Part shown: positions 1 to 64,000 of the stretch, piece after piece | Numbering within the stretch: the first letter of the stretch is position 1 | Layout: each line of letters begins with the position of its first letter | DNA from: a phage | Assembly: GCA_019234695.1 (NCBI GenBank) | Contig: GCA_019234695.1_3937.1 | Length of the DNA stretch: 64,000 nt | Reading direction: 5' to 3' (one strand) | Position numbers and translations under genes: made by a program | The notes under the pieces: generated by a model | Database searches by the model: none | What the model was told of the DNA's origin: nothing | Seen by the model: only the letters and a program-made list of their open reading frames with translations

Positions 1-113
1 AAAAAAAGCTTCTACAATCCAAACAAACAGATGCTTGAAAGTAACTTTGCAGTATCTACAAGTATCGTCCATGACAGAAGCTTTATCCTTTACAAAAATA
101 TGAGAGGTGAGTC

Positions 114-290
114 ATGCAAGCATATTGGGTAGAAATTTTACTGTCACTTGGTAGTGTAGCAGTCTTTGTTTATCTTCTTTGTAAGTACTTTGCAGAACAC
201 AAGAAGTGTGACTACTGTAACGGAGAAGGGTATACAAGAGCAGGTTGTTGCCCTATGTGTGGTGGTTCTGGTAAAATGTTTAATAAGTAA
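114..290 (+). CDS. small membrane-anchored Cys4 zinc-ribbon protein (58 aa, below ORF-track cutoff)
   Basis: ATG at 114 after GAGAGGTGAG RBS; reads without stop to TAA at 288-290; hydrophobic N-terminus then CDYC...CPMC. Confidence 0.35.
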   Translation: MQAYWVEILLSLGSVAVFVYLLCKYFAEHKKCDYCNGEGYTRAGCCPMCGGSGKMFNK

Positions 291-318
291 TTTAACAGTA
301 AACTAAGAGGAAAGTATT

Positions 319-2685
319 ATGCGCATGGTAAATGACCACGCAGAAGTGATTAAGAGTTCAACTTCTTTAGAGACGTCTCAAGCACAGATTACAATGACAC
401 CTGAGATGTTCAGCCTTTTGAGTTCTGGTGTGTATACCTTTAAAGAAAGGGCAGTGATTCGTGAACTGTCATGTAACGCAGTAGATGCTCAGAAAGAAGC
501 TGGAAAAGAGAACATCCCGTTCCATGTGCATTTACCTACTCGTTTTGAGCCTTACTTTGAAGTTCGTGATTTTGGAACTGGATTGACTCATGATAAAGTT
601 ATGAGTTTGTACCTAAACTACGGGGCTTCTACGAAGAATGACTCTAATGACTACATTGGTGCAATGGGTATCGGCTCAAAATCACCATTTGCAATTGCTC
701 AGTCATTCACAGTGTCTAGCTATGTTGATGGTGTTGTTAATAAGTACTCTGTTTATCTTGAGAATGGTATCCCTCAAGTAACTAAGCTGACCACTAACCC
801 AACAAAAGAACCTAATGGTTTAGCTGTACGTGTGGCAGTTGCTGACCACCGTATCTCAAAGTTCTTTGAAGAAGCTGGAAATGTGTACTCATACTTCACT
901 GTAAAACCAGAAAGTAATATTGAGTACGACGATGTATTAGCAGACATGAACGTCATTGCCCGTGAAGAAGGTGTTTACGATGCCATGATTCATAAGCAAA
1001 GCTGGCGTTCTAGTGGTAACAGGACAGAGTTTAATGTGGTGATGGGTAATATTGCCTATCCAGTGAACATGGAAGCATTACTTGGTGATGATTTCTTCAA
1101 AGTCTTGCCAGAGTTTTTCCGTAGGAGCGTAGACCTTGTAAACATCTACATGCCTATTGGTTCAGTTGCTATAGCAGCTTCTCGTGAAGCATTGCAGATG
1201 AATGATACGACAAAAAATGTTATCATTGAGGCTACTAAAAAGATAACTGAAGCCATTACAAAGGATGTTATCAAGAAAGTTAATAGCCAACCTACACTCA
1301 TGGATGCTGCACAGGCTTATGCTGAGTTACGTTTGAACTCACGAGAGATGTTTAATGCTGTGTGTCCAAAGCTAGAGTGGGGAGGCGTTAAGCTTGATTC
1401 TCTGGAAGAAGAATTGCTAAACATTCGTCGTGGGATTATCTACGCAGAAGACGGCTCAGTCATTTATGAACGTGACGGTAAAGGCAATATTAAGGTTGAT
1501 AGGAACGGGAACAATATCCCTAAAGTAGATTATCTTTATAACCCAGTTGCTTATGTCAAGTTCAACTCTTTAGAGAGTAAGATTCGTGCAACAGCACTTT
1601 CCTACACTCAAGAGGCAAGTATGTTCAATATCTTTGGTGCAATGCGTAAAAGCCAAATTGAACAGTTTTTGTTCGTGATTAATGACCGTCGCAATAAAAA
1701 CGGCACTGAGAAGACTGTAGGACGAAACCAAATCTTGCGTGGTGCATGTCGAGACTACGCTAACGAATCAAGCCTGTTCCACAGATACAATGGTATTGTG
1801 TTTGTATTCTCGACTGAAAAAGAGTTAGATGATTTAATCAATCTACACAAACTTGATAAAAGCTTGTTAAAGATTGTGAAGATGTCTGATAAGGAACACC
1901 ACTATCAGCGTAAAGAAGCTGTAAGGGGTGTTGTAAAACTCTGGAAAGCTGTTCCAGCAGAAACTAAAGCTTCATACAAAGAGGTGTCAGAAGACTTAGA
2001 CACAATTGAAGAGCCTCAGCTTTATATTAAGGCAGTAGGTGACACAGTTGATGGTAGATGTTTTTGCTCATCTCCAGAGGATGTAGCTAAGTCAGTTGCT
2101 AATGTTACAGGCAAGACAGTCTATGTTTTCCGAAAAGCAAATTGGAAAAAGATACCAGAAGACTGGATTGAAGTAGATGAGAAGCTCTTGAACGACAGCT
2201 TAACTGATGTTCATTGGATTAACCATAACAGGTATATGACACGCATCTACATGGATGGTGTCCTCGACCTTACAAGCAGTTGGATTATTGCCAGAAACTT
2301 TACGTTCAATAACAGGAAGATTTCTCGCGGGTATTGTTATTCAAGGGATACTATTAAGACAATCTTCTTAGAAGGGAATGAAGATGCTGTTGAGGCAATG
2401 TTCGGTAAGATTCAGTATGTGGCTGCACCGTTTGCATACACTTACACTATCAGTGTTCTTCAGGATTTGAAGTCATGCCTTGATAATGACACAAAACTGT
2501 ACAAAAAGATTAAAAAAGCAGGTGACCGCATGGTTATCAAGCTGACAAACTATCTTTCAAAAAGAAAACAAGAAAACTTCTTGCTTTCACACTTAGATTG
2601 GAATAAAGTATCACCTATCGAAGTGAGTAAGTTTTTAGGCTTTAATGTGAAATGTGTTCCAGAAGGTACAACAATTTACGATTAA
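319..2685 (+). CDS. rIIA: rIIA protein (GHKL/HATPase-like N-terminus)
   Basis: 788 aa; N-terminal motifs AVIRELSCNAVDA, FEVRDFGTGL, GAMGIGSKSPF colinear with T4 rIIA; RBS AGAGGA. Confidence 0.85.
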   Translation: MRMVNDHAEVIKSSTSLETSQAQITMTPEMFSLLSSGVYTFKERAVIRELSCNAVDAQKEAGKENIPFHVHLPTRFEPYFEVRDFGTGLTHDKVMSLYLNYGASTKNDSNDYIGAMGIGSKSPFAIAQSFTVSSYVDGVVNKYSVYLENGIPQVTKLTTNPTKEPNGLAVRVAVADHRISKFFEEAGNVYSYFTVKPESNIEYDDVLADMNVIAREEGVYDAMIHKQSWRSSGNRTEFNVVMGNIAYPVNMEALLGDDFFKVLPEFFRRSVDLVNIYMPIGSVAIAASREALQMNDTTKNVIIEATKKITEAITKDVIKKVNSQPTLMDAAQAYAELRLNSREMFNAVCPKLEWGGVKLDSLEEELLNIRRGIIYAEDGSVIYERDGKGNIKVDRNGNNIPKVDYLYNPVAYVKFNSLESKIRATALSYTQEASMFNIFGAMRKSQIEQFLFVINDRRNKNGTEKTVGRNQILRGACRDYANESSLFHRYNGIVFVFSTEKELDDLINLHKLDKSLLKIVKMSDKEHHYQRKEAVRGVVKLWKAVPAETKASYKEVSEDLDTIEEPQLYIKAVGDTVDGRCFCSSPEDVAKSVANVTGKTVYVFRKANWKKIPEDWIEVDEKLLNDSLTDVHWINHNRYMTRIYMDGVLDLTSSWIIARNFTFNNRKISRGYCYSRDTIKTIFLEGNEDAVEAMFGKIQYVAAPFAYTYTISVLQDLKSCLDNDTKLYKKIKKAGDRMVIKLTNYLSKRKQENFLLSHLDWNKVSPIEVSKFLGFNVKCVPEGTTIYD

Positions 2686-2690
2686 AGTGT

Positions 2691-2719
2691 TTGACAAGGG
2701 GCTTTGAAGCCCCTTAGAA
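2691..2719 (+). promoter_or_regulatory. sigma70-like promoter with stem-loop in spacer
   Basis: TTGACA-17-TAGAAT; spacer is hairpin AAGGGGC-TTTGAA-GCCCCTT; upstream of rIIB. Confidence 0.4.
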
Positions 2720-2764
2720 TATCCTCACAAAATGATTTATTAACTAACAAGAGAGAGTAATAAG

Positions 2765-3874
2765 ATGACTACTAAAACTAAAGCACAGATTGACGCAGAA
2801 ATTTACAAACTGGTTAAAGAAGGTAAGCTGACTAAAACAGCTATTGCACAGAAATTTAATACTTCAACCCGTTCAGTCGGTCGTGCTGTAGAGCGTCATG
2901 AAGCAACCTTAAAAGGGAATAAGAAGGCAACTTCTACACCAGCTACGAAGTCTTTGAAACAAGTTGCTAAGACTTTTAAAAAGAAAGCTGGCAAACCAGT
3001 TGAAAAGGTTGTTAAAGATGCTGTACAGAAAGCTCCAGTAAATAAACTGCATGAAGCTATGCAGAAAGATGACAAGATTGAGTACATGATTACTGGTGAC
3101 TCTGTAATTATGACTTACGGTTCAGAGTCTGAAATTGTTGAGTCTACTCATCCGAACTATCAAGAGATTGTAGTTCATGTTGTGAAAGGTGAGTTTAAGA
3201 AAGCCTTTGAACTGATGAACATTCGTAAGTCTATCGAAAACTTCACTCAGGGTGCTATCACAATCAAAGGTGACAAACTATTCTACGGTGCTGTTGAGAT
3301 GCGTTCTACTCTGGTTGACCGTATTCTTCACATGATGAAGACTGGAGATAAAGGTTTTGAACGCCTTGTAATGTTCTTTGAAAAACTGATGGAAAACCCA
3401 TCTAAAGACTCTGTAGAACAACTTTGGGGCTTCGTATCTCACCTTGATGTTGAAATTGATGAAGAAGGCTACATCATTGGTTGGAAGAAAGTCTCTACTC
3501 GTGAAGGTAAGCTGGTTGACTCCCACACCTACAAAGTTCCTAACGATTTGGGTAACATTGTAGAGATGCCACGTTGGATGGTTGATAATAACCGTAACGT
3601 GACTTGCTCTCAAGGTCTTCATGTTGGTGCTTGGGATTATGTTCGTTGTTTCTCAGGTGATACAATTCTGAAGGTTCGTGTCCATCCACGAGATGTTGTA
3701 TCTGTTCCAACTGATTACAACGATATGAAGATGCGCTCATCTCGTTATGAAGTTGCAGCAATCGTTGATAATCAACGTAAAGTGTTGAAAGCATGGGATG
3801 GCAAGACTGAAGCTTTACATGTCATCGTTGGTACTGCTGGTGAACTCATCTCTCAGCGTAAACGTGAAATCTAA
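2765..3874 (+). CDS. rIIB: rIIB protein
   Basis: 369 aa; C-terminal half colinear with T4 rIIB (LFYGAVEMRSTLVDRIL, GLHVGAWDY, DVVSVP); directly downstream of rIIA. Confidence 0.85.
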   Translation: MTTKTKAQIDAEIYKLVKEGKLTKTAIAQKFNTSTRSVGRAVERHEATLKGNKKATSTPATKSLKQVAKTFKKKAGKPVEKVVKDAVQKAPVNKLHEAMQKDDKIEYMITGDSVIMTYGSESEIVESTHPNYQEIVVHVVKGEFKKAFELMNIRKSIENFTQGAITIKGDKLFYGAVEMRSTLVDRILHMMKTGDKGFERLVMFFEKLMENPSKDSVEQLWGFVSHLDVEIDEEGYIIGWKKVSTREGKLVDSHTYKVPNDLGNIVEMPRWMVDNNRNVTCSQGLHVGAWDYVRCFSGDTILKVRVHPRDVVSVPTDYNDMKMRSSRYEVAAIVDNQRKVLKAWDGKTEALHVIVGTAGELISQRKREI

Positions 3875-3887
3875 TAAGTAATTTCTT

Positions 3888-3914
3888 AAAAGGCTGCTTC
3901 GGCGGCCTTTTTTA
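3888..3914 (+). terminator. intrinsic terminator after rIIB
   Basis: AGGCTGC-TTCG-GCGGCCT followed by TTTTTT. Confidence 0.65.
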
Positions 3915-3943
3915 TTTGTATTTTGTGCAGAGTGCTGTATAAT
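3915..3943 (+). promoter_or_regulatory. promoter-like element
   Basis: TATAAT at 3938-3943 with weak -35; shares TTGTGCAG motif with 8.1 kb repeats. Confidence 0.35.
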
Positions 3944-3974
3944 TGTTGTCACGATAAACTAAACAGGAGAACCA

Positions 3975-4523
3975 ATGAAGAAATTGATTCTAGGTTTGTG
4001 CTTAATGTTTACAGCACACTTATCTTATGCAGTTGACTGCCCAGAGCTATCAATTAGCCAAAAAGTAAACATGTTAAAAGCTTACCAGTATGGTGAGAAT
4101 AACATGGGTAAAGGTTGGGGTATCACTCTAGCTGCTATAGCCTTACAAGAGTCAGAGTTAGGTCTGAAGGTAGAGAATAAAAAGACACATGATTATGGTA
4201 TTTTCCAGAATCACTTGAAGACTGTTGTAAAGCGTAACAACATTAGTCCTAATGTGGCTAAAAAGAAACTCTTAAAAGACTTTGACTATGCTGCAAAGGA
4301 AACGCACAAAGAACTTGAGTTTTGGACAAAGGTGCATGGTCAGCCAAAGTCAAAGAAGACTTTACAAAAAGTTTTAGCATCATATAATGCTGGGTATTCG
4401 TACAGAATCCCTAAAGCTAAGAAATACTCTCAAGATGTCTATAACAATATGAAAGTTATCGCTCAATGTGAATTTGCAACAAACATTTCTAAGGTAAACC
4501 ATGAAAAAATTAAGAAAGTCTGA
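3975..4523 (+). CDS. secreted lytic transglycosylase-like protein (SLT domain)
   Basis: N-terminal signal peptide MKKLILGLCLMFTAHLSYA; SLT-type motifs ALQESELG, YGIFQ, SYNAG. Confidence 0.55.
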   Translation: MKKLILGLCLMFTAHLSYAVDCPELSISQKVNMLKAYQYGENNMGKGWGITLAAIALQESELGLKVENKKTHDYGIFQNHLKTVVKRNNISPNVAKKKLLKDFDYAAKETHKELEFWTKVHGQPKSKKTLQKVLASYNAGYSYRIPKAKKYSQDVYNNMKVIAQCEFATNISKVNHEKIKKV

Positions 4524-5196
4524 TGAAGTCCTGTGCCACGCTTATGACTTGCATCCTCATGAGTTAGGTCTTGATTCCTGTGTATGGACTCCAGAACAGT
4601 GCAGAGATTTTGAAGACACTGCAAGAGAGGTTGTATGTTCACTTGAAGAGTTCCACACATCAGAACCCATTGTGAACGTTGTGGACAAAGAGACTGGACA
4701 AACTATAGGTGTAAGGCGTGATAGTTTAGTAATAGTCAATAAAGACCTTGTAGAAAAAGGTAACCTCATCTTAGCAGATATTGATGGTGTTCTTACAAAT
4801 TTTAATCACGAAGATTGCTCAACGGAATTGACTGATGGGTCATTCTCACAGTACACTAATCTTCTTGATTCTGTAAGAGCAAAACCAACATATGTTTTCA
4901 ACATTATTGATGCAATTGCAAATCATGCAGCAGTTGGACTCTTGACAGCAAGAGGTGAATCTCAGAGAGTACCTACTGAGATGTTTTTAAGGCATTACAT
5001 AGAGCATGATTACATGCTTTTTATGCGTGGTTTTGGAACTAACTCTATAAGTGCAGAAAGTTTGAAAGTGAGGATGATTCAGTCTTGCATTCTTCCTTAC
5101 TTTAATATAGTATGCTTTATAGAAGATACAGAGAAGAATGTTCAGAAGGTAAACAGAATCCTTCCACACATTAAAACCATGTTAGTTAAACATTGA
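4501..5196 (+). CDS. HAD-like hydrolase/phosphatase candidate
   Basis: ORF track; DxDG motif LADIDGVLTNF typical of HAD motif I; start overlaps preceding gene, exact start uncertain. Confidence 0.35.
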   Translation: MKKLRKSDEVLCHAYDLHPHELGLDSCVWTPEQCRDFEDTAREVVCSLEEFHTSEPIVNVVDKETGQTIGVRRDSLVIVNKDLVEKGNLILADIDGVLTNFNHEDCSTELTDGSFSQYTNLLDSVRAKPTYVFNIIDAIANHAAVGLLTARGESQRVPTEMFLRHYIEHDYMLFMRGFGTNSISAESLKVRMIQSCILPYFNIVCFIEDTEKNVQKVNRILPHIKTMLVKH

Positions 5197-5672
5197 GAGA
5201 AGAACTTATGAACAATATCATTACGGTAGCACTGGACGATACGGCAAACAAATCTGAAGTAGTTCGTAAAATGATTCAAGGTAACTTTGAAGGTAAAATT
5301 TTCCGTGCTGTTAATGTAAAAGCTGATGGCAGTATTCGTGAATACCGTGCATTGTTGAATGTTAAAAAGCACGTAAAAGGTGCTGGTTCAACGACTGCAC
5401 ACAAAGAAAACCTGATGACTATCTATGATATGGGTAAGGCTTCAGAGTTAGGTGCTGAAGGTATCGTTAAAGAAGGTGCTCCGTATCGCTCTTTCAATCT
5501 GGAAACTACTCTTATGCTTTCCTTTACGAGTGGTTCTAAAACAATCACTTATCTCTTTACTGATGCTGCAACGGTATCTGCTATTAAGGATAGCACTGTC
5601 AAAGCTGGCGTAGTTGCTGCTGCAAAAGCTTCTTCGATGGCTGCAAATATCCTTGCTAAAGTCCTCGGTTAA
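5193..5672 (+). CDS. hypothetical protein
   Basis: ORF track; followed by GGCTCC-TTCG-GGAGCC-TTTTT terminator; true start may be the internal ATG at 5208. Confidence 0.5.
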   Translation: MREELMNNIITVALDDTANKSEVVRKMIQGNFEGKIFRAVNVKADGSIREYRALLNVKKHVKGAGSTTAHKENLMTIYDMGKASELGAEGIVKEGAPYRSFNLETTLMLSFTSGSKTITYLFTDAATVSAIKDSTVKAGVVAAAKASSMAANILAKVLG

Positions 5673-5683
5673 GGTTAAGATAC

Positions 5684-5706
5684 AGGCTCCTTCGGGAGCC
5701 TTTTTC
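5684..5706 (+). terminator. intrinsic terminator
   Basis: GGCTCC-TTCG-GGAGCC followed by TTTTT. Confidence 0.7.
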
Positions 5707-5724
5707 ATTTCAGGAGATTGTTAA

Positions 5725-6072
5725 ATGACATTTAAAGAGTTCTGTCAAGCTACTTTCATAATTGTTTTCTTAGTTGGGGCAGGTGTCTGGGGAGGATACT
5801 CTTACAGAGACTACCAAGTTGCTGAAACTGAGCTAAACAACCAGAAGCTAATAAGTGTTGCTAAAGATGCTTATCAGGAAGGATTAGCTACACTGAGCAC
5901 CAATTACAAAAATGATTTGAAAGACGTGCTTGCTAAGAATAAGCACACAAAAGAGGTACTGACATATGAAAAGACTAAGCCAGAGTTTTATAATGTTTGT
6001 GTTACTGATAACTATGTCAGGGTGTTCAACGAACAAAGTGAACAGTACATTCAAAAACTCCCAAGTAAGTGA
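5725..6072 (+). CDS. i-spanin candidate (N-terminal TM, helical periplasmic domain)
   Basis: 115 aa; single N-terminal TM FIIVFLVGAGVWGGY; 3-prime end overlapped out of frame by a lipoprotein ORF. Confidence 0.45.
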   Translation: MTFKEFCQATFIIVFLVGAGVWGGYSYRDYQVAETELNNQKLISVAKDAYQEGLATLSTNYKNDLKDVLAKNKHTKEVLTYEKTKPEFYNVCVTDNYVRVFNEQSEQYIQKLPSK

Positions 6073-6235
6073 GAGTGATAAGTACACTCAAGAAGAGTCA
6101 AGATTCACTGTCAAAGGTAATACTGGTAGTGATGTGGCAGCAGCCCTTGAGTTTTATCGTGATGGTTTTTACCAGTGCACAATCAAAGCTAATAACCTTA
6201 TTGACATGATTTTATTAGGGAATAAGCAGCAATGA
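5966..6235 (+). CDS. o-spanin candidate (small lipoprotein)
   Basis: signal peptide ending ITMSGC (imperfect lipobox); overlaps 5725..6072 by ~107 nt in another frame; start may be the internal ATG near 5993. Confidence 0.4.
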   Translation: MKRLSQSFIMFVLLITMSGCSTNKVNSTFKNSQVSESDKYTQEESRFTVKGNTGSDVAAALEFYRDGFYQCTIKANNLIDMILLGNKQQ

Positions 6236-6501
6236 CAGAGAATCAAGACACTTTCTATGTAGAAGGTTACTTACTGTTGCCACGACCAAAAGAAACTTAT
6301 ATGCGAATCGATTTCTTACCAACCATTATGGATAATGTGATGTGTCATATCTTTATGCAAGGTGTCACAGCACAGCTTAAGCATGTTGGTAAAGATTGCA
6401 AAATAAAGGTTGACACTCATCCAGAAATCAAAGAGAATCACTACACATGGTTCTTACCAGATTCTAAAGAAATCTTAGCAGTTCTTAAAACGAGGAAGTA
6501 A
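6232..6501 (+). CDS. hypothetical protein
   Basis: ORF track; start/stop overlap with neighbours. Confidence 0.45.
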   Translation: MTENQDTFYVEGYLLLPRPKETYMRIDFLPTIMDNVMCHIFMQGVTAQLKHVGKDCKIKVDTHPEIKENHYTWFLPDSKEILAVLKTRK

Positions 6502-6503
6502 CT

Positions 6504-6830
6504 ATGCAGATTAATGGAAGAGACTTTGTAGCCGTTTACTACGAGAAAGATAAAGAAGTTGGCGTAGCACAAGTGTCTTATGGCAATGGTAAGTGGCTAT
6601 ATGGAACAATCGCAGTAGTTGGAACAAGAAGTGATACAAAAACTTTTAAAGATTGTGTTGACCTTCTTGAAGAATCCATTCAGAATCATTGGTGTCTGAT
6701 ATGGATGACTGACAATGAAGTGATAGAACGCTTCAAAAAGATTGATATCAACATTGATAGTATTGAGCATGTTGATTTATATGAGCTAACTGAGAAGGTA
6801 AACTATGAGAGTAATTCTAGCCAGAGATAA
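6504..6830 (+). CDS. hypothetical protein
   Basis: ORF track; tightly packed in same operon. Confidence 0.45.
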   Translation: MQINGRDFVAVYYEKDKEVGVAQVSYGNGKWLYGTIAVVGTRSDTKTFKDCVDLLEESIQNHWCLIWMTDNEVIERFKKIDINIDSIEHVDLYELTEKVNYESNSSQR

Positions 6831-7032
6831 AAAGACACGGAAACTCATCCGGTCAGCAGTATTCATTGGAAGAAATGAAGTCATCCCGTTTACAGCAAAC
6901 GATGTGATAGCCTACAGGAAAAACTTAGTATTTAGTGATTGCTTGCGTGGCTTCATCTCCCAACCGTTGGAAGACTTTAAAAGCCGTTGTGGTAAAGGTA
7001 TCATCATTCAAGAGGCAATTATCAATGGCTGA
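6805..7032 (+). CDS. hypothetical protein
   Basis: ORF track. Confidence 0.4.
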   Translation: MRVILARDKKTRKLIRSAVFIGRNEVIPFTANDVIAYRKNLVFSDCLRGFISQPLEDFKSRCGKGIIIQEAIING

Positions 7033-7225
7033 CTTCTGCAAAGACTGTTCTATAGAAATGTTTGGACGTGATACAGGTGACTTAAAAGGTCTTATCACTG
7101 AGGATGACTTTAAAGCTGGCTACGCAATGCCAGTAATCTGTGAAGGTTGTGGGTGCATCTGGGTAGACCACGAAGGACAGCGTGTAAAACCTTCAGAAGA
7201 TAAAGAATCTTGGGAGAGATGTTAA
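7025..7225 (+). CDS. small Cys-rich zinc-binding protein
   Basis: internal ATG at 7025 (MADFCKDCS...) after AGAGG RBS, trimmed from ORF 6935..7225; CxxC and CEGCGC motifs. Confidence 0.4.
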   Translation: MADFCKDCSIEMFGRDTGDLKGLITEDDFKAGYAMPVICEGCGCIWVDHEGQRVKPSEDKESWERC

Positions 7226-8005
7226 ATGGGTATTGTAAAAGTTGTGAAAGGTAACTTACTAGCTGCCTTCAAAAACACAGACATTGAGTTAATTGCTCAT
7301 GGTTGCAACTGCCGTAACCTCATGGGTGCCGGAATCGCTCAAAAAATTGCTAAGATTTTCCCAAAAGCTGAAGAAGCTGACCGGAAATTCCATAAAAAGT
7401 TTGGCTACAGCGCTCATGATATCGGATACCAGATGGTTGGTGAGGTGTCACATGCTCGAACGGAGTATGGTTACATTTTTAACCTGTATACACAGTTAGA
7501 TGTTGGGAAGTGTGCATCATACCGATACTTAGTGGAGTCACTAGAAAAACTCCGTAAATTTTGCTGGATGCACAACATTCGTAAGATTGGTTTACCCATG
7601 ATTGGTGCAGGTATCGGTGGTTTAGACGCACAAGCTGTGAAAAGCCTCATTAATAGCGTTATGTACAACGTTGATGTGTACCTATACGTCTATGATGAAG
7701 CAATGGCAACTGTAGTTACCCCTAAGTATGCCACCTCAGCACCACAATTCTATGATGGTGTCGTGCTAAGTGACGGTAAGTCTAACCATGTTACCCTCTA
7801 TCAGCTTGTTGATGGTAAGGTCGAGGCTAGTTACCCTCTGGTTAGTGAGATGGGTATGTGTAATAGTGAAATGTTCTCAATTGACCCGTTTGGTAGATAC
7901 GAAGGGGTGTTCTTTGATAACTACCCAGCAGCATACATCTACACAACAAATCAGGATGAAGTTCACTACTTGCTGTATTCTAAAAAGTTCAAATTCATAA
8001 ACTGA
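7226..8005 (+). CDS. macro-domain protein, TARG1/OARD1-like ADP-ribose hydrolase fold, with ~100 aa C-terminal extension
   Basis: IAHGCNCRNLMGAGIAQKIAKIFP and IGLPMIGAGIGGLDAQAVKSLI resemble TARG1 motifs LAHCISEDCRMGAGIA and MPRIGCGLDRL (recalled from memory). Confidence 0.65.
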   Translation: MGIVKVVKGNLLAAFKNTDIELIAHGCNCRNLMGAGIAQKIAKIFPKAEEADRKFHKKFGYSAHDIGYQMVGEVSHARTEYGYIFNLYTQLDVGKCASYRYLVESLEKLRKFCWMHNIRKIGLPMIGAGIGGLDAQAVKSLINSVMYNVDVYLYVYDEAMATVVTPKYATSAPQFYDGVVLSDGKSNHVTLYQLVDGKVEASYPLVSEMGMCNSEMFSIDPFGRYEGVFFDNYPAAYIYTTNQDEVHYLLYSKKFKFIN

Positions 8006-8035
8006 TTAGTGCTTCACAGCACCTATAATTAATCT

Positions 8036-8085
8036 AAAAAGGCCGCCTAACCCATTGAAAAATTTAAGGTAAGGCGGCCTTTTTC
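8036..8085. terminator. large-loop hairpin with A-tract/T-tract flanks
   Basis: AAAAAGGCCGCC ... GGCGGCCTTTTT with ~24-nt loop after macro-domain gene. Confidence 0.45.
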
Positions 8086-8228
8086 ATTTTCAATTTGTGC
8101 AGGTAGCTGTATAGGTCTGCACAGGTGTCTCAAAAAATCTCATCGCCGGATAGAAAAATCATTTTCAAAACGTGCAGACCCCGCTCAGGTCGGGCAAGAA
8201 AAATCATTTTAGAATTGTGCAGGTAGGT
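8081..8228. repeat. three direct repeats (~28 bp) sharing TCATTTT..TGTGCAG core
   Basis: copies at 8081-8106, 8155-8180, 8201-8228; first copy inside palindrome TGTGCAG..CTGCACA; C-rich tract at 8250-8282. Confidence 0.5.
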
Positions 8229-8401
8229 TTTTATGGGGAGCCAGACCAACCCCTCCCCCCCTCTTACTCCACCTCTCCCCAAAAGTCAAGAGAAAAATTT
8301 GTAGCGGGTTGAAAAATAATTCTTGATTTGTGTTCTGTTTTGTGGTAGTCGTGCGCGCACGTTCATTTCCCAACCTTACAAAAAATATTTAATAAAAACC
8401 G

Positions 8402-8430
8402 TTGACACGACAAACAAGTTTACGTACTAT
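8402..8430 (+). promoter_or_regulatory. sigma70-like early promoter
   Basis: TTGACA-17-TACTAT. Confidence 0.55.
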
Positions 8431-8479
8431 TTGCATCAGACGGGCAAGCAAGCCCACTTCCTAAACTGGAGAATCGAAA

Positions 8480-8686
8480 ATGCTTTATAGTCGTGAATTG
8501 ATGGTTACAACTAACGTTAACACAAAGGTAAAACGTTTTTACATGCAAGTATGTGGCGCATGGTCTAGAATATCAGAGGCTGACTATTGCAACTATGTAG
8601 AAACAGCTATAAACTCTAATTGCTACCTTACAAGAAATACAAGAAAGTACATAAGACAGACAGCAGTTTATTACTACGATGTCTAA
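8480..8686 (+). CDS. hypothetical small protein
   Basis: ORF track; conserved leader CTAAACTGGAGA..AAAATG; upstream TTGACA-17-TACTAT promoter. Confidence 0.5.
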   Translation: MLYSRELMVTTNVNTKVKRFYMQVCGAWSRISEADYCNYVETAINSNCYLTRNTRKYIRQTAVYYYDV

Positions 8687-8687
8687 T

Positions 8688-8777
8688 AAAGTACTTTACA
8701 AGGGGCTTAAAAGCTGATATCTTAAGCCCCAGATAAAGAGCTTTACCAAATCAACCCTTAAACTAGGAGATTCAAAA
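8688..8777 (+). repeat. cassette A copy 1 (stem-loop plus conserved leader)
   Basis: GTACTTTACAAGGGGCTTAAAAG...CTTAAGCCCCAGATAAAGAGCTTTACC...AAACTAGGAGATTCAAAAATG. Confidence 0.7.
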
Positions 8778-9161
8778 ATGGCATATCGTGCACCTAAATT
8801 CATCAACAAAGACAATTTCCGCAATGCACTGGAAAAATCACTTGATGAGAATTTTAAAGGTAACGTTATTGTTGTTCACTCGTTTAATTTTAAGTATGAT
8901 ATTAACGGGAATAAAATCAACCATTACACGGCGACAATGCTAGATGGTACTCTTTCAAGTGAAAAAGCCATTTTACATGCACTTGCTGGACGTGGTAAAA
9001 ACCTGATAAGATGCGATAAGAGACGTTATCAGGGTGGCGCATATGGTTACGATGATGCTGTTTATCATCTTGAAAATATGGGCTATCAAGTAGAAAAAGA
9101 TGGAGTGTCTCAAATAATCGGTAGTGATGGTTACGTAACTATCTTCAAAATTAACAAATAA
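8778..9161 (+). CDS. hypothetical protein
   Basis: ORF track; conserved leader AAACTAGGAGATTCAAAAATG. Confidence 0.55.
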   Translation: MAYRAPKFINKDNFRNALEKSLDENFKGNVIVVHSFNFKYDINGNKINHYTATMLDGTLSSEKAILHALAGRGKNLIRCDKRRYQGGAYGYDDAVYHLENMGYQVEKDGVSQIIGSDGYVTIFKINK

Positions 9162-9246
9162 AGTACTTTACAAGGGGCTTATAGTTCGATAAAGTAAGCC
9201 CCAGATAAAGAACTTTACCACTCAATCCTAAATTGGAGATTCAAAA
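9160..9246 (+). repeat. cassette A copy 2
   Basis: same element; stem GGGGCTTA / TAAGCCCC. Confidence 0.7.
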
Positions 9247-9480
9247 ATGGCTACTATCAAAAACGTTGTAATTCCTGTAAAAACTCGTGATGACGCTCGC
9301 ATCATGGCGAAAAAGTTAGGCGGGAAAGTGGTTGACAACGGAAAACAATCTGCTGTAAGATGGGGTGTGAGGGCTGATAAACAGTTGAAGTTAAAAAATT
9401 CACCAATAAATCTTTTTACATGTGTAAACACTATCGGAAAGACAAATGTATACACGATTTACAAGGGGCTTAAAAGTTGA
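9247..9480 (+). CDS. hypothetical small protein
   Basis: ORF track; conserved leader; 3-prime end runs into cassette A hairpin. Confidence 0.5.
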   Translation: MATIKNVVIPVKTRDDARIMAKKLGGKVVDNGKQSAVRWGVRADKQLKLKNSPINLFTCVNTIGKTNVYTIYKGLKS

Positions 9481-9536
9481 TACCTTAAGCCCCAGATAAA
9501 GAGCTTTACCACTAATCCTAAACTGGAGATTCAAAA
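9455..9536 (+). repeat. cassette A copy 3
   Basis: same element; overlaps 3-prime end of ORF 9247..9480. Confidence 0.7.
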
Positions 9537-9833
9537 ATGAAATTATCAAATAAAGTTCGTGAAAATCTAAGCAAATTACTCAACAAAATTGATTTCATTG
9601 AAACATCAAGAAATAGCCATGATGTTATGGAATGGTTACACGGCAAAATAAAAGGTCGTCGTGTAGTGATTTGCTTATGGAATAGTTGCAGGGAGTATAA
9701 AAAACCTGTATTGCAAGTCAATATCTATGATGATACTTTTAAAAGCCCTGTAAAGTCTAAAAGCGATTTATTAGAATCCTATGAGATAACTGTAAATGGC
9801 AAAGTATCACGTAAAGAGGAAACACCATGTTAA
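9537..9833 (+). CDS. hypothetical protein
   Basis: ORF track; conserved leader. Confidence 0.5.
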   Translation: MKLSNKVRENLSKLLNKIDFIETSRNSHDVMEWLHGKIKGRRVVICLWNSCREYKKPVLQVNIYDDTFKSPVKSKSDLLESYEITVNGKVSRKEETPC

Positions 9834-10159
9834 TGACTGGTATCACTGCAATCATTGCCATTTTCGCGCTATATAAGGCATATAAAGCCTATAATCTAGC
9901 AAATAAGGCAATCACACAGCAGGTTAGCAATAACCTTGTAATGAGCTTTCTAGAGCGGTTGAGCGATGAACAATTAAAGCGGTTAGAAATGAGCTTTAGA
10001 TTCAGGGCGAGAACTTATCAAATCAGCGACATTTTCAAAGATGATTTTCAATTAGTCGATGATTATAATTCTCTGATAAATGCTTTAAATATTAGTGACT
10101 TAAAAGACTATCATACTGTAATTGTTCAAGAGTTGAGCAAACGAAAACAAAACTGTTGA
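9827..10159 (+). CDS. hypothetical protein (N-terminal TM)
   Basis: ORF track; GAGGA RBS; hydrophobic N-terminus. Confidence 0.45.
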   Translation: MLMTGITAIIAIFALYKAYKAYNLANKAITQQVSNNLVMSFLERLSDEQLKRLEMSFRFRARTYQISDIFKDDFQLVDDYNSLINALNISDLKDYHTVIVQELSKRKQNC

Positions 10160-10184
10160 CACTGGTTTTTAGATAGATTAAATT
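10156..10184 (+). promoter_or_regulatory. cassette B promoter (copy 1)
   Basis: TTGACA-17-TAAATT, then hairpin and conserved RBS. Confidence 0.55.
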
Positions 10185-10248
10185 ACACATCAACGGGGAG
10201 GCAATAAACACCCCACTAAATAAAGTCCTTAAACTAGGAGATTCTAAA

Positions 10249-10653
10249 ATGGCTATTAATAATCGTGAGTTGTCAATCTTAAAAGCACGTTTAACCGTTA
10301 ATCGAATCAATGTTATCACGTCATCAGCACCGGATGAAACATTGCACAACATTATCGGGAAGATTCAAAGTGTTATCTTAGACGTTGAAAACGTAAAAAA
10401 CTCATTGTCTGACGTTGCAGCAGGCATCACGCTAGACGGTGCACAATATGAAATGGCTGACATGTTAGGCAAATCAAAGGTAATGAATAAAGAGCTTGAT
10501 TTAAAAATGTTTCGTTTTGCTGTTAAAGTGTGGCTATCTGTTGAGTATGACGCAAATTTTGCAATCGCTGACTTTTTCGCAACATGGTTGCAACGTAATT
10601 TGACAAATCATGATTTTCGCGATGTCTGTGATGCAATTTATGCAGAACTTTAA
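10249..10653 (+). CDS. hypothetical protein
   Basis: ORF track; cassette B promoter and conserved leader upstream. Confidence 0.55.
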   Translation: MAINNRELSILKARLTVNRINVITSSAPDETLHNIIGKIQSVILDVENVKNSLSDVAAGITLDGAQYEMADMLGKSKVMNKELDLKMFRFAVKVWLSVEYDANFAIADFFATWLQRNLTNHDFRDVCDAIYAEL

Positions 10654-10661
10654 AAATTTTA

Positions 10662-10690
10662 TTGACACTGATTTTTAGATAGATTAAATT
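10662..10690 (+). promoter_or_regulatory. cassette B promoter (copy 2)
   Basis: TTGACA-17-TAAATT, then hairpin GGGGAGGGAATGACCTTCCCC and conserved RBS. Confidence 0.55.
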
Positions 10691-10754
10691 ACACATCAAC
10701 GGGGAGGGAATGACCTTCCCCACTAAGTAAAGTCCTTAAACTAGGAGATTCAAA

Positions 10755-10952
10755 ATGGCTATTATCAACGGTTTAACCATTGAAACCACGCACATCAAAG
10801 ACATTAAAGTTGGTGATATAGTTCTTTCCCACGGCGTAGAAAAAACAGTCACTGCAAAGGATATCAAAGATGATTCTTTCATGGGTAGAACTCTCTTCGG
10901 TGATTCTTATTGCTTAGGTTATCTTGCAGTTTTAAAAGTTGTCAAAAATTAA
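10755..10952 (+). CDS. hypothetical small protein
   Basis: ORF track; cassette B upstream. Confidence 0.5.
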   Translation: MAIINGLTIETTHIKDIKVGDIVLSHGVEKTVTAKDIKDDSFMGRTLFGDSYCLGYLAVLKVVKN

Positions 10953-10957
10953 CTGAT

Positions 10958-11046
10958 AAAGTACTTTACAAGGGGCTTAAAAGTTCGATAAAGTAAGCCC
11001 CAGATAAAGAGCTTTACCACTAAATCCTTAAACTAGGAGATTCAAA
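10958..11046 (+). repeat. cassette A copy 4
   Basis: same element upstream of ORF 11047. Confidence 0.7.
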
Positions 11047-11589
11047 ATGAAATGCTTTCACGGTACTACTCAAGAAAACTTTATCAACCTGATTAATAAC
11101 GGTGATAAACCATCAGGTGTATGGAATTGTTCGGATATGGACGGCAATTTTTACGTGTACCCAGAAAATAAACTCTATGGTGATGATGAGGAAGAGATAG
11201 CATCGGAAGGTATCCAGCAAGCTCTAGGAAATGCCACTATCACGGCAGCTTTTCAGATGAAAACTCAAAATATTGTTATCTTAGAACTTGACATTCCAGA
11301 GGATGAGCTAAATGATGATTATTCTTGTGATAACATGTCAAATATAGCAAGCTTTACAGAGTACTTTGATGTAAATTGGATTAAAAAGGTCTATACAACA
11401 GAGTTCAACGCTATGTATTCACCTTTTTGTCTCCCTTCACTGGATAACCCAAATTTAAATTATCTTGATGAAACATTGGAGCTACTTGCTAAAAGTATCC
11501 AACAATCCGACAGTATTCAGGTTTTTTGTGACATCATGGATACACTGACAGAAAACATTGTAGAGAGTGATTTAAAGGTCTTTTTCTAA
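11047..11589 (+). CDS. hypothetical protein
   Basis: ORF track; cassette A and conserved leader upstream. Confidence 0.55.
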   Translation: MKCFHGTTQENFINLINNGDKPSGVWNCSDMDGNFYVYPENKLYGDDEEEIASEGIQQALGNATITAAFQMKTQNIVILELDIPEDELNDDYSCDNMSNIASFTEYFDVNWIKKVYTTEFNAMYSPFCLPSLDNPNLNYLDETLELLAKSIQQSDSIQVFCDIMDTLTENIVESDLKVFF

Positions 11590-11655
11590 AAACCTATACA
11601 TTCACCTTATAAACACTGATTAACCCCTTACAGGGGCTTTTAGAGGGCTTAAATC

Positions 11656-11889
11656 ATGCTTACAACCATTTATCTCATCCTTTCTATCTGTAGCGGTCAT
11701 TCATGTGACTTTAAAGGGCTTGAAGAGTTTACAGGAAGTAAAGAAAATGCTATTCAGGTTTGCCAGATAGCAAGACAAGACTATCCCGCCAGTGATGATA
11801 TACAATGCTACTTTAAGACAGAAGATGAAGAAGGAATCTATTTCGACAGTGTTGATGGTCAATATGAAATTATCATTGAAAAAGACTAG
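11656..11889 (+). CDS. hypothetical small protein
   Basis: ORF track. Confidence 0.4.
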   Translation: MLTTIYLILSICSGHSCDFKGLEEFTGSKENAIQVCQIARQDYPASDDIQCYFKTEDEEGIYFDSVDGQYEIIIEKD

Positions 11890-11915
11890 ACAAGCCTGAT
11901 AAAAGTCTGTAAATT
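11887..11915 (+). promoter_or_regulatory. cassette B promoter (copy 3)
   Basis: TAGACA-17-TAAATT, then conserved hairpin and RBS. Confidence 0.45.
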
Positions 11916-11979
11916 ACACATCAACGGGGAGGGAATGACCTTCCCCACTAAATAAAGTCCTAAACTGGAGATTCTAAAA

Positions 11980-12321
11980 ATGGCTTATGTAACCGTAATT
12001 ACTGATAAAGAGAATTCATCTTGGTCAACTCAGGTTAGTGACAAGATGTCACCTATGCAGTGCCTAAAATACTTTGAGCAGTGGAATAAAGGCGAGGATG
12101 TAAGCCCATTTCAAGTGATGCAGGTTATCCATGTAGATAACGAAGGGAATAAAACGGTTTTAAATAGTGAGTACTACGCAAGCCGTTTTGAAACTAGAAG
12201 TAAAACAATGAAGCTTTTACGTGAATCCGGTTATGCCCATATCGCCGCGCTAATCTGGGATGACCTGCTAAAAAGTCAGCGTATCAGCTATGTAAAACCT
12301 GAAAAAATATTCATCAGTTAA
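11980..12321 (+). CDS. hypothetical protein
   Basis: ORF track; cassette B upstream. Confidence 0.55.
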   Translation: MAYVTVITDKENSSWSTQVSDKMSPMQCLKYFEQWNKGEDVSPFQVMQVIHVDNEGNKTVLNSEYYASRFETRSKTMKLLRESGYAHIAALIWDDLLKSQRISYVKPEKIFIS

Positions 12322-12352
12322 TCAATAACTTATAAAAAACTTTTAAAAAGTG

Positions 12353-12381
12353 TTGACAATACCCCTTGACAATAGTACATT
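12353..12381 (+). promoter_or_regulatory. promoter-like element (tandem TTGACA boxes)
   Basis: TTGACA-17-TACATT; second TTGACA at 12366. Confidence 0.35.
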
Positions 12382-12449
12382 TGTTCGAGGGGGTTTATCT
12401 AAAAGGGATTCACTTAAAAGATTCTTTATAGATAAACTTAAAAAATTGC

Positions 12450-12478
12450 TTGCAATCATCTTCCAAAAACTTTATAGT
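12450..12478 (+). promoter_or_regulatory. sigma70-like promoter
   Basis: TTGCAA-17-TATAGT upstream of 12521 ORF. Confidence 0.5.
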
Positions 12479-12520
12479 TTATCTCAAGCAATAATGCTTT
12501 CCTAAACTGGAGATTCAAAA

Positions 12521-13051
12521 ATGAACAAGTTCAAAGCTATCAACTACATTCGCTCAAATAGTGTCATGTCTAAGCCTGTTAAGGATACCTACGAATTCCG
12601 TTGCAATGGTGAACACTTTGCTACCATCACCAAATCAAATAACGGGGCTTATTATATCCATCGTCGTAATGTTTCTACGGTTGTAGTTTCTAACTTTATG
12701 CAAGCTGTAGCGGAACTCCTCCCGCTCTTCTTAGAAAAGTATGCCGTACAGTGTGAAAGTGTTCGTGAATGCACTAAAACAGTGTTAAACGGTTATCGTA
12801 TGGCTTACGAGCGCTCTTTAAAGAATCTCAATAAATACTACAAAGCACCGGAAGGCACTTCATCCACAGCCTACGGGGTAGGGGGCTTCAATGTCAGCCT
12901 TTACGAAGTGGAAGAAATCGAGCTTTATGACCATCGCCCAAATGGTTACGCTAAGACACTGGGAGATGGGTTAATGCTGAATATCAAGAACTTAGAAAAA
13001 ACTTTAAGAGAAATTGAAAAAGATATTGACGAGACAATCAAAAGTCTGTAA
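12521..13051 (+). CDS. hypothetical protein
   Basis: ORF track; TTGCAA-17-TATAGT promoter and conserved leader upstream. Confidence 0.55.
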   Translation: MNKFKAINYIRSNSVMSKPVKDTYEFRCNGEHFATITKSNNGAYYIHRRNVSTVVVSNFMQAVAELLPLFLEKYAVQCESVRECTKTVLNGYRMAYERSLKNLNKYYKAPEGTSSTAYGVGGFNVSLYEVEEIELYDHRPNGYAKTLGDGLMLNIKNLEKTLREIEKDIDETIKSL

Positions 13052-13054
13052 ATT
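13026..13054 (+). promoter_or_regulatory. cassette B promoter (copy 4)
   Basis: TTGACG-17-TAAATT, then conserved hairpin and RBS. Confidence 0.5.
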
Positions 13055-13116
13055 ATCAATCAACGGGGAGGGAATAACCTTCCCCACTAAGTAAAGTCCT
13101 AAACTGGAGATTCAAA

Positions 13117-13380
13117 ATGGAACACGTAGAACTGACCACACTCTTACAAATCGCAACCGACAAGGAAGACGTAGCATTATTTCACCGTATAGAGAGTGAT
13201 TTGTTCAATGGTGAAATCATCAAAGAATCTTACGAAGTTGTCGGATTCAAAGATGGTAAAGCATTTGGCTTTTTTGACCTCGACAAAAGCAAAGCGGTTA
13301 CAAAGTACGATGTTCTATCTTGTGAGATTCTTACAAAATACAACGAAAAAAGGCTTGCAACATACGCCAACATGCAGTAA
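13117..13380 (+). CDS. hypothetical protein
   Basis: ORF track; cassette B upstream. Confidence 0.55.
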   Translation: MEHVELTTLLQIATDKEDVALFHRIESDLFNGEIIKESYEVVGFKDGKAFGFFDLDKSKAVTKYDVLSCEILTKYNEKRLATYANMQ

Positions 13381-13383
13381 ATT
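13355..13383 (+). promoter_or_regulatory. cassette B promoter (copy 5)
   Basis: TTGCAA-17-TAAATT, then conserved hairpin and RBS. Confidence 0.5.
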
Positions 13384-13445
13384 ACTAATCAACGGGGAGG
13401 GATGACCTCCCTACTAAATAAAACCTTAAACTAGGAGATTCTAAA

Positions 13446-13694
13446 ATGGCTACTATCCGCGCAACTGTTAACGAATTCGGCTTTTGCTCTCTGGATGTTA
13501 AATTTGACCTTGTAGGTACTGACAACGCCTTTGAGATGGTGAAAGGTCTTATCAGTCAGACCATCAAAGACTATAACCCTTCTGATGAGTTCTGGAAAGA
13601 AACAAAACAGGAAGTTCTCAAAGATGGTTATTCTTATCACTATTGGGGTGAAAAAATTGTCTCCCTATACTACGACAAAGATGGCACTAACTAA
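13446..13694 (+). CDS. hypothetical protein
   Basis: ORF track; cassette B upstream; followed by stem-loops. Confidence 0.55.
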   Translation: MATIRATVNEFGFCSLDVKFDLVGTDNAFEMVKGLISQTIKDYNPSDEFWKETKQEVLKDGYSYHYWGEKIVSLYYDKDGTN

Positions 13695-13704
13695 TCGACG
13701 CAAC

Positions 13705-13757
13705 GGGGCTAAATAGCCCCAGATACCTTAAAAGCTCCTTCTCATAGGGGCTTTTTT
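13705..13757 (+). terminator. stem-loops and T-tract after last small ORF
   Basis: GGGGCTAAATAGCCCC hairpin, then CATAGGGGCTTTTTT. Confidence 0.4.
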
Positions 13758-13759
13758 AC

Positions 13760-15290
13760 GTCTATAAAGAGACTCTATACAATCTCTTTCCTTCCCTTTC
13801 CAGAATCTATCCCACTGATTCGATAGAATCTATCTCGTACCTTAAAAGCAATAACTCTATAGCTTACTCTATAGCCCCTTATCAAATCAACTTAAATAAA
13901 AGCCAATAACCCCAGAAAGGGGATGGCCCATTTAAACGCTCTATAAAGCCCTATAACAGCCTTATCAACCTAACTTAAGGGATTGCATTACCTAACCATT
14001 AAAAGCCCTTTATAAAGCTTCCTAGAGGCTTAAAAGAATCTTATAAGGGTGTAAGCTTTATCATCTCGTTAGCTATCTTGTGAATAACTCAATAGCCCTT
14101 GATAGTCTCTAAAAAGTATGTTATAGGGGCTGTTAAGTTACTTTGAAGTTACGTAAAAGAGGCTATAAAGTTACGTAAATGCTAGCCCCCTTAACATTTT
14201 CTTAACAATTTCTTAACAAACCCTACATAGTTATGCTTGTTAGAGACTTATTAGCCCCTTGTTAAATCTCTGTTAAGACCACGTAAAAGCCTTGTAAGAG
14301 TCTTTAGCATAGCCTTTAAAGCCTCTGTAAAGCTCTATAAAGAGGTATCTGTACAGTTGGGGTGTAATTACTAGGAAGAGGCTTAAAAGGGCTTACAAGG
14401 AGCTATAGAGAGCTTTTAAGAGGTATGTTTAGAGAATCACTAAGAAAGAGAGGGAACGATAAGAAAAGAGATAGTGACCTTGTTAATAGCTTGTTAAAAA
14501 GATTAAACACTTGTTAGGAACTTGTTAATTATCCCTACAAAATAACTCTTTAAAATTAACTTGTTAGCTCTTGTTAGTCATCTGTTAAGCCTCTGTAAAG
14601 ACTATGTATCAACTGTTAAGAAACTGTTAAGCCCTTGTTAGTTCTGTTAAGAATCTGTTAAGACCTTTGAAGAGTTGTTAAGAAGATGTGAGAACTGTTA
14701 AGAGATTGTTAAGGATATTTTAAAATTTTGCAAAGTACTTGTAAGGGAGCTGTTAAGGGCTACCAAGCAGATATACATCTTCTACAGATATTTTTCAGTT
14801 CCTTCAAAGACCCTAAAAAATGACTTGATAGTCCTATTTTATAAAAATTTTAAAAATCTGAATAATTACCTAGACAGTCTTTTAAAAAATACAGGTAGAA
14901 ACAGGCTTATAAGATACCTTGTTAGTACCGTGTTAGACCTTGTGAGATAAGGTCTGTAAAGATATTCCTGTTAAGTTTGTTAAAACAGTCTATATAGAGG
15001 CTTAGTAATACCTAGTGAACACCTATAGAGAGTATCATAGCTGACATAGAGATTAAGGGGTGTATAGAGGCTTCTAAGAGCGTATAGAGAGATGGTTAAG
15101 GTGATTGTATAGGTTGTTAAGAAGGCTTGTTAGAAGAGTGTTTAGAGGGCTTATTAAAGGGCTAGTTAGAAGGCTTATACAGGGGGGCTATTAAGACCAC
15201 TAGATAGTTACTAAGATACTATATAGTACTATATAACTATATAGAGAGTAAGACTAAGGAGGTTGTTAAGAAGGATAGATATTTTGTTCA
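13760..15290. repeat. ORF-free iteron-rich region (degenerate CTGTTAAG / CTTGTTAG repeats; TATAGAG and TATAAAG motifs)
   Basis: no ORF of 60 aa or more on either strand across ~1.68 kb; about 35 copies of TGTTA(A/G), densest at 14470-14720. Confidence 0.7.
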
Positions 15291-15377
15291 CATATGCTGG
15301 TGACCCAGAGGTTGGGACAACCGATAAAATTTTATAAAAATTAAAAAGCCCCCGATTAAGGAGGCTCTTAAGATATT

Positions 15378-16001
15378 TTAAATCAGTGTTTCCAGAACTG
15401 TTTTAAGGGATGACTTAGTTGTCTGATAAAAATGAGTGAATCCGTTGTTGTTATCGAATATCTGCATCATGATATCATCTCCCTTGATTGGGTATACTCG
15501 GATATCATAGTGAAAACCATTAAAGACACAAGACCCATTACAGAATGCACTAAAGTCATCCACTGAGATATACTCTTCATGTCCTGTGATTTTTATACAA
15601 ACACCTTTACTCGGTCTCTTAGGGTTGATATCTTCCATCACAGACATACTCTGTCCACCAAGAGACACCATAGTGACCACTTTACGGTTCTTCTGTCTAA
15701 AGTACATCTTAACTTTCTGCAAAGTGTCTTCATAGAACGGATAAGACCTTTCTACAAAGATTCCTTCAAGTGGCTCTTTACCATTTTCAACTTCTCTGGT
15801 ATGTCGTACTGCAAAGATAATTTGTTGGAACCAGTCAAGATTTTCTTCGGAGAGTGCTTCTCGAACATCACTCCAGTCAAGGACTAAGTAGTTACCTTCA
15901 ACTTCTTTTAAGTTATCTTTTTCCATATCTATCACACCATTATCGTAAAACTTGATATTCTGGTACTGCGAATTTATTACTATTGTTCTTGATGAGGTCA
16001 T
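15378..16001 (-). CDS. hypothetical protein
   Basis: ORF track; first gene of leftward block; start may be an internal ATG. Confidence 0.5.
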   Translation of the reverse strand: MTSSRTIVINSQYQNIKFYDNGVIDMEKDNLKEVEGNYLVLDWSDVREALSEENLDWFQQIIFAVRHTREVENGKEPLEGIFVERSYPFYEDTLQKVKMYFRQKNRKVVTMVSLGGQSMSVMEDINPKRPSKGVCIKITGHEEYISVDDFSAFCNGSCVFNGFHYDIRVYPIKGDDIMMQIFDNNNGFTHFYQTTKSSLKTVLETLI

Positions 16002-16404
16002 CCCCTGAAACTAAAAATGTAATACCACATAAGTGTCTGTAACGACTATCATACTCGAATATCTTAAACAGATATTTACCATCATGATAAACCTGTTGCA
16101 CTTCACCTTCTGCAACAATCTCGCCTGTAATAAAATTTTTTAGTTTATACACATTACCAACTTTAGGTACTGTTTTCATCTCAGGCTCTTTTAGTGCTAC
16201 ACCTATTTTTGCATCACCGAGTAAATGAGAACTCTCAAAAGCTACGTGTTTCATATAAGCTTCTGAGCATTCCCAAATAAAACAATGTACAAGAACCTTA
16301 GCAGCATGTCTTGAGCAGTTCAACTTATCACAAATTTCTGTGTACATCTCATCTTTAGTAGAATTGTCAAGCATTGCTCTTTGCACTACTTCTTTAATTT
16401 TCAT
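15940..16404 (-). CDS. hypothetical protein
   Basis: ORF track; operon packing. Confidence 0.5.
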   Translation of the reverse strand: MKIKEVVQRAMLDNSTKDEMYTEICDKLNCSRHAAKVLVHCFIWECSEAYMKHVAFESSHLLGDAKIGVALKEPEMKTVPKVGNVYKLKNFITGEIVAEGEVQQVYHDGKYLFKIFEYDSRYRHLCGITFLVSGDDLIKNNSNKFAVPEYQVLR

Positions 16405-16816
16405 AAGCTCTCCGAATAACCCTATTAAGCATCTCTAAAGTCAGCTTTCCAGACTCTAAATGTGGCATAACAAGCTTTAAAGCTTTTTCAACATCATGCA
16501 CAATATCAATTATACCTTCCTCATAGGCTTCTACGAGGATATCTTTTACACCGATATAGCCTTCATTGATAATGATTTGCATATCAAAATCTTCTGATTG
16601 CTTGTTTAACTTACCTCTCCAATACCCATCAGCATTAAAAGATATCACTTCACACTCTTTAAAATCCATACCATCTGCATGGAATGGAGTAATTATTGTG
16701 CATTGGATTGGGTACTCTACACCAGTGGTGTCAACATCAAAGACCTTCACAGAAGTAAGTGGTTTCTTTGTTTTAGAGCAGTAAACTGTCAACCTTTTAC
16801 CAATAAGCTCTTTCAT
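16394..16816 (-). CDS. hypothetical protein
   Basis: ORF track; operon packing. Confidence 0.5.
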   Translation of the reverse strand: MKELIGKRLTVYCSKTKKPLTSVKVFDVDTTGVEYPIQCTIITPFHADGMDFKECEVISFNADGYWRGKLNKQSEDFDMQIIINEGYIGVKDILVEAYEEGIIDIVHDVEKALKLVMPHLESGKLTLEMLNRVIRRAYEN

Positions 16817-16868
16817 TTCGCTACCTTCTAAGTTTCTACAAAGGGGCTATCAAGTAACCCCTAAGTTA

Positions 16869-17093
16869 TTACTCAGACTTTTCAGTCTTCTTATCGGATT
16901 TCTTACTAGTCTTCTTCTCAGCTTTCTGCTCAGGTTCCTTCTCAGGAGTTGCCTTGATAACCATATCAAGAAGCTCTGATAAGTCACTCTTCAGCAAAGT
17001 AACAGGCTGCTCGTTGTAGAAGTTTTTGTCAAGATAAACTTTAAACTCTTCTATAGAAGGAAATCCAAAAATTGGTACAGGTGTCTTAATCAT
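16869..17093 (-). CDS. hypothetical small protein with Lys/Glu-rich tail
   Basis: ORF track. Confidence 0.4.
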   Translation of the reverse strand: MIKTPVPIFGFPSIEEFKVYLDKNFYNEQPVTLLKSDLSELLDMVIKATPEKEPEQKAEKKTSKKSDKKTEKSE

Positions 17094-17169
17094 TACTTAG
17101 TCTCTCCATAGGCATCTTTTAAGATTGCCTTGTTAATCATTTCAGCGATTGCAAAACGAACACATACAG

Positions 17170-17703
17170 CTATAATTGTAGGTTGCATTCTTTACTTACC
17201 TCTTCAAGTTTAACCTCAGAGTCCTTAAGTCGTTTCTTATGAACTCTGAACCTCATTAGTGAGATGATGATACCAGCTAAAGGAACAGCATACAAGTACC
17301 AAACATCATGTACCTTTGCAGTAATCTGTGTAATGGTCAAGTCTTGAGCTATGCAGCTAATTGCTGATACTGTCAGTAACATTGCTAAGAAGAACGCCAG
17401 TACCATAACAATACTTAGGCAGCCTCTGGCATGGTGTTCATGCTTAATACATTTGTTCTTTTCGTCAACAACCCTGTTGTAGTCGTTTGTAAAGTCTCTG
17501 TAGAAAGCTTTCAAGTATTCTTGATTGTAGCCTTCAAAGCAACCTGTACCATACCAATAATCACCACCAAAATGTGCTATGATACCAGTATCTCCATTTG
17601 GTTTGGTTACTCTTAAAGAAGTATGATGACGAGTATCCTGATAATCTATCTTATATCTCTCTTCAAAAATCATTTTCCAACCCCTCTCAATCGTTTGTTC
17701 CAT
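17170..17703 (-). CDS. hypothetical membrane protein
   Basis: ORF track; two C-terminal hydrophobic segments. Confidence 0.5.
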   Translation of the reverse strand: MEQTIERGWKMIFEERYKIDYQDTRHHTSLRVTKPNGDTGIIAHFGGDYWYGTGCFEGYNQEYLKAFYRDFTNDYNRVVDEKNKCIKHEHHARGCLSIVMVLAFFLAMLLTVSAISCIAQDLTITQITAKVHDVWYLYAVPLAGIIISLMRFRVHKKRLKDSEVKLEEVSKECNLQL

Positions 17704-17888
17704 TCAAGGTCAACAAATCTTTGCAGGACTTTCCCTCTAGGTGTTACACCTTTTAAATCTGCATCGTAACAATGGTAAAAGTCACCTTCAGCATGTTTAC
17801 CATAGCATTTTCTGATATTCTGGCTTCTGCGATACTGTTCTAACAAGGACAGTTTGTAGTAATCTTCAACTGTAGTTAGTTTTTTCAT
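17670..17888 (-). CDS. hypothetical small protein
   Basis: ORF track. Confidence 0.4.
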   Translation of the reverse strand: MKKLTTVEDYYKLSLLEQYRRSQNIRKCYGKHAEGDFYHCYDADLKGVTPRGKVLQRFVDLEWNKRLRGVGK

Positions 17889-18430
17889 TCTTTCACCATA
17901 GCATTTCTGAACTGACGTTGTGTTTCTCTTGTAATTTCGTTTGGAGTAAACCCTGCTTTTAGCATATCTCTGAAAAGAATTTCTAAATGGTTCCTCTCAA
18001 TGATGTGAATGGCATTCTGAATAGCTGTTTTGCGCTCCTTCAGGTCACTACTAATCTCTTCGCACTTACTGGTAAGTTCTGTGTCAACTTTCTTATAGAC
18101 TGGCATAACATGTGCGTAGCAACCTTTATTAGTCTCCATGAAAAATTTAAAAGATTCTTCAGAGTCCTTTAGAGCAATCCCTATAAAGTTCTTGTAAGCA
18201 CCTGTGAAAGATAAGGACTCAATCTCAGCAGTTGAGTATACAGTCCCTGCACACAGCCTTGCAGAAGTACTAAATGTGTGGTTTGGTGTCATGTCAAAAT
18301 CTAAGTTCTTCAGTGGCCTGAAATAAACAATACCGTTGTGTGAGATATGTGTTACAACAGCCTCAACATTCTTTGACGGATTCTGTTTAACGTACAAAAT
18401 TATTTTATCTTTTTCTTTCACTGTAGCCAT
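17885..18430 (-). CDS. hypothetical protein
   Basis: ORF track; 4-nt overlap with downstream gene. Confidence 0.5.
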   Translation of the reverse strand: MATVKEKDKIILYVKQNPSKNVEAVVTHISHNGIVYFRPLKNLDFDMTPNHTFSTSARLCAGTVYSTAEIESLSFTGAYKNFIGIALKDSEESFKFFMETNKGCYAHVMPVYKKVDTELTSKCEEISSDLKERKTAIQNAIHIIERNHLEILFRDMLKAGFTPNEITRETQRQFRNAMVKE

Positions 18431-18502
18431 ATCTATTCTCCAGAAACTAAAAAGGGAACTACCTCTCGATAGCTCCCATCATAATTAATGTTGTATACTC
18501 AG

Positions 18503-19084
18503 TCAAGAGTATTTTTTAGGCAGTAATGCACTACGCTTGTTACTTTCCTCACTCAGTAGTGCGATAAATTCATCACCTTTGCCTTTCCACGGGCTAAATG
18601 TAGGGATGTGTTCTCTGATAGCCTCAATCACTGTCTTCAGTGCGTTATTCTTTAACCACCAATCAGATACTGCCGATGCTACAACATAGTAAGCACCATC
18701 ATCTGTGAAGATTGGCTCAGAGATACATGGTGAAATCATAGTGGTAATGATAGAGCCATTATTCATGTAGTATGTTCTTTTTTCAACCTTGTCAAGAAGC
18801 TTATGAAGGTCTGCAAAGAGACTTACCACCTCTTTATGGTCAATATCTTTTTCAAGACTTGCTCTGTACTTTAATAGTGCAGCATCAACCTCTTTATCAT
18901 TGAATTTGAAGTACTGGACTTCTTCATTCACACATACGCTGATATTGTTGGTGTTTATCGTCAATTTGCACAGTTTGACTGGAGAGTTGATGTTGGTCTG
19001 AAAAAGTGCTACACAGCCCTCTACATTCCCGAAATGCTTGACTAATGTAACTTCTGGTTGAATATGCTCATGTTCTTCTGACAT
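18503..19084 (-). CDS. hypothetical protein
   Basis: ORF track. Confidence 0.5.
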   Translation of the reverse strand: MSEEHEHIQPEVTLVKHFGNVEGCVALFQTNINSPVKLCKLTINTNNISVCVNEEVQYFKFNDKEVDAALLKYRASLEKDIDHKEVVSLFADLHKLLDKVEKRTYYMNNGSIITTMISPCISEPIFTDDGAYYVVASAVSDWWLKNNALKTVIEAIREHIPTFSPWKGKGDEFIALLSEESNKRSALLPKKYS

Positions 19085-19428
19085 TATAGTTTCCTCATTA
19101 AATACTTTTTAAGTTGTGTGTTAGGTTTCTCAAAAACTTCTATAGAAGATATCTTGACAGACTCACCACGCATTCCTGTATGTTTGAATATATAGTACTC
19201 TAACATCCCTATGTACTTTGCTGGTAAGTCATGTTTGACATATACCGTTACAGAATCTTCAAATTCAACAACCTTTGTACCATCTTTGTAGTTAAACTCT
19301 TTAGGATGGTTATAGTTGTCAATGTCATACATTAAAAAGAGTCTTTTCCGTTGTAAGTCAAGCTTATTGGTTAAAGACTCTTTGATATCTGAGAAGTTTT
19401 TGTACACTGTGACATGGAGCTTACTCAT
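19084..19428 (-). CDS. hypothetical protein
   Basis: ORF track; start-stop overlap. Confidence 0.5.
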   Translation of the reverse strand: MSKLHVTVYKNFSDIKESLTNKLDLQRKRLFLMYDIDNYNHPKEFNYKDGTKVVEFEDSVTVYVKHDLPAKYIGMLEYYIFKHTGMRGESVKISSIEVFEKPNTQLKKYLMRKL

Positions 19429-19714
19429 CGTTAAACTCTCTGACGAAGAAATAGTTGACTTTATTATTACCTACCATAAGGTCAAAGCAGGTATTCTCAA
19501 AAGGTTTGTTGTAGGCATCGTATGAAGTGTACGTATCAGCTACTTGTTTAGTATTGAGCTTTTTACTTGATGGGTTTAAGAGGCCACCATACAGCTTCTT
19601 GATAGCCTCTTCTACAACAGACCAGATAATTTCGTCAGTAATTTCTTCGTACAGGTCAAGTTCACGCTCTAGTGAGAAGTCACAAATAGGGAAAACAACC
19701 TGTACTTTACTCAT
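19421..19714 (-). CDS. hypothetical protein
   Basis: ORF track. Confidence 0.45.
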   Translation of the reverse strand: MSKVQVVFPICDFSLERELDLYEEITDEIIWSVVEEAIKKLYGGLLNPSSKKLNTKQVADTYTSYDAYNKPFENTCFDLMVGNNKVNYFFVREFNDE

Positions 19715-20112
19715 TAACGAATAACCTGTGAGACTTGAATTGCTTCGGTTACTGACAAGTCACCTACTTTCTCTTCTTTGATAAAGGTGAAGGTAAGTTC
19801 AACAGGTTCTTGCTTTTCTTGCTCAACTGGAATGCCATTAAGCTCATCACGGATTGATTGAGTTGTCCAGTCTTCTCCACCATCTGGATAATGGATGGCG
19901 TAAAGAGGGAACTCCATATCATACCAGCCAAATACAGGACAGCCATCTGCATCATCTCGCATCCTACGTAGTGTGCTACCTGAGCCTGTAAAACGAAGGC
20001 TGATATTACCATTACACTCAAAGATTACTGCATCAGCAAGACCAGCGTCTTCACGGCCATCATGCCCAAACGTGTCAACTTTTACTTGAATATCTCTAAC
20101 ATCTTTATTCAT
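19714..20112 (-). CDS. hypothetical protein
   Basis: ORF track. Confidence 0.5.
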   Translation of the reverse strand: MNKDVRDIQVKVDTFGHDGREDAGLADAVIFECNGNISLRFTGSGSTLRRMRDDADGCPVFGWYDMEFPLYAIHYPDGGEDWTTQSIRDELNGIPVEQEKQEPVELTFTFIKEEKVGDLSVTEAIQVSQVIR

Positions 20113-20503
20113 AAAAACCTCTCTCTGCTTGTTCGATTTTTGCTCTTAAAGCTTCGCAATGCTGTAGATGGTAGTTAGCTTCTTGTTCATGTGTTGCTAA
20201 CTGCCTTTCCAGAACAGTTTTATAGTAACCTGCAAGTTGCTCTTTTGTCAATGGGTGCTCTGAAATAATATCAAGTCCACTTTCACCAAGAGGGTTGAAT
20301 TGTCCATGTTCGTTGACATTGTAAGTCTCAAACTTGAACAGGCCATTGTTCACAGACTCAATAGGTGACAGCTCAACAAGCTCTACAGTAAACCGTGTAT
20401 ATACCTTGTCACCTCTTGAAACCACATTGTTCCCGACAATGCGTACAAGCGAGCCATTACGAGTGTACTTAAAAGTTCCAAAGTCACTAGCCCAAAGTTT
20501 CAT
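20105..20503 (-). CDS. hypothetical protein
   Basis: ORF track; AGGAG RBS after the endolysin terminator. Confidence 0.5.
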   Translation of the reverse strand: MKLWASDFGTFKYTRNGSLVRIVGNNVVSRGDKVYTRFTVELVELSPIESVNNGLFKFETYNVNEHGQFNPLGESGLDIISEHPLTKEQLAGYYKTVLERQLATHEQEANYHLQHCEALRAKIEQAERGFYE

Positions 20504-20523
20504 AGTTTTCTCCTTAGAAAATA

Positions 20524-20546
20524 AAAAAGGCTCCCGAAGGAGCCTA
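20524..20546 (-). terminator. intrinsic terminator downstream of endolysin (minus strand)
   Basis: minus strand reads GGCTCC-TTCG-GGAGCC-TTTTTT. Confidence 0.65.
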
Positions 20547-20554
20547 TGAAGATA

Positions 20555-21019
20555 TTACTTTGGGTATACACTGTCAAGATAAATGTCAGCTTCCATTCTA
20601 CGTCTGTTTTTCAGACCGTTTGAAGTGACCTTCTTACCTTTGACTGTAACCTTGTTCCACCACTGCATAGCTTCTGCACAACCTACCTTATTACCAGCAT
20701 TGTGGCGCTTGATAAATGTGGAATCCTGCATAGCTGTGATACCGATGTTGTATGTTTCACTTACAAGTGCATCGAACTCATTCTGAGTAGTTGGAACCTT
20801 GATAGCTTTGTTCACTGCTGCAACAAACTTCTCAACATCCGCGAGAAGATACTGTTCAGCTTGTTCAGCGGTGATTTTCATTCCCATCTTAACAGGTTTT
20901 CCGTCAATACGAATTGTACCATACCCGATTGTTGGGATTCCGGCAGAGTCTTCGTAAGCCTCTAACTCAAGACCTTCGAAGAACTTAATAGCGTCTAAAC
21001 CTTTTCTTGAGAGTTGCAT
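20555..21019 (-). CDS. endolysin, GH24 lysozyme (T4 e / lambda R type)
   Basis: 154 aa; FEGLELEAYEDSAGIPTIGYG catalytic-region motif; followed by hairpin plus T-tract on minus strand. Confidence 0.85.
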   Translation of the reverse strand: MQLSRKGLDAIKFFEGLELEAYEDSAGIPTIGYGTIRIDGKPVKMGMKITAEQAEQYLLADVEKFVAAVNKAIKVPTTQNEFDALVSETYNIGITAMQDSTFIKRHNAGNKVGCAEAMQWWNKVTVKGKKVTSNGLKNRRRMEADIYLDSVYPK

Positions 21020-21903
21020 TACGCCTCCCCTGCTGGGTTAACTGTAACTGTTGCTGCATTGGATGTTACAGAGCCACCTGCACCAGTAACTACACAGGTG
21101 TAGCTTCCTGCATCAGCAGCGGTTGCACCTTCTTTGGTGTAAGTTGCAGTAGTTGCATCGAGGATGTCTTCCTCACCTTTCTTCCATTGGTAACCTGTCG
21201 CACCTGTTGCCACAACATTCAGTGTTAAGGTCTCACCTTCAGTGATTTCTTGATTGGTTGGTTGCTGAGTGATTACTGGAAGTGCATTCACAGTCACTGT
21301 TGCTGCATCTGAGGTAACACTTGTTCCACCCTCTCCAGATACAACGCAAGTGTATGAACCAGCATCAGAAGGTGCTACTGACTGTTTTGTGTAAGTTGCA
21401 GAATTGGCACTAGGGATATCCTCACCATCCTTCTTCCACTGATATCCAGTGGCGTTAGTTGCTAGAATGCTTAGAGTAAGTGTGCCACCCTCATTGACTG
21501 TTTGACCTGTTGGTTGCTGAGTAATTGCTGGTGGCTTAATAGCATCCTTCAGCTTAGCATTCAACATTGAGAACGGCTTAACTCTTGCCAACCATTCACA
21601 GTAAATAGTGTCAACATCTTTACCATTGATGATTGCATACTGCAAATCCATGAAGAAATCAGCAGTTCTCATCTGTGCACCAACACTGTAAAGGAGTTCA
21701 TCACTAAAAGGAACTTTGTAGTCTGGTTTGTAATCAAACTTCTCAACTTCTGCAATATCAGCTTCAGGCCAATATGAGCTATAGGTGAGTGGTAAAATAG
21801 CCTCTTGATATGTTCTAAAATCATATCTCTTACCAGCTTTTACGTTTGCAATGAAGCCCTTCACAAACTCTTTAAAGTCTGGGTAAGTCTTTGCTTTAAT
21901 CAT
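21019..21903 (-). CDS. protein with two tandem Ig-like domains
   Basis: two repeats of ...TQQPT.Q...EG.TLTL...ATGATGYQWKK.GEDI...ATYTK...AGSYTCVV.G.GG; N-terminal domain paralogous to 21900..22271. Confidence 0.55.
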   Translation of the reverse strand: MIKAKTYPDFKEFVKGFIANVKAGKRYDFRTYQEAILPLTYSSYWPEADIAEVEKFDYKPDYKVPFSDELLYSVGAQMRTADFFMDLQYAIINGKDVDTIYCEWLARVKPFSMLNAKLKDAIKPPAITQQPTGQTVNEGGTLTLSILATNATGYQWKKDGEDIPSANSATYTKQSVAPSDAGSYTCVVSGEGGTSVTSDAATVTVNALPVITQQPTNQEITEGETLTLNVVATGATGYQWKKGEEDILDATTATYTKEGATAADAGSYTCVVTGAGGSVTSNAATVTVNPAGEA

Positions 21904-22271
21904 TTATTTTCAGCCTCTAAATGTGCGTTTAGTCTAAAATAACCTTTGTGATTCGGAGATACATCACCAACAACAATACCTTTAACCTTATAACCTTTAC
22001 CAATTACATACTGGATATCCATAAGGAATCTTCCAAGACCAACAATATGGAACATTGGATATAATAGATTCTCAGAGTCTGGAATATTGATTTCGGGTTT
22101 GTAGGTGCATTGTTCGATTGTTGGTGTAATATCTTCTTCAGGCCATTTACTGAGTCTCCATGTCAAAGGTGTTGGGATAACATCATTAATGTTGTACCTT
22201 TCACCATTTTGCACGGAATTGATATAGGATTGTAGGAAGCAATAAAAGTCTTTTGCACTCTTAGCTTTCAT
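21900..22271 (-). CDS. hypothetical protein, paralog of N-terminal domain of the Ig-like protein
   Basis: shared pattern (FxxFxxxYIxxVxxGxRY..., MDLQYxIxxGK) with 21019..21903 N-terminus. Confidence 0.5.
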   Translation of the reverse strand: MKAKSAKDFYCFLQSYINSVQNGERYNINDVIPTPLTWRLSKWPEEDITPTIEQCTYKPEINIPDSENLLYPMFHIVGLGRFLMDIQYVIGKGYKVKGIVVGDVSPNHKGYFRLNAHLEAENK

Positions 22272-22318
22272 TAAATATCCTTATAAATAGTTAAAGGGGC
22301 ATCAGCCCCTATTCACAC

Positions 22319-22909
22319 TTAAGCTTTGGTCTTAAGTAGGTTCTTAAGTTTTTTAAGATTCATACTCTCATCAAACTTAAAACCAAATCCATTGACATAA
22401 TCAATGAACTCGGATTTCTTACTGAGTGACAATGCGTAACTCATATCAAAGTTCTTACTTGTTTCTGCGTCTGGACTAGAGTTCACATCAAATGAAATTT
22501 CTGTAGGCTCTTGCTTACTTTTTCTCATATTATCAACCAACAAACATGTATAGTTTGCTGGATAGAAATTTACACTACCATCAACGTAGCTGTACTTATT
22601 ATTATGGATAAGGTTGGAAAATACCTTAAGGAATGTTTCTGAGTCGTGGCAAACAAGTTTGAATTGGCTGCTCTCTCCAAGCGCAACTAATGAGTACGGG
22701 CTTTCACTATCAAAGTCATAATTTGGATTCGATGACGTTACTGTTACACGCATCAAGTTATTAGCAATAGTCTTCTGTTTAAAAGAATTTGGAACATAGT
22801 GAAGACCTCTATCACACTGATTAACTAATTCTTTCAATAGGTCATTTGCATATGGTGAGTTAATTGATACAGAGCCATCACTATTGTAATTAAAACTTAC
22901 TGTTAACAT
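22319..22909 (-). CDS. hypothetical protein
   Basis: ORF track. Confidence 0.5.
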   Translation of the reverse strand: MLTVSFNYNSDGSVSINSPYANDLLKELVNQCDRGLHYVPNSFKQKTIANNLMRVTVTSSNPNYDFDSESPYSLVALGESSQFKLVCHDSETFLKVFSNLIHNNKYSYVDGSVNFYPANYTCLLVDNMRKSKQEPTEISFDVNSSPDAETSKNFDMSYALSLSKKSEFIDYVNGFGFKFDESMNLKKLKNLLKTKA

Positions 22910-23136
22910 TTTTCAGTTCTCCTGCGATTTATAATTTTGCTGCAATAGAGAAACGAAGTAAACTCACTGGAAGAAACCATTAAGTGTTGTTCACTAGATT
23001 GAGCCATTGCCCTGAAATACATTCCAGTCAAAGCATCATAGTGACTATTCTTTCCAATTGAGGTTATATAGCCATGACTCTTTGCAGTTTGATATAAATC
23101 TATAATATCTGCGATTTCTAATTGGGAACTACACAT
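22903..23136 (-). CDS. hypothetical small protein
   Basis: ORF track. Confidence 0.4.
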   Translation of the reverse strand: MCSSQLEIADIIDLYQTAKSHGYITSIGKNSHYDALTGMYFRAMAQSSEQHLMVSSSEFTSFLYCSKIINRRRTEKC

Positions 23137-23300
23137 AGATAATCCTCTTGTCTTCTGTAATTTTGAAAGAACAGGTACAGACCAATTTCAGAGGATGAAT
23201 AGTAGATTGACTCTACCCTTTTTGATTCCTTACAGTGATTGGTATTCTTACCTTTCTTCGGTTTATTTGATTTTCTCATTAAGTCTCCTTTGTAGAACAA
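23118..23300 (-). CDS. hypothetical small basic protein
   Basis: ORF track; first gene of leftward operon. Confidence 0.3.
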   Translation of the reverse strand: MFYKGDLMRKSNKPKKGKNTNHCKESKRVESIYYSSSEIGLYLFFQNYRRQEDYLCVVPN

Positions 23301-23528
23301 GGCAGACCTACAGCTTTAAGTAAGATGGTACAGTAATCCATACAACAAGTCAAGAACTATTGCAAGTTAAAAAAGTTGTTGACAAAGTACTTGACAAGGT
23401 GTAGGCTTATAAATACTTAGAAGATAACTTAAAAGGTTCCTCTAAAAAGGCTATTTAAACAGATATCTTTCTGGATATCTATCTTTTATCTTAAAAGCCT
23501 TTTAAGAGGTCTTATAAGAGGCATACCA

Positions 23529-23900
23529 ATGAAAAACAGAACAAACAAAGGCCAGTTTAAAAAAGGCCAGTCTGGAAACCCATCTGGAAGACCAAAAGGC
23601 TCTCGTAACAAAAGCTCACTTGTAAAAGCTCAACTGACCATTGATAATTCTGCTGAGTTTGCTGCAAAGTTGTTTGAAGCAATTGTTACAAGGGATGCTG
23701 CTAAGCTTGCAGAGTTCGGGTTAAACACAGACGACGTAACCATCAAGAGCATGATTGAGGTCGGTAAAACTATCATGACTCACTCAGCAGGTGAGATGAA
23801 AGCCATTGCAGCAGACACTAAGAAGACTCCTGATAACGGTGGTCAGTCTCAGACAGATAACAAACCAACGTTCTCTGCTGTTGCAACCCTCAAAAAATAA
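23529..23900 (+). CDS. hypothetical protein with GNPSGRPKG motif
   Basis: ORF track; AAGAGG RBS; N-terminal KGQSGNPSGRPKGSRNK basic motif. Confidence 0.5.
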   Translation: MKNRTNKGQFKKGQSGNPSGRPKGSRNKSSLVKAQLTIDNSAEFAAKLFEAIVTRDAAKLAEFGLNTDDVTIKSMIEVGKTIMTHSAGEMKAIAADTKKTPDNGGQSQTDNKPTFSAVATLKK

Positions 23901-23912
23901 TTTTAAAAGATG

Positions 23913-23942
23913 TTGACAGACTCTACAAAGTTGCTCTAAAGT
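23913..23942 (+). promoter_or_regulatory. promoter embedded in inverted repeat, upstream of Ro60-like gene
   Basis: TTGACA-18-TAAAGT; flanked by inverted repeat TGACAGACT / AGTCTGTCA. Confidence 0.4.
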
Positions 23943-23981
23943 CTGTCACATCAAACAACAAATGAGAGAAGAGAGTAAAAT

Positions 23982-25397
23982 ATGAGCGAATTATTTAAAC
24001 ATGCGAACCTTCATGCAGGTCGAACTGAAAATGGTGCTGTAAACCATACTTCATCAATGTCTGCTCTTGTAGACTTTTACAAAGCTGCTGGTTCAAGCCG
24101 TAGCAACGTAGAAATCTTACCAGACCTGTTCTACAAAGCTTTGCGTGAGGATGTTGATGTTGCAGTTCGTATTTTGCTTCATATGCGAGATGTACGAGAA
24201 GGTATGGGTGAGCGTAAAGCCTTCAGAACTGTTTTGCTTCAAGCAATTGAAGATAAAGTTTTAGAGCCTACACAGGTTCTTCGCATTATGGATAAGATTG
24301 CAGAACTTGGTCGTTTTGATGACTTCAAAATCTTCGTGGGTACTTGTTTCGAGACAGATGCCTTCAAACATTTAGAAGCAGCATTACTAGACCCTGCAAC
24401 AGCAGGTTTGGCGGCTAAGTGGTTACCACGAGTCAAACCACGTCATAAGCAGTTTGTAAAACGTTTCTGCAAGTTTGCCAACTTGAGTGAGAAAGAGTAC
24501 CGCACACTGTTGTCTGCACTATCTGATACAGTTGAGCAAAAAATCTCTGCTAATGAGTTTGGTAAGATTGACTACAGTAAGATTCCTTCACTTGCTGCTG
24601 CACGTTACCAAAAACTGTTTAACCGTAAAGATGGAGAGCGTTACAAAGCTTACATCGAGTCCTTATCAAAAGGTGAGACTAAGATTAGCGCTGGTGCTGT
24701 TTACCCATACGATGTGATTAAATCCGTCAAGCATGGTAATGCAGATGTTGCTAATGAGCAGTGGAAAGCACTACCAAACTGGATGGCAGAAGGTGAAAAC
24801 ATCTTGTGTATGTCTGATGTATCAAGTTCAATGTCTTGGGTGAATTTTGGCTCCATTACTGCTCTGGATATTGGTGTATCACTTGCCTTGTATGTAGCAG
24901 AACGCAATACAGGTTGCTTTAAGAATGAGTTGATGGTTTATTCAACAAACCCTCACTTCATCGAACTGAGTGGTGATTTACGAAACCGTCATCGTCAGGT
25001 GATGCGACACGTTGAATATGGCTCAACTAACTTACAAGCAGCTTTTGACCGCATTCTTGAGACAGGCAAAAGAAACAACTTGACTCAGAAAGATATGCCA
25101 AGTAAGCTTATCATCTTCTCCGATATGGAGTTTAATCAGGTTGATGGGGCTAACGGTCGTACAAACTTTGAAGCAATTCAGAGTAAGTACAAAAAAGCTG
25201 GATATGAGATGCCACAACTGGTATTCTGGTACTTAGCAAACCGTAATGGTACTTGCGAAGTATCTGTTAAGGATAACGGTGTAGCAATGGTATCAGGGTT
25301 CTCTCCAGCCACTTTAAAAGCTCTGCTTGGTGGTGAGAAGTTTGACCCAATCAGTGTAATGCTCAAAGCAGTAATGATTGACCGTTATATCTGGTAA
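23982..25397 (+). CDS. Ro60-like protein (helical N-terminal domain plus vWA/MIDAS domain)
   Basis: 471 aa; SDVSSSM (DxSxS MIDAS), LIIFSDMEFN and GFSPATLKAL align by eye with human Ro60 vWA segments DVSASM, FIVFTDNETF, GFDTGAL (recalled). Confidence 0.5.
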   Translation: MSELFKHANLHAGRTENGAVNHTSSMSALVDFYKAAGSSRSNVEILPDLFYKALREDVDVAVRILLHMRDVREGMGERKAFRTVLLQAIEDKVLEPTQVLRIMDKIAELGRFDDFKIFVGTCFETDAFKHLEAALLDPATAGLAAKWLPRVKPRHKQFVKRFCKFANLSEKEYRTLLSALSDTVEQKISANEFGKIDYSKIPSLAAARYQKLFNRKDGERYKAYIESLSKGETKISAGAVYPYDVIKSVKHGNADVANEQWKALPNWMAEGENILCMSDVSSSMSWVNFGSITALDIGVSLALYVAERNTGCFKNELMVYSTNPHFIELSGDLRNRHRQVMRHVEYGSTNLQAAFDRILETGKRNNLTQKDMPSKLIIFSDMEFNQVDGANGRTNFEAIQSKYKKAGYEMPQLVFWYLANRNGTCEVSVKDNGVAMVSGFSPATLKALLGGEKFDPISVMLKAVMIDRYIW

Positions 25398-25415
25398 AAA
25401 GTTTTAAAAAGGGTA

Positions 25416-25444
25416 TTGACAATGTGTTTAATACCCTTTAATAT
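25416..25444 (+). promoter_or_regulatory. sigma70-like promoter upstream of tRNA cluster
   Basis: TTGACA-17-TAATAT; -35 flanked by inverted repeat GGGTATT / AATACCC. Confidence 0.55.
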
Positions 25445-25506
25445 GTTCTACATAGAAACGAAATGAGAGCTTTTCTAAGATACTGAAAAATATTTTAAAA
25501 AAGTTC

Positions 25507-25536
25507 TTGACAACCACTAAAAAATAATGTTAAAGT
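25507..25536 (+). promoter_or_regulatory. second promoter upstream of tRNA cluster
   Basis: TTGACA-18-TAAAGT with inverted repeat AACCACT / AGTGGTT; ~25 nt upstream of first tRNA. Confidence 0.4.
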
Positions 25537-25560
25537 GGTTACATAGAGTTTGAAAAGTTT

Positions 25561-25637
25561 ATCTCTGTTTAGCTCAGCTTGGTAGAGCGTTCCGTTTGGG
25601 GCGGTAAGGCCGGAGGTTCAAGTCCTCCAACAGAGAC
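25561..25637 (+). tRNA. tRNA-Pro (anticodon TGG)
   Basis: manual cloverleaf; acceptor CTCTGTT/AACAGAG, T-arm GGAGG-TTCAAGT-CCTCC, CCA encoded. Confidence 0.65.
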
Positions 25638-25644
25638 CAAATTA

Positions 25645-25722
25645 ATGTTCCAGTGGACAAAATGGTAAAGTCACCACTCTTTCAAAGTGGATATTTGAGG
25701 GTTCAAATCCCTTCTGGAACGC
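25645..25722 (+). tRNA. tRNA-Glu (TTC)
   Basis: manual fold; anticodon arm CCACT-CTTTCAA-AGTGG; T-loop TTCAAAT. Confidence 0.7.
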
Positions 25723-25728
25723 CAGTTT

Positions 25729-25802
25729 TGACAGAAGACCAATTACAGCAAACTTAATCTTATTCATCTGAAGGTAAATCGGACAAAGAAGAGATTTGGT
25801 CT
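25729..25802 (+). ncRNA. structured hairpin RNA E1 (Y RNA-like family)
   Basis: 5-prime ACAGAAGACCAATTACAGCAA pairs with 3-prime TTGGTCTGG; between tRNA-Glu and tRNA-Met. Confidence 0.45.
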
Positions 25803-25813
25803 GGTCATTAAGA

Positions 25814-25890
25814 ATTGCGGGTATAGAGAAAGGGCGTCTCACATGTCTCATTAGCATGGTATCGGCAGGTTCGACTCCTGCACCCGCCTC
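25814..25890 (+). tRNA. tRNA-Met (CAT), atypical
   Basis: anticodon arm CATGT-CTCATTA-GCATG; 1-72 mismatch and 3-nt connector before D-stem. Confidence 0.5.
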
Positions 25891-25895
25891 CAAAT

Positions 25896-25960
25896 TTACA
25901 GAAGACCGTTTACAGCAATATTTATTAAATTTTTAGCGGAAAAATTGAAAGATACGGTCT
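25896..25960 (+). ncRNA. structured hairpin RNA E2 (Y RNA-like family)
   Basis: 5-prime ACAGAAGACCGTTTACAGCAA pairs with 3-prime ACGGTCTGG; compensatory change relative to E1/E3. Confidence 0.45.
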
Positions 25961-25973
25961 GGTAATACTAAAC

Positions 25974-26050
25974 ATGGTTAGGAAGCACATAAGGTATGTG
26001 CGGTCGCCTGTTAAGCGAATGGCACAGGGTTCGAATCCCTGACTAACCGC
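25974..26050 (+). tRNA. tRNA-Asn (GTT)
   Basis: anticodon loop CTGTTAA; D-stem GCAC/GTGC; T-arm CAGGG-TTCGAAT-CCCTG. Confidence 0.7.
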
Positions 26051-26119
26051 CAAATTTAGGAGAGAAGCGATTGCTCACCGATTTGTAAGGTTCAAGTCCT
26101 TAGCCTGAATAGAAATCAA

Positions 26120-26207
26120 ATGTGTCGTTATCCCGTAGATGGTAGCGGTGGGGACTGTAAATCCCTTGTCATTGAGACTCGGTAGGTTCGACTCCTACAC
26201 GGCACAC
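26120..26207 (+). tRNA. tRNA-Tyr (GTA), long variable arm
   Basis: 88 nt; anticodon loop CTGTAAA; T-arm GTAGG-TTCGACT-CCTAC. Confidence 0.7.
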
Positions 26208-26213
26208 CAAATA

Positions 26214-26291
26214 AAGGTTATGTAGTTTAATCTGGTTAAAATACTCCCCTGTCACGGGAGATGATGAGGGTTCAAATCCCTTCATAACCGC
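26214..26291 (+). tRNA. tRNA-Asp (GTC)
   Basis: perfect acceptor GGTTATG/CATAACC; anticodon arm CTCCC-CTGTCAC-GGGAG. Confidence 0.8.
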
Positions 26292-26352
26292 CAATTTTGA
26301 GAGGGCTATTTAGCCCCTCCCTTAAAGAGTTCTTACGAGTATTCTTTAAAGG

Positions 26353-26426
26353 AGCAGAAGACCAAATACAGCAAGCATGTATGAAATTTCAAACCAATTC
26401 AATTTTGAAAATTTAAAACTTGGTCT
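26353..26426 (+). ncRNA. structured hairpin RNA E3 (Y RNA-like family)
   Basis: 5-prime CAGAAGACCAAATACAGCAA pairs with 3-prime TTGGTCTGG. Confidence 0.45.
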
Positions 26427-26438
26427 GGCTCAACAAAT

Positions 26439-26571
26439 TTACAGAAGACCGTTTACAGCAAAACTTAAACAATCTATTTCTCCGGTAAAGAAAAGGCGAG
26501 GGTTCGATTCCTTCACTCGGCAGATGTCGAGTTGGTGTAATGGTAGCACTTAAGATGATAAACAACGGTCT
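26439..26571 (+). ncRNA. candidate Y RNA (YrlA-like) with permuted tRNA-like module
   Basis: terminal stem AGACCGTT / AACGGTCT; internal order T-arm (GAGGG-TTCGATT-CCTTC), ACTCGGC, 4-nt loop, GTCGAGT, D-arm (GTGTAATGGTAGCAC). Confidence 0.5.
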
Positions 26572-26573
26572 GG

Positions 26574-26716
26574 TAATTATCTTTGTAGATAAGTTATTAA
26601 GCTTACCTGTGAGTATGCGACCACAAAGGGTGAATGGGTAAATTCTAGATTTAAACCCAAAAAGGCACATCGCTACAGACCTTAAGCAAGTCTGGGTAGC
26701 TTATCTACAAAGATAA
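26574..26716 (+). ncRNA. long hairpin element with 18-bp terminal inverted repeat
   Basis: ATTATCTTTGTAGATAAG (26574-26591) is the exact reverse complement of CTTATCTACAAAGATAAT (26699-26716); ~107 nt interior with sub-hairpins. Confidence 0.4.
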
Positions 26717-26720
26717 TTTA

Positions 26721-26796
26721 ATGGAAGTGTAGCAGAATGGTGATGCGGCAGACTTTTAATCTGACAGGCGATGGGTTCGAATCCCTCCACTTCTAC
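26721..26796 (+). tRNA. tRNA-Lys (TTT), weak T-stem
   Basis: anticodon loop CTTTTAA; acceptor GGAAGTG/CACTTCT; T-stem has two mismatches. Confidence 0.55.
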
Positions 26797-26800
26797 CAAT

Positions 26801-26877
26801 ATGGTTCAGTCGCAGATAAGGTAATGCAAGGGTCTCATAAGCCCTATGAATGTGGGTTCGATTCCCATCTGAACCTC
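26801..26877 (+). tRNA. tRNA-Met (CAT)
   Basis: perfect acceptor GGTTCAG/CTGAACC; anticodon arm AGGGT-CTCATAA-GCCCT. Confidence 0.7.
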
Positions 26878-26878
26878 C

Positions 26879-26954
26879 AAGCTGGTATAGTTAAGAAGGT
26901 TATAACACTCCCCTGATAAGGGAACATCGGTGGTTCGATTCCACCTACCAGTAC
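26879..26954 (+). tRNA. tRNA-Ile (GAT)
   Basis: anticodon loop CTGATAA; T-arm GGTGG-TTCGATT-CCACC. Confidence 0.75.
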
Positions 26955-26969
26955 CAATTTCAATAAAGT

Positions 26970-26998
26970 TGTTGACATTGAGATGTGACTACTTTATA
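26970..26998 (+). promoter_or_regulatory. internal sigma70-like promoter within tRNA cluster
   Basis: TTGACA-17-TATAGT after tRNA-Ile; precedes ~200 nt tRNA-free structured segment. Confidence 0.55.
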
Positions 26999-27200
26999 GT
27001 AACCTTAGTTTTCGTTGCGTAGCGTCTATTTTGCAAATTTAAAATAAATGCAAACGACAATGTTTTTCTGGCAGTAGCTTGATAGGCTAAACACCAGTGA
27101 GGTCTTCCAATCCCTCATCAAAGAATTTGGCGTACTCGCCCACGGTATGATTAATAAGGTGGGCATCTTTAAGGGCTTTCTAAGAGAGTCTTTAAAGATA

Positions 27201-27277
27201 ATGCACCCTTAGTTCAATTGGATAGAGCAACGGTCTTCTAAATCGTTAGTTACAGGTTCGAATCCTGTAGGGTGTAC
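27201..27277 (+). tRNA. tRNA-Arg (TCT)
   Basis: anticodon arm ACGGT-CTTCTAA-ATCGT; T-arm ACAGG-TTCGAAT-CCTGT. Confidence 0.8.
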
Positions 27278-27419
27278 CAAATAGTTAGCAGATTACTTAG
27301 ACGGCCTTAGCGGGTCTTCCTGTAGGGAGGTGGTCTGTATCTCATGTTTTCCAGAACATGTAAATAATCTGAGAAGGAGCTTGACAGTGTTGAGATAACA
27401 GGGTAAGCTTCGAATTATA

Positions 27420-27502
27420 ATATGGGACGATGTTAAGACTCTAAGGCATGAGCAACGGCCTCCAAAACCGTTTCAAAGGGGTTCAACTCCTCCGTCCCAT
27501 GC
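27420..27502 (+). tRNA. tRNA-Trp (CCA)-like, atypical
   Basis: perfect acceptor ATGGGAC/GTCCCAT; anticodon loop CTCCAAA; ~7 extra nt between acceptor and D-arm. Confidence 0.45.
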
Positions 27503-27515
27503 CAAAGTCTTATTA

Positions 27516-27603
27516 GGGGTAGGTAGCGGCTAATGGTAGCCAAACTGTCTTGAAAACAGTTGCCACTGTAGAGATACGGTGAGGGTTCGACTCCTTTACT
27601 TAC
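27516..27603 (+). tRNA. tRNA-Ser (TGA), long variable arm
   Basis: anticodon arm ACTGT-CTTGAAA-ACAGT; 20-nt variable arm; CCA not encoded. Confidence 0.75.
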
Positions 27604-27757
27604 CGCCTAATAAGATTTACTCCGTCCATGCTTGTTCGCATTGTCGGTTTATCCCTCGTGTATTGTCGTACACTGTCAAAGCACCTAGTAGGTGTCACGG
27701 AGAAGAGATAATATCAAGCTCTCCAAAGGTTCTAGTCACCGGATTAAACAAGACTAT

Positions 27758-27780
27758 GCAAAGACCTATTTAGGTCTTTT
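27758..27780 (+). terminator. terminator-like hairpin inside tRNA cluster
   Basis: AGACCTA-TT-TAGGTCT followed by TTTTT. Confidence 0.45.
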
Positions 27781-27859
27781 TAGAGGGCTTCTAAGGTTAT
27801 TAGTCGCTTGTTGTGGAACCTTGTTGCTTAGGTTCTTAGAAGTTCTCTAAAAAGATTTA

Positions 27860-27937
27860 ATGGGAGATTGACGGTAATTGGTAAACCTACCATCCTTAGA
27901 AGTTGGTGTTTGAGGGTTCGAATCCCTTGTCTCCTAC
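27860..27937 (+). tRNA. tRNA with anticodon TAG (Leu by anticodon), short variable arm
   Basis: acceptor GGGAGAT/GTCTCCT; anticodon loop CTTAGAA; discriminator A; 5-nt variable region. Confidence 0.5.
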
Positions 27938-27944
27938 CAAATTA

Positions 27945-28020
27945 ATGCAGGTGTAGCAAAATGGTTATGCGGCTGACTCTTAATCAGTAAGACGATGGGT
28001 TCAATTCCCTCCACCTGTAC
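27945..28020 (+). tRNA. tRNA-Lys (CTT), weak T-stem
   Basis: paralog of 26721..26796; anticodon arm GCTGA-CTCTTAA-TCAGT. Confidence 0.55.
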
Positions 28021-28026
28021 CAAACA

Positions 28027-28102
28027 TTGGGGATGTAGTTTACATGGTTAAAACATAAGTTTTGCAAACTTAAGTACAGGGTTCAATTCCCTGCTTCTCC
28101 AC
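28027..28102 (+). tRNA. tRNA-Ala (TGC)
   Basis: anticodon arm TAAGT-TTTGCAA-ACTTA; T-arm CAGGG-TTCAATT-CCCTG. Confidence 0.7.
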
Positions 28103-28108
28103 CAATTA

Positions 28109-28183
28109 GTGCATCCATAGTTTAAACGGGAAAATTACAGTCTTCCAAACTGAGGTTGAGGGTTCGATTCCCTCTGGATGCTC
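28109..28183 (+). tRNA. tRNA-Gly (TCC)
   Basis: perfect acceptor GCATCCA/TGGATGC; anticodon loop CTTCCAA; 75 nt. Confidence 0.7.
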
Positions 28184-28189
28184 CAAACA

Positions 28190-28266
28190 ATGCTGCTTTC
28201 GTATAATTGGCTATTACACATCCCTTGTAAGGATGGAAATGCAGGTTCGAGTCCTGTGAGCAGCAC
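28190..28266 (+). tRNA. tRNA-Thr (TGT)
   Basis: anticodon arm CATCC-CTTGTAA-GGATG; T-arm GCAGG-TTCGAGT-CCTGT. Confidence 0.8.
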
Positions 28267-28269
28267 CAA

Positions 28270-28357
28270 TTCAGAGGTCAAGTGAAAGACCGCTTTGAGT
28301 CAACTGAAGACCGTAACAAATACCACGGAGTTGAGTTAGCGGCACAACTTCAGACCT
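28270..28357 (+). ncRNA. structured hairpin RNA E5 (divergent member)
   Basis: outer stem CAGAGGTC / GACCTCTG; internal CTGAAGACCGTAACAAA resembles the E-family 5-prime motif. Confidence 0.35.
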
Positions 28358-28362
28358 CTTTC

Positions 28363-28437
28363 ATACTCGCTTAGTTTATATGGTAAAACATCACCCTTAC
28401 AAGATGAAGAAAAAGGTTCAAGTCCTTTAGTGAGTAC
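28363..28437 (+). tRNA. tRNA-Val (TAC)
   Basis: anticodon loop CTTACAA; T-arm AAAGG-TTCAAGT-CCTTT. Confidence 0.7.
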
Positions 28438-28438
28438 C

Positions 28439-28516
28439 ATGTTCCAGTATCCCAATTGGCAGAGGATGCAAGCTCAAACCTTGTATTAGTGACGGTTCGA
28501 ATCCGTCTTGGAACAC
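28439..28516 (+). tRNA. tRNA with anticodon CAA (Leu by anticodon), short variable arm
   Basis: acceptor GTTCCAG/TTGGAAC; anticodon arm GCAAG-CTCAAAC-CTTGT; discriminator A. Confidence 0.5.
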
Positions 28517-28521
28517 CAATT

Positions 28522-28597
28522 TTGCAGGATTAGTTCAAATGGAAAGAGCAACAGTCTACGAAGCTGTTAATAGGGGTTCGAATCCCTTATCCTGCGC
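28522..28597 (+). tRNA. tRNA-Arg (ACG)
   Basis: perfect acceptor GCAGGAT/ATCCTGC; anticodon loop CTACGAA. Confidence 0.8.
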
Positions 28598-28616
28598 CAG
28601 ATAAAAAGGTGATACT

Positions 28617-28859
28617 ATGCAAACATTAACAGTAGTTGAACATGAAAACTGTGAGAGTATTGAGTTTGTCAGGGTCATTGGTGTTGAACACCACATTTTC
28701 TTAAAAGTGGGATACTTATGCGACCCCGCTAGAGTAGAAAGATTTATACGTGATTGTTTTGGTGGTAGACATCTGAAGAGTGTTATTTTTGAGACAGTTT
28801 TACCAGAAGGTTTAGAAACGAATAATAACATTTACCTCCTTACGAGGATTAGACAATGA
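28617..28859 (+). CDS. hypothetical small protein embedded in tRNA cluster
   Basis: ORF track; AAAGGTG RBS-like upstream. Confidence 0.4.
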   Translation: MQTLTVVEHENCESIEFVRVIGVEHHIFLKVGYLCDPARVERFIRDCFGGRHLKSVIFETVLPEGLETNNNIYLLTRIRQ

Positions 28860-29413
28860 GATACTTAAAGTATGCTTCATGGATTTTCTTAGCTTTGTTA
28901 GAGCCATTTGCAGCAATCTTAGCAGTTATCTTAGCACCTTTTGTAGTTCCATTCTACAGTGAGAAGAAAGGACACTTACCTTTCGGGTTCAGATGGATGG
29001 AGACATATGACAACCCAATTGATGGTGATGAAGGTCACGTTAAAAGATGGGCTAATATTAGATGGATTGGTAAACTAGGTGTCTACATGCAAAGAGTCGG
29101 ATGGCTCTGGAGAAACAAAGCTTATAACTTCTCTTACCATGTATTAGGAAGAGATGTAAGAGATGTTACTAAGTGGAAAGGTAATATCAACGTAAGTTCT
29201 AACCCTGAAGATAATCAGACTGGTTATCTCCTAATGTGGAACAGTAATGCTTGGGGATTATTCGCTTTTATCCCATCAATTAAAGTCTTCGGTAAACAGT
29301 TTTACTGGAGAATTTATGTTGGATGGAAACTTAAAAGTGTTGTCCCAGAAGAAAGAGCATTCTCAAGGGAAAGAGTTATGTTGGCATTCTTTATTCATCC
29401 ACTGAGAAAGTAA
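28856..29413 (+). CDS. hypothetical membrane protein embedded in tRNA cluster
   Basis: ORF track; hydrophobic N-terminus; 4-nt start/stop overlap with upstream ORF. Confidence 0.5.
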   Translation: MRYLKYASWIFLALLEPFAAILAVILAPFVVPFYSEKKGHLPFGFRWMETYDNPIDGDEGHVKRWANIRWIGKLGVYMQRVGWLWRNKAYNFSYHVLGRDVRDVTKWKGNINVSSNPEDNQTGYLLMWNSNAWGLFAFIPSIKVFGKQFYWRIYVGWKLKSVVPEERAFSRERVMLAFFIHPLRK

Positions 29414-29420
29414 AGATTTA

Positions 29421-29496
29421 AAGGGGATTAGTTTACAAGGTTAAAACCTCGGTCTTTGAAATCGAAGAAGTTGGTTCAATTCCAACATCCCCCGCC
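29421..29496 (+). tRNA. tRNA-Gln (TTG)
   Basis: anticodon arm TCGGT-CTTTGAA-ATCGA; T-arm GTTGG-TTCAATT-CCAAC; weak 1-72 pair. Confidence 0.65.
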
Positions 29497-29498
29497 AA

Positions 29499-29577
29499 TG
29501 CTCCATTACTCCAATTGGCAGAGAGGCCAGACTTAAAATCTGTGTTATGTATCGGTTCGAATCCGATATGGAGTACC
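29499..29577 (+). tRNA. tRNA with anticodon TAA (Leu by anticodon), short variable arm
   Basis: acceptor GCTCCAT/ATGGAGT; anticodon loop CTTAAAA; 7-nt variable region; discriminator A. Confidence 0.5.
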
Positions 29578-29582
29578 AAATT

Positions 29583-29658
29583 TAGCGGTATAGCATAACT
29601 GGCAATGCAGCAGTCTCTGAAGCTGTCCTATTAAGGTTCAAATCCTTATGCCGCTGCC
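29583..29658 (+). tRNA. tRNA-Gln (CTG)
   Basis: D-stem GCAT/ATGC; anticodon loop CTCTGAA; T-arm TAAGG-TTCAAAT-CCTTA. Confidence 0.6.
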
Positions 29659-29689
29659 ACTTCTAAGGATTCTTACGAGAGTCCTTAAA

Positions 29690-29765
29690 TGTGGCCTTAT
29701 CATAAATGGTAATGCCCCATGCTGTGAACATGGTCTATACGGGTTCAAATCCCGTAGGTCACCCC
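29690..29765 (+). tRNA. tRNA-His (GTG)
   Basis: perfect anticodon arm CCATG-CTGTGAA-CATGG; T-arm ACGGG-TTCAAAT-CCCGT. Confidence 0.75.
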
Positions 29766-29771
29766 AATTTA

Positions 29772-29847
29772 TAGTCCAAGTAGCTTATATGGTTAAAGCG
29801 CGTGTCTGAAAAACATGAGAAGAGGGTTCAAATCCCACTGGACTACC
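29772..29847 (+). tRNA. tRNA-Phe (GAA)
   Basis: anticodon loop CTGAAAA; D-stem GCTT/AAGC; acceptor register ambiguous by 1 nt. Confidence 0.65.
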
Positions 29848-29864
29848 AATTTCAAAGGTGCTTA

Positions 29865-30599
29865 ATGAAAGAGATGACAGAACAAGGTAAGGAGATTTTC
29901 AATCTCTTAAAAACCGGTAAAGGGTTTTCTAACCCCCTTATTACTGGTGCAGCAGTTCTCGGTGGAACCGTAGCTGCCTCTACATCACTTGTAAGCTCTA
30001 TTAGCTCTGTATCAGACCCTACAGTAAAGGATAAGCTTGTTGCTGCTGGACTTACAACAGTTCTGCTTAACAGCTTTACCACGAGTCTGACAAGCACTAC
30101 ATCAACTACCAAAACACTAACAGATTACGGTCAAAAGTCCATTGATGAGTTTTCATCACGTATGCAGGTAGCAAAAGGTTACTCTAATGTTATGGGTGCA
30201 GCAGGTGAACAAGTTGGCTGTACACCATTTAGTGGTATTATGGGTGTTGCTACAGAGTATGGTCAAAAAACTATTGATACGATTAACAGTGCACTAGATA
30301 GTGTTAATGGTGTGTTAAGTGACTTACAAGATGCTATTGACAAAGGTCTTGATACTATTTCTGATTTAGCTGAGCAAGCTGTTAGTAAGATTAATGAAGG
30401 TATTTCAAAAATTACAGCTTATGCAGATGAAGTTGTGCAGATGATTGAAGAAGAAGCTGCTCTTATTGCAGAGTACCTTAAAACGAATATCAATGGGTTC
30501 TTAGCAGGTATCTTACCAGACTGGTTTGATGATGCTTGTAAAACTGGTGTAATTGACACTATTGCAACACCAGAAATGAAGAACGCATTACAGAAATAA
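29865..30599 (+). CDS. hypothetical Ser/Thr/Ala-rich protein embedded in tRNA cluster
   Basis: ORF 29802..30599 trimmed to internal ATG at 29865 because upstream part overlaps tRNA-Phe. Confidence 0.5.
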   Translation: MKEMTEQGKEIFNLLKTGKGFSNPLITGAAVLGGTVAASTSLVSSISSVSDPTVKDKLVAAGLTTVLLNSFTTSLTSTTSTTKTLTDYGQKSIDEFSSRMQVAKGYSNVMGAAGEQVGCTPFSGIMGVATEYGQKTIDTINSALDSVNGVLSDLQDAIDKGLDTISDLAEQAVSKINEGISKITAYADEVVQMIEEEAALIAEYLKTNINGFLAGILPDWFDDACKTGVIDTIATPEMKNALQK

Positions 30600-30601
30600 A
30601 T

Positions 30602-30694
30602 GGAAGATTAACCCTAAAAGGTAAGGGAGCAGTTTGCTAAACTGCCAGTAGCTGAGAAATCGGTGTACCAGTTCAAGTCTGGTATCTTCCTCCA
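30602..30694 (+). tRNA. tRNA-Ser (GCT), long variable arm
   Basis: 93 nt; perfect acceptor GGAAGAT/ATCTTCC; perfect anticodon arm GCAGT-TTGCTAA-ACTGC. Confidence 0.8.
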
Positions 30695-30698
30695 ATTT

Positions 30699-30774
30699 GA
30701 ATCCGTGACAGAAACGGCTATGTGCCTGTCTGCAAAACAGGTTTATAAGGGTTCGAGTCCCTTCGGATTCTCCA
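30699..30774 (+). tRNA. tRNA-Cys (GCA)
   Basis: perfect acceptor GAATCCG/CGGATTC; perfect anticodon arm CCTGT-CTGCAAA-ACAGG. Confidence 0.8.
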
Positions 30775-30811
30775 AGTTATTTTACTCTCTCTCAATTAAA
30801 ATAATAATAAT

Positions 30812-30871
30812 GCCCTGCTATAAGTATTCTTCCTTTCGCTACCGAAGAGTATTTTTAGACAGGGCTTTTTT
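30812..30871 (+). terminator. compound hairpin terminator after tRNA-Cys
   Basis: GCCCTG ... CAGGGC with nested hairpin, then TTTTTT. Confidence 0.5.
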
Positions 30872-30926
30872 ACAGAGTTATACTTTATAGGAAGACTTAT
30901 ACAGTATGTCTCTGACGTACATTGTG

Positions 30927-30951
30927 GTTTCTCCTTGACGGTCTCTGTGCC
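30927..30951 (+). terminator. intrinsic terminator
   Basis: GACGG-TCTCTGTG-CCGTC followed by TTTTTT. Confidence 0.55.
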
Positions 30952-30996
30952 GTCTTTTTTAAGGGGAAACATGATTAACTATTTGGAGAAAACATA

Positions 30997-31197
30997 ATGA
31001 GCGAGACCGTTTATAAAGAACTTTATGAAGCTAATAAAAAGCTAGAATTTATGCAGAATACTATCATGGCAATTGCAGACAGATTGTCTGTAGCAACAGG
31101 TATTGATATTAAAGAAGCATCTATGGATGCACTTCTTGATGCTGTTGATGCAAAGTTCGAAGTTAAGAAAGAAGAGACTGCTACAGACTCTGAATAA
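30997..31197 (+). CDS. hypothetical small acidic protein upstream of terminase
   Basis: ORF track; 66 aa; too small to call a small terminase confidently. Confidence 0.4.
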   Translation: MSETVYKELYEANKKLEFMQNTIMAIADRLSVATGIDIKEASMDALLDAVDAKFEVKKEETATDSE

Positions 31198-31218
31198 TTC
31201 TATTTGCGGAGGTGCTTA

Positions 31219-32820
31219 ATGGACTTAAATGCTGTTAAGCAGAAGCGAGTGGAAGATGTTAGGAAAGTCCTAGCTGGAGAGTTGGGGCTTTCTGATGAAG
31301 TAAAAGAAATTATTAAATCATTCGGTAAAGACCCCTCTAAATTCCTTCCAACTCAAATTCTGACTTTATTAAGATACACACCAGACCAAGTTCGCCTTAT
31401 CTTTAAATTGATGACTGATAAGAATTATGTAGCCCCTCAGCCGGGTTCTCAAGAGGTCTTTTTAAATACTAATGCTGACTTGGTTCTCTATGGTGGTGCT
31501 GCGGGTGCTGGTAAGACTGCTGCATTGTTAATGGACTCTTTAAGGTTTATTGATGACCCTAATTATAATGCTGTATATTTCCGTCGAAATACAACACAGC
31601 TACAAGGTGGTTTGTGGCCTGCTGCAAAGAAACTATTTGGTAAGTTTGGTGGGGTTCCTCACGAGCAGAAGATGACTATCACATTCCCTTCTGGGGCAAC
31701 TATCAAGTTTACCTATCTAGAGCTTGAAAAGCACGCTGAAGGTCATCAGGGTATTGAGTATTCAGCTATTTACTTTGACGAAGGTACTCACTTCTCTGCT
31801 TCACAGATTTCATACCTACAGACTCGTCTACGTTCTGGGGCTGAAGGTGATTCATACATGAAGATTTCTATGAACCCAGACAGAGACCACTTTATTTACG
31901 ATTGGGTAGAACCATTCTTAGATGAAGAAGGTTACCCAGACCCTGAAAAGTGTGGTCGTATTCGTTGGTATGTAATGAATGATGGTGTTATGGTTTCTGA
32001 TTGGGAGAGAGACAAGATTCTTGAAATGTTTCCTCTTGAGATTCCTCAAACATATACATTCATCTCTGGTACGATTGATGATAACCCAATTCTTGACTTC
32101 TTAGAACCTAAATATCGTGGTAAGTTGGAAAACAACACCCCTGTAAACGTTGCAAGACTTCGTTTCGGTAACTGGAAGGCTCGTGCAGAAGGTTCAAACT
32201 ATTGGCAAAGACAATGGTGTGAAATTGTTGATTCACTCCCAGAAGATGTATTCGATGTCAGAGCATGGGACTTAGCAGCAACTTTACCATCTGAGATTAA
32301 CCCTAACCCAGACTGGACAGCAGGTGTTAAGATGGGTAAATCTAAAAAAGACGGTTGCTATTATATCATTGATGTAGTAAGATTTAGAGATAGACCCTCT
32401 GGAGTCGAAACACAAATTAATTTGACTGCTGAAAGTGACGGTAAGCGAACTGGTATTTTTATCCCTCAAGACCCAGGCGCTGCTGGTAAATCCTACGCAA
32501 CATCCCTCATCAGGAAACTTGCCGAGAAAGGTTATCGAGCAAGAGCTAAACCAACAAATAAAGACAAAGTTACCCGATTTGCGGGGTTTTCTGCTGCTTC
32601 TGAAGCTGGACTTGTAAAAGTCTTGAGAGGTAGTTGGAACGAAGCTTACTTTCAAGAACTTGAAGGTTTTTGTGGTGATGGTAAAACTAAAGATGACCAA
32701 GTGGATGCTACCAGTGATGCTTTCAACAGTCTTAACGAAGTTAAATTATTCAAGCCACCATCAATGGGTGCTCACACAGACTTAGTGAGAGGAAACCCAT
32801 ATGAGGGGCTTAGACGTTGA
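31219..32820 (+). CDS. terminase large subunit
   Basis: Walker A-like LVLYGGAAGAGKTAAL; size and position before portal; start moved to ATG 31219 after GGAGGTG RBS. Confidence 0.8.
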   Translation: MDLNAVKQKRVEDVRKVLAGELGLSDEVKEIIKSFGKDPSKFLPTQILTLLRYTPDQVRLIFKLMTDKNYVAPQPGSQEVFLNTNADLVLYGGAAGAGKTAALLMDSLRFIDDPNYNAVYFRRNTTQLQGGLWPAAKKLFGKFGGVPHEQKMTITFPSGATIKFTYLELEKHAEGHQGIEYSAIYFDEGTHFSASQISYLQTRLRSGAEGDSYMKISMNPDRDHFIYDWVEPFLDEEGYPDPEKCGRIRWYVMNDGVMVSDWERDKILEMFPLEIPQTYTFISGTIDDNPILDFLEPKYRGKLENNTPVNVARLRFGNWKARAEGSNYWQRQWCEIVDSLPEDVFDVRAWDLAATLPSEINPNPDWTAGVKMGKSKKDGCYYIIDVVRFRDRPSGVETQINLTAESDGKRTGIFIPQDPGAAGKSYATSLIRKLAEKGYRARAKPTNKDKVTRFAGFSAASEAGLVKVLRGSWNEAYFQELEGFCGDGKTKDDQVDATSDAFNSLNEVKLFKPPSMGAHTDLVRGNPYEGLRR

Positions 32821-32836
32821 TAGCTAGGTGAGAAGA

Positions 32837-34303
32837 ATGGCAGATATTACAGAAACACAAGAAAGCTTACCACCATTTAGAATGGGTGAAGTAGGTTCTT
32901 TGGGTCTGAAGGTTAAGAATGGAAGAATCTATGAAGAACCTCGTCAGGCACTAAGGTTCCCTGAAAGTATTAAAACTTTCCAATTAATGATGCGTGACCC
33001 TGCTGTAGCAGCATCTGTAAATATTATTAAGATGTTTGTCAGAAAAGTCAACTGGAGATTCGTACCTCCAAAGGGAAAAGAGCAAGACCCTAAAATGCTT
33101 GAAAGAGCAGACTTCTTTAATTCTTTAATGGATGACATGGAGCATGATTGGGCAGATTTTATTAATTCTGTAATGTCATTCTGCACTTATGGGTTCTGTG
33201 TTAACGAGAAAGTTTATAAGAAGCGTCAGGGTAAAAAAGGAAAGTACCAGTCTAAATTTGATGATGGTCTAATTGGATGGGCTAAATTACCAATCAGAAA
33301 CCAATCAACACTTGATAAGTGGTATTTTGACGAAGACTTTAGAAAAGTTACAGGTGTTAGGCAGAATCTGAGAAATGTTTCACATATTGCTGGAGCAATT
33401 AATCTCGGAGAAAGACCACTAACAAGAAAACTTCCACGAGCTAAATTCATGCTGTTCAAGTATGACGATGAATATGGAAATCCAGAAGGTCGTTCACCAT
33501 TACTTAATGCTTATGTACCGTGGAAGTATAAAGTACAGATTGAAGAGTATGAAGCTGTTGGTGTTTCAAGAGACTTGGTAGGTATGCCAAAGATTGGTTT
33601 ACCACCAGATTATCTGGATGAAAATGCAGAACCTGAAAAGAAAGCTTTCGTACAATACTGCAAAACTGTTGTCAACGATATGATTGCTAATGACAGAGCA
33701 GGTTTAATCTGGCCTAGATATATCGACCCAGATACTAAAGAGGATATTTTCGAGTTCTCATTAGTTTCTAGACAGGGTGCTAAAGCATACGATACAGGTT
33801 CTATTATTGACAGATATTCCAAGCAGATTATGATGGCATTTATGTCAGATGTTCTTGCTATGGGTCAGTCAAAATACGGTTCATTCTCTCTTGCAGATTC
33901 TAAGACAAGCTTACTAGCGATGTCGGTAGATATTCTGCTGAAGCAAATTAAGAACGTAATTAACCGTGACTTAGTTGCACAGACTTATGCTCTTAATATG
34001 TGGGACGATGAAGAACATGTACAAATTACATATGATGATATCGAAACTCCAGACCTTGAAGCAATTGGTTCTTATATCCAGAAGACTGTTGCAGTAGGTG
34101 CTTTGGAAGTTGACAAAGAGCTATCTAACAAGCTTAGAGAGCATATTGGTCTTCCTCCTGCTGATGAGTCTCAGCCAGTATCTGAAAAGCTTTCTCCAAA
34201 TAGCCAAAGCCGTTCAGGAGATGGTTATAAGACCGCTGGAGAAGGTACTGCAAAGACACCTTCAGCGAAAGACCCAAGCACAGCAAATAAGGCAAATAAA
34301 TAA
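32837..34303 (+). CDS. portal protein
   Basis: ~490 aa immediately downstream of large terminase; start moved to ATG 32837 after AGGTGAG RBS. Confidence 0.65.
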   Translation: MADITETQESLPPFRMGEVGSLGLKVKNGRIYEEPRQALRFPESIKTFQLMMRDPAVAASVNIIKMFVRKVNWRFVPPKGKEQDPKMLERADFFNSLMDDMEHDWADFINSVMSFCTYGFCVNEKVYKKRQGKKGKYQSKFDDGLIGWAKLPIRNQSTLDKWYFDEDFRKVTGVRQNLRNVSHIAGAINLGERPLTRKLPRAKFMLFKYDDEYGNPEGRSPLLNAYVPWKYKVQIEEYEAVGVSRDLVGMPKIGLPPDYLDENAEPEKKAFVQYCKTVVNDMIANDRAGLIWPRYIDPDTKEDIFEFSLVSRQGAKAYDTGSIIDRYSKQIMMAFMSDVLAMGQSKYGSFSLADSKTSLLAMSVDILLKQIKNVINRDLVAQTYALNMWDDEEHVQITYDDIETPDLEAIGSYIQKTVAVGALEVDKELSNKLREHIGLPPADESQPVSEKLSPNSQSRSGDGYKTAGEGTAKTPSAKDPSTANKANK

Positions 34304-34803
34304 TGGCTGAAGTTATCTCTATTTCAAATGCTACACGAGTGCATTCGTATAGGGGTGTTCTTATTATCACTGACAAATTATCTGTAGAGGCTGGCTCAAG
34401 GGTCAGCCTTTCAGGTTATGTAAGTGATGGTGGAACCTCTGACGTTTTCACTATTTGCAGGTTACTTGATGCACCAATGAGTGGAAAACCGTTTATTTTA
34501 GGAAATTGTAGTGAAATTGTTAAAATTCCATTTGACAGTTCATGCCTTTTGGGTGTAAAGTTATATAACTGCGAGAATAAACGTATCAATGTTAATAGCA
34601 TTGAAGCCGCTTTCATTACCCTCGACACTGCATTTCAATCTCCAATGACAGTTAATAAAGAAACAAACAGACTTGAGTACATTTTTTCACAAAATGATTA
34701 CAAAGTACTTGTCAAAGGTAAAGTATATGATATGATTGTAAATGTGGTAGATGAATCTGGTAACCATTCAACAGTCCTTAAACAAAAAGTAAGGTTTAAT
34801 TAA
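34303..34803 (+). CDS. hypothetical head-module protein
   Basis: ORF track; start overlaps portal stop. Confidence 0.45.
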   Translation: MAEVISISNATRVHSYRGVLIITDKLSVEAGSRVSLSGYVSDGGTSDVFTICRLLDAPMSGKPFILGNCSEIVKIPFDSSCLLGVKLYNCENKRINVNSIEAAFITLDTAFQSPMTVNKETNRLEYIFSQNDYKVLVKGKVYDMIVNVVDESGNHSTVLKQKVRFN

Positions 34804-35135
34804 TGGGAACATTAACTATTGATGGTAAGAATAAAATCCTCGCCACGCTAACCCCAACGACTATTATTTTACACAATGTAGACCCAACGGCAGACCCTAC
34901 AGCAAATAAGGTTACTCAGCCAGTGGCTATTTATTTTTCTGAACCGGATAATGGCTTAATTGCCTCAGAAGATACAGTTAATATTACTGTTCCAGCTTCT
35001 GCAACGGTCTCACACTATAGCTTGTGGGATGCTAACGATAAATGCGTGGCAACTGGTGCTCTTAGCAAACCTCAATTCTTTGCTGAAGAAGGTATCTATG
35101 TTATCTCTTCAGTCTCTGTAGATTTAAACAAATAG
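34803..35135 (+). CDS. hypothetical head-module protein
   Basis: ORF track; start/stop overlap. Confidence 0.45.
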   Translation: MGTLTIDGKNKILATLTPTTIILHNVDPTADPTANKVTQPVAIYFSEPDNGLIASEDTVNITVPASATVSHYSLWDANDKCVATGALSKPQFFAEEGIYVISSVSVDLNK

Positions 35136-35146
35136 GGTGAGTAAAA

Positions 35147-36493
35147 ATGAGTTCGAATATCTTCAGACTTGCTGATAGATTATTCAACCAACCTTTACTA
35201 GCCACTGAATCATTAGCTCACTCAGCAGCAACTTATGTGAATAACAGATTGCTGGGTGATGTCCAAGCGGCAGTAAACTTTGATAAACCCAAAGGTGACG
35301 CAAGAAGTCTTTTAAAAGTAAAAGATGACATTGCTATTATCCCTATTATGGGTGGTTTAACTCATCGTATGACGTTCATTGATGCAATGTGTACAGGTGG
35401 ATTAAGCTCTTATGAGGGTTTACGTAGAGGCTTTGACGAAGCTTTAGCAGATGAGTCAATCAAGACTATTGTTCTGCATATTGATTCTGGTGGTGGTGAA
35501 GCTTCAGGTTGCTTTGAATTAGCACGTCACATTATGGCTTCAAGAGGCCAAAAGAAAATTATTGCTTATGTAGATGAGTTCGCTTGTTCCGCTGCATACG
35601 CTCTTGCATCTTCTGCTGAAGAAATTATTGCATCACCAGATGCAGATGTTGGTTCTATTGGTGTAATCATGGTTCATCAGGAATTAACTAAGGCATTTGA
35701 AAAGAATGGCGTAACAATTAACGTCATCAAAGCTGGTGAGTTTAAAGGTATGGGTTCACCATTCCAAGCACTCTCAGAAGAAAGCAAAGAAAGACTTCAA
35801 AAGAGAATTAATGATACCTACGCAACCTTTACAGGTTTTGTAGCCGAATCTCGTAATCTCTCTGAAGAAGCTGTAAAGAATACTGAGGCGAATGTTTATT
35901 CTGCTCAGGAAGCTCTTGAACTTGGTTTAATTAACTCAATCATGTCTCAAGATGATTTCTTAAATTACTTACAAGGTTCTGAAGAGGCTCCTGTAAGTTT
36001 AAACGTTAACAATTCAGGTGAAGAAATGACTGAACAAGAAAAGCAAGAACTAGAGGCTTTGCGTCTTCAGGTTGCTCAAATGAAAGCCAAAGAACAGGAA
36101 GCTGCTTTGTCAGATTTGACTAATAAGATTTCTGCTTCTGCTGAAGCTTTTGGGTTTGATGCAAAAGAAGCTGCAACGACTATTTTAGGTGCTGGTCTTG
36201 ACAACCCTCTGAGTGTTCTGTTTATGAATGCTATGGAAGGTGCTAACCAGAAACTTAATGAAACTATCGCGTCCCATGCTTCTGCAATGGAAGAAAAAGA
36301 ATCAGAAATTACCAAGCTGAAAGAAACTGCTGGTGCTGTTCTTGAACATTCCAACGCTATGGAAGAAGTGGGTAATGACGGCGAAGCTGATTTGGTTGAA
36401 GAAGAAAAAGAACCAGCTAAGAATGCTTCCGAAGACACCGCTGAACAACGCAAACTGGCTCTCCAGAATGCTCTAAAATCTCTTATCAAATAA
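35147..36493 (+). CDS. prohead protease (S49/ClpP-like) fused to Ala/Glu-rich scaffold-like C-terminal domain
   Basis: 448 aa; peptidase-like core with GSIG; C-terminal ~150 aa coiled-coil-like; position between portal and capsid genes. Confidence 0.65.
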   Translation: MSSNIFRLADRLFNQPLLATESLAHSAATYVNNRLLGDVQAAVNFDKPKGDARSLLKVKDDIAIIPIMGGLTHRMTFIDAMCTGGLSSYEGLRRGFDEALADESIKTIVLHIDSGGGEASGCFELARHIMASRGQKKIIAYVDEFACSAAYALASSAEEIIASPDADVGSIGVIMVHQELTKAFEKNGVTINVIKAGEFKGMGSPFQALSEESKERLQKRINDTYATFTGFVAESRNLSEEAVKNTEANVYSAQEALELGLINSIMSQDDFLNYLQGSEEAPVSLNVNNSGEEMTEQEKQELEALRLQVAQMKAKEQEAALSDLTNKISASAEAFGFDAKEAATTILGAGLDNPLSVLFMNAMEGANQKLNETIASHASAMEEKESEITKLKETAGAVLEHSNAMEEVGNDGEADLVEEEKEPAKNASEDTAEQRKLALQNALKSLIK

Positions 36494-36504
36494 GGAACAC
36501 AATA

Positions 36505-36882
36505 ATGGCATATCAAGGTTTTACTAAGTTAGGTAACAGAGAACCTCTGAATGATATCATTCTTTGGGAACAGATTACCCCAACAGGCCACTCTCGTAAA
36601 GAGTACACTCCAGTTGCTTCAACAGAATACCGTGTAGGTGAAGTTCTGAAAGCAGATGGTACTAAGGTACAAGCTGGAGAAGAAGCCCAAGCAGACTCTG
36701 TATGTATCGTTAATTTCTACGCAGACCTGCAACTGTCTTATCATGGTCAGTTGAAAGTGGTAGGTATCCACCGTGATGCAGAACTGAAAGACCTGCTTAC
36801 TCTTGAAGCGAGCGTTGATGCTGCTGCCGTCAAGACAGCTCTGGCTGCTAAAGGTATTGATTTCGTACCAACTGGCCTGTAA
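36505..36882 (+). CDS. head decoration protein (lambda gpD-like)
   Basis: 125 aa, immediately upstream of major capsid gene; lambda-like order C/Nu3-D-E. Confidence 0.5.
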   Translation: MAYQGFTKLGNREPLNDIILWEQITPTGHSRKEYTPVASTEYRVGEVLKADGTKVQAGEEAQADSVCIVNFYADLQLSYHGQLKVVGIHRDAELKDLLTLEASVDAAAVKTALAAKGIDFVPTGL

Positions 36883-36915
36883 TAACAATAATAAGACATT
36901 CTGGAGAATTTTACA

Positions 36916-38022
36916 ATGTTGACTAATTCTGAAAAAAGCAGATTTTTCCTTGCTGACCTTACTGGTGAAGTCCAGTCTATCCCAAATACTTATGGGTATA
37001 TTTCCAACTTAGGTCTGTTCCGTTCAGCACCAATCACCCAAACTACTTTCCTTATGGACTTGACTGATTGGGATGTTAGCTTGCTTGATGCGGTAGACCG
37101 CGATAGCCGTAAAGCAGAGACTAGCGCACCTGAGCGTGTTCGTCAAATCAGCTTCCCAATGATGTACTTCAAAGAAGTTGAAAGCATTACTCCTGATGAG
37201 ATTCAGGGTGTACGTCAGCCAGGAACTGCAAACGAACTGACTACTGAAGCTGTAGTACGTGCTAAGAAGCTGATGAAGATTCGTACCAAGTTCGATATTA
37301 CTCGTGAGTTCCTGTTTATGCAAGCTCTGAAGGGTAAAGTTGTTGATGCTCGTGGTACTCTGTATGCTGACCTGTACAAGCAGTTCGACGTTGAGAAGAA
37401 GACTGTTTACTTCGACCTTGACAACCCTAATGCTGACATTGACGCTGCTATTGAAGAACTGCGTATGCACATGGAAGACGAAGCTAAGACTGGCACTGTA
37501 ATCAACGGTGAAGAAATTCACGTAGTTGTTGACCGCTTATTCTTCAGCAAACTGGTTAAACACCCTAAGATTCGTGACGCTTATCTTGCACAGCAGACTC
37601 CGCTGGCTTGGCAACAGATTACTGGTTCTCTGAGAACTGGTGGTACTGACGGCGTTCAGGCTCACATGAACACTTTCTACTACGGTGGTGTTAAGTTTGT
37701 CCAGTACAACGGTAAGTTCAAAGACAAGCGTGGTAAGGTTCACACTCTGGTGAGCATTGATAGTGTAGCAGCAACTGTTGGTGTAGGTCATGCTTTCCCT
37801 AACGTTTCTATGCTGGGTGAAGCTAACAACATCTTCGAAGTGGCATATGGTCCATGCCCTAAGATGGGTTATGCAAATACACTTGGTCAGGAACTGTACG
37901 TATTCGAATACGAAAAAGACCGTGACGAAGGTATTGACTTTGAAGCTCACTCTTACATGCTGCCATACTGCACACGTCCTCAGTTGCTGGTAGACGTTCG
38001 TTCTGACGCTAAACCAGACTAA
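36916..38022 (+). CDS. major capsid protein (lambda gpE-like)
   Basis: 368 aa following decoration gene; strong GGAG-containing RBS region. Confidence 0.6.
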   Translation: MLTNSEKSRFFLADLTGEVQSIPNTYGYISNLGLFRSAPITQTTFLMDLTDWDVSLLDAVDRDSRKAETSAPERVRQISFPMMYFKEVESITPDEIQGVRQPGTANELTTEAVVRAKKLMKIRTKFDITREFLFMQALKGKVVDARGTLYADLYKQFDVEKKTVYFDLDNPNADIDAAIEELRMHMEDEAKTGTVINGEEIHVVVDRLFFSKLVKHPKIRDAYLAQQTPLAWQQITGSLRTGGTDGVQAHMNTFYYGGVKFVQYNGKFKDKRGKVHTLVSIDSVAATVGVGHAFPNVSMLGEANNIFEVAYGPCPKMGYANTLGQELYVFEYEKDRDEGIDFEAHSYMLPYCTRPQLLVDVRSDAKPD

Positions 38023-38043
38023 TATTCTTAAGGAGGGTTATGA

Positions 38044-38493
38044 ATGTGCTATACAGGCGACCCAGCCAATAACCCTCTTGATAGAGTAAGAATCCTCTGC
38101 ACAGACACCAATAATGATGAAATTCTTATTGAGCAGTCTGTGCTAGAGTGGTTCTATCTAGAATCTGGAAAGGATGAAAAGAAAGCAGCCATCAAAGCTC
38201 TTAAATATTTACTCTTTCAAGTAGCCAAGATGGGAGATGAGAAGGTTGGTGGTGTTTATTTACGTAACTCTTCCAGATTCAAATCTCTGAAAGCTGTTTA
38301 TGACGACCTTGTTAAAAGCTCTGTTTCAGGACTACCCTATGCAGGTGGTATTAATCAGTGCGACATTGATATGCGTCGTCAAAATCCTTGCTCTGTCAAG
38401 AAATACACAGAATATGGTGATGCTGCCAGATACGAAGGCAGAGATTACTGCAACCGTGTTAATGGCGTATTTATTATCGAGCGAGATGAATAA
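38044..38493 (+). CDS. head completion/connector candidate
   Basis: ORF track; AGGAGGG RBS. Confidence 0.4.
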   Translation: MCYTGDPANNPLDRVRILCTDTNNDEILIEQSVLEWFYLESGKDEKKAAIKALKYLLFQVAKMGDEKVGGVYLRNSSRFKSLKAVYDDLVKSSVSGLPYAGGINQCDIDMRRQNPCSVKKYTEYGDAARYEGRDYCNRVNGVFIIERDE

Positions 38494-38975
38494 TGGTTAA
38501 AAGGGTTATTCACCCCGCTAGAGCAAAATTAGTCGGGGCTATGAAGAACTTGCAAACGGCTAATGCTCAAGTTGGGTATTTTCAAGAACAAGGTCAACAT
38601 AGCTCTGGTTTTTCTTATCCTGCTTTAATGTATTTACAAGAAGTTATTGGGGTTCCTTCAGCTTCTGGTAAAGTATATCGTAGGTTGTTTGAAATCACTA
38701 TGATGCTAAACAGACAGACCTTGTTAGAGCAGACTAAGAAGAATCTCTATAAGCAACTTAGCAGTCTCAACACAGACCCTTCAAATACTTTAGAAGCATT
38801 TGCAAAGAATGCTCAGAAGGCAATTAAAAGGGGTTTTGGTAATTCTGCTATCCTCCCTCCTAACGCACCTTCCACAGTCAAGAAAAAAGGCTTTAACGCA
38901 CCTCTTGTTGAGACAGGTGACTTAAGAGATAACCTTGCTTATAAAATTTCTACTAAGAAGGGTATTAAGAAATGA
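38493..38975 (+). CDS. head-tail connector candidate
   Basis: ORF track; overlapping start/stop. Confidence 0.4.
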   Translation: MVKRVIHPARAKLVGAMKNLQTANAQVGYFQEQGQHSSGFSYPALMYLQEVIGVPSASGKVYRRLFEITMMLNRQTLLEQTKKNLYKQLSSLNTDPSNTLEAFAKNAQKAIKRGFGNSAILPPNAPSTVKKKGFNAPLVETGDLRDNLAYKISTKKGIKK

Positions 38976-39373
38976 GACTCTTAAACAGACACAGCTTTGT
39001 AGTAAAGCGTAAAGTCTCTGAAGACGGTTATTACAATGATGATGGTGATTGGGTAGCTTCACAAGATATTGTAGAGGTTAACTGCAAAGGTAATATCCAG
39101 CCATATATCAAAGGTTCTGTAAAGAACGGTACACAGATTGCTTTACCGGAAGGTATCAGGCTTACCGATACAAGAATCCTGTATACTACATATAAACTTA
39201 GAACTTCAGATGATGTAGAGTGGAATGAGTCTGACATTGTTATGATTGATGGTCATGAGTATGAAGTATTTATGACTATGGATTGGTCACAGCAATTAGC
39301 CCATACGTCCCATTATGAATATATCATTATTAGAAGGGATAAAATGAATGCAGTTAGAAACAGCAGAACTTGA
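38972..39373 (+). CDS. head-tail connector candidate
   Basis: ORF track. Confidence 0.4.
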   Translation: MRLLNRHSFVVKRKVSEDGYYNDDGDWVASQDIVEVNCKGNIQPYIKGSVKNGTQIALPEGIRLTDTRILYTTYKLRTSDDVEWNESDIVMIDGHEYEVFMTMDWSQQLAHTSHYEYIIIRRDKMNAVRNSRT

Positions 39374-39947
39374 AAAAGGTCTAGTTAGAACCTTAGTGGA
39401 TGTTATTGGTCACAGACTAGCTCGTGATAAAAATAATAGACCAAATGTAATTAGAGCTTACCCTTCTGATAACTCAAATGACAAAGGTTTAAAACCTGAC
39501 CAGCCATTTATTACCGTATATTGTCAAGATGCTGCAACACCTTATGGTTGGGTTCTTGATAAGTTTGTTGAGGATGATGTAGTTTGCTACAGAATTGCTT
39601 TTCAGATTCCAGTATTAATTACGGTAAATGGTAAAGGTGCTCACAGTATTATGCTTGAGCTTAAACAACGATTAGAGATGAGTTCAGTCAGAGATTTAAT
39701 TCTTGAAGAGACAGGAGCTACAGTTTTAGACACTGGAGCTATCCCGAATGACTATACCTATCTCAATACAGATTTCGAAAATTCTGCGCCTCTTGTTGTA
39801 ACTCTTGTAAAAAATTCAGTCCTGAAAGATGAACGTGGGGGAATTATTGAACGTGTCATTGTTGATGGTGAATTAGTTTACGAAGAAGGACAAGAGCCAC
39901 CAGAATATACTATCCATCTAGATGTAGACTCCAAAGGGGTAAAATAA
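39348..39947 (+). CDS. tail completion candidate
   Basis: ORF track; precedes sheath gene. Confidence 0.4.
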   Translation: MQLETAELEKGLVRTLVDVIGHRLARDKNNRPNVIRAYPSDNSNDKGLKPDQPFITVYCQDAATPYGWVLDKFVEDDVVCYRIAFQIPVLITVNGKGAHSIMLELKQRLEMSSVRDLILEETGATVLDTGAIPNDYTYLNTDFENSAPLVVTLVKNSVLKDERGGIIERVIVDGELVYEEGQEPPEYTIHLDVDSKGVK

Positions 39948-41300
39948 ATGTGGAATCCAATTGTTAATGTAGATATTACATTGAACACCGCAGGAACTAC
40001 AAGAGAAGGTTTTGGGCTACCACTATTTTTAGCTTCAACAGATAACTTTGAAGAAAGAGTCCGTGGTTACACTTCCTTAACTGAAGTTGCTGAAGATTTC
40101 GATGAAAACTCTGCTGCATATAAGGCTGCTAAACAACTTTGGAGTCAGACTCCTAAAGTAACTCAGCTTTATATTGGTAGACGTGCTATGCAGTACACTG
40201 TATCAATTCCTGATGAGGTTACTGAGAGCACCGACTATTCTTTAACTGTAGCTGTGAGCGGTGGAGTTTCTCAGCCATTCCAGTACACTTCACAGTCAGA
40301 AGATACTGCTGAGAAGGTGCTACAGCAGCTTAAAACTCAGATTGAAGCAGAGCCTTCTGTAAAAGACCTTGTTACCGTCAATGTAACTGGTGCTGGTGGT
40401 TCAGCAACAATGGTAATCACCAAAGCGGGTGACAATGACTTCGTGAAGGTTACCACTACAGCACAAACAGTGTCAATTGCAAGTACAACTGCTGACACAG
40501 CATCGACTGCTCTGGCAGCTATTGAGGCTTATTCAACTGACTGGTATTTCATTGCAGCAGAAGATAGAACTCAACAGTTTGTCTTAGCAATGGCTTCTGA
40601 GATTCAAGCTCGTAAGAAGATTTTCTTTACAGCTAACTCTGATGTAACAGCCCTACAAGGTACAGAATTAGCCAGTGCAAATGATGTTCCAGCACAGCTT
40701 GCTAAGAGTCAGTACACTCGTACCGTTTGCTTGTGGCATCACACAGCAGCAGAAGACTATCCAGAAATGGCATACATTGCTTATGGCGCTCCGTATGATG
40801 CAGGTTCGATTGCTTGGGGTAACGCACAGTTAACTGGCGTAGCTGCTTCTCTACAGCCATCTAATCAGAGACCTCTGACAAGTATTCAGAAGTCAGCTTT
40901 AGATGCACGTCGCTGTAACTTTATTGACCTTGATGGTGGTGTTCCAGTGGTTCGTAGAGGGATTACTTCTGGTGGGGAATGGATTGATATCATCCGTGGT
41001 GTTGACTGGTTAGAATCAGACCTGAAAACTTCTCTGAGAGACTTGCTAATTAACCAGAAGGGTGGTAAGATTACTTATGATGATACTGGTATTACCCGTA
41101 TTCGTCAAGTCATTGAAACCTCTCTGCAAAGAGCAGTCAACAGAAACTTCCTGTCATCTTACACAGTTAATGTTCCTAAAGCCTCTCAAGTTGCTTTAGC
41201 AGACAAGAAAGCTCGTATCCTGAAAGACGTTACCTTCTCAGGTATCTTAGCAGGGGCTATCTTGGATGTTGACTTGAAAGGTACAGTGGCTTACGAATAA
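39948..41300 (+). CDS. tail sheath protein
   Basis: 450 aa followed by 148 aa tube-size gene, two chaperone-size ORFs and tape measure (myovirus order). Confidence 0.55.
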   Translation: MWNPIVNVDITLNTAGTTREGFGLPLFLASTDNFEERVRGYTSLTEVAEDFDENSAAYKAAKQLWSQTPKVTQLYIGRRAMQYTVSIPDEVTESTDYSLTVAVSGGVSQPFQYTSQSEDTAEKVLQQLKTQIEAEPSVKDLVTVNVTGAGGSATMVITKAGDNDFVKVTTTAQTVSIASTTADTASTALAAIEAYSTDWYFIAAEDRTQQFVLAMASEIQARKKIFFTANSDVTALQGTELASANDVPAQLAKSQYTRTVCLWHHTAAEDYPEMAYIAYGAPYDAGSIAWGNAQLTGVAASLQPSNQRPLTSIQKSALDARRCNFIDLDGGVPVVRRGITSGGEWIDIIRGVDWLESDLKTSLRDLLINQKGGKITYDDTGITRIRQVIETSLQRAVNRNFLSSYTVNVPKASQVALADKKARILKDVTFSGILAGAILDVDLKGTVAYE

Positions 41301-41315
41301 TAGAGGTAAATTGGA

Positions 41316-41762
41316 ATGGCTATGTATCAGCAATATTCCCCTAAAGACGTTGTGTGTAGCTGGAATGGTATTGCCATTGAAGGCTTTGCCCCAGACTCAT
41401 TCTTACGTCTACAGAGAACATCACCACTTGTGACACCAGTTGTAGGTGCGGGTGGTCAAGTTGCTCTGACAAGAAATGCAGACAAGACAGGTACTATTGA
41501 GATTGAGTTAATGCAGACTTCTCTCTCTAATCAGATGCTTTCTGCAATTCAAGCTAAACAAGACAATATGGAACTTGAAGAAGATATCTCTTCTAACTTC
41601 GTAATCTACGACCCATCAGGCTCTGTTCTGGCAACTGGTATTAATGCTTGGTTGCAGGAATTACCGCAGATTGAACTTGGTCGTGACCAGAACTCTAAAA
41701 CTTGGATTTTTGGTTGTGAGAAGCTAGACTACACTTCTACAATTCCAGCGTCAAGTGTTTAA
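41316..41762 (+). CDS. tail tube protein
   Basis: 148 aa directly after sheath; followed by terminator hairpin. Confidence 0.5.
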   Translation: MAMYQQYSPKDVVCSWNGIAIEGFAPDSFLRLQRTSPLVTPVVGAGGQVALTRNADKTGTIEIELMQTSLSNQMLSAIQAKQDNMELEEDISSNFVIYDPSGSVLATGINAWLQELPQIELGRDQNSKTWIFGCEKLDYTSTIPASSV

Positions 41763-41774
41763 TAAATCCTATAA

Positions 41775-41806
41775 GGGGGAGACTTTAAAAGGTCTTCCCC
41801 TTTTTT
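41775..41806 (+). terminator. intrinsic terminator after tail tube gene
   Basis: GGGGGAGAC-TTTAAAAG-GTCTTCCCC followed by TTTTTTG. Confidence 0.65.
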
Positions 41807-41835
41807 GTTTCTTTTAAAAGTATTAAGGAATCACA

Positions 41836-42234
41836 ATGAAAACAGAATCTAGAGTAATTAATGGTAAGAAAGTAAATATCGTTCTGCTTGGGGCAAGAGA
41901 TGGTATTAAGATGTCTATGAAGTTGGGTAAAATTGTTGTTCCAACCTTTGCACAGATGCTGTCAAGTCTGACTGATAAAGGCAAGAAAGAAGCTCCAATG
42001 GTTCCATTTAAAGAACTTGTTGAAGCTTGTTTTGACAGAATTGAAGAAATTAACCTTGAAGAAATGGCTACATTACTATTTCAAGGGGCAACTGTCGATG
42101 ACTTCCCACTTAATATTGATACGTACTTCCAAGCAAACTACGGTGAGTTTATTGATTACTTAGCATTTGCGCTGGAGGCAAACTTCGGAAGTTTTTTCGA
42201 AGCAAGCATTTTCAAAAGCCTAACTTCTCAGTAA
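41836..42234 (+). CDS. tail assembly chaperone candidate
   Basis: position upstream of tape measure. Confidence 0.4.
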   Translation: MKTESRVINGKKVNIVLLGARDGIKMSMKLGKIVVPTFAQMLSSLTDKGKKEAPMVPFKELVEACFDRIEEINLEEMATLLFQGATVDDFPLNIDTYFQANYGEFIDYLAFALEANFGSFFEASIFKSLTSQ

Positions 42235-42236
42235 AC

Positions 42237-42475
42237 ATGGGTAACACTCTACAGACACCACTAACTGATGCTGCTGTAGAGGCAACCTATGAAGAAGCAG
42301 ACGAGATGAAATTTGTGCTTGCTATTTATGGTATGGAAGGGTGTAAAGAAACACTTGACCAACTCTTTGCTATGACATTCTCTGATTTATTATCATTGAG
42401 ACAATTTCTTGAGATTCAGAGGTCGTATAAAGAGGAAATTGCTTACAACGAACTTAGAAGAGCAGGAAAAATGTA

Positions 42476-42476
<1 letters not shown>
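42237..42476 (+). CDS. tail assembly chaperone candidate (second ORF)
   Basis: 79 aa between chaperone and tape measure. Confidence 0.35.
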
Positions 42477-47860
<5,384 letters not shown>

Positions 47861-47861
<1 letters not shown>

Positions 47862-49330
47862 TGGCAGGATTAACTACAACAGGATTACAAACTCTAAGAT
47901 ATCAGGAAATTTTTGATAATATCAAATCAAGACTTCTTAGAGATATTTCACCAAACCTTGACGTTTCTGAAGATAGCCAATTAGGTCTCTTCCTAGCTTC
48001 AATTGCAAGGTCTTTAGCAGATACACATGAGATTCTATCAGAAATCTATGACGGCGGGACAATTGACAAGGCTGAAGGATTTAACCTTGATGATATTACA
48101 GCTTTGAATGCTGTATACAGATATGTTGCTCAGGCAACAAGGGGTCAGGTTGAGTTTACTGGAACAACTGGTGCTACCATCTCTTCAACAACAAGATTGA
48201 GAAGTACTGCTGGAAATATCTTTTATCCAGTTAACAATATTACCCTTACCCCATCATATTGTGTTGAAGCTGTTCTTGAAGTTAACTCTTTACGAACTTA
48301 TGCAGATTATGTTATTATTATTGATAACGTTATTTTCTCGTATAAACCAACCTCATCAGACACAATTACCACACTACTAACTAAATTAGCAGAGGCTATT
48401 AATGGTGGTATTGTAGCAAAAGCAGAAGTTATCAATGATGGAGCCTCATTAAGAATCTATAAAGATGAGGGTGATATTATTGCAAGAACAAACCCTATGG
48501 TTGTTACTGCGACAACGTTTCTGACATTTACAAAGATTACAACTATCTCAGATGTAGTAGCTGAAGAGGTTGGTGCTATTCCTGCTTTAGCTGGGACTCT
48601 TATTGAGATTGAAACCACTGTTGATGGCCTTGACAGCATCTATAACAGGTATGACTTAACAACTGGTAGAAACGAAGAAACTGACACAGAACTTAGACAG
48701 AGATATTTAGAATCCTTAGCAGTTACTGGTGTAGGGACTTTGGATGCAATTGTAGCTGCTGTTAAAAGAGTTCAAGGGGTCTCAGATGCTTCAGGTGTTG
48801 AAAATGATACTGAAGAGACGAACTCAGAAGGTCTTCCACCAAAATCTTTTAAGATTGTCGTAGTTGGTGGTCAAAATGATAATGTTGCTCAAGCAATCTG
48901 GGATACAAAACCTGCTGGTATTAGGGCTTATGGCTCGATTTTTGGCACAGCCTATGATTTAGGTGGTTTAGCACATAATATTTATTTTAGCAGACCAACA
49001 CCAAAATACGCATTTGTTAAAGTCTCTTACTCTTTATATGACGAAGAAAGCTTGACAATCCCTGAAGAGGATATCAGAGACAGTATTGTACAAGGTATTA
49101 ATGCCTACGGAAGAACTCTTAAGGTTGGTAATGACGTTATCCCTAACAGAATTTATGGGTACATCTATGACGTAATCAAAGGTATTGAGATTAATGAGGT
49201 GAAAGTAGCATTATCAAACAGCCAATCAGTTCCACCTAGTGACGGACAATATACTACAGCAAGAATTACTGTTGACGGTGACCAATATACTGTTTGGGAA
49301 AGTAGCCAGTATACCATCACTAAGGAGTAA
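47861..49330 (+). CDS. baseplate J-like protein candidate
   Basis: 489 aa; gene order. Confidence 0.4.
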
Positions 49331-49332
49331 TA

Positions 49333-50187
49333 ATGTTTGAAAAGATTGATAGTGTTTATTATAAAACACTTGATGAAAGGACTGTAACACAGTTTAAAGA
49401 TAAATTTATCTATACAAGTATCTTGAAAGCAATCACTGATGAGCTACAAACACTAGAGGATGTTTGCTGGCAGATGCACACAGAGAGAAATATCAGGACG
49501 TCAGTAGGTCAACAACTTGATAATATTGGCTCACTGATTAAAGTTCCTAGACCTTTAGGTGCTGATGATGAAACATACAGAGCTATGCTTTATATCCAAA
49601 TCTTCCTAAGACGCTCTGACACCACCCCAACATTCTTGCAAAAAGCAATTATGACGCTATACGGTGCAACTTTCTCTCAGATTTTTGAGCATATTACTCC
49701 TAAGACTGGTGGTATCGTTATCCGTATCAACACTAGAAAAAGCGTTCTAGATGCTGCATATACACTATCAAAGATTTCTGCAACAACTACTGGCTCCGCT
49801 GTTATCTTAAGAGATGTTACTTTAAATGGAACTGCTTGGACTCCTGTAGAGGTTGCTGATTCATCACTTGCTATTGTTGATGATAAAGAGAACTGGTTTG
49901 TAACTGATGCTAACAGAGGTCTTGTCACAAATAACACTGGCGGCTCTCTGGAGTCCAACTTAGTAGGTAGTCTTGCAGATGCTGATGTTATTGATGGTTA
50001 CTTTAGGGTTGACAGAACAGCAAACTCACAGAGTGATGATTATATGACTGTAGATAGGTCCAATAATAGTGGCTATTTCATCGTTGGTAAAGAAGCTATT
50101 GCAGGTGGTGCATATGGAATCATGGCTGAGGTTGCACAAATTGTCAAAGGCAGAAAAGATAAATCACAACAAGAAGGAAATTCTTAA
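49333..50187 (+). CDS. baseplate/tail-fibre attachment protein candidate
   Basis: 284 aa between baseplate genes and tail fibres. Confidence 0.35.
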
Positions 50188-50489
50188 TGGCAGTTTTAAA
50201 TTGGTCTACAAATGAAGTAGATACTGATGGTAACCAGTTAAAAGTTTTACCACCACCGGAAGTTCAAGAGACAGGTCTTTTAAAGGGTGAACCTATGGGT
50301 AGACAGTGGTTCAACTATATTATCAACTACCTGCTTAATAAAGTAAACGGCACTGTTGGTGAAGTTCGCTCATATGCAACTGAGCAACCAGATTTAGTGG
50401 CTAATGGCTGGAATCTGATTAAATCTGAGACAGGGACTGCATCAACAAGTACAGGAAACCTTTACACATATGAATATGTAGGAGCTTAA
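50187..50489 (+). CDS. hypothetical tail protein
   Basis: ORF track; overlapping start/stop. Confidence 0.4.
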
Positions 50490-50491
50490 TA

Positions 50492-51667
50492 ATGGCAGTA
50501 GGTGAAATTCAAATTAGTGCCTTGCCACAAGCGGCCTTACCAGTTGATTTAAGTGATATCTTCCACCTTAAGCAAGGTGTTGAGGATAAAAGATGTACGC
50601 TTGAACAGTTGTTAGCACCTCACGCATCTCTGAGGAATAATCCTCATGGTGTAACCAAATCGCAAGTGGGTCTTGATAATGTTATTAACTCTCTCCAATT
50701 AGTTGCAGCCAATAACTTGTCAGACATTGTGAATGTTGCTGAGGCAAGAGCAAATCTACAAATTATGTCGTCAGAGGAAGTGAATAACTTAATTCAGCAG
50801 CATGTTGACGACAAAAGTAACCCACACAATACAACGAAAGCGCAGGTCGGTTTAAGTAATGTTCAGAACTGGACAACATCTAATCTGTACAATGAAGATG
50901 CTGATAAGTATGCTACCGCGAAAGCAGTTAATAATTTATACAAAGCTATCCAAGCGTCATATCCAGTAGGGACTATTCATCTATCTGTTAACTCTGCTAA
51001 CCCATCCACTTACTTGCTTTGTGGAGGTACTTGGGAGTTAGTTTCTAAAGGTAGAGCACTAGTTGGTTATGATACAGATTCTAGACCTGTTGGTTCAACG
51101 TTTGGTTCTCAGACTGTAGCATTAACAAATAATAATTTACCAGCACATACTCACTCTATCTATCTAACAGGTGGTGGTCATACACACTCTGCAAGTGTAT
51201 CTATCTCTAGTTTTGATTATGGTTCAAAAAGTACATCAACTTTTGATTACGGTACAAAAACGACTAATAGTGCTGGTGCTCACACTCACACGTTTAGTGG
51301 CACAACAAGTAATGCTGGTAACCACAACCATAGAGTCCCTATGAGGGGTAATGATAGGGGTGGCACAAACGCTATTACTGCATCTGCTGATGCTGGTGTT
51401 GGTAATGCTATGTATACTGATTTAGCTGGTGCTCACACCCATAGCTTCTCAGGTACAACTGCATCATCTGGTGCTCATAGCCATACTGTCGCAATTGGTG
51501 CTCACAGCCACACTGTTAATATTGGTTCGCACAGTCATACAGGTACTGTTACTGTTTCTAGCTCTGAGCATACACACTCAGGGACATCTGGTTCTGTTGG
51601 TGGTGGTCAAGCTTTCAGTGTTGAGCAGCCATCTTTTGTAGTGTATGTGTGGCAGAGAACAGCTTAA
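50492..51667 (+). CDS. tail fibre protein with His-X-His repeat C-terminal domain
   Basis: NPHG..K.QVGL.NV repeats near N-terminus; C-terminal GAHTHSFSGTT, GAHSHTVAIGAHSHTVNIGSHSHTG; tail ...WQRTA shared with next gene. Confidence 0.65.
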   Translation: MAVGEIQISALPQAALPVDLSDIFHLKQGVEDKRCTLEQLLAPHASLRNNPHGVTKSQVGLDNVINSLQLVAANNLSDIVNVAEARANLQIMSSEEVNNLIQQHVDDKSNPHNTTKAQVGLSNVQNWTTSNLYNEDADKYATAKAVNNLYKAIQASYPVGTIHLSVNSANPSTYLLCGGTWELVSKGRALVGYDTDSRPVGSTFGSQTVALTNNNLPAHTHSIYLTGGGHTHSASVSISSFDYGSKSTSTFDYGTKTTNSAGAHTHTFSGTTSNAGNHNHRVPMRGNDRGGTNAITASADAGVGNAMYTDLAGAHTHSFSGTTASSGAHSHTVAIGAHSHTVNIGSHSHTGTVTVSSSEHTHSGTSGSVGGGQAFSVEQPSFVVYVWQRTA

Positions 51668-51713
51668 TTTCTTTACAGGGGCTATAAAGCCCCTTTTAAG
51701 AGGAAAATTCATA

Positions 51714-54263
51714 ATGGCAGATTACAAATTGAGTCAATTAAACTCAATCGACACAATTCGTTCAGAAGACCTATTGCACATCAGAGTTAAGAAAAGACCT
51801 GAAATGTTGGGTGACGAAGACCGTAGAATGACCTATCAAGACTTCTTAGCTTCCTTCAAACTAGAAAGGTTTGTTCAGATTGCTGGGAGTACTATGGTTG
51901 GGGATTTAGGTATTGTCAAGTTACTTTACGGTGGTAAGGCAGTATTTGACCCAACAGGCTCTTCTGAGATTACTATTGGGGATATTTTAAAGACTTTTAA
52001 AATTAACTCAAATGGGCTTAAACTCACTATTGCAGATGCCACAAGGTCGGCAACTGTTTATCATACTTTGAATAAACCAAGCCCTAATGAACTTGGTATG
52101 AGAACTAATGAAGAGAATGATGCAAGATATGCAAGGCTTGCTGTTACAAACACATTCTCTGGAACTCAGAACATTCAAGGTGATGCTAACTTACTTCGTC
52201 TTAGAAACCAGAATGCAAATAATGCGCAATATATTGAGGGTGTGAACTTAGATGGTTCAGCTAGATGGTGGGTTGGTATTGGTAGTAATGGCTCTGATGA
52301 AGTAAAACTGTACAATAACAAATACAACTCAGCTTTGACTATTGCAAGCAATATCTCTGTTAATAAGTCTTTAGCAATCACTGGACAAGTTCAACCTTCA
52401 GATTTCTCTAACTTAGATGCTAGATACTTCACTCAGACAGTTGCTAATCAGAGATTTGCACAGTTAGCTGGCAATAATACTTTTACAGGTGCTAACACAT
52501 TTAGGACTATGAGTGTTATTTCAAATGCTGCTGCTATCACACTGCAATGTGCATCAGCAAACGAATCCCTGTATCTACTTGCAAAAGATTATGAAGGTGG
52601 AAACTTATGGTATCTTGGTAAAGGTAGTTCAGGTGCTGGTGTAACTATCTACAACTATACCACTAACACCTCTTTGGTCTTAGATGCTGCTGGAGTATCA
52701 GCAAATAAAAATGTCAGAATCACTGGACAAGTTCAACCTTCAGATTGGGCTAACATTGACTCTAGATATATTCCGGCAGCAACATTAAGTACAATTGCAA
52801 GAACTAATGCAAGGAATACTTTTAATGGTGTACAGACAGTTGTTACGGATAATGAAGGTCTGATTGTTAAAAACTCTACTCAGAATAGACCATTATATAT
52901 TCGTGGTGTGGACACTACTAATGTATCAAGATGGTGGATTGGTGTTGGTGGTGCTGATACGAATGATGTTACCCTAAATAACAGTTATTCTGGAACCCAA
53001 TTGGTTCTCGGAAATACAACATCATACATTAACAAAACATTGACTATTGCTGGACAAGTTCAACCTTCAGATTTCTCTAACTTAGATGCTAGATACTTTA
53101 CGCAAAGTGCTAGTGATAGCAGATACCTAAGAATCAGAAGTACTAGTTTTAATTTAGGAAACGGTGAAAAGTGGGCTAAAATCGCTACTGTTGTAATGCC
53201 ACAATCAACATCTACGGCAGTCATTGAGGTTTTTGGAGGTGCTGGTTTTAATGCGAATAACCCATACCAAGCAGGTAAGTGTGAAATTGTTTTACGAACG
53301 TCAAATAATAATCCAAAGGATTTAAATGCTGTAGCTTGGAGAACAGCAGATAATGCCCTCATCACGGATATTGGTTATATTAACACTTCTGGTGACACTT
53401 ATGATATTTACTGTAAGGTTGGTGGCTACCAAAATTCTACGGTATCTAGGGTTCAATCTTCTAGTAATGCAAGTGTACAGTTGTTTGAAGTACCGCAAAC
53501 ATTTGATGATGCTCCACAAGGTATTGTGAAGGGTACACTTGCAAGGTACTACACAAGTTTGCAAAAACCAACCCCTTCAGATATTGGTGCATACACTAAA
53601 GCAGAGACTGACCAGAAAATTGCAGAAGCAATTAGTGACTCTACAGACCTGAATAAAATCTATCCAGTAGGTATTGTGACGTGGTTTAACAGTAATGTCA
53701 ACCCAAACACAGCACTTCCTGGGTTAACTTGGACGTACCTGAATAATGGTGTTGGTAGAACTATTAGAATTGCAGCAGCAAACGGTTCAGATGTTGCTAC
53801 AACTGGTGGTTCAGACTCTGTAACGTTGTCTGTTGGTAACTTACCTTCACACACGCACAGCTTCTCTGCTACTACTTCATCATTTGACTATGGTACTAAG
53901 ACTTCTAGCACAACTGGTAACCACAACCACAACAGAGGTACTATGGAGATTACTGGTTCATTTGGTTACTTCAGAAGTGACGCTAGTAGCTTCTACACAG
54001 CAAGTGGTGCATTCTACCTCGGTAGTCAGGCAGGTTCTAAAGGGTATACTGGTAACAACTTTACTAATGGTATCCCTGTCAACTTCAACGCATCAAGAAA
54101 CTGGTCTGGTGTAACGAATACAACAGGTAACCACAGCCACACTGTTGGTATTGGTGCTCACAGCCACACAGTTAGCGGTAACACAGGTGGTACTGGTTCT
54201 GGTTCAGCATTTAGTGTTACTAACCAGTTCTATAAGTTAATGGCTTGGGTAAGAACTGCTTAA
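51714..54263 (+). CDS. large tail fibre protein with triplicated internal repeat and His-X-His C-terminus
   Basis: start moved to ATG 51714 (MADYKLSQ) after AAGAGGA RBS; three copies of ITGQVQPSDFSNLDARYFTQ; C-terminal GNHSHTVGIGAHSHTVSG ... WVRTA. Confidence 0.65.
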   Translation: MADYKLSQLNSIDTIRSEDLLHIRVKKRPEMLGDEDRRMTYQDFLASFKLERFVQIAGSTMVGDLGIVKLLYGGKAVFDPTGSSEITIGDILKTFKINSNGLKLTIADATRSATVYHTLNKPSPNELGMRTNEENDARYARLAVTNTFSGTQNIQGDANLLRLRNQNANNAQYIEGVNLDGSARWWVGIGSNGSDEVKLYNNKYNSALTIASNISVNKSLAITGQVQPSDFSNLDARYFTQTVANQRFAQLAGNNTFTGANTFRTMSVISNAAAITLQCASANESLYLLAKDYEGGNLWYLGKGSSGAGVTIYNYTTNTSLVLDAAGVSANKNVRITGQVQPSDWANIDSRYIPAATLSTIARTNARNTFNGVQTVVTDNEGLIVKNSTQNRPLYIRGVDTTNVSRWWIGVGGADTNDVTLNNSYSGTQLVLGNTTSYINKTLTIAGQVQPSDFSNLDARYFTQSASDSRYLRIRSTSFNLGNGEKWAKIATVVMPQSTSTAVIEVFGGAGFNANNPYQAGKCEIVLRTSNNNPKDLNAVAWRTADNALITDIGYINTSGDTYDIYCKVGGYQNSTVSRVQSSSNASVQLFEVPQTFDDAPQGIVKGTLARYYTSLQKPTPSDIGAYTKAETDQKIAEAISDSTDLNKIYPVGIVTWFNSNVNPNTALPGLTWTYLNNGVGRTIRIAAANGSDVATTGGSDSVTLSVGNLPSHTHSFSATTSSFDYGTKTSSTTGNHNHNRGTMEITGSFGYFRSDASSFYTASGAFYLGSQAGSKGYTGNNFTNGIPVNFNASRNWSGVTNTTGNHSHTVGIGAHSHTVSGNTGGTGSGSAFSVTNQFYKLMAWVRTA

Positions 54264-54342
54264 TCACTTGTTGACTGATTGTTAAGATGGTGTTAATATT
54301 CTTTATGGGTATTCTCACCATCTTGGCTGATGAGGTGATTAA

Positions 54343-54537
54343 ATGCCTACAATCCTAGCAATTCTTCTAAAAAATCTAGGTAGCTTCTTCTGGAAACTCA
54401 TTTTATCCCTTCTAAGTGAATACATGATTGAGAAAGTGTTCTTTAAGCTTGCAAGATACCTTGCGAGTAAAACAGATACACCTATTGATGATGAGTTCGT
54501 AGATAACTTAGAAAAAGCTTTTAAGGGGGAGAAATAA
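54343..54537 (+). CDS. small membrane protein (possible lysis-associated)
   Basis: 64 aa with hydrophobic N-terminus; function not established. Confidence 0.35.
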   Translation: MPTILAILLKNLGSFFWKLILSLLSEYMIEKVFFKLARYLASKTDTPIDDEFVDNLEKAFKGEK

Positions 54538-54909
54538 ATGAAGTGGCTAGAGGAAGCTTTTAAAAATAATATTGGTGCAATTGTAGTTGGTATTTTTAGT
54601 GTTATTGGGATGTATACCACTATGCAAGTCTCAAGTGGTAAGCAGGAAGTGTCTGTCACAACAAAGTTACAGCAGCTAGATAATTATTCCAAAAGTAACT
54701 ATTCAGCTATTCGTGATTTACAGTCTGACATGAGATTGATTCAGCTAGGGATGGAGAACCAGAAAGTTCAGTTAGAGAATGTTAAGGGTGAAAACGCAAA
54801 ACTTACCAAAACCCTTGATAAATTCTCTGACAGTGTGAACAATCTGGCTCAATCAGTATCAGCCTTGCAAGCTATTACTGAAAAGAACACAAAGAATACT
54901 GAAAAATAA
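54538..54909 (+). CDS. small membrane-anchored coiled-coil protein
   Basis: N-terminal TM IGAIVVGIFSVIGMY then helical region; followed by bidirectional terminator. Confidence 0.45.
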   Translation: MKWLEEAFKNNIGAIVVGIFSVIGMYTTMQVSSGKQEVSVTTKLQQLDNYSKSNYSAIRDLQSDMRLIQLGMENQKVQLENVKGENAKLTKTLDKFSDSVNNLAQSVSALQAITEKNTKNTEK

Positions 54910-54915
54910 AATTTA

Positions 54916-54943
54916 AGGCTCCCGTAAAAAGGAGCCTTTTTTG
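54916..54943. terminator. bidirectional terminator between convergent blocks
   Basis: GGCTCC-CGTAAAAA-GGAGCC followed by TTTTTT. Confidence 0.65.
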
Positions 54944-54946
54944 TTT

Positions 54947-55846
54947 TTACTTACCTACTGACAGAGGTGCTTCAATCTTTCCTGCATGTTGGTAGTTGTA
55001 AATGCCACCAATAAAATCACTTGCAGTAAGGTGTTTTAGGTCACTTAGTGTGTTAAGTGGTACACCAATCTCAAAAGTAGGTGCATGGAACTCTTCATTG
55101 TTCATCAGTTCATAAACCTGCTTCATATGGTTCTGATAAATCTGGGTATCCCCAAAGACACCTATCAAGTACCGTGGAGTGTATCCAGTCATCTTGCAAA
55201 GAACTTCTAAGATGAAGCCATAAGACGCAATGTTAAATGGAAGCCCTAAAAAGGTGTCTACAGAACGTTGATACCATTGCAAGTCAACTTCACCTTCGTT
55301 AGTGATATAAATCTGAAACAGAACATGACAAGGTGCTAAAGCCATTGAGTTTGCTGCGATATCTGCTGCATTCCAAGCATTAACAAGCATGTATCGGTCT
55401 GTGATATCACCATTCATCTTCGTTACTAAGGTCTCTAGCTGGTCTACAACACAACCGTTATGCCCTTCAAAGTTTCTCCACTGAACTCCATAGATTCTCC
55501 CACCTGCATCCTCTAACCAATCTTGTTCAGAAGAATAATTAGAGCTTAACCAACGTTTAAAATCATCTGACCAGATAGTCCAGCGTTCTCCGTCATTTTC
55601 ATCCCAAGTACGGTAACGAAGTTCACCCAGCTTATTCTCACCATTCAGGAACCATAAAGCCTCCCCAATAACTTGCCGTGTAAACACCTGTTTAGATGTT
55701 AAGAGCGGGAAACCAGTCCTCATATCAAAACGAAACTGAGGTGGAGCAAAAGCAGAGATAACATCTCCAGTTCGTGTAGTACGCAGTTCACCAACGGATA
55801 AAACATGGTTCAGGATATTTTTGTAACTTGTATCTGCTTGTGACAT
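54947..55846 (-). CDS. thyA: thymidylate synthase (ThyA family)
   Basis: FPLLTSKQVFTRQVIGEALWFLNGENK and active-site-like ALAPCHVLFQIY match ThyA motifs; adjacent to DHFR. Confidence 0.75.
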   Translation of the reverse strand: MSQADTSYKNILNHVLSVGELRTTRTGDVISAFAPPQFRFDMRTGFPLLTSKQVFTRQVIGEALWFLNGENKLGELRYRTWDENDGERWTIWSDDFKRWLSSNYSSEQDWLEDAGGRIYGVQWRNFEGHNGCVVDQLETLVTKMNGDITDRYMLVNAWNAADIAANSMALAPCHVLFQIYITNEGEVDLQWYQRSVDTFLGLPFNIASYGFILEVLCKMTGYTPRYLIGVFGDTQIYQNHMKQVYELMNNEEFHAPTFEIGVPLNTLSDLKHLTASDFIGGIYNYQHAGKIEAPLSVGK

Positions 55847-55847
55847 A

Positions 55848-56393
55848 TCAAAAGTGTCCTTTTACTTGTGGAACATAAATTTCAAAAGTTGCTTTACCAT
55901 CCTCTGATGGTTTTGACTGTACCTTTGTAAACACACGGTTATCATACAGCTTCTCAAAGAAGTTTTCAAAAGGTAAATGCACAGTGGCCTCTTCAGTAAC
56001 TTTATGGAAAACAGTATGGAACACCACACTAGCATATGGTAAAGCATTGACAAGGATACCTGCACCACCAATTACAAAGACATCTTCATCAATAGAGCTA
56101 TCAAGATACTTCAAAAATGCTCCAAATGACTCTTTACTGGCTTTAGCATACATTACATCATCTTTGCCAAAGTCTATGCCTAAGTATGGTACAGAATTTG
56201 TTAAGATGAGGTTTGCACGTTCTGGTAAAGGTTTACTACCCAGAGTCTTAAAAGTCTCATTACCCATGACTACTAAGTTATTTTTAGTGAGTCTCTTAAA
56301 CTCTTGCATGTCCTGTTTATGTCGAGGCCACGGCATACCAGTCGGTGTACCAAATTCACCGTTTTCACCACTTGCAAATATTAGCTTAATCAT
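55848..56393 (-). CDS. frd: dihydrofolate reductase
   Basis: MIKLIFASGENGEFG...MPW...LVVMGNETF DHFR N-terminal signature; 2-nt spacing to thyA. Confidence 0.8.
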   Translation of the reverse strand: MIKLIFASGENGEFGTPTGMPWPRHKQDMQEFKRLTKNNLVVMGNETFKTLGSKPLPERANLILTNSVPYLGIDFGKDDVMYAKASKESFGAFLKYLDSSIDEDVFVIGGAGILVNALPYASVVFHTVFHKVTEEATVHLPFENFFEKLYDNRVFTKVQSKPSEDGKATFEIYVPQVKGHF

Positions 56394-56650
56394 TTTGTAA
56401 ACCCTTTCTTAATGAACCAGTTGATAACATTCTTCACAGCTTTATTGCTGTGGTAGATTAAGTGTGGTGTAGGTTGGTATGAACCATAGGCCCAGAATGA
56501 TAGATGCTCACCACAACCAACACATGTAGTACTTTCTTCAGCTATATGGCCATTAACAATCACATGAACTTCACCTTGTAAGTCTGTACACCCACAATGT
56601 GGACATCGGATAGGTGTTCCGTCAGGCTCATAGCAGTGTTCAATTTTCAT
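56390..56650 (-). CDS. small zinc-ribbon protein
   Basis: CPHCGC ... CVGCGEH. Confidence 0.45.
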   Translation of the reverse strand: MKIEHCYEPDGTPIRCPHCGCTDLQGEVHVIVNGHIAEESTTCVGCGEHLSFWAYGSYQPTPHLIYHSNKAVKNVINWFIKKGFTK

Positions 56651-57166
56651 TTATTTAACCTCAAAAACTGGTTCAAGAACCAATATAAAGTCTACACAGT
56701 CATCTTCTTCATCCAGAATACCATCAAAGTTCTTAGGAACGAAGTCGAAGAGGCTCATCACAAAACAGTCAGAAGTAACCCTGATAGTTCCTCCAATGTT
56801 CTCTACAGTCAATACTGTACGACTTTCTTTCACCTCCCGAAGAAGATTACTCACAAAGTCATCTAAGAAGTACTTCATCAGCGACTTGAAACCTTTAGGG
56901 TAATCTGTACCAGAGTATGTTTCAATCTGAGGGACAAGCTTAACATTTATGCTAGTCTTTGTTAAGAATGCACTAGAGAACATACTGTCAGGTAGTTTAC
57001 AAACAATCTTTCCAGTACCTTCATGTTCAATCTCAACAAAACCAGCTTCATCGCCACATGTAACTATTTTAAAAGACGCTTCATTCTCACCCTGTGAAGC
57101 CATAAACTTTTTAAGCATCACTTTAAGGAAGTCTGCATGAGCATCTTGTAAGTAGATATCAATCAT
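56651..57166 (-). CDS. hypothetical protein
   Basis: ORF track. Confidence 0.5.
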   Translation of the reverse strand: MIDIYLQDAHADFLKVMLKKFMASQGENEASFKIVTCGDEAGFVEIEHEGTGKIVCKLPDSMFSSAFLTKTSINVKLVPQIETYSGTDYPKGFKSLMKYFLDDFVSNLLREVKESRTVLTVENIGGTIRVTSDCFVMSLFDFVPKNFDGILDEEDDCVDFILVLEPVFEVK

Positions 57167-57179
57167 AGTTAATCACCTA

Positions 57180-57539
57180 TTAAGGGAACAAACACTTAAT
57201 GTCATCGTTTTTGAAAACGAAACTTGTATAGTTGTGACCGTCAACATCCAGCCAAACAGCCTGAACATCTACACCATCAAGATTGTGGTAAAGTTCTTTG
57301 ATGAAGTGGTCTTTCACAATCTGGCTGCTAGTTGTTTCCAGCTTAATATTTGAGATTGCTGAACCTACAGCCATATAACCCATGACACGTTTCTTCTCAG
57401 TATGCTTAATCTTACCATCTTTGTAAGCCATAATGAGATTGGAAAGAATTTTTACACCGTAGTACTTTTCAAGGTGAGTAGGTGCACCATAAAAGCCTAA
57501 TGCGAAGTTTTCAGAGTGGATAATGTTTTCACGTTTCAT
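57180..57539 (-). CDS. hypothetical protein
   Basis: ORF track. Confidence 0.5.
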   Translation of the reverse strand: MKRENIIHSENFALGFYGAPTHLEKYYGVKILSNLIMAYKDGKIKHTEKKRVMGYMAVGSAISNIKLETTSSQIVKDHFIKELYHNLDGVDVQAVWLDVDGHNYTSFVFKNDDIKCLFP

Positions 57540-57540
57540 A

Positions 57541-57870
57541 TTAATCTGCCAACCTTAAATTGAAATTAACACCAAATTTTTCACACACTTCCAACATATA
57601 CTCAAGAGAGACATTCCCAGTGAGGTGGATTATGTTGGATACACGAGCTTGAGAGATACCACAAATTTTAGCGACTTGCTCTTGAGAAAGACCTCTGGAT
57701 TTAATCTCTCTCTTAAAACGATGTGCAACGAAGTCTCTCATTTCGTCTACATCCATTGGACAAATATAACTCTCCATTTCAGCCTCTCTATCAGCCTCCC
57801 AATCATCTTGTGGAGCATAAGGGTCAAAAACCTCATTCATCTTTCTTCTTCCGTTTACGTGGAGTATCAA
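57541..57870 (-). CDS. HTH (XRE-like) DNA-binding protein
   Basis: LSQEQVAKICGISQARVSNI helix-turn-helix signature. Confidence 0.5.
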   Translation of the reverse strand: MILHVNGRRKMNEVFDPYAPQDDWEADREAEMESYICPMDVDEMRDFVAHRFKREIKSRGLSQEQVAKICGISQARVSNIIHLTGNVSLEYMLEVCEKFGVNFNLRLAD

Positions 57871-58045
57871 TTAATGAGTCTATGTTTGTAGCTCTGACCT
57901 TTTCACGTTCATCATTAAGATAATCATCAAGAGCCTTTTCAATCTGTGAATCATCTTGACAGATGACTGTAAAGACTGTAAAGCCGTCTGTATCGTCAAT
58001 TATCTTACCATAACCGCTTCTGGGATGTAACTTTTTAAGAGCCAT
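57833..58045 (-). CDS. hypothetical small protein
   Basis: ORF track. Confidence 0.35.
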   Translation of the reverse strand: MALKKLHPRSGYGKIIDDTDGFTVFTVICQDDSQIEKALDDYLNDEREKVRATNIDSLIDTPRKRKKKDE

Positions 58046-58046
58046 A

Positions 58047-58430
58047 TCAAATACCTGTGCAGCTTCTGTTTTCTAAGAAATACTCAACACCATACATAGC
58101 TTTTTGCATCAAATCTTCTTTAAACTGGATACGGTGGCTGAGCATCGCCTGTACATCAATATCATCATGGTGCTTCTCTTTAATATTTGCAGATTGCAGG
58201 AAATACTCTGCAAGAACGCGATATTGATAGTCAGTCACCTTATCAGTCATCTCTGTCAAAGACTCTTCAGAGATTGGTTTCAGTAGCTCACCATTAGCTA
58301 GAGCAACACCTTTTACAATCTGACAAGTATCCTCTGGGACACCTGATAAGTTCACATTTGGCAGTTCTGTTGCATTGACTGGTAAATTCATTGCCATAAC
58401 CATTGCAGCAGCTAATAAAATCTTTTTCAT
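58047..58430 (-). CDS. secreted/periplasmic hypothetical protein
   Basis: signal peptide MKKILLAAAMVMAMNLPVNA. Confidence 0.5.
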   Translation of the reverse strand: MKKILLAAAMVMAMNLPVNATELPNVNLSGVPEDTCQIVKGVALANGELLKPISEESLTEMTDKVTDYQYRVLAEYFLQSANIKEKHHDDIDVQAMLSHRIQFKEDLMQKAMYGVEYFLENRSCTGI

Positions 58431-58544
58431 AATGACCTCAAAGTTATATTAAATTTTGTATTACATTGAGTATAAAAATAAGCTATAACACCTGACTTGT
58501 CAACAGATTTTATAGCTTATTTGGCAGATTTTTTATAAGGCTAC

Positions 58545-58930
58545 TGCCATCCTTCCATACCTTACTTTACCACACCTAACCATACCTAACCAAACTATAC
58601 CATACAATACCTTGTTAAAAGACCCTTTTAAAGACCTTTTAAAAAGGTAAGTCTCATTTTAATGTAGCTGAGACTAACTACCCATACATTACCTTACCAT
58701 ACCAGACCTCACCCTACCTTAACTTACCTTACTCTATCCTACCAAACACCACTTAAAAACCCTCTTAGAAGACTCTTAAGTGATGTAATCGGATTTTTAT
58801 GTAGCTCCGATTAACTACCCATACCAAGCCTAACCTGACCGCACCAAACCTTACAACACCACACCATACCTGACCATACCAAACCTCATTAAAAGACCCT
58901 CTTAAAGACCTTTTAAAAAGGAGCCTCCGA
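58545..58930. repeat. G-depleted (C/A/T-rich) tracts with conserved-loop hairpins, region 1
   Basis: plus strand nearly lacks G over long CCATACC-type runs; hairpins at ~58660-58687 and ~58787-58814 share loop TTTWATGTAGC. Confidence 0.6.
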
Positions 58931-58941
58931 AGAGGCTACCT
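58914..58941 (-). terminator. terminator-like hairpin downstream of 58949..59389 (minus strand)
   Basis: minus strand reads AGCCTCTTCGGAGGCT then CCTTTTT. Confidence 0.45.
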
Positions 58942-58948
58942 AGTCAAC

Positions 58949-59389
58949 TTAGAAAGGTTTTCTACGTTGCTTGTTAATGTTAGCTTTCATAGCAGCTAAA
59001 TGGTTTTGCTGTTCAATCAGTCGTGAGCGTTCTTGATGGCTAAGTGCCATAGTGTTCACATTCTCAATTGCTTGAGTGGCTTGCTTTAAAGCGCGACCAA
59101 TCTTACCAGACATTTTACGTTTTGCAATAGTTGCTTGATGCTTAGGTTCAACCACACGATAACCAACACCCATTGAAGCAACCAGATAAATCTTCTCTTC
59201 TTTAAGAAGCTTCTCAATAAACTTCTCAAGTCGGTTTAGACGTGTAAGCGCATAAGCCTTCATTTCATCTTCGTACTTAACAATGTCACCTTGATAAGTT
59301 GGCTTCACAATACCTAAGAAGGTGTCCATCTCAGAGTGTGATACAGTGTCACCGTAACTAAACTTTGCTGCTAATGCTTTTGTATTCAT
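58949..59389 (-). CDS. hypothetical protein
   Basis: ORF track; followed on minus strand by hairpin plus T-tract. Confidence 0.5.
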   Translation of the reverse strand: MNTKALAAKFSYGDTVSHSEMDTFLGIVKPTYQGDIVKYEDEMKAYALTRLNRLEKFIEKLLKEEKIYLVASMGVGYRVVEPKHQATIAKRKMSGKIGRALKQATQAIENVNTMALSHQERSRLIEQQNHLAAMKANINKQRRKPF

Positions 59390-59391
59390 AA

Positions 59392-59997
<606 letters not shown>

Positions 59998-60074
59998 TTA
60001 GTTGATTGTTAAGTTGTTTGTAAAGAACCCTCAACAGAAGACTCTTTAGAAACTTGGTAGATTTTTAACGTGGC

Positions 60075-60360
60075 TACTACCATCCACCCATACCATACCG
60101 AACCTTACCTTACCAAACCAGACCGCGCCTTACCAAACCAGACCAAACATTACTTTACCCTACCTCATTAAAAAACCCTCTTAAAGACCTTTTAAAAAGG
60201 TAAGTCTCATTTTAATGTAGATGAGACTAACTACCCATACTGTACCGCACCTGACCCGACCTGACCAGACCTAGCATTACCGTGCCACACCGTACCGAAC
60301 AGAACACTACCATACCTCACATCACTTAAAAACCATCTTAGAAGACTCTTAAGTGATGCT
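60075..60360. repeat. G-depleted tracts with conserved-loop hairpin, region 2
   Basis: 60165-60240 near-identical to 58615-58687; CACTTAAAAACC.TCTTAGAAGACTCTTAAGTG at 60322-60358 matches 58749-58787. Confidence 0.6.
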
Positions 60361-60573
60361 GGTGAGTACCCGTTGGTTTATGCTGCTCAGTATACTCACC
60401 AAATTTTCTATGTCAACAACTTTTTATAAAAAAGTTCTGATAGCTATATGTGTCACGAAACAAAAGATTGTAAACAAGACACCCATTGCAAAAGATGTGT
60501 CCAAAAGCTTACTTGCAACGTATGACAATACAAAGACAACCAGTATAAACAGAATGACTGTACTGAACATAGT

Positions 60574-61674
60574 TTATTCATAATCCCTAATAACTAGCCC
60601 GACAGGGAACTGTAAAGAACCCTTACGAGTCATCTTCTGGAACTGTACCGTTAAAGGCTTCCCGATAAACTCTTCAGGATGCTCAGCAAGATACTGTTTC
60701 TTCTCGTGTGTAGTTTTCCATGAAACATCTACAAAGACGTTAGGAAGAGTCTCTACAACGAACTTACCATGACCACGTTTATCAGTCTTTACACCAGTCA
60801 CTTTAAACTCTTCAGTGTGCATCTTCTTGTGCTTAATCAAGAAGTATGAACGGTGACCGCACTCATAGAATGAGTTTTCAGAGATTGAACGGTACATTGC
60901 ACCTTCAAACTTAGCTTCAACCCACTTATCATGAGCTTCATCAAACTCTTCCCAAGAGTTAACACGGCGAGACTTGACAGGAACAACTTTACAGCCATCT
61001 CTAAAGTCATTCAATGGTGAAGTCTCAATAATATCTCTACGCTCAGGCCACGTCTTAGTACTGTCACAGATATCGTACCAGTAGAACTGGAGTAGATGTC
61101 GGTCTGGATTGTCAGCATTCTTAATCATAGACACAATATCTTCTAAGTCCCAACCGTGAGCATAAATCTCACCATCAAAGTCTTCGACTTGTGGGTGCAA
61201 TTTAAGCAACAAAAGCAAATCTGGGATTAGTTCTGCTGGGACGTTGTAAACAGTATTCTCACGAGAGTAAGCCGTGAAACTAACTGAGTCATTATTTCTT
61301 GAAATTCTACAACGGACACCATCAAGTTTTGGTTGAGCATCAGCAGGAAATATCAAATACTTTGCATGACTAACCTTTGCAGCATCATGAGCAAGCTGTA
61401 CACCTACCTTCTCAGTATTCTGTGCAGACTCTTTCGTGTAAGCATAACCTTTACGGTCAACTTGCTTTTTATACTTAGCAGCAACTTCAAAGAGAGCTTG
61501 CTGTTCAGCATTACGTTCATTCTTTTTACCGATGTTTTTAGGTTCTGCTGTATACTCTTCAAACATCATCTTGCCATTTTCTTTACCATAGGTTGTAATA
61601 ACTTTGTTACCTATAGCACCGCATGACCAGATGTTGAAGGAACCGTCTTTATTTTGTTTGTACAGTGTTGTCAT
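60574..61674 (-). CDS. ATP-dependent DNA ligase
   Basis: KxDGxR adenylation motif PKLDGVRC; start moved to ATG (MTTLYKQ) after AGAGGA RBS. Confidence 0.7.
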   Translation of the reverse strand: MTTLYKQNKDGSFNIWSCGAIGNKVITTYGKENGKMMFEEYTAEPKNIGKKNERNAEQQALFEVAAKYKKQVDRKGYAYTKESAQNTEKVGVQLAHDAAKVSHAKYLIFPADAQPKLDGVRCRISRNNDSVSFTAYSRENTVYNVPAELIPDLLLLLKLHPQVEDFDGEIYAHGWDLEDIVSMIKNADNPDRHLLQFYWYDICDSTKTWPERRDIIETSPLNDFRDGCKVVPVKSRRVNSWEEFDEAHDKWVEAKFEGAMYRSISENSFYECGHRSYFLIKHKKMHTEEFKVTGVKTDKRGHGKFVVETLPNVFVDVSWKTTHEKKQYLAEHPEEFIGKPLTVQFQKMTRKGSLQFPVGLVIRDYE

Positions 61675-61675
61675 T

Positions 61676-61867
61676 TTATTCCTCTGAGTGATACCAAGTA
61701 TTGCAAGCATTACATGCGTAAAGTTCTAAGTCATTTTTATCTGGTTTATGGAAACAGTTTGCTCCGCAGTGGCAACGAAACGGCTTTCCACCAACTGTCA
61801 GGATGAAGGATTGAACCTTTCCATCTGGAGTTCGTATAGCATTTTTATACTTATCTTCTTTGTTCAT
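61676..61867 (-). CDS. small zinc-ribbon protein
   Basis: CHCGANC ... CNACNTW. Confidence 0.4.
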   Translation of the reverse strand: MNKEDKYKNAIRTPDGKVQSFILTVGGKPFRCHCGANCFHKPDKNDLELYACNACNTWYHSEE

Positions 61868-62022
61868 TTATCTCTTACCTTTGTCAGATTTCATATATGA
61901 CATGTTACTACGCCTTTTAATGAAATGCACAACGCATTTTGGTGTATCTTTTGCATCTTTAATGTACAGCCTTTCGAAACTGTGTACTGTGAAGATTGCA
62001 TCTGTCATTGTTTGCTTGGATT

Positions 62023-62232
62023 TCATTTTCTTTTACCACCAATCTCTACGTCAATAACTTGAACATCGCCAGCAACATCAAACTTATGAATGATGCTTTC
62101 CACAGTGTAAGTCCAACCCTCGATGCGAACCAACTCACCTTCTCGTGGGACGATTGGGTTACGTTGAGCTACGGTTGTAGTGGAGTGAACAACATCATAA
62201 CAATAGATATAGTTTACTAGGACTTCCATCGT
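62023..62232 (-). CDS. hypothetical small protein
   Basis: ORF 62023..62328 trimmed to ATG (MEVLV) after GAGG RBS to avoid overlap. Confidence 0.35.
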   Translation of the reverse strand, partial: TMEVLVNYIYCYDVVHSTTTVAQRNPIVPREGELVRIEGWTYTVESIIHKFDVAGDVQVIDVEIGGKRK

Positions 62233-62239
62233 GAAAACC

Positions 62240-62497
62240 TCACTCAATAACCGTAGTGTGTGATTGACCATTTTTCCCATAACTATAAGATGTTGTTGTT
62301 TGAGAGTTTGGACATCTGACAACAACAATATCTCTGCTTATGGCATCACCATGTAACTTATAGACTTTGCAATCTTGCATCTCTGGTGGGAGGCTATAAG
62401 AAGCGTTTTTGTCCTCGTAAGAGGGGTTGCAGCCAGATAGAAAAATTACTCCAAGTGCAACCATTACTTTCACACAACTCTTAACCTTATTGTTCAC
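62240..62497 (-). CDS. lipoprotein
   Basis: signal peptide with lipobox LSGC. Confidence 0.55.
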   Translation of the reverse strand: MNNKVKSCVKVMVALGVIFLSGCNPSYEDKNASYSLPPEMQDCKVYKLHGDAISRDIVVVRCPNSQTTTSYSYGKNGQSHTTVIE

Positions 62498-62629
62498 GAT
62501 AGTCTACCTCTCTGTATGTTTTTAAATAGTGGGTAATGAGTTCTGGTAATTCACTACGTTTAACGTTTGAACGAAGAAGTGTCCAGTCAAAACCTTTACC
62601 AACCCTTCCCCAGAGACTGTACATTTTCT

Positions 62630-62863
62630 TCATAGCAACTCCAGAATATCAATACGTTCACCTTTAAGTACTCCAGTACGGTCTTTTGCAATCTTACCGT
62701 CAACGATAAGGATGTGTGTAGACCTTAAAGCGTCGTTGTTAAAGGTTTTTACGAACTTGCTAGGCATGACTACAATGGACATCTCCTGAATTAACTCTGG
62801 AGTGTAGCAGTTATCATGAAGTTGCTGAATAACGTCTGCAAGTGTCATTTTTGATGTCTCCAA
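62630..62863 (-). CDS. hypothetical small protein
   Basis: ORF track. Confidence 0.4.
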   Translation of the reverse strand: METSKMTLADVIQQLHDNCYTPELIQEMSIVVMPSKFVKTFNNDALRSTHILIVDGKIAKDRTGVLKGERIDILELL

Positions 62864-63054
62864 TATTCAATATCTACAAGTTCTTGTGCAATGCTTTTCA
62901 GATTACCTTTCAAGAAAACCTTCTCAGAACCTGAAAGAGATGAATTGTCAATCAACCTGTTTATTCTCTCAAACAACTTCTGCTTACGATTCTTGATAGT
63001 TTCCTTTGAAGCACCTTTCATCATTGCTGCATGGGTTCTTCCACGGTGGCTCAT
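62845..63054 (-). CDS. hypothetical small basic protein
   Basis: ORF track. Confidence 0.35.
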   Translation of the reverse strand: MSHRGRTHAAMMKGASKETIKNRKQKLFERINRLIDNSSLSGSEKVFLKGNLKSIAQELVDIEYWRHQK

Positions 63055-63115
63055 AAGCCCTCCTATATAAGATATTGTATAAGGTACTCTTCCATGAGTA
63101 CCTTGTCAATACTAA

Positions 63116-64000
63116 TTAGTGCACTTCAAGCCAGCTTTTACCAACCTTACCAGTACCTGTTACAAGTGTTTCTTTCTTAAGACCTAAATTCTTAGAAGCT
63201 TGTCCATAATACCAGTCAGTAACTGCTTTCACTTCTGCCGTCATACTTTCTGGACATTCCCAGCTTGTTTCATCGTGATATGCGCAGAGCAAACGAGCAC
63301 CAATAGCTGGTTTACGACCATTTAACTTCATCAAACCTTCGTCAATCATACGACGACAAGCAAGGTTAATTGCCTCATTTTGAATCTGAGCCTCTGAACC
63401 CATCAAAAGATAGTTCAACAGTTTGTGTGGAGATTTACACCACAACCAAGCTCCAGCAACCTTTACAAATCCCCCTTTAGAGATTGCAGCGGTCTTACCA
63501 AAAACCTCTTCAAGTGCCTTTTTAGTCGCTTTGTAGTCAGCTTCCAAGTCATCTAGCAACTTCTTAATTTTAGGCAAACGAATAAAGTAAGTCTGTTTAG
63601 TCAGTGCACCTTCCTGAGTAGTTGCAGCTTTAATTGTCTTAGCAAACTTCTCATCACCTGCACCGAACAGCAGTGCATAGATACCATTCTTAGCTTTCTT
63701 ACGACCTTTGCTAATCTCATGAAGAAGATTCTCATCCTGAGTAGCTCGACAAGTCAAGATATCCTGCTCATCATTCAAGCTAAAGTAAATACTGTTCAGT
63801 GTATGTGCATCAGTCCCTGAATAGACAACGTACAGGTCATTCTCAGAGTCATAGCGAAGGTACTTATCAATCTCTGGGTTTAGGTACTCATCAAAATGTT
63901 TGCAGTAATAGCGTCCATCTTCTTGACGAATAAACTCAATCTCTTCTTTACCTTGCGTTACCGCTTTGGTGAAGTCTTTGTCACCCATAAAGTTACAAAG
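63116..64000 (-). CDS. family-A DNA polymerase, C-terminal part (N-terminus beyond window edge)
   Basis: motif B-like RKKAKNGIYALLFGAG, motif C-like LLCAYHDE, C-terminal VTGTGKVGKSWLEVH resembling Klenow end; frame stays open to position 64000. Confidence 0.6.
   Translation of the reverse strand, partial: LCNFMGDKDFTKAVTQGKEEIEFIRQEDGRYYCKHFDEYLNPEIDKYLRYDSENDLYVVYSGTDAHTLNSIYFSLNDEQDILTCRATQDENLLHEISKGRKKAKNGIYALLFGAGDEKFAKTIKAATTQEGALTKQTYFIRLPKIKKLLDDLEADYKATKKALEEVFGKTAAISKGGFVKVAGAWLWCKSPHKLLNYLLMGSEAQIQNEAINLACRRMIDEGLMKLNGRKPAIGARLLCAYHDETSWECPESMTAEVKAVTDWYYGQASKNLGLKKETLVTGTGKVGKSWLEVH

What the first reader, a model, noticed from the sequence alone, without database searches (positions are those of the whole stretch)
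114..290. Unlisted 58-aa membrane-anchored zinc-ribbon ORF upstream of rIIA
A clean ORF with good RBS (GAGAGGTGAG) encodes a hydrophobic N-terminus followed by CDYC and CPMC pairs. It falls below the 60-aa ORF-track threshold and would be missed by default annotation; two further small zinc-ribbon ORFs occur elsewhere (56390..56650, 61676..61867).
Basis: seen in the sequence. Interest (0 to 1): 0.2.

Follow-up and report, generated by a model that had tools for sequence, protein, structure and literature searches.

The report
Known small membrane-anchored zinc-hairpin phage gene
The 58-codon reading frame just upstream of rIIA is a real, strongly conserved gene of Felix O1-like phages that encodes a membrane anchor plus one DnaJ-type zinc hairpin, but it has been annotated since 2010 (Felix O1 gp131), its function is still unknown, and it is dispensable in the one knock-down screen that covered it.

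Summary
Window 114..290 (+) is a 58-aa ORF with an RBS at 102-111, a hydrophobic N-terminus and two Cys pairs.

The window is a Felixounavirus, and the ORF is the orthologue of Felix O1 gp131/Felix01p243 (PHROG 3931). It is a real gene:
- The frame is intact in 33 relatives from three genera.
- pN/pS is 0.09-0.11, and 29 of 43 variable sites are at codon position 3.
- The four zinc-ligand cysteines are invariant.

The Cys pairs are two CxxCxGxG motifs, which make one DnaJ cysteine-rich-type zinc hairpin. The family profile hits E. coli DnaJ CR (E 7e-10), and the model superposes on Anti-TRAP at 1.1 Å. Charge bias (0 versus 52 Lys/Arg) predicts N-out/C-in, so the hairpin should be cytoplasmic.

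The gene sits in one terminator-bounded unit with rIIA and rIIB, in four Ounavirinae genera. RB49-like phages carry a relative next to nrdH instead.

It is not "unlisted". It was annotated in 2010 as a 1-TMD membrane protein and holin candidate, and in 2015 as "DnaJ-like, cysteine-rich". The SUSP1 orthologue scored "Not Fit" in a genome-wide knock-down screen.

Most likely it is an accessory, membrane-tethered protein-binding module. It is not a J-protein or a holin. Ordinary finding; low interest.

The parts
102..111 (+). Shine-Dalgarno region GAGAGGTGAG (GAGG core 104-107, 6-nt spacer), lying inside the coding 3' end of the upstream ORF
   Evidence: Sequence read directly. Identical or nearly so in relatives.
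114..290 (+). CDS of the 58-aa protein, orthologue of Felix O1 gp131 / Felix01p243 (PHROG 3931)
129..188 (+). Codons 6-25: the single hydrophobic transmembrane helix
   Evidence: Kyte-Doolittle maximum at residue 6. AF2 model has a helix at residues 3-27. Felix O1 paper lists '1 TMD'.
207..230 (+). First CxxCxGxG motif (C32-D-Y-C35-N-G37-E-G39)
249..272 (+). Second CxxCxGxG motif (C46-P-M-C49-G-G51-S-G53), preceded by the family-typical extra Cys45
1..132 (+). 3' end of the upstream 111-114-aa ORF (phrog_4262, unknown function). It overlaps the start of the 58-aa ORF by 19 nt (114-132), and this overlap is conserved in Felixounavirus, Mooglevirus and Suspvirus.
319..2685 (+). rIIA homologue (788 aa), 28 nt downstream, with no intervening terminator
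2765..3874 (+). rIIB homologue (369 aa)
3888..3911 (+). Terminator-like hairpin that closes the unit containing the 58-aa ORF, rIIA and rIIB

Best explanation
This is a genuine accessory gene of Felix O1-like phages that has already been catalogued. It encodes a bitopic inner-membrane protein with three parts: a 5-7-residue N-tail with no basic residues, one transmembrane helix (about residues 6-25), and a ~30-residue C-terminal domain. In that domain two CxxCxGxG motifs (C32, C35, C46, C49) hold one zinc ion in a DnaJ-cysteine-rich-type, Anti-TRAP-like hairpin.

Shown:
- It is coding and under strong purifying selection.
- The motif and fold class.
- Conserved placement directly upstream of rIIA-rIIB in one terminator-bounded unit, with a 19-nt overlap with the preceding ORF in three of the four genera.
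- The orthologue is dispensable in a laboratory knock-down screen.

Inferred:
- Topology is N-out/C-in, so the hairpin sits on the cytoplasmic face of the membrane.
- It is made in the middle period together with its neighbours.
- It works as a membrane-tethered protein-binding module (a binder, inhibitor or holdase for a host or phage protein at the membrane). This is how J-domain-less DnaJ-type zinc hairpins such as Anti-TRAP and plant FIP work.
- Its benefit is conditional (host- or defence-dependent), not part of core replication or lysis.

It is not a J-domain co-chaperone, so the label "heat shock protein" over-reaches, and it is probably not the holin.
For: Real gene:
- Intact frame in 33 loci from 3 genera, 31 distinct DNA sequences. 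pN/pS is 0.109 (Felix-type) and 0.26 (Moogle/Susp-type). Variable sites by codon position are 7/7/29 and 14/3/31.
- In the same genomes pN/pS is 0.092, against 0.236 for rIIA. The hairpin half (0.064) is more constrained than the anchor half (0.159).

Family:
- PHROG 3931, E 1.7e-33.
- Only about 5 full-length clusters among 1.84e9 representative proteins.
- A fourth genus (phiEa21-4 gp117) has it at the same locus.
- RB49p046 matches the same PHROG at E 4.4e-10.

Zinc hairpin:
- C32, C35, C46, C49, G37, G39, G51 and G53 are invariant in a 14-sequence alignment.
- The family profile hits PDB 1exk (E. coli DnaJ CR domain) at E 7e-10, DNAJA3 at 3e-5 and Anti-TRAP at 7.7e-4.
- The AF2 model (pLDDT 76) has a helix at 3-27 plus a hairpin. 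It superposes on Anti-TRAP 3ld0/3lcz/2bx9 with rmsd 1.1 Å over 28 columns, 36% identity, probability 0.99.

Topology: 12 diverse members have 0 Lys/Arg on the N side and 52 on the C side of the helix.

Operon: no + strand terminator between the ORF and 3888-3911. In relatives another terminator follows nadV upstream. Felix O1 RT-PCR shows ORFs 130 and 1 peaking at 25 min and ORF 2 at 10 min.

Accessory role:
- SUSP1 orthologue AVU07_agp080 had 7 guides, score 1.05, p 0.11, classed "Not Fit".
- Three independent 1-nt deletions exist in deposited genomes or assemblies.

Mode of action by analogy:
- Anti-TRAP is a 53-aa zinc-dependent protein inhibitor with the same two motifs.
- FIP is a membrane anchor plus two CXXCXGXG motifs, has no J domain, has its finger on the stromal side, and binds FtsH5.
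Against: - There is no direct evidence of translation, zinc binding, membrane insertion or any binding partner. Felix O1 gp131 itself was "not tested" by RT-PCR and was not among the virion proteins found by mass spectrometry.
- Matches to the DnaJ, Anti-TRAP and DUF5351 family models are all below the curated thresholds. Fold-search E-values are weak because the domain is tiny.
- Net charge after the helix is about zero in Moogle/Susp-type members, so the topology rests on Lys/Arg counts alone.
- The conserved extra Cys45 and the nrdH neighbourhood in RB49-like phages would also fit a thiol-redox role.
- The mechanism rests on analogy, not on data for this protein.
Confidence: 0.55

Rival explanations
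1. It is the missing holin, or an antiholin or lysis-timing factor, of Felix O1-like phages. On this reading the small single-pass membrane protein with a charged C-terminus permeabilises the inner membrane, or regulates that step, so that the lysin can reach the wall.
For: - The Felix O1 genome paper names gp131 among five holin candidates, on the basis of size, a TMD and a charged C-terminus.
- No holin is identified next to the lysin in UAB_Phi87 or Meda.
- The gene lies in the same unit as rIIA/rIIB ("lysis inhibition" genes) and about 3.7 kb upstream of an SLT-like lysin and the spanins.
Against: - The SUSP1 orthologue is "Not Fit" in a screen where T4 t scored Semi-Fit and the T5 holin scored Fit.
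- The neighbouring genes peak at 25 min, not in the late (60 min) class.
- The predicted topology is N-out/C-in with a folded cytoplasmic zinc domain. That is the opposite of the class III holin topology (N-in/C-out) described for phage Mushroom, whose annotators labelled this gene DnaJ-like instead.
- In RB49-like phages the relative sits in a nucleotide-metabolism cluster.
- Genomes with frameshifted copies were propagated and sequenced.
Confidence: 0.07
2. It is a dedicated partner of RIIA/RIIB. On this reading it acts as a membrane anchor or assembly chaperone that places the RII proteins at the inner membrane so that they can counter Rex-type abortive-infection systems.
For: - It lies directly upstream of rIIA in the same terminator-bounded unit in four Ounavirinae genera: Felixounavirus, Mooglevirus, Suspvirus and Kolesnikvirus.
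- J-less DnaJ-type zinc fingers act as binding or assembly factors in plants.
- SUSP1 rII knock-down matters only when lambda RexAB is present, so a partner would also look "Not Fit" without Rex.
Against: - About 2,100 other rIIA-encoding phage records lack the small gene.
- T4 rIIA.1, which occupies the equivalent position, is unrelated.
- In RB49-like phages the relative lies beside nrdH, far from rIIA.
- Synteny within one subfamily reflects a single inherited arrangement, not independent co-occurrence.
Confidence: 0.15
3. The CxxC pairs are redox-active rather than structural zinc ligands. On this reading it is a membrane-bound thiol-disulfide protein, either facing the periplasm (N-in/C-out) or acting as a cytoplasmic redox switch, possibly working with a phage glutaredoxin.
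For: - There are two CxxC motifs plus a conserved fifth Cys45.
- In the RB49 clade the gene always overlaps the 3' end of nrdH/glutaredoxin.
- DnaJ has oxidoreductase activity (abstract of PMC8262869). From memory, several plant DnaJ-like zinc-finger membrane proteins do too.
Against: - The Lys/Arg distribution (0 on the N side, 52 on the C side) argues against a periplasmic C-terminus.
- The invariant GxG after each CxxC is the signature of the zinc knuckle, and the domain models onto zinc-bound Anti-TRAP.
- Cys45 is Pro in P0028.
- The ORF upstream in Ounavirinae is not a redoxin, and the small ORF that follows the Felix-type glutaredoxin is not a paralogue.
Confidence: 0.1
4. It is a chance open reading frame, or only the tail of a regulatory region, and makes no functional product.
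For: It is short (58 codons), and some genome records omit it. Four database entries carry frameshifted versions.
Against: - There is strong frame-specific purifying selection, and the frame is intact across four genera down to 47% identity, with invariant Cys and Gly residues.
- The RBS is conserved.
- The frameshifted copies keep otherwise intact downstream codons. One comes from an assembly in which neighbouring genes are also truncated.
Confidence: 0.01

Closest known systems
Felix O1 gp131 / Felix01p243 (NP_945023.1; ORF315 of AF320576), PHROG 3931
   Same: It is the orthologue: 96.6% identical, 58 aa, and in the same position as the last gene before rIIA. It is described as "CHP, membrane protein (1 TMD)". 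The PHROG match is full-length at E 1.7e-33.
   Different: Nothing material. The window's copy differs by a few conservative substitutions.
Anti-TRAP (RtpA) of Bacillus (PDB 2bx9, 3lcz, 3ld0)
   Same: It is of similar size (~53 aa) and has two CxxCxGxG motifs binding one zinc. It is the best structural match (rmsd 1.1 Å over 28 columns, 36% identity). It acts purely by binding another protein.
   Different: Anti-TRAP is soluble and trimerises through its non-hairpin parts, whereas the phage protein has an N-terminal transmembrane helix. Family-model scores are far below threshold (9.3 vs 32 bits in Pfam, 11 vs 65 in NCBIfam). From general knowledge, the enterobacterial hosts have no TRAP.
Cysteine-rich domain of DnaJ/Hsp40 (PF00684; PDB 1exk)
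   Same: It has the same CxxCxGxG zinc-knuckle motif. The family profile hits 1exk at E 7e-10 and aligns to each half of the domain. One RefSeq record already notes "DnaJ-like, contains cysteine-rich domain".
   Different: DnaJ has four repeats (two zinc centres), a J domain, a G/F region and C-terminal substrate-binding domains. The phage protein has two repeats and nothing else except a membrane anchor. It scores 16.8 bits against a threshold of 32.7.
Arabidopsis FIP (FtsH5-interacting protein) and other J-less DnaJ-like zinc-finger membrane proteins of plastids
   Same: The mature architecture is the same: a hydrophobic anchor followed by a small C-terminal domain with two CXXCXGXG repeats and no J domain. 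The mature protein is about 9 kDa, and the finger is on the stromal side, which is equivalent to the cytoplasm.
   Different: FIP is a eukaryotic, plastid-targeted protein with a transit peptide. Sequence homology was not tested here. Its FtsH binding is known only for the plant protein.
RB49p046 / JSE EpJSE_00047 (Krischvirus) and phiEa21-4 gp117
   Same: All are 52-54 aa with a TM helix plus C-x2-C-x-G-x-G ... C-C/V-C-x2-C-x-G-x-G, about 40% identical to the window protein. The relationship was already noted by the Felix O1 and phiEa21-4 annotators.
   Different: In RB49-like phages the gene overlaps the end of nrdH in a nucleotide-metabolism cluster instead of preceding rIIA.

Membership tests
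PHROG 3931 (Felix01p243-like small phage proteins, unknown function) | Full-length match to the family HMM | tested here: met
   E 1.7e-33, residues 1-58 against profile positions 1-59 of 59. The SUSP1 orthologue is assigned to the same PHROG by Adler et al..
DnaJ / type I Hsp40 | J domain (HPD motif) that stimulates Hsp70 | tested here: not met
   The protein is 58 aa. The Pfam scan gives no J-domain hit, and residues 1-27 are a hydrophobic helix.
DnaJ / type I Hsp40 | Four CxxCxGxG repeats forming two zinc centres, scoring above the PF00684 gathering threshold | tested here: not met
   Only two repeats. 16.8 bits against a cut-off of 32.7. The NCBIfam DnaJ models give 17 bits against 377.
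Anti-TRAP (RtpA; PF15777 / NF058604) | Two CxxCxGxG motifs binding one zinc in a ~50-aa protein, with a matching hairpin fold | tested here: met
   Motifs at residues 32-39 and 46-53. Foldseek top hits are 3ld0/3lcz/2bx9, rmsd 1.1 Å, probability 0.96-0.99. Actual zinc binding was not measured.
Anti-TRAP (RtpA; PF15777 / NF058604) | Family-model score above the curated cut-off; a soluble trimer-forming protein | tested here: not met
   9.3 vs 32 bits (Pfam) and 11 vs 65 bits (NCBIfam). It has a transmembrane helix where Anti-TRAP has its soluble N- and C-terminal segments.
Anti-TRAP (RtpA; PF15777 / NF058604) | Binds TRAP and blocks its RNA-binding surface | not testable with these tools
   This needs biochemistry. 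From general knowledge, the enterobacterial hosts lack TRAP.
Holins | Small membrane protein with at least one TMD and a charged, hydrophilic C-terminus | tested here: met
   One hydrophobic helix, and a C-terminal part with 6 Lys/Arg and 3 Asp/Glu. Listed as a holin candidate on these criteria in PMC3185647.
Holins | Needed for lysis and plaque formation; late expression | tested here: inconclusive
In published data the SUSP1 orthologue is "Not Fit", while the T4 and T5 holins scored. Flanking genes peak at 25 min, not 60 min, and gp131 itself was not tested. The authors acknowledge that the screen has false negatives.
Holins | Class III topology (one TMD, N-in/C-out) | tested here: not met
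   The Lys/Arg bias of 0 (N side) against 52 (C side) over 12 members predicts N-out/C-in. This is a prediction only.
J-less DnaJ-like zinc-finger membrane proteins (FIP type) | Membrane anchor followed by a C-terminal domain with two CXXCXGXG repeats and no J domain | tested here: met
   Architecture, compared with the description of FIP in PMC5915565. This is a resemblance of architecture; common descent was not tested.
J-less DnaJ-like zinc-finger membrane proteins (FIP type) | Binds the FtsH protease | not testable with these tools
   This needs pull-down, two-hybrid or complex modelling with host FtsH.
DUF5351 (PF17302) | Score above the gathering threshold | tested here: not met
   18.6 bits against a cut-off of 27.

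The most novel reading that the evidence does not exclude
The protein is a phage-made, membrane-tethered counterpart of Anti-TRAP or plant FIP. Its cytoplasmic zinc hairpin would capture or inhibit a specific host inner-membrane factor, for example FtsH or the membrane component of an abortive-infection system. It would act alongside RIIA/RIIB and so be needed only on hosts that carry that factor. That would make it a new type of small anti-host or counter-defence protein, and could give a handle on the long-unresolved mechanism of rII.
Probability: 0.12. Interest if true: 0.55.

Novelty: already known. Interest (0 to 1): 0.15.

Why it matters
As it stands this mostly matters for annotation quality. 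A 60-aa ORF cut-off hides a gene that is conserved and well constrained, public records label it inconsistently ("hypothetical", "membrane protein", "heat shock protein", or nothing), and databases hold frameshifted versions as separate proteins. A more accurate label would be [quoted passage not shown].

Biologically it would become interesting only if a partner were found. Small J-less zinc hairpins are common in phages and none has been characterised. This one sits immediately upstream of rIIA/rIIB, whose mechanism is still unclear.

Tried and rejected
- Word-indexed protein search with the single sequence found only close relatives and frameshifted variants. The exhaustive HMMER search and a profile search then showed that the family really is narrow.
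- The first related-loci run failed, because the alignment included the frameshifted proteins. It was repeated with a clean alignment.
- Idea: a conserved "redoxin + CxxC membrane protein" gene pair. This came from the nrdH overlap in the RB49 clade. I rejected it because the Ounavirinae upstream ORF has no CxxC, shows no similarity to NrdH, and belongs to a PHROG of unknown function. Also, the 68-aa ORF that follows the Felix-type glutaredoxin has no cysteines.
- Idea: T4 rIIA.1 is the equivalent gene. I rejected it because that protein has no hydrophobic segment, no Cys and no resemblance.
- Idea: the frameshifted 63-aa products reflect programmed frameshifting or an alternative product. I rejected it because they are single-base deletions at three different sites (a fourth variant was seen only as protein) and the +1 frame shows no coding constraint (pN/pS 1.67).
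- Expression data: no Felixounavirus transcriptome or ribosome-profiling paper was found. The Felix O1 RT-PCR did not test gp131. Nothing was found on RB49p046.
- The AFDB fold library was not available. No model file was listed among the script machine's data files, so Cys-Cys geometry was not measured.
- Rfam gave no RNA family in 1..3000.

Full report
**What is there.** Window 114..290 (+) is an ATG-initiated ORF of 58 codons: MQAYWVEILLSLGSVAVFVYLLCKYFAEHKKCDYCNGEGYTRAGCCPMCGGSGKMFNK. GAGAGGTGAG lies at 102-111, with its GAGG core 6 nt before the ATG. The start codon sits 19 nt inside the 3' end of the preceding ORF, whose stop is at 130-132. rIIA (319..2685) and rIIB (2765..3874) follow. 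They belong to unrelated PHROGs (2993 and 5768) and have no hydrophobic segment or GxG motif.

**Origin and prior annotation.** The first 4 kb are 98% identical to E. coli O157 typing phages 1 and 15, and 95-97% identical to many other Felixounavirus genomes. The ORF is annotated in several places:
- RefSeq NC_041979 as FDI04_gp080, "hypothetical protein".
- KhF3 as "putative membrane protein", similar to Felix O1 NP_945023.1.
- The original Felix O1 record as ORF315.
- It is missing from ESCO49, although the frame there is intact.

The Felix O1 genome paper lists it as gp131: "CHP, membrane protein (1 TMD)", 58 aa, pI 8.0, 39% identical to a protein of the RB49-like phage JSE. RT-PCR on it was "not tested", and the paper names it among five holin candidates (PMC3185647). 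The RefSeq record of phage Mushroom labels it [quoted passage not shown]. It is the full-length type of PHROG 3931, function unknown (E 1.7e-33). So "unlisted" holds only with respect to a 60-aa ORF track.

**Is it a real gene?** Yes.
- In 33 relatives' loci from Felixounavirus, Mooglevirus and Suspvirus (35 copies with the window's, 31 distinct DNA sequences) the frame is always intact.
- Within Felix-type genomes pN/pS is 0.109, with variable sites at codon positions 1/2/3 of 7/7/29. In Moogle/Susp-type genomes pN/pS is 0.26, with 14/3/31.
- Four of the five other frames of the same DNA give 0.9-2.9. The exception (0.13) is the antisense frame that shares wobble positions with the ORF, and it is open for only 41 codons (112..237) in the window.
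- In 17 genomes the ORF (0.092) is at least as constrained as the upstream ORF (0.103) and rIIA (0.236). Its Cys-rich half (0.064) is tighter than its anchor half (0.159).

**The frameshifted database entries.** Four 63-aa "relatives" in the protein databases turned out to be frameshift products. DNA was examined for three of them. Single-base deletions at three different sites (phiWec177 and its sisters, a Logan contig, and MG969406) shift into the open +1 frame. The downstream zinc-finger codons are otherwise intact, and MG969406 also has truncated neighbouring genes. These are recent losses or sequencing errors. They are not evidence against coding.

**What the protein is.**
- Residues ~6-25 are strongly hydrophobic: the best 17-mer has mean Kyte-Doolittle 2.0-2.8 across the family. 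The AlphaFold model (14-sequence alignment, pLDDT 76) has a helix at 3-27.
- The two Cys pairs are each part of a CxxCxGxG motif. That DNA pattern occurs only twice in the 64-kb window, both times here (0.12 expected).
- In a 14-sequence alignment spanning both clades, C32, C35, C46, C49, G37, G39, G51 and G53 are invariant. A fifth Cys (C45) is nearly invariant but is Pro in one member.
- The family profile finds the cysteine-rich domain of E. coli DnaJ (1exk, E 7e-10), DNAJA3 (3e-5) and Anti-TRAP (7.7e-4) among solved structures.
- The model's C-terminal domain superposes best on Anti-TRAP (3ld0/3lcz/2bx9): rmsd 1.1 Å over 28 columns, 36% identity, probability 0.96-0.99. DnaJ structures come next.
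- Scores against the curated DnaJ_CXXCXGXG, Anti-TRAP, DUF5351 and NCBIfam DnaJ/RtpA models are all below threshold.

So the protein shares the zinc-knuckle module but belongs to none of those families. It has no J domain and only two of DnaJ's four repeats, so "heat shock protein" over-reaches.

**Topology (inferred).** In 12 diverse members there are no Lys/Arg residues N-terminal to the helix and 52 C-terminal to it, 2-6 per protein. By the positive-inside rule this predicts N-out/C-in, which puts the hairpin on the cytoplasmic face, where a Zn(Cys)4 site is expected to be stable. Net charge after the helix is near zero in Moogle/Susp-type proteins, so this remains a prediction.

**Distribution and context.**
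- An exhaustive HMMER scan of 1.84 billion representative proteins finds only about five full-length clusters. The other hits are longer proteins with several CxxCxGxG hairpins.
- In every Ounavirinae member examined, the order is prs - nadV - (hyp) - 111-aa ORF - this gene - rIIA - rIIB - SLT-like lysin. This includes divergent metagenomic ones at 47-51% identity. The 19-nt overlap is conserved in three genera.
- Erwinia phage phiEa21-4 (Kolesnikvirus) has a 54-aa version (gp117) as the last gene before rIIA, without the overlap.
- The unit is bounded by terminator-like hairpins after nadV (in relatives) and after rIIB (window 3888-3911). No + strand terminator lies between the ORF and rIIA.
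- Felix O1 RT-PCR puts ORFs 130 and 1 (rIIA) at maximal expression at 25 min and ORF 2 (rIIB) at 10 min.
- A second clade, the RB49/JSE-like Krischvirus phages, has a 52-55-aa relative (PHROG 3931, E 4.4e-10). It always overlaps the end of nrdH/glutaredoxin and lies far from rIIA.
- rIIA homologues occur in about 2,360 phage records, but only the ~258 Ounavirinae-type ones have this neighbour. T4 rIIA.1, in the equivalent place, is unrelated.

**Functional data from the literature.** In the CRISPRi-ART genome-wide knock-down of phiSUSP1, the orthologue AVU07_agp080 (57142-57321; PHROG 3931; "Felix01p243") was targeted by seven guides. It scored 1.05 (p 0.11) and was classed "Not Fit". rIIA next door was "Semi-Fit" and rIIB "Not Fit". 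The same method scored the T4 holin t as Semi-Fit and the T5 holin as Fit (PMC11879866). Knock-down of SUSP1 rIIA/rIIB reduced plating only when lambda RexAB was present. The gene is therefore dispensable for infection of a laboratory strain, with the caveat that the authors acknowledge false negatives.

**How it most likely works.**
- Shown: it is a conserved, constrained, non-essential small gene that encodes an anchor plus one DnaJ-type zinc hairpin, located in the rII unit.
- Inferred: it is a membrane-tethered protein-binding module acting at the cytoplasmic face.

The two best-understood J-less proteins with this module work that way. Anti-TRAP is a 53-aa zinc-dependent inhibitor that binds TRAP (PMC2896485). 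Arabidopsis FIP has an anchor plus two CXXCXGXG repeats, has its finger on the stromal side, and binds the membrane protease FtsH5 (PMC5915565). The partner here is unknown. Candidates are RIIA/RIIB (from the neighbourhood), host FtsH or DnaK (by analogy), or a defence component. I put about 0.55 on the overall description. Within that, gene status is near-certain, the fold class is about 0.8, and the binding-module mechanism is about 0.35.

**Rivals.**
- Holin or lysis factor (0.07). It fits the crude criteria, and no holin is known in the group. Against it are the screen result, the middle-period timing of the neighbours, the predicted topology, and the RB49-clade context.
- Dedicated RII partner (0.15). 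It is supported only by synteny within one subfamily. Against it are the roughly 2,100 rIIA-encoding phage records that lack the gene and the RB49 arrangement.
- Redox-active CxxC protein (0.10). This is suggested by Cys45 and the nrdH neighbourhood. Against it are the Lys/Arg bias, the invariant GxG knuckle signature, and the absence of a redoxin neighbour in Ounavirinae.
- Chance ORF (0.01). This is excluded by the selection pattern.

**Verdict.** The finding is a correct observation of an ordinary gene that has already been catalogued and whose function is unknown. New here are a sharper description (Anti-TRAP-like single zinc hairpin, predicted N-out/C-in), quantified selection, the family's limits, and the link to published knock-down data. 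Small DnaJ-type zinc-hairpin proteins are common among phages and none has been characterised. A partner for this one would be moderately interesting, mainly because of its position in front of rIIA/rIIB.

Noticed in passing
window 166..306 (+); L047 (phiWec177), L048, L049 (MG969406.1): Protein databases hold 63-aa "relatives" (P0003, P0005, P0006, P0007) that are frameshift products. Single-base deletions at different sites in the small ORF run into the +1 frame, which happens to be open to 306. phiWec172/174/177 appear to share one deletion, since their matches are 3,999 rather than 4,000 bases long. MG969406 also has truncated nadV and rIIA calls, which suggests an error-prone assembly.
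   Followed up: yes
window 56390..56650 (-): 86-aa ORF with CPHC...CVGC pairs (phrog_2993, unknown function; weak sub-threshold Lar restriction-alleviation hit, E 0.067). It overlaps the start of the 181-aa ORF 55848..56393 by 4 nt. It is not related to the 58-aa protein.
   Followed up: partly
window 61676..61867 (-): 63-aa Cys/His-rich ORF (phrog_5768, unknown function, no Pfam hit). Its 3' end overlaps the start of the 378-aa ORF 60574..61710 by 35 nt. It is not related to the 58-aa protein.
   Followed up: partly
L006 3995..4153 (RB49); L041, L044-L046: In RB49-like T-even phages the relative of this gene always overlaps the 3' end of nrdH/glutaredoxin (8-11 nt) and precedes a DUF7570 gene. 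This is a different, equally fixed neighbourhood from the rIIA one in Ounavirinae.
   Followed up: partly
window about 3975..4523 (+) (L001 6975..7523): The 182-aa ORF after rIIB is labelled "putative lysin" in some records. It gives only a weak, sub-threshold SLT transglycosylase hit (E 9e-4, 19.2 vs 21.3 bits). It is distinct from the Felix O1 lysin gp35 described in the genome paper, and it scored "Not Fit" in the SUSP1 screen.
   Followed up: partly
window 2691..2720 (+) and 3888..3911 (+): There is a near-consensus sigma-70-like site (TTGACA-18-TAGAAT, 11/12) in the rIIA-rIIB intergenic region, and a strong terminator-like hairpin right after rIIB. The promoter-like site might explain why Felix O1 rIIB peaked earlier (10 min) than rIIA (25 min) by RT-PCR.
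   Followed up: no
L050 (AF320576.1 83000..86155): The original Felix O1 GenBank record carries duplicate and antisense ORF calls (for example ORF312 and ORF314 opposite nadV and ORF313) that later annotations dropped. Automated comparisons against this record can pick up spurious proteins.
   Followed up: no
BFVD hits; P0016, P0018, P0020, P0027: Many other small phage and metagenomic proteins (46-130 aa) consist of one or two DnaJ-type CxxCxGxG hairpins, some with an N-terminal hydrophobic segment (P0018, P0020). All are uncharacterised. The module seems to be a recurrent building block of small phage proteins.
   Followed up: no

What the first reader, a model, noticed from the sequence alone, without database searches (positions are those of the whole stretch)
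8081..8282. Three direct repeats with TGTGCAG core plus a polypyrimidine tract between macro-domain gene and small-ORF region
Copies at 8081-8106, 8155-8180 and 8201-8228 share (A)AAATCATTTT-N5-TGTGCAG; the first lies within palindrome TGTGCAG..CTGCACA, and a related TTTGTGCAG-N4-CTGTATAAT occurs upstream at 3920. A C-rich run (CCAACCCCTCCCCCCCTCTTACTCCACCTCTCCCC) follows. The arrangement resembles an operator or iteron array controlling entry into the accessory region.
Basis: seen in the sequence. Interest (0 to 1): 0.35.

Follow-up and report, generated by a model that had tools for sequence, protein, structure and literature searches.

The report
Conserved repeat array after phage terminator
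The three repeats are real: they form a non-coding array that Felix O1-like phages have kept at this one spot across at least five lineages, probably as protein-binding sites on the DNA, though what binds them and what they do is still unknown.

Summary
The window is the first 64 kb of a Felixounavirus genome. The repeats are real. TCATTTT-N6-GTGCAG occurs exactly at 8084, 8159 and 8204, against 0 exact matches per shuffled window.

The array lies in a 475-nt gap between the macro-domain gene's terminator and a strong sigma-70 promoter at 8402-8430. Three to five copies sit at the same position in Felixounavirus, Mooglevirus, Suspvirus, Kolesnikvirus (phiEa21-4) and a more distant metagenomic relative. 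Motif bases are 88-96% conserved; spacers are 57-77%.

The extended ~27-bp motif occurs nowhere else in about 86 kb of genome. One diverged copy sits at -38..-20 of a conserved promoter after the rIIB terminator.

The array is non-coding, has no conserved RNA fold and no Rfam match. Its A/T run flips between AAAA and TTTT, which favours recognition as DNA. Its 5' half looks like the UP/-35 region of the phage's own promoters, but most copies lack a -10.

My best reading, at about 35%, is an array of protein-binding sites acting on transcription at an operon boundary. Replication-origin iterons (about 20%), an RNA role, and a T5-like injection-stop signal are not excluded.

The C-rich tract is replaced by unrelated sequence in about 40% of relatives. 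No paper I found describes the array; the Felix O1 paper annotated it as 'gene 14'.

The parts
7226..8005 (+). Macro-domain ('phosphatase', Tk.4-like) gene, last gene of the upstream operon. This is a divergent allele.
   Evidence: Pfam PF01661 Macro, 29.8 bits against a cut-off of 22. Only 41% amino-acid identity to the allele in most Felixounaviruses, so the array sits at a mosaic junction.
8036..8091 (+). Intrinsic terminator: arms 8036-8052 and 8068-8084, then the T-tail TTTTTCATTTT. The tail is at the same time the 5' half of repeat copy 1. It is the counterpart of Felix O1 't13'.
   Evidence: Inverted repeat I2, 17 nt, 94% complementary. The consensus fold keeps this hairpin. Listed as t13 in PMC3185647 Table 2. 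The right arm GGTAAGGnGGnC is 87% conserved while the left arm varies.
8077..8105 (+). Repeat copy 1 (core TCATTTTCAATTTGTGCAG, 8084-8102), T-tract type.
   Evidence: 88% column conservation across 33 distinct relatives.
8096..8123 (.). Palindrome TGTGCAG-N14-CTGCACA around copy 1. Lineage-specific.
   Evidence: Kept only in window-type relatives.
8152..8180 (+). Repeat copy 2 (core TCATTTTCAAAACGTGCAG, 8159-8177), A-tract type. Equivalent to copy 3 of the four-copy relatives.
   Evidence: 91% conserved. Relatives carry one more copy inside a 41-nt stretch that is missing here.
8197..8225 (+). Repeat copy 3 (core TCATTTTAGAATTGTGCAG, 8204-8222), A-tract type. The last copy in all relatives.
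   Evidence: 96% conserved.
8245..8284 (+). G-free polypyrimidine-rich tract ('variant C'). A candidate Rho-binding (rut-like) stretch on the + strand RNA. Not universal.
   Evidence: C 24, G 0 over 8245-8282. A homologous CCCACCnTCCCCTCT(T)AC is present in Mooglevirus and phiEa21-4. Replaced by an unrelated 'variant G' sequence in 14 of 33 relatives.
8261..8289 (-). Promoter-like element on the minus strand: TTGACT (8289-8284), 17 nt, TAAGAG (8266-8261). It would send an antisense transcript through the array.
   Evidence: The -35 is invariant in the 33 relatives. Variant G keeps TTGACT-N17-TAGCCT at the same spacing (read). TAAGAG lacks the -7 T, and no equivalent -35 exists in phiEa21-4. 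Inference only.
8280..8350 (+). Most conserved block of the gap (91%). It holds an UP-like run plus TTGATT-N17-TAGTCG and a weak hairpin without covariation.
   Evidence: Not recognisable in phiEa21-4.
8376..8430 (+). A/T-rich UP-like run plus the sigma-70 promoter TTGACA-N17-TACTAT, which drives the first accessory gene (8480-8686).
   Evidence: 10 of 12 consensus positions; the only hit in the gap. TTGAC and TAnTAT are conserved in relatives. Same upstream layout as other strong promoters of this phage.
3888..3943 (+). Second locus of the motif: rIIB terminator (3888-3911), diverged motif copy (3912-3930), and promoter TTGTAT (3916-3921)-N16-TATAAT (3938-3943) for the operon that ends at the array.
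   Evidence: TGTGCAG and TATAAT are conserved in Felix-type and Moogle-type phages and further relatives. The site is absent from phiEa21-4.

Best explanation
The three repeats belong to a non-coding array of 3-5 same-orientation copies. The ~27-bp two-part motif is G-R-G-M, then a run of four A/T, then TCATTTY, then six variable bases, then GTGCA(GG)TAG.

Shown: all Ounavirinae lineages examined keep the array directly after the terminator of the macro-domain gene.

Inferred: I read it as a set of binding sites on double-stranded DNA for a sequence-specific protein, more likely phage-encoded than host. This protein would act on transcription at the boundary between the rIIB-to-macro operon and the early accessory module.

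Shown: the motif is built like the upstream half of this phage's own sigma-70 promoters (an UP-like A/T run plus a -35-like TTTNRA), with a GTGCAG box added.

Shown: the one other copy lies at -38..-20 of the conserved promoter that starts the same operon.

Inferred: the same factor would therefore sit on that promoter and, in several copies, just past the operon's terminator. There it could block read-through, hold or titrate RNA polymerase or the factor, or set when transcription proceeds toward the accessory genes.
For: - The copies are real and far beyond chance.
- Position, orientation and copy identity are conserved in Felixounavirus, Mooglevirus, Suspvirus, Kolesnikvirus phiEa21-4 and a distant syntenic contig.
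- Motif columns are 88-96% conserved against 57-77% for spacers.
- The extended motif occurs at this locus only, in the 64-kb window plus Felix O1 60-86 kb.
- It is non-coding: spacings of 73, 39, 45, 75, 41 and 37 nt, and indels of 2, 4, 6 and 41 nt.
- No conserved RNA fold on either strand and no Rfam match.
- The A/T run is AAAA in some copies and TTTT in others. That preserves a narrow minor groove but not an RNA sequence.
- The 5' half resembles the A5-N2-T4-A5-N3-4 region upstream of the TTGACA promoters of this phage.
- The diverged copy at 3912-3930 overlaps the -35/spacer of a promoter whose TGTGCAG and TATAAT are both conserved across genera.
- The array is transcribed in Felix O1-infected cells: 'gene 14' was RT-PCR positive, though the assay was not strand-specific.
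Against: - No binding protein is identified. The 20 neighbouring ORFs have no DNA-binding domain in Pfam or PHROGs.
- The copies have no dyad symmetry.
- The array ends 180 nt upstream of the -35 of the strong promoter at 8402.
- Only copy 1 has a -10-like hexamer at the right distance (TATAGG), and it is not conserved.
- The second locus at 3912 is missing in phiEa21-4, so it is not part of the ancestral element.
- Spacing varies between lineages, which speaks against strict cooperative binding.
- A single-locus array of direct repeats would fit a replication origin equally well.
Confidence: 0.35

Rival explanations
1. Replication origin. The repeats are iterons for a phage initiator or a host factor. 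Replication would start nearby with help from the adjacent promoters, as in origins of other lytic phages that depend on transcription.
For: - The array has 3-5 direct repeats in one orientation, is confined to one locus in the genome, and is conserved while its flanks are swapped.
- A/T tracts lie inside each unit, and an A/T-rich stretch plus strong promoters lie downstream.
- In phiEa21-4 the 3' half of all four copies is within one mismatch of a DnaA box (CTATGCACA, TTATGCACG).
- In the distant contig the array is followed by an A/T-rich run of about nine TTAACA repeats.
- The replication genes resemble those of T7 (primase/helicase labelled '4A', exonuclease labelled '6'), but the phage has no RNA polymerase of its own (PMC3185647). 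A host-promoter-primed origin is therefore conceivable; this step rests on general knowledge.
Against: - The window's gap has no DnaA box within one mismatch.
- Spacings of 37-45 and 73-75 bp are not the roughly 22-bp phased spacing of classical iterons and differ between lineages.
- No initiator-like gene was found among the neighbours.
- GC skew follows gene orientation and gives no origin signal.
- A diverged copy lies inside a promoter 4 kb away.
- No paper in the searched library maps an Ounavirinae origin.
Confidence: 0.2
2. RNA-level element. The repeats work in a transcript: either read-through RNA from the macro-domain gene, or an antisense RNA of roughly 230 nt. The antisense RNA would start at the minus-strand TTGACT-N17-TAAGAG and end at the two-way terminator. 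It would act as an unstructured platform or sponge for an RNA-binding protein, or as a processing signal.
For: - The region is transcribed in Felix O1. 'Gene 14' was RT-PCR positive and peaked at 25 min, unlike the upstream gene 13, which peaked at 5 min.
- The minus-strand -35 is invariant, and both unrelated tract variants keep a TAnnnN hexamer exactly 17 nt away.
- In the window the terminator has T-runs on both sides.
- The G-free C-rich tract would suit Rho binding on the + strand RNA.
Against: - No conserved secondary structure and almost no covariation on either strand.
- No Rfam match above E = 0.05.
- The A/T run flips between A and U among copies.
- TAAGAG lacks the critical -7 T.
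- Neither the minus-strand -35 nor a two-way terminator is present in phiEa21-4, and the terminator is poorly two-way in Felix O1.
- The RT-PCR was not strand-specific and could reflect read-through.
Confidence: 0.12
3. No sequence-specific function of its own. The array would be leftover tandem duplications of a terminator-tail-plus-promoter cassette. It would persist because it serves as a patch of homology for recombination between modules.
For: - Copy 1 is the terminator tail itself, and TTTTTCATTT-type tails are common to this phage's terminators.
- The copy at 3912 shows that the same cassette exists elsewhere.
- The array is a mosaic junction. Both left-flank types occur with both tract variants, and the flanking macro alleles are only 41% identical.
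- The accessory region has other repeated intergenic cassettes.
Against: - Neutral remnants would not keep TCATTT and GTGCA nearly invariant in every copy across lineages whose proteins are only 40-60% identical while the spacers diverge.
- Each copy keeps its own identity across phages, which indicates selection on individual copies rather than homogenisation.
Confidence: 0.1
4. Injection-pause boundary like the T5 injection stop signal. The array would mark the inner edge of a terminal segment of about 6.6 kb that enters the cell first and carries small early genes.
For: - The physical genome ends map to window ~14185-14800: the Ro111lw record has an identical 613-bp repeat at both ends and starts at window 14185 (PhageTerm result reported in PMC6454146).
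- The array therefore lies about 6.6 kb, or roughly 7.5% of the genome, from the right end. The T5 first-step-transfer segment is 7.9% (bioRxiv 10.1101/866236).
- The segment in between holds only small genes of unknown function behind strong sigma-70 promoters, and several peak at 5 min.
- The T5 signal is likewise an untranslated, highly conserved repeat region, with DnaA boxes. phiEa21-4's copies are near-DnaA boxes.
Against: - Two-step injection has never been reported for Felix O1-like phages in the papers read.
- It is unknown which end enters first.
- No DnaA boxes in the window's array.
- The T5 region is far more complex and lies inside a 10-kb terminal repeat.
- I did not search for homologues of T5 A1 or A2.
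Confidence: 0.06

Closest known systems
Iteron arrays of plasmid and phage replication origins (lambda ori, P1 oriR, R6K, pSC101)
   Same: Three to five direct repeats of about 20 bp in one orientation. One locus per genome. A/T tracts in or next to the repeats. A/T-rich DNA and promoters nearby.
   Different: Spacing is 37-45 bp (73-75 bp where a unit has decayed) and is not helically phased. No initiator gene is recognisable. No DnaA box in the window. The first copy doubles as a terminator tail. A related copy lies inside a promoter.
Activator or operator sites that occupy the -35/spacer of sigma-70 promoters (for example the MotA box of T4 middle promoters)
   Same: At 3912-3930 the motif spans -38..-20 of a promoter with a perfect -10 and a weak -35. 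The box is conserved although it lies in a normally unconstrained spacer.
   Different: This is not a promoter class: two loci only, not dozens. Most array copies have no -10. The box is centred near -23, not -30. I did not search for MotA or AsiA homologues; the Felix O1 authors report no proteins that alter host RNA polymerase promoter specificity (PMC3185647).
UP elements (binding sites for the RNA polymerase alpha C-terminal domain)
   Same: The stretch AGAAAAATCATTTTCAAAAC matches 15 of 17 specified positions of the consensus NNAAAWWTWTTTTNNNAAANNN. That consensus is recalled from memory and the count was made by hand. The stretch also mirrors the A5-N2-T4-A5 run upstream of this phage's TTGACA promoters.
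   Different: The run is followed by an invariant GTGCAG rather than a -35 hexamer. Several copies carry TTTTT in place of AAAAA. It is arrayed without core promoters.
T5 injection stop signal (iss) region
   Same: An untranslated repeat region that is better conserved than the neighbouring genes. It lies at the inner edge of a terminal segment of about 7-8% of the genome that carries early genes.
   Different: Far simpler in structure. No inverted-repeat pairs. No DnaA boxes in Felixounavirus. Short (613 bp) rather than 10-kb terminal repeats. No evidence of two-step entry.
PeSL-type promoter-plus-stem-loop cassettes of T4-like phages (recalled from memory, not checked here)
   Same: A terminator-plus-promoter-like unit repeated at module boundaries and coinciding with mosaic junctions.
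   Different: Here the units are in tandem at one site, most lack a -10, and the motif is conserved far more deeply than the flanks.

Membership tests
Iteron-type replication origin | Three or more direct repeats of about 17-22 bp in the same orientation | tested here: met
   3 copies in the window and 4-5 in relatives, all on the + strand.
Iteron-type replication origin | Regular, helically phased spacing (about 22 bp or multiples of 10.5 bp) | tested here: not met
   Spacings of 75 and 45; 73, 39, 45; 75, 41, 45; 37, 37, 39. These correspond to 3.5-4.3 helical turns and differ between lineages.
Iteron-type replication origin | Adjacent A/T-rich unwinding element and/or DnaA boxes | tested here: inconclusive
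   The A/T-rich run at 8376-8400 lies 150 nt away and doubles as a promoter UP region. The window's gap has 0 DnaA boxes within one mismatch; phiEa21-4's has 5, 4 of them in the repeats.
Iteron-type replication origin | Cognate initiator protein encoded by the element | tested here: inconclusive
   No initiator or DNA-binding domain in 20 neighbouring ORFs. The rest of the genome was checked only through existing annotation.
Iteron-type replication origin | Supports initiation of replication | not testable with these tools
   Needs marker-frequency sequencing or a plasmid replication assay.
Operator array of a transcription regulator | Sites overlap or closely flank a core promoter | tested here: inconclusive
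   Met for the diverged copy at 3912-3930, at -38..-20 of TTGTAT-N16-TATAAT. Not met for the array, which ends 180 nt before the -35 at 8402.
Operator array of a transcription regulator | Dyad symmetry, or tandem half-sites with fixed spacing | tested here: not met
   The motif is asymmetric. The one palindrome, around copy 1, is lineage-specific.
Operator array of a transcription regulator | Identified cognate regulator | tested here: not met
   None found.
Sigma-70 promoters (tandem) | A -35 and a -10 hexamer 16-18 bp apart, with A at -11 and T at -7 | tested here: not met
   The scan finds only 8402-8430 in the gap. Copy 1 gives TTTCAA-N16-TATAGG, with no -7 T and no conservation. Copies 2 and 3 have no -10.
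Phage-specific promoter class (T4 middle or late type) | The same motif upstream of many genes of one temporal class | tested here: not met
   The weight matrix and a GTGCAG context scan find the motif only in the array and at 3912.
Structured non-coding RNA | Conserved secondary structure with covariation, or an Rfam match | tested here: not met
   Best Rfam E-value was 0.059, for the terminator hairpin. Consensus folds are weak (-6.4 and -2.2 kcal/mol over about 200 nt) and only the terminator is kept.
Protein-coding gene (Felix O1 'gene 14') | Open reading frame conserved among relatives | tested here: not met
   Indels of 2, 4, 6 and 41 nt, and spacings that are not multiples of 3. The ORF has been dropped from RefSeq NC_005282.
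Rho-binding (rut) site, for the C-rich tract only | C-rich, G-poor, unstructured RNA stretch, conserved | tested here: inconclusive
   C 24, G 0 over 38 nt in the window. A G-rich unrelated variant replaces it in 14 of 33 relatives.
T5-like injection stop signal | Conserved untranslated repeats at the inner edge of the first-entering terminal segment (about 8% of the genome) | tested here: inconclusive
   The distance to the right physical end is about 6.6 kb, roughly 7.5%. Which end enters first is unknown.
T5-like injection stop signal | Paired DnaA boxes in inverted repeats; A1 and A2 genes; two-step DNA transfer | tested here: not met
   No DnaA boxes in the window's gap. A1 and A2 homologues were not searched. 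DNA transfer cannot be tested with these tools.
Genome terminus or packaging signal | Lies at or in the terminal repeat | tested here: not met
   The terminal repeat maps to window ~14185-14800, about 6 kb away.

The most novel reading that the evidence does not exclude
The array is the inner boundary of a terminal early module. It would be a cis-acting stop or pause signal, functionally like the T5 injection stop signal. It would delimit the last ~6.6 kb (about 7.5%) of the linear genome, which carries only small early genes behind strong host-type promoters. That would make staged DNA entry, or staged exposure of the genome, a feature of Felix O1-like myoviruses. A milder version of the same idea is that the array is the long-sought replication origin of this subfamily.
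Probability: 0.07. Interest if true: 0.75.

Novelty: new variant of a known kind. Interest (0 to 1): 0.45.

Why it matters
Felix O1 is a classic Salmonella typing phage, and its relatives are widely used in biocontrol and phage therapy. The original genome paper says it is not known how transcription gets past the many terminators or how it is timed, and in the library I searched I found no description of this array or of a replication origin for these phages.

This array is one of the most conserved non-coding sequences I saw in the region I aligned. It sits where a long operon ends and the early accessory module begins, at a hotspot of module exchange, and it was annotated as a protein gene ('gene 14'). 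Finding what binds it would give a direct handle on one of three open questions: regulation, replication start, or DNA entry.

It also matters for engineering these phages. The array marks a junction that should not be disturbed blindly, and it flags an ORF call to remove.

Tried and rejected
- Structured RNA: no credible Rfam match, and consensus folding of both strands showed no conserved structure beyond the terminator.
- Coding: ORFs over the array are not conserved.
- General promoter class: weight-matrix and GTGCAG context scans over about 86 kb found only the array and the site at 3912.
- Sigma-70 promoters in the copies: none pass the scan. By eye I also compared the motif with the sigma-54, sigma-E, IHF, Fis, CRP, Fur, PhoB and RfaH-ops consensus sequences as I remember them. 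None fitted, but these are recollections, not tests.
- DnaA boxes: present within one mismatch in phiEa21-4 but absent in the window, so not a family-wide feature.
- Packaging or terminus signal: rejected, because the terminal repeat maps about 6 kb away.
- Host or plasmid origin of the sequence: no blastn match in 5,426 E. coli genomes or 72,556 plasmids.
- Candidate binding protein among the neighbours: Pfam and PHROGs gave only 'unknown function', plus the Macro domain and a weak SLT match.
- GC skew as an origin indicator: it follows gene orientation only.
- Literature: five searches aimed at promoter motifs, a transcriptome or an origin for Felix O1-like phages found no description of the array. 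One of them was too loose to be useful.
- CRISPR-like array: considered and dropped. Units are irregular, the 'spacers' are conserved between phages, and there are only 3-5 units.
- Unrelated hits: the pattern scans of viral contigs also returned repeat families that share the loose pattern by chance (L020, L023, L028, L029, L048, L053, L066 and others). I set these aside.

Full report
**Context**

The window matches 253 phage records, nearly all Felixounavirus and relatives (Ounavirinae). It opens at rIIA, as the Felix O1 reference does. The finding lies in a 475-nt ORF-free gap (8006-8479). On its left is a macro-domain gene (7226-8005; Pfam Macro 29.8 bits). On its right is a 68-codon ORF (8480-8686) that begins a run of small genes of unknown function.

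Yes. TCATTTT-N6-GTGCAG occurs exactly at 8084, 8159 and 8204 and nowhere else in 64 kb. Shuffled windows gave no exact match in 300 trials.

The palindrome around copy 1, the related site near 3920 and the C-rich run are all present. The run has C 24 and G 0 over 8245-8282.

**Anatomy of the gap**

From left to right:
- 8036-8084: an intrinsic terminator. Its T-tail, TTTTTCATTTT, is also the 5' half of copy 1.
- Three repeat copies, spaced 75 and 45 nt.
- The G-free C-rich tract.
- 8280-8350: a 71-nt block that is 91% conserved.
- A short GC palindrome.
- An A/T-rich run followed by TTGACA-N17-TACTAT (8402-8430). This is the only sigma-70 consensus hit in the gap.

**Conservation**

I aligned the gap from 33 distinct Felix-type, Moogle-type and Susp-type phages. 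The repeat motifs are 88-96% identical to the window, the spacers 57-77%, and the stretch before the terminator 43%.

Most relatives have four copies, spaced 73, 39, 45 or 75, 41, 45. The window's lineage lacks one copy through a 41-nt gap. Each copy keeps its own variant bases from phage to phage.

Erwinia phage phiEa21-4 (Kolesnikvirus) gave no nucleotide-level match. It nevertheless has the same layout after its macro/phosphatase gene: a terminator, four copies of WWWWW(C/T)ATTTT-N6-GTGCATAR spaced 37, 37 and 39 nt, then a homologous C-rich stretch.

A still more distant contig (proteins 40-60% identical, same gene order) carries four scoring copies plus one degenerate copy at the same place.

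The pooled motif is G-R-G-M-WWWW-TCATTTY-MRAWWY-GTGCAG-RT. The Erwinia form differs by lacking 'GG' (GTGCA-TAG against GTGCA-GG-TAG).

**Where else does the motif occur?**

A weight matrix scores the three window copies at 32-41 bits. The next site, 3912, scores 10.3, inside the range seen in shuffles. Nothing scores in Felix O1 60-86 kb, the part of the genome the window lacks.

The 3912 site is nevertheless a relative. It follows the rIIB terminator and matches copy 1 at 21 of 27 positions. It lies at -38..-20 of TTGTAT-N16-TATAAT. Both TGTGCAG and TATAAT are conserved in Felix-type and Moogle-type phages and further relatives. It is absent from phiEa21-4. No other GTGCAG in the window has this context.

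The motif therefore marks the start, and in several copies the end, of the operon running from gene 3 to the macro-domain gene.

**DNA or RNA, coding or not?**

- Not coding: spacings are not multiples of three and indels of 2, 4, 6 and 41 nt occur.
- The Felix O1 paper placed 'gene 14' (8042-8254, no homologues) on the array. RefSeq has since dropped it.
- No Rfam family matches.
- Consensus folding of either strand keeps only the terminator hairpin.
- The four-base A/T run is AAAA in some copies and TTTT in others. That keeps DNA shape but not RNA sequence.
- The 5' half of the motif resembles the A5-N2-T4-A5-N3-4 stretch upstream of this phage's TTGACA promoters. It is followed by a -35-like TTTNRA and then the invariant box.
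- Most copies have no -10.

I conclude that the copies are most likely read as double-stranded DNA by a sequence-specific protein. The region is transcribed in infected cells ('gene 14' RT-PCR positive, peak at 25 min), but that assay was not strand-specific.

**What it is not**

- Not the genome terminus. The Ro111lw record carries an identical 613-bp repeat at both ends and begins at window 14185, so the ends lie about 6 kb to the right.
- Not host-derived. There is no match in E. coli genomes or plasmids.
- Not a DnaA-box cluster in this phage, although phiEa21-4's copies are within one mismatch of the box.
- GC skew tracks gene orientation and says nothing about an origin.

**The C-rich tract**

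It has homologues in Mooglevirus and phiEa21-4. In 14 of 33 relatives it is replaced by an unrelated, G-richer sequence of the same length. Both variants keep a minus-strand TTGACT-N17-TAnnnN. This hints at a leftward promoter, but TAAGAG is a poor -10 and phiEa21-4 has no equivalent.

The tract could serve as a Rho-binding site on read-through RNA. It is not a constant partner of the repeats.

**Mosaic junction**

The window's macro allele is only 41% identical to the common one. Both left-flank types occur with both tract variants. The array is therefore a recombination junction, yet its motif bases are held constant.

**Interpretation**

- Best reading (about 0.35): protein-binding sites that act on transcription at the operon boundary, related to the box in the promoter at 3916-3943.
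- Origin iterons (about 0.2): they fit the single-locus direct repeats but not the spacing, and there is no initiator.
- An RNA role (about 0.12), a selectively neutral cassette remnant (about 0.1) and a T5-like injection-stop boundary (about 0.06; compare) remain open.

I found no paper describing the array. The function is untested, and the experiments listed under next steps would separate these readings.

Noticed in passing
window 13700-15400 (terminal repeat about 14185-14800): This is a 1.6-kb ORF-free gap between the + strand and - strand gene blocks. It contains the physical genome ends: the Ro111lw record's 613-bp terminal repeat starts at window 14185. The gap is packed with short repeats: 18 TGTTAA on the + strand in 14251-15000, three TTAACA spaced 11 bp apart at 14191-14220, and many CTATAAAG-type motifs.
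   Followed up: partly
L059/L079 (IMGVR_UViG_3300045988_063805); merged coordinates about 14250-15000 and 6500-7500: In this distant relative the array is followed at once by about nine TTAACA repeats roughly 11 bp apart. A second TTAACA/TGTTAA cluster lies about 7.5 kb further on, so the accessory module is bracketed by the same hexamer repeats that fill the terminal repeat of the window's phage.
   Followed up: partly
window 3888-3943: This is a terminator-promoter cassette after rIIB: a hairpin, a diverged copy of the repeat motif, and TTGTAT-N16-TATAAT. The TGTGCAG box lies in the promoter spacer and is conserved across genera. It is probably the real promoter of the operon from gene 3 to the macro-domain gene.
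   Followed up: yes
window 7226-8005: The macro-domain gene is a divergent allele. It is 95-99% identical in only 12 phage records (97% in Escherichia phage EcoM2) and about 41% identical at the amino-acid level to the allele of most Felixounaviruses. Its terminator hairpin is swapped along with it.
   Followed up: partly
window 8690-13120 (for example 10179-10248, 10685-10756, 11909-11978, 13048-13118; promoters at 10156 and 10662): Repeated intergenic cassettes, each a stem-loop plus a TTGACA promoter, separate the small accessory genes. They correspond to the 57-bp and 39-bp repeats reported for Felix O1. All ten accessory proteins tested fall in PHROG families of unknown function.
   Followed up: partly
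window 8280-8350: This 71-nt block is 91% conserved in Felix-type, Moogle-type and Susp-type phages, which makes it one of the best-kept parts of the gap, on a par with the repeat copies. It has an UP-like run, TTGATT-N17-TAGTCG (the -7 base is G in all variants) and a hairpin without covariation. It is not recognisable in phiEa21-4. Its function is unknown.
   Followed up: partly
Felix O1 8042-8254 (L002 1442-1654); FO1a gp14 (L076 442-654): 'Gene 14' / gp14 is annotated on top of the repeat array in the Felix O1 and FO1a GenBank records. It is almost certainly a spurious ORF, and it is already absent from RefSeq NC_005282.
   Followed up: yes

What the first reader, a model, noticed from the sequence alone, without database searches (positions are those of the whole stretch)
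8395..13450. Two families of promoter / stem-loop / RBS cassettes drive 11 small ORFs
Eleven consecutive small ORFs share a near-identical translation-initiation leader (AAACTAGGAGATTCAAAAATG). Cassette A (4 copies) is a hairpin GTACTTTACAAGGGGCTTAAAAG..CTTAAGCCCCAGATAAAGAGCTTTACC followed by the leader. Cassette B (5 copies) is a TTGACA-like -35, 17-bp spacer, TAAATT -10, then a 5-prime UTR hairpin CAACGGGGAGGGAATGACCTTCCCCAC and the leader. This looks like the mobile regulatory cassettes (promoter-early stem-loops) described in hyperplastic regions of T4-type phages, which shuffle small accessory genes. The proteins have no recognisable domains and are candidates for host-takeover or anti-defence functions.
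Basis: partly seen in the sequence, partly recalled or inferred. Interest (0 to 1): 0.55.

Follow-up and report, generated by a model that had tools for sequence, protein, structure and literature searches.

The report
Repeated promoter–hairpin–RBS cassettes shuffle phage genes
A Felix O1-type phage drives 11 of 13 small genes near one genome end from two families of repeated promoter + RNA-hairpin + ribosome-site modules, which also act as crossover points that swap genes between related phages; this matches a system known from T4-type phages but has not been described for this phage group.

Summary
The window is a Felixounavirus. Positions 8395-13760 hold 13 unrelated small + strand ORFs; 11 carry a near-identical leader found nowhere else in the 64 kb. 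Cassette A has 4 copies and cassette B has 5, plus two B-like variants.

Cassette A is more than a hairpin. In 40 distinct copies from 16 genomes, TTTACA is always followed after 17 nt (two copies 18) by TAnnnT lying in the hairpin loop. Only the three key -10 positions are invariant.

Every B copy has -35/17 nt/-10 geometry, and its hairpin starts exactly 10 nt after the -10, at the predicted 5' end of the transcript. B hairpins fold better on the sense strand.

Relatives show the shuffling. Genes come and go between cassettes, the closest relative changes from gene to gene, and three indel junctions map inside the leader or cassette. The only two invariant junctions are the two junction types without a cassette.

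This matches the published definition of PeSLs (promoter-early stem-loops) of T4-like phages, in an unrelated subfamily and without sequence homology. The repeats were listed in 2010 only as direct repeats. Promoter activity, hairpin role and mini-circles remain untested.

Verdict: a new member of a known kind, moderate interest. One cargo protein has an ADP-ribosyltransferase-like predicted fold.

The parts
8402..8482 (+). First unit of the array (B-like variant). -35 TTGACA 8402-8407, -10 TACTAT 8425-8430, hairpin GGGCAAGCAAGCCC 8442-8455, diverged leader (GGAG 8468-8471), ATG 8480.
   Evidence: Relatives carry TTGACT-17-TAGTAT-TTGCAT-CAACGGGG... at the same place.
8480..8686 (+). ORF F16 (68 aa), unknown function.
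   Evidence: phrog_5293
8684..8780 (+). Cassette A copy 1. Stop TAA, -35 TTTACA 8695-8700, stem arms 8702-8710 / 8722-8730, -10 TATCTT 8718-8723 in the loop/3' arm, leader (GGAG 8766-8769), ATG 8778.
   Evidence: -24.3 kcal/mol, z -4.1
8778..9161 (+). ORF F10 (127 aa), unknown function.
9159..9249 (+). Cassette A copy 2. -35 9167-9172, -10 TAAAGT 9190-9195, leader variant CCTAAATTGGAG, ATG 9247.
9247..9480 (+). ORF F7 (77 aa). Truncated by a private 88-bp deletion; it now ends at a TGA inside the loop of cassette A copy 3.
9457..9539 (+). Cassette A copy 3. It lacks the 5' outer arm because the deletion ends exactly at the -35. -35 9458-9463, -10 TACCTT 9481-9486, ATG 9537.
   Evidence: (weaker fold, -17.8 kcal/mol)
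9537..10159 (+). ORFs F0 (9537-9833) and F2 (9827-10159), overlapping by 7 nt. There is no cassette between them, and this junction is invariant in 15/15 genomes.
10156..10251 (+). Cassette B copy 1. -35 TTGACA 10156-10161, -10 TAAATT 10179-10184, degenerate hairpin 10195-10214, leader, ATG 10249. F6 is absent here; the crossover lies in GGAGATTCTAAAATG.
10249..10653 (+). ORF F3 (134 aa), unknown function.
10662..10757 (+). Cassette B copy 2. -35 TTGACA 10662-10667, -10 TAAATT 10685-10690, hairpin GGGGAGGGAATGACCTTCCCC 10701-10721, leader, ATG 10755.
   Evidence: 100% identical to wV8. A sharp identity switch falls at 10653/10660.
10755..10952 (+). ORF F11 (65 aa), unknown function.
10950..11049 (+). 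Cassette A copy 4. -35 10965-10970, 18-nt spacer, -10 TAAAGT 10989-10994, ATG 11047.
11047..11589 (+). ORF F4 (180 aa). ADP-ribosyltransferase-like predicted fold; 91% identical to Bas63 bas63_0107.
11590..11889 (+). Cassette-less junction (small hairpin CCCCTTACAGGGG + CTTTT, own SD GAGGG) followed by ORF F8 (11656-11889, 77 aa). The F4->F8 junction is invariant in 14/14 genomes.
11887..11982 (+). Cassette B copy 3. -35 TAGACA 11887-11892, -10 TAAATT 11910-11915, hairpin 11926-11946, ATG 11980. It is chimeric relative to wV8 (B 5' part joined to an A-type leader).
11980..12321 (+). ORF F1 (113 aa), unknown function.
12322..12523 (+). 200-nt spacer. Extra promoter-like site at 12353-12381 (TTGACA-17-TACATT), inverted repeat 12393-12437, then a B-type promoter TTGCAA-17-TATAGT (12450-12478) without hairpin, leader, ATG 12521.
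   Evidence: (I10)
12521..13051 (+). ORF F5 (176 aa). A distinct allele: 99.4% identical to phage E9, about 77% to the other Felixounavirus relatives.
13026..13119 (+). Cassette B copy 4. -35 TTGACG 13026-13031 (inside F5), -10 TAAATT 13049-13054 (its TAA is the F5 stop codon), hairpin 13065-13085, ATG 13117.
13117..13380 (+). ORF F12 (87 aa), unknown function.
13355..13448 (+). Cassette B copy 5. -35 TTGCAA 13355-13360 (inside F12), -10 TAAATT 13378-13383 (contains the F12 stop codon), hairpin 13394-13412, ATG 13446.
13446..13694 (+). ORF F9 (82 aa), last gene of the array.
13705..13757 (+). End of the array. Promoter-less chimeric hairpin CAACGGGGCTAAATAGCCCCAGATA (13705-13720), then the only canonical hairpin + U-tract terminator (13730-13757).
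   Evidence: -27.2 kcal/mol, z -4.7. Corresponds to Felix O1 terminator t23.

Best explanation
The region is the terminal early-gene array of a Felix O1-like phage. It is built from self-contained expression modules that work like the PeSLs of T4-type phages.

Each module runs from the stop codon of the upstream gene to the next ATG. It contains (i) a host sigma70-type promoter, (ii) a G/C-rich stem-loop and (iii) a standardised leader: an A-rich tract, CCU(U), AAAYU, (A)GGAG, then 8-9 nt to the ATG.

In cassette B the promoter (TTGACA-like, 17 nt, TAAATT) comes first. The hairpin starts 10 nt after the -10, so it sits within about 2-4 nt of the predicted 5' end of the module's own transcript. 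There it most likely stabilises and insulates the mRNA. It cannot be an efficient terminator, because it would then abort its own transcript.

In cassette A the promoter (TTTACA, 17 nt, TAnnnT) is interleaved with the hairpin. The -35 abuts the 5' arm and the -10 lies in the loop and 3' arm. The hairpin therefore forms only in RNA read through from upstream, where it would act as an attenuator, a 3' protecting structure or a processing structure. Transcripts started at A itself begin just past the hairpin.

Because 60-100 nt of near-identical sequence recur every 300-600 bp in direct orientation, and are shared across relatives, ordinary homologous recombination between modules deletes, inserts and swaps the intervening genes without breaking their expression.

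Shown here: the repeats; the invariant promoter geometry; conserved, partly compensated stems; the sense-strand bias of B; and breakpoints inside cassettes.

Inferred, not shown: promoter activity, start sites, what each hairpin does, and early timing.
For: Identity and context:
- Felixounavirus; 256-259 related records, only one of which covers 80% or more of the region.
- The array ends about 430 nt before the terminal repeat annotated in Pr103Blw.

Repeats beyond chance. The leader is array-specific (1 of 79 other ORFs).

Cassette A promoter:
- 40 distinct copies from 16 genomes (Felixounavirus, Mooglevirus, Kolesnikvirus) all have TTTACA + 17 nt (two copies 18) + TAnnnT.
- They use 13 different hexamers; only T1, A2 and T6 are invariant while the rest of the loop varies.
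- TTTACW-N17-TAYWAT is the published PeSL promoter consensus of the T4/PST pair.

Cassette B promoter: every copy has TAnnnT exactly 6 nt before CAACGGG and a TTGACA-like hexamer exactly 17 nt upstream, even inside coding sequence. Two GenBank records independently annotate it as a promoter.

Hairpins:
- A stem is paired in 98.6% of cells, with compensatory G-C>U-A and C-G>U-G>U-A changes, and folds at about -24 kcal/mol, z about -4.
- B: 63 contexts and 39 different hairpin sequences all fold at the same position. Sense is more stable than antisense (-12.6 vs -10.7 kcal/mol, 34/49, Wilcoxon 5e-5).
- No T-run follows either hairpin; the only canonical terminator is at 13730-13757.

Shuffling:
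- The 13 cargo ORFs are unrelated to each other.
- Gene presence/absence occurs between cassettes.
- The best-matching relative changes gene by gene: wV8 96-100% for F10, F0, F2, F11, F4 and F8; E9 99.4% for F5, against about 77% in the other Felixounavirus relatives; HY02 96.8% for F9.
- Sharp switches fall at 8760, 10248, 10653/10660, about 11950 and about 12520.
- Crossovers are resolved to the 15-nt GGAGATTCTAAAATG (F6 indel), to the stretch between hairpin and SD (F32 indel, B x A), and to B x B (the F11-F4-F8 deletion in Felix O1).
- The only invariant adjacencies, F0->F2 (15/15) and F4->F8 (14/14), are the two junction types without an A/B cassette; one F4->F8 copy scored as B.

Timing: Felix O1 RT-PCR places ORFs 16, 20, 21 and 22 of this cluster at maximal expression at 5 min.
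Against: - No transcription-start, reporter or half-life data exist for any Ounavirinae phage in the searched literature, so promoter function is inferred from sequence only.
- The generic promoter scan is not enriched in this AT-rich region overall (26 sites against 18.6 +/- 4.8 expected).
- Cassette A's -10 hexamers are weak (3-5 of 6), and T6 is also constrained by the stem.
- Most stem columns never vary. Covariation rests on 3 cells in A, and the copies are related, so the shuffle controls are not probabilities.
- A shows no sense-strand bias.
- Felix O1 RT-PCR puts other array genes (ORFs 14, 17, 19, 23) at 25 min.
- Some identity switches lie inside genes (about 10450 in F3, about 13540 in F9).
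- The adjacency test has only two cassette-less junctions (Fisher p = 0.33).
- Seven variable adjacency types lack a recognised cassette, mostly at doubtful tiny ORFs.
Confidence: 0.72

Rival explanations
1. Cassette A is not a promoter. The array is transcribed as long polycistronic early RNA from a few strong promoters (8402, the B units, 12353/12450). The long irregular A hairpin (about 20 bp in three helices) is an intercistronic processing and stability signal, like the RNase III sites between T7 early genes. Cleavage would leave a 3' hairpin that protects the upstream message.
For: - The A hairpin folds as a 6+5+9 bp helix with internal loops, about -24 kcal/mol, z about -4. That size and shape are typical of RNase III substrates (established knowledge of T7 R0.3-R1.3 sites).
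- It always sits between a stop codon and the next SD.
- A's -10 hexamers are weak.
- The outer arms (AAAGTACTTTA / TAAAGAGCTTT) are highly conserved.
Against: - T, A and T at fixed 17-nt spacing from an invariant TTTACA are conserved across 13 different hexamers, while neighbouring loop bases vary. An RNA-processing role does not predict this.
- The window's private 88-bp deletion removed the 5' outer arm but stopped exactly at the -35.
- The A' variant lacks complementarity in the outermost helix.
- The two roles are not mutually exclusive.
Confidence: 0.2
2. The inverted repeats are DNA operators. A phage-encoded (or host) dimeric protein binds GGGGCTTAA...TTAAGCCCC over the A promoter core and GGGGAGGG...CCTTCCCC just downstream of the B start site. 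This would shut off all early promoters together once the early phase is over.
For: - The inverted repeats lie where a repressor would block RNA polymerase (over the spacer and -10 in A, at about +4 to +24 in B).
- A hairpins are equally stable on both strands, as expected for a DNA palindrome.
- The PeSL authors themselves speculated about a protein binding GGGG...CCCC.
Against: - A and B arms differ in sequence, and there are 39 distinct B hairpins with variable length and loops. Pairing is kept, not sequence.
- Compensatory changes and G.U wobbles that would be A.C on the other strand occur, and B has a significant sense-strand bias. Both point to RNA.
- No candidate regulator was identified.
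Confidence: 0.08
3. The conserved 25-nt leader is primarily a recognition site for one trans-acting factor: a leader-specific endoribonuclease or translational repressor, in the manner of T4 RegB (cuts GGAG in early SDs) or RegA. That factor would switch the whole gene set off together. Recombination would be a side effect.
For: - The leader is conserved well beyond what ribosome binding needs, and is confined to this array.
- All copies contain GGAG.
- A small helix UCC(U)/(A)GGA pairs the SD. Its two 1-nt indels are perfectly linked in 181 leaders (114 + 67, 0 mixed).
- The Erwinia phage array has a different standard leader with the same CCUU/AAGG pairing and one compensatory CCUC/GAGG copy.
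Against: - No RegB or RegA homolog was found. The 'RegB-like' label in a relative belongs to a T4 vs.1 (SLT-like) homolog. I did not scan every ORF of the window.
- The helices are weak (-1 to -4 kcal/mol).
- The linked indels are 6 nt apart and may simply be two old alleles.
- Frequent recombination or gene conversion can by itself keep the leaders uniform.
Confidence: 0.12
4. The repeats are leftovers of tandem duplication of one ancestral gene with its upstream region, or belong to an active mobile element (MITE, integron or homing type) with its own recombinase.
For: - Direct repeats recur at a regular 300-600 bp spacing.
- Cassette A has a palindromic core flanked by a direct repeat, TAAAG(T/A)(A/G)CTTTAC.
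Against: - The 13 ORFs fall into 13 different families with no detectable similarity at E <= 1e-5 and 13 different top-scoring PHROG families.
- The ORFs scanned (window 3975-5672 and 7226-13694) showed no integrase, transposase or homing endonuclease domain.
- The flanks are identical in all copies, so they are not target-site duplications.
- The cassettes were found only in Ounavirinae-type records.
Confidence: 0.03

Closest known systems
PeSLs (promoter-early stem-loops) of T4-like phages RB49/phi1, T4/PST and KVP40/nt-1 (Arbiol et al. 2010, PMC2839356; Comeau et al. 2014, PMC4122927)
   Same: - Intergenic modules of about 100 bp: upstream stop codon, sigma70-type -35/N17/-10, poly-G/poly-C stem-loop with G.T pairs, SD and ATG.
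- The stem-loop lies between/over the promoter boxes (cassette A) or downstream of the -10 (cassette B).
- Cassette A's promoter (TTTACA-17-TAnnnT) fits the T4/PST PeSL consensus TTTACW-N17-TAYWAT.
- Clustered upstream of small ORFan genes in a plastic region.
- Indels between close relatives are bounded by the modules, with crossovers between the -10 and the ATG.
   Different: - Different phage subfamily (Ounavirinae, ~87-kb genomes), with no sequence similarity to T4-type PeSLs.
- Only two tightly conserved families plus one uniform 25-nt leader, rather than about 50 looser copies per genome.
- One contiguous array next to a genome terminus, not several hyperplastic regions.
- The B hairpin lies at or after the predicted start site, so it is a 5'-UTR hairpin, not a terminator before the promoter.
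- Neither hairpin has a U-tract.
- Promoter and terminator activity and mini-circles were shown experimentally for PeSLs, but not here.
Direct repeats listed for Felix O1 (Whichard et al. 2010, PMC3185647), DR_1-DR_9 in the wV8 GenBank record, and 'promoter'/'terminator' features in the ASO1A and AYO145A records
   Same: These are the same sequences. The Felix O1 57-bp repeat is cassette A and its 39-bp repeat is the cassette B promoter. ASO1A annotates B as a TTGACA(N15-18)TATAAT-like promoter followed by a WebGeSTer 'terminator'.
   Different: - The Felix O1 paper reported them only as repeats.
- They were not included in that paper's promoter list, and it states that temporal regulation is unknown.
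- Cassette A's promoter, the common leader, the family-wide conservation and the link to gene shuffling were not described in any paper I could find.
5'-terminal stabilising stem-loops of E. coli and phage mRNAs (ompA 5' UTR; Emory, Bouvet and Belasco 1992, recalled from my own knowledge)
   Same: The cassette B hairpin would lie within about 2-4 nt of the predicted 5' end. That is the geometry known to protect mRNA from 5'-end-dependent RNase E attack.
   Different: This rests on a predicted start site only. No half-life data exist.
RNase III processing sites between the early genes of phage T7
   Same: Long, irregular intercistronic hairpins in a host-polymerase-transcribed early region made of small non-essential genes at a genome end.
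   Different: T7 sites contain no promoter and are not repeated near-identically. Here a conserved -35/-10 pair is interleaved with the hairpin. Cleavage has not been tested.
Integron gene cassettes / phage morons
   Same: Small accessory genes that can be swapped in and out as units while remaining expressed.
   Different: There is no integrase or attC-type site. The homology is supplied by the expression signals themselves, each gene carries its own promoter, and all genes point the same way as the flanking transcription.

Membership tests
PeSL (promoter-early stem-loop) cassettes | [quoted passage not shown] | tested here: met
   11 modules in the window. 84 genuine A copies and 63 distinct B contexts in 16 genomes.
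PeSL (promoter-early stem-loop) cassettes | Sigma70-type -35 / ~17 nt / -10 sequence | tested here: met
   B: TTGACA-like -35, 17 nt, TAAATT in every copy. A: TTTACA, 17 nt (two copies 18), TAnnnT in 40/40 distinct copies. This is sequence evidence only.
PeSL (promoter-early stem-loop) cassettes | Demonstrated early promoter activity with host RNA polymerase | not testable with these tools
   The only data are end-point RT-PCR in Felix O1, with mixed 5-min and 25-min classes.
PeSL (promoter-early stem-loop) cassettes | Stable stem-loop, typically poly-G...poly-C with G-T pairs, at one of five positions relative to the promoter | tested here: met
   A: GGGGCTTAA/TTAAGCCCC lying between the -35 and over the -10. 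B: GGGGAGGG/CCTTCCCC downstream of the -10. G.U pairs are present (compared).
PeSL (promoter-early stem-loop) cassettes | The stem-loop terminates or attenuates upstream transcription | not testable with these tools
   Neither hairpin is followed by a T-run and neither is called by the terminator scan. The B hairpin lies in its own transcript, so strong termination is unlikely (inference).
PeSL (promoter-early stem-loop) cassettes | Located in plastic regions upstream of ORFans, and associated with indels between close relatives, with crossovers inside the module | tested here: met
PeSL (promoter-early stem-loop) cassettes | Formation of excised mini-circles by recombination between flanking modules | not testable with these tools
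   Needs inverse PCR on infected cells.
PeSL (promoter-early stem-loop) cassettes | Host genome is a T4-like phage (the group in which the family was defined), or sequence homology to described PeSLs | tested here: not met
   The window is a Felixounavirus. Cassette searches hit only Ounavirinae-type records. It is therefore filed as 'works like a PeSL', an independent lineage.
Intrinsic (Rho-independent) terminators | G+C-rich hairpin immediately followed by a U-tract | tested here: not met
   A is followed by AGATAAAG and B by ACTAAATAAAG. No + strand terminator is called in 7900-14300. Only 13730-13757 fits.
Targets of a T4 RegB-type endoribonuclease | The phage encodes a RegB homolog | tested here: inconclusive
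   The ORF labelled 'RegB-like' in a relative has no RegB Pfam match and is a T4 vs.1 homolog. The remaining ORFs of the window were not all scanned.
RNase III intercistronic processing sites (T7 early type) | About 20-bp irregular helix between cistrons that is cleaved by RNase III | tested here: inconclusive
   The helix geometry fits for cassette A. Cleavage cannot be tested, and the outer helix is dispensable in copy 3 and in A' variants.
Tandem gene duplication array | Cargo genes are paralogs | tested here: not met
   13 ORFs fall into 13 unrelated families.

The most novel reading that the evidence does not exclude
The array is a subfamily-wide, recombinase-free 'plug-and-play' gene-cassette system, conserved from Felixounavirus to the Erwinia-infecting Kolesnikvirus. 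In it the standardised module does three jobs at once.

1. It is an autonomous early expression unit.
2. It is a portable homology arm for gene exchange.
3. Through its invariant leader, with an SD held in a small anti-SD-like helix, it is a common handle by which a still unidentified factor (nuclease or translational repressor) switches the whole accessory gene set off together.

In cassette A, the promoter-in-a-hairpin would additionally let the RNA distinguish read-through transcripts from self-initiated ones.
Probability: 0.15. Interest if true: 0.65.

Novelty: new member of a known kind. Interest (0 to 1): 0.42.

Why it matters
- It extends PeSL-type 'regulatory cassettes as recombination linkers' from T4-like phages to an unrelated myovirus subfamily that is widely used for Salmonella/E. 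coli typing, biocontrol and therapy. That argues the strategy has evolved more than once.
- The Ounavirinae version is unusually clean: two cassette families, one leader, one array, and more than 250 sequenced relatives. This makes it a good natural data set for measuring how short homologies drive accessory-gene turnover.
- It offers a simple sequence beacon for finding early accessory (host-takeover or counter-defence) genes in this group.
- It fills part of a gap stated in the Felix O1 genome paper (how early transcription is organised) with specific, testable start sites.
- The modules are compact, apparently strong and context-insulated promoter/5'-hairpin/RBS parts that may be useful for phage engineering.

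Tried and rejected
- **Rfam** (E <= 1) on 7900-15500: only chance-level hits, none on a cassette.
- **RegB hypothesis for the GGAG leader.** The 'T4 RegB-like' label in phage Mushroom led to window ORF 3975-4523. That ORF has a signal peptide, only a sub-threshold SLT match and no RegB domain, and it is the homolog of T4 vs.1/ORF 61.4. The label is a neighbour mis-transfer.
- **Alternative promoter for cassette A.** I tested the upstream TAAAGT (which overlaps the stop codon) as the -10, which would place the hairpin in the 5' UTR as in B. No consistent -35 lies 16-18 nt upstream in the coding sequence, so this was rejected (rows for A).
- **Tandem duplication of paralogs:** rejected, because the cargo ORFs are unrelated.
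- **Adjacency enrichment test:** the direction is as predicted, but it is not significant because only two cassette-less junctions exist (Fisher p = 0.33).
- **Sequence searches for cargo function.** Pfam gave none; PHROGs were all 'unknown function'; PDB sequence search of F4, F5, F10 and F3 gave nothing meaningful.
- **Literature.** No transcriptome or TSS map of any Ounavirinae phage, and no paper linking PeSLs to this group, was found. The wV8 paper does not discuss its DR features.

Full report
**1. What the window is**

The region matches 256-259 phage records, all of the Felix O1 type (Felixounavirus, Mooglevirus and relatives). Identity is 84-92% but coverage is patchy: only one record covers 80% or more of the region. 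The window is therefore a Felix O1-like myovirus.

The terminal repeat annotated in phage Pr103Blw maps to window 14185-14764. The gene array at 8395-13760 therefore lies at one physical end of the genome and is transcribed toward it. Non-coding DNA flanks it at 8006-8400 and at 13760-15378.

**2. The observation**

It is correct.

- Eleven copies of the leader (CCT(T)AAAYT(A)GGAGATTCWAAA(A)ATG) precede ORFs between 8480 and 13446. Both length variants are far beyond chance (0 of 100 shuffles), and the leader is absent from the rest of the 64 kb.
- Cassette A has four copies and cassette B five.

Corrections:

- The array has 13 ORFs. Two lack the leader: 9827-10159, whose ATG overlaps the upstream stop, and 11656-11889, which has its own RBS.
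- The first unit (8402-8482) and the unit before ORF 12521 (12450-12523) are B-like variants. The latter has lost its hairpin.
- The array ends at a true terminator, 13730-13757.

**3. Cassette B**

I collected every copy from the window and 15 relatives (loci L001-L015). All genuine copies have TAnnnT exactly 6 nt before CAACGGG. All also have a TTGACA-like hexamer (TTGACA, TTGACG, TTGCAA, TAGACA, TTGATT or TTGACT) exactly 17 nt further upstream. This holds even where the -35 lies inside the upstream gene and the gene's stop codon forms the first bases of the -10.

All 63 distinct contexts fold into a hairpin that begins exactly 10 nt after the -10. There are 39 different hairpin sequences, with dG from -7.5 to -16.6 kcal/mol. 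With a start site about 7 nt after the -10, the hairpin sits 2-4 nt from the 5' end of the transcript.

The hairpins are more stable on the sense strand than on the antisense strand (-12.6 vs -10.7 kcal/mol; 34 of 49; Wilcoxon p = 5e-5, with the caveat that the copies are related). This points to a role in the RNA. No T-run follows the hairpin.

A hairpin inside its own transcript cannot be an efficient terminator. A 5'-terminal stabiliser or insulator is the most economical reading; this is inference, based on the known behaviour of 5' stem-loops in E. coli mRNAs.

**4. Cassette A**

In 40 distinct copies from Felixounavirus, Mooglevirus and the Erwinia phage Tian (Kolesnikvirus), TTTACA is invariant. 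It is followed after 17 nt (two copies 18) by TAnnnT. Thirteen different hexamers occur, and only T1, A2 and T6 never change, whereas neighbouring loop positions take 3-4 states.

TTTACW-N17-TAYWAT is the PeSL promoter consensus reported for the T4/PST pair.

The stem is paired in 98.6% of cells, with compensatory G-C>U-A (Erwinia copies) and C-G>U-G>U-A changes. An A' variant has different inner arms (GGGGTTATC/GATAGCCCC).

As RNA the whole element folds into a 6+5+9 bp helix of about -24 kcal/mol, z about -4.

Because the -10 lies in the loop and 3' arm, transcripts started at A begin just after the hairpin. The hairpin therefore exists only in read-through RNA from upstream.

A private 88-bp deletion in the window removed the end of ORF F7 and the 5' outer arm, but stopped exactly at the -35. 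This fits the promoter, rather than the outer helix, being the indispensable part.

A shows no strand bias, so a DNA-level role cannot be excluded.

**5. Leader**

Across 181 leaders there are two forms: CCT-AAAYT-GGAG (114 copies) and C(C/T)TT-AAAYT-AGGAG (67 copies). No mixed form occurs. The extra T and A would pair with each other and extend a small UCC/GGA helix that holds the SD.

The Erwinia phage has a different standard leader (ACAAACAACCCTTAYAAAGGAATCAAAA-ATG) with the same CCUU/AAGG pairing and one CCUC/GAGG compensatory copy.

The helices are weak, and the linkage could be historical, so I treat this as suggestive only.

**6. Recombination**

- The 13 cargo ORFs are unrelated to each other.
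- Gene order is conserved across genomes, but single genes or blocks are present or absent between cassettes. The cassette type in front of a given gene can differ between phages.
- Per-gene identity is mosaic. wV8 is 96-100% identical for F10, F0, F2, F11, F4 and F8, but 91.9% for F3. E9 is 99.4% identical for F5, against about 77% in the other Felixounavirus relatives, and 98.1% for F12. HY02 is 96.8% identical for F9, where wV8 is 67%.
- At nucleotide resolution the switches fall at 8760, 10248, 10653/10660, about 11950 and about 12520, all at cassette or leader positions. Two more lie inside genes.
- Three junctions were resolved. The absence of F6 is explained by an exchange within the shared 15-nt GGAGATTCTAAAATG. 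The F32 indel is a B x A exchange between hairpin and SD. Felix O1's lack of F11-F4-F8 is a B x B exchange.
- The only two invariant adjacencies, F0->F2 (15/15) and F4->F8 (14/14), are the two junction types without an A/B cassette (one F4->F8 copy scored as B). Of the 42 variable adjacency types, 35 carry a cassette. With only two constant junctions the Fisher test is not significant (p = 0.33).

**7. Comparison with what is known**

The architecture and behaviour match the PeSLs of T4-like phages point by point. However, the phage belongs to a different subfamily, and the cassettes have no detectable similarity outside Ounavirinae-type records.

The sequences themselves were noted before:

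- as 57-bp and 39-bp direct repeats in the Felix O1 genome paper, which did not list them as promoters and stated that temporal regulation was unknown;
- as DR_1-9 in the wV8 record;
- for B only, as 'promoter' plus 'terminator' in the ASO1A and AYO145A records.

I found no paper that interprets them as PeSL-like modules or links them to gene shuffling, and no transcriptome of any Ounavirinae phage. This literature search covers open-access papers only.

**8. Cargo**

Pfam finds nothing, and all 13 ORFs belong to PHROG families of unknown function. PDB sequence searches of four of them found nothing.

ORF F4 (11047-11589) is 91% identical to bas63_0107. If the PhageMaP preprint numbers genes by locus tag, this is its g107, which was more essential on E. 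coli S17-1 and was noted to resemble the NAD lobe of RNA 2'-phosphotransferase.

The result gives limited support to the 'host-takeover' idea for one gene. None of the PhageMaP-validated counter-defence genes lies in the array.

**9. Verdict**

- The best explanation is PeSL-like autonomous early expression modules that double as homologous-recombination linkers (confidence about 0.7).
- Within that explanation, the B promoter is very likely real, the A promoter is likely real, and the specific hairpin functions remain open.
- It is a new member of a known kind, previously unremarked in this phage group, and of moderate interest.

Noticed in passing
[not shown]
   Followed up: partly
window 7226-8005 (+): A macro-domain protein (Pfam PF01661, E 6e-7), annotated 'phosphatase' in relatives, sits immediately upstream of the array. 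A macro domain (an ADP-ribose binding/hydrolase fold) close to a putative ADP-ribosyltransferase may be a functional pair.
   Followed up: no
window 9456/9457 (junction), compared with L007 1439-1526: A private 88-bp deletion removes the last ~20 codons and the stop of ORF F7 plus the 5' outer arm of cassette A copy 3. It ends exactly at the -35 TTTACA. F7 now terminates at a TGA inside the hairpin loop.
   Followed up: yes
window 8760-8769 and the other 10 leaders; L009 (Erwinia phage Tian) leaders: The SD is held in a small helix with an upstream anti-SD-like CCU(U). Two 1-nt indels that would pair with each other are perfectly linked in 181 leaders. The Erwinia phage has a different leader with the same pairing and one compensatory CCUC/GAGG copy.
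   Followed up: partly
window 3901-3941, 8073-8113, 8204-8233: A conserved motif TTTGTGCAG-N4-CTGTATA follows the terminators after rIIB and after the macro-domain gene (two exact copies and one diverged; 10 matches at <=3 mismatches against 2.8 expected). It may be a phage-specific promoter or another signal.
   Followed up: partly
window 3975-4523 (+): This ORF is labelled 'T4 RegB-like' or 'RegB' in several public records. It is in fact the homolog of T4 vs.1/ORF 61.4: it has a signal peptide and a weak SLT lytic-transglycosylase match. The RegB label looks like a mis-transfer from the neighbouring gene.
   Followed up: yes
window 12322-12520: The 200-nt spacer before ORF F5 holds an extra near-consensus promoter (12353-12381, TTGACA-17-TACATT) followed by a 17-nt inverted repeat (12393-12437). 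The B-type promoter at 12450 has lost the hairpin that relatives keep. The spacer may encode a small RNA or a leader peptide (a 46-aa ORF is called here in Michonne and KPS64).
   Followed up: no
window 12521-13051 and 13446-13694: ORFs F5 and F9 each exist as two deeply divergent allele classes among otherwise close phages (99% vs ~77%, and 97% vs ~67% nucleotide identity). This suggests whole-gene replacement.
   Followed up: partly
window 13760-15378: About 1.6 kb without ORFs of 60 aa or more, between convergent transcription units. It contains the presumed terminal repeat (14185-14764, 91.8% identical to the Pr103Blw repeat) and many short CTATAAAG-like repeats.
   Followed up: partly
window 58555-60358: Three copies of a 194-nt repeat (64-77% identity) with adjacent 70-nt repeats, in a region of negative GC skew. 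Not examined.
   Followed up: no
public records GU169904 (Staphylococcus phage SA1) and MG065664 (Campylobacter phage A132): These records contain Felix O1-type cassette or array sequence at 91-96% identity. They are probably contaminated or chimeric entries.
   Followed up: no
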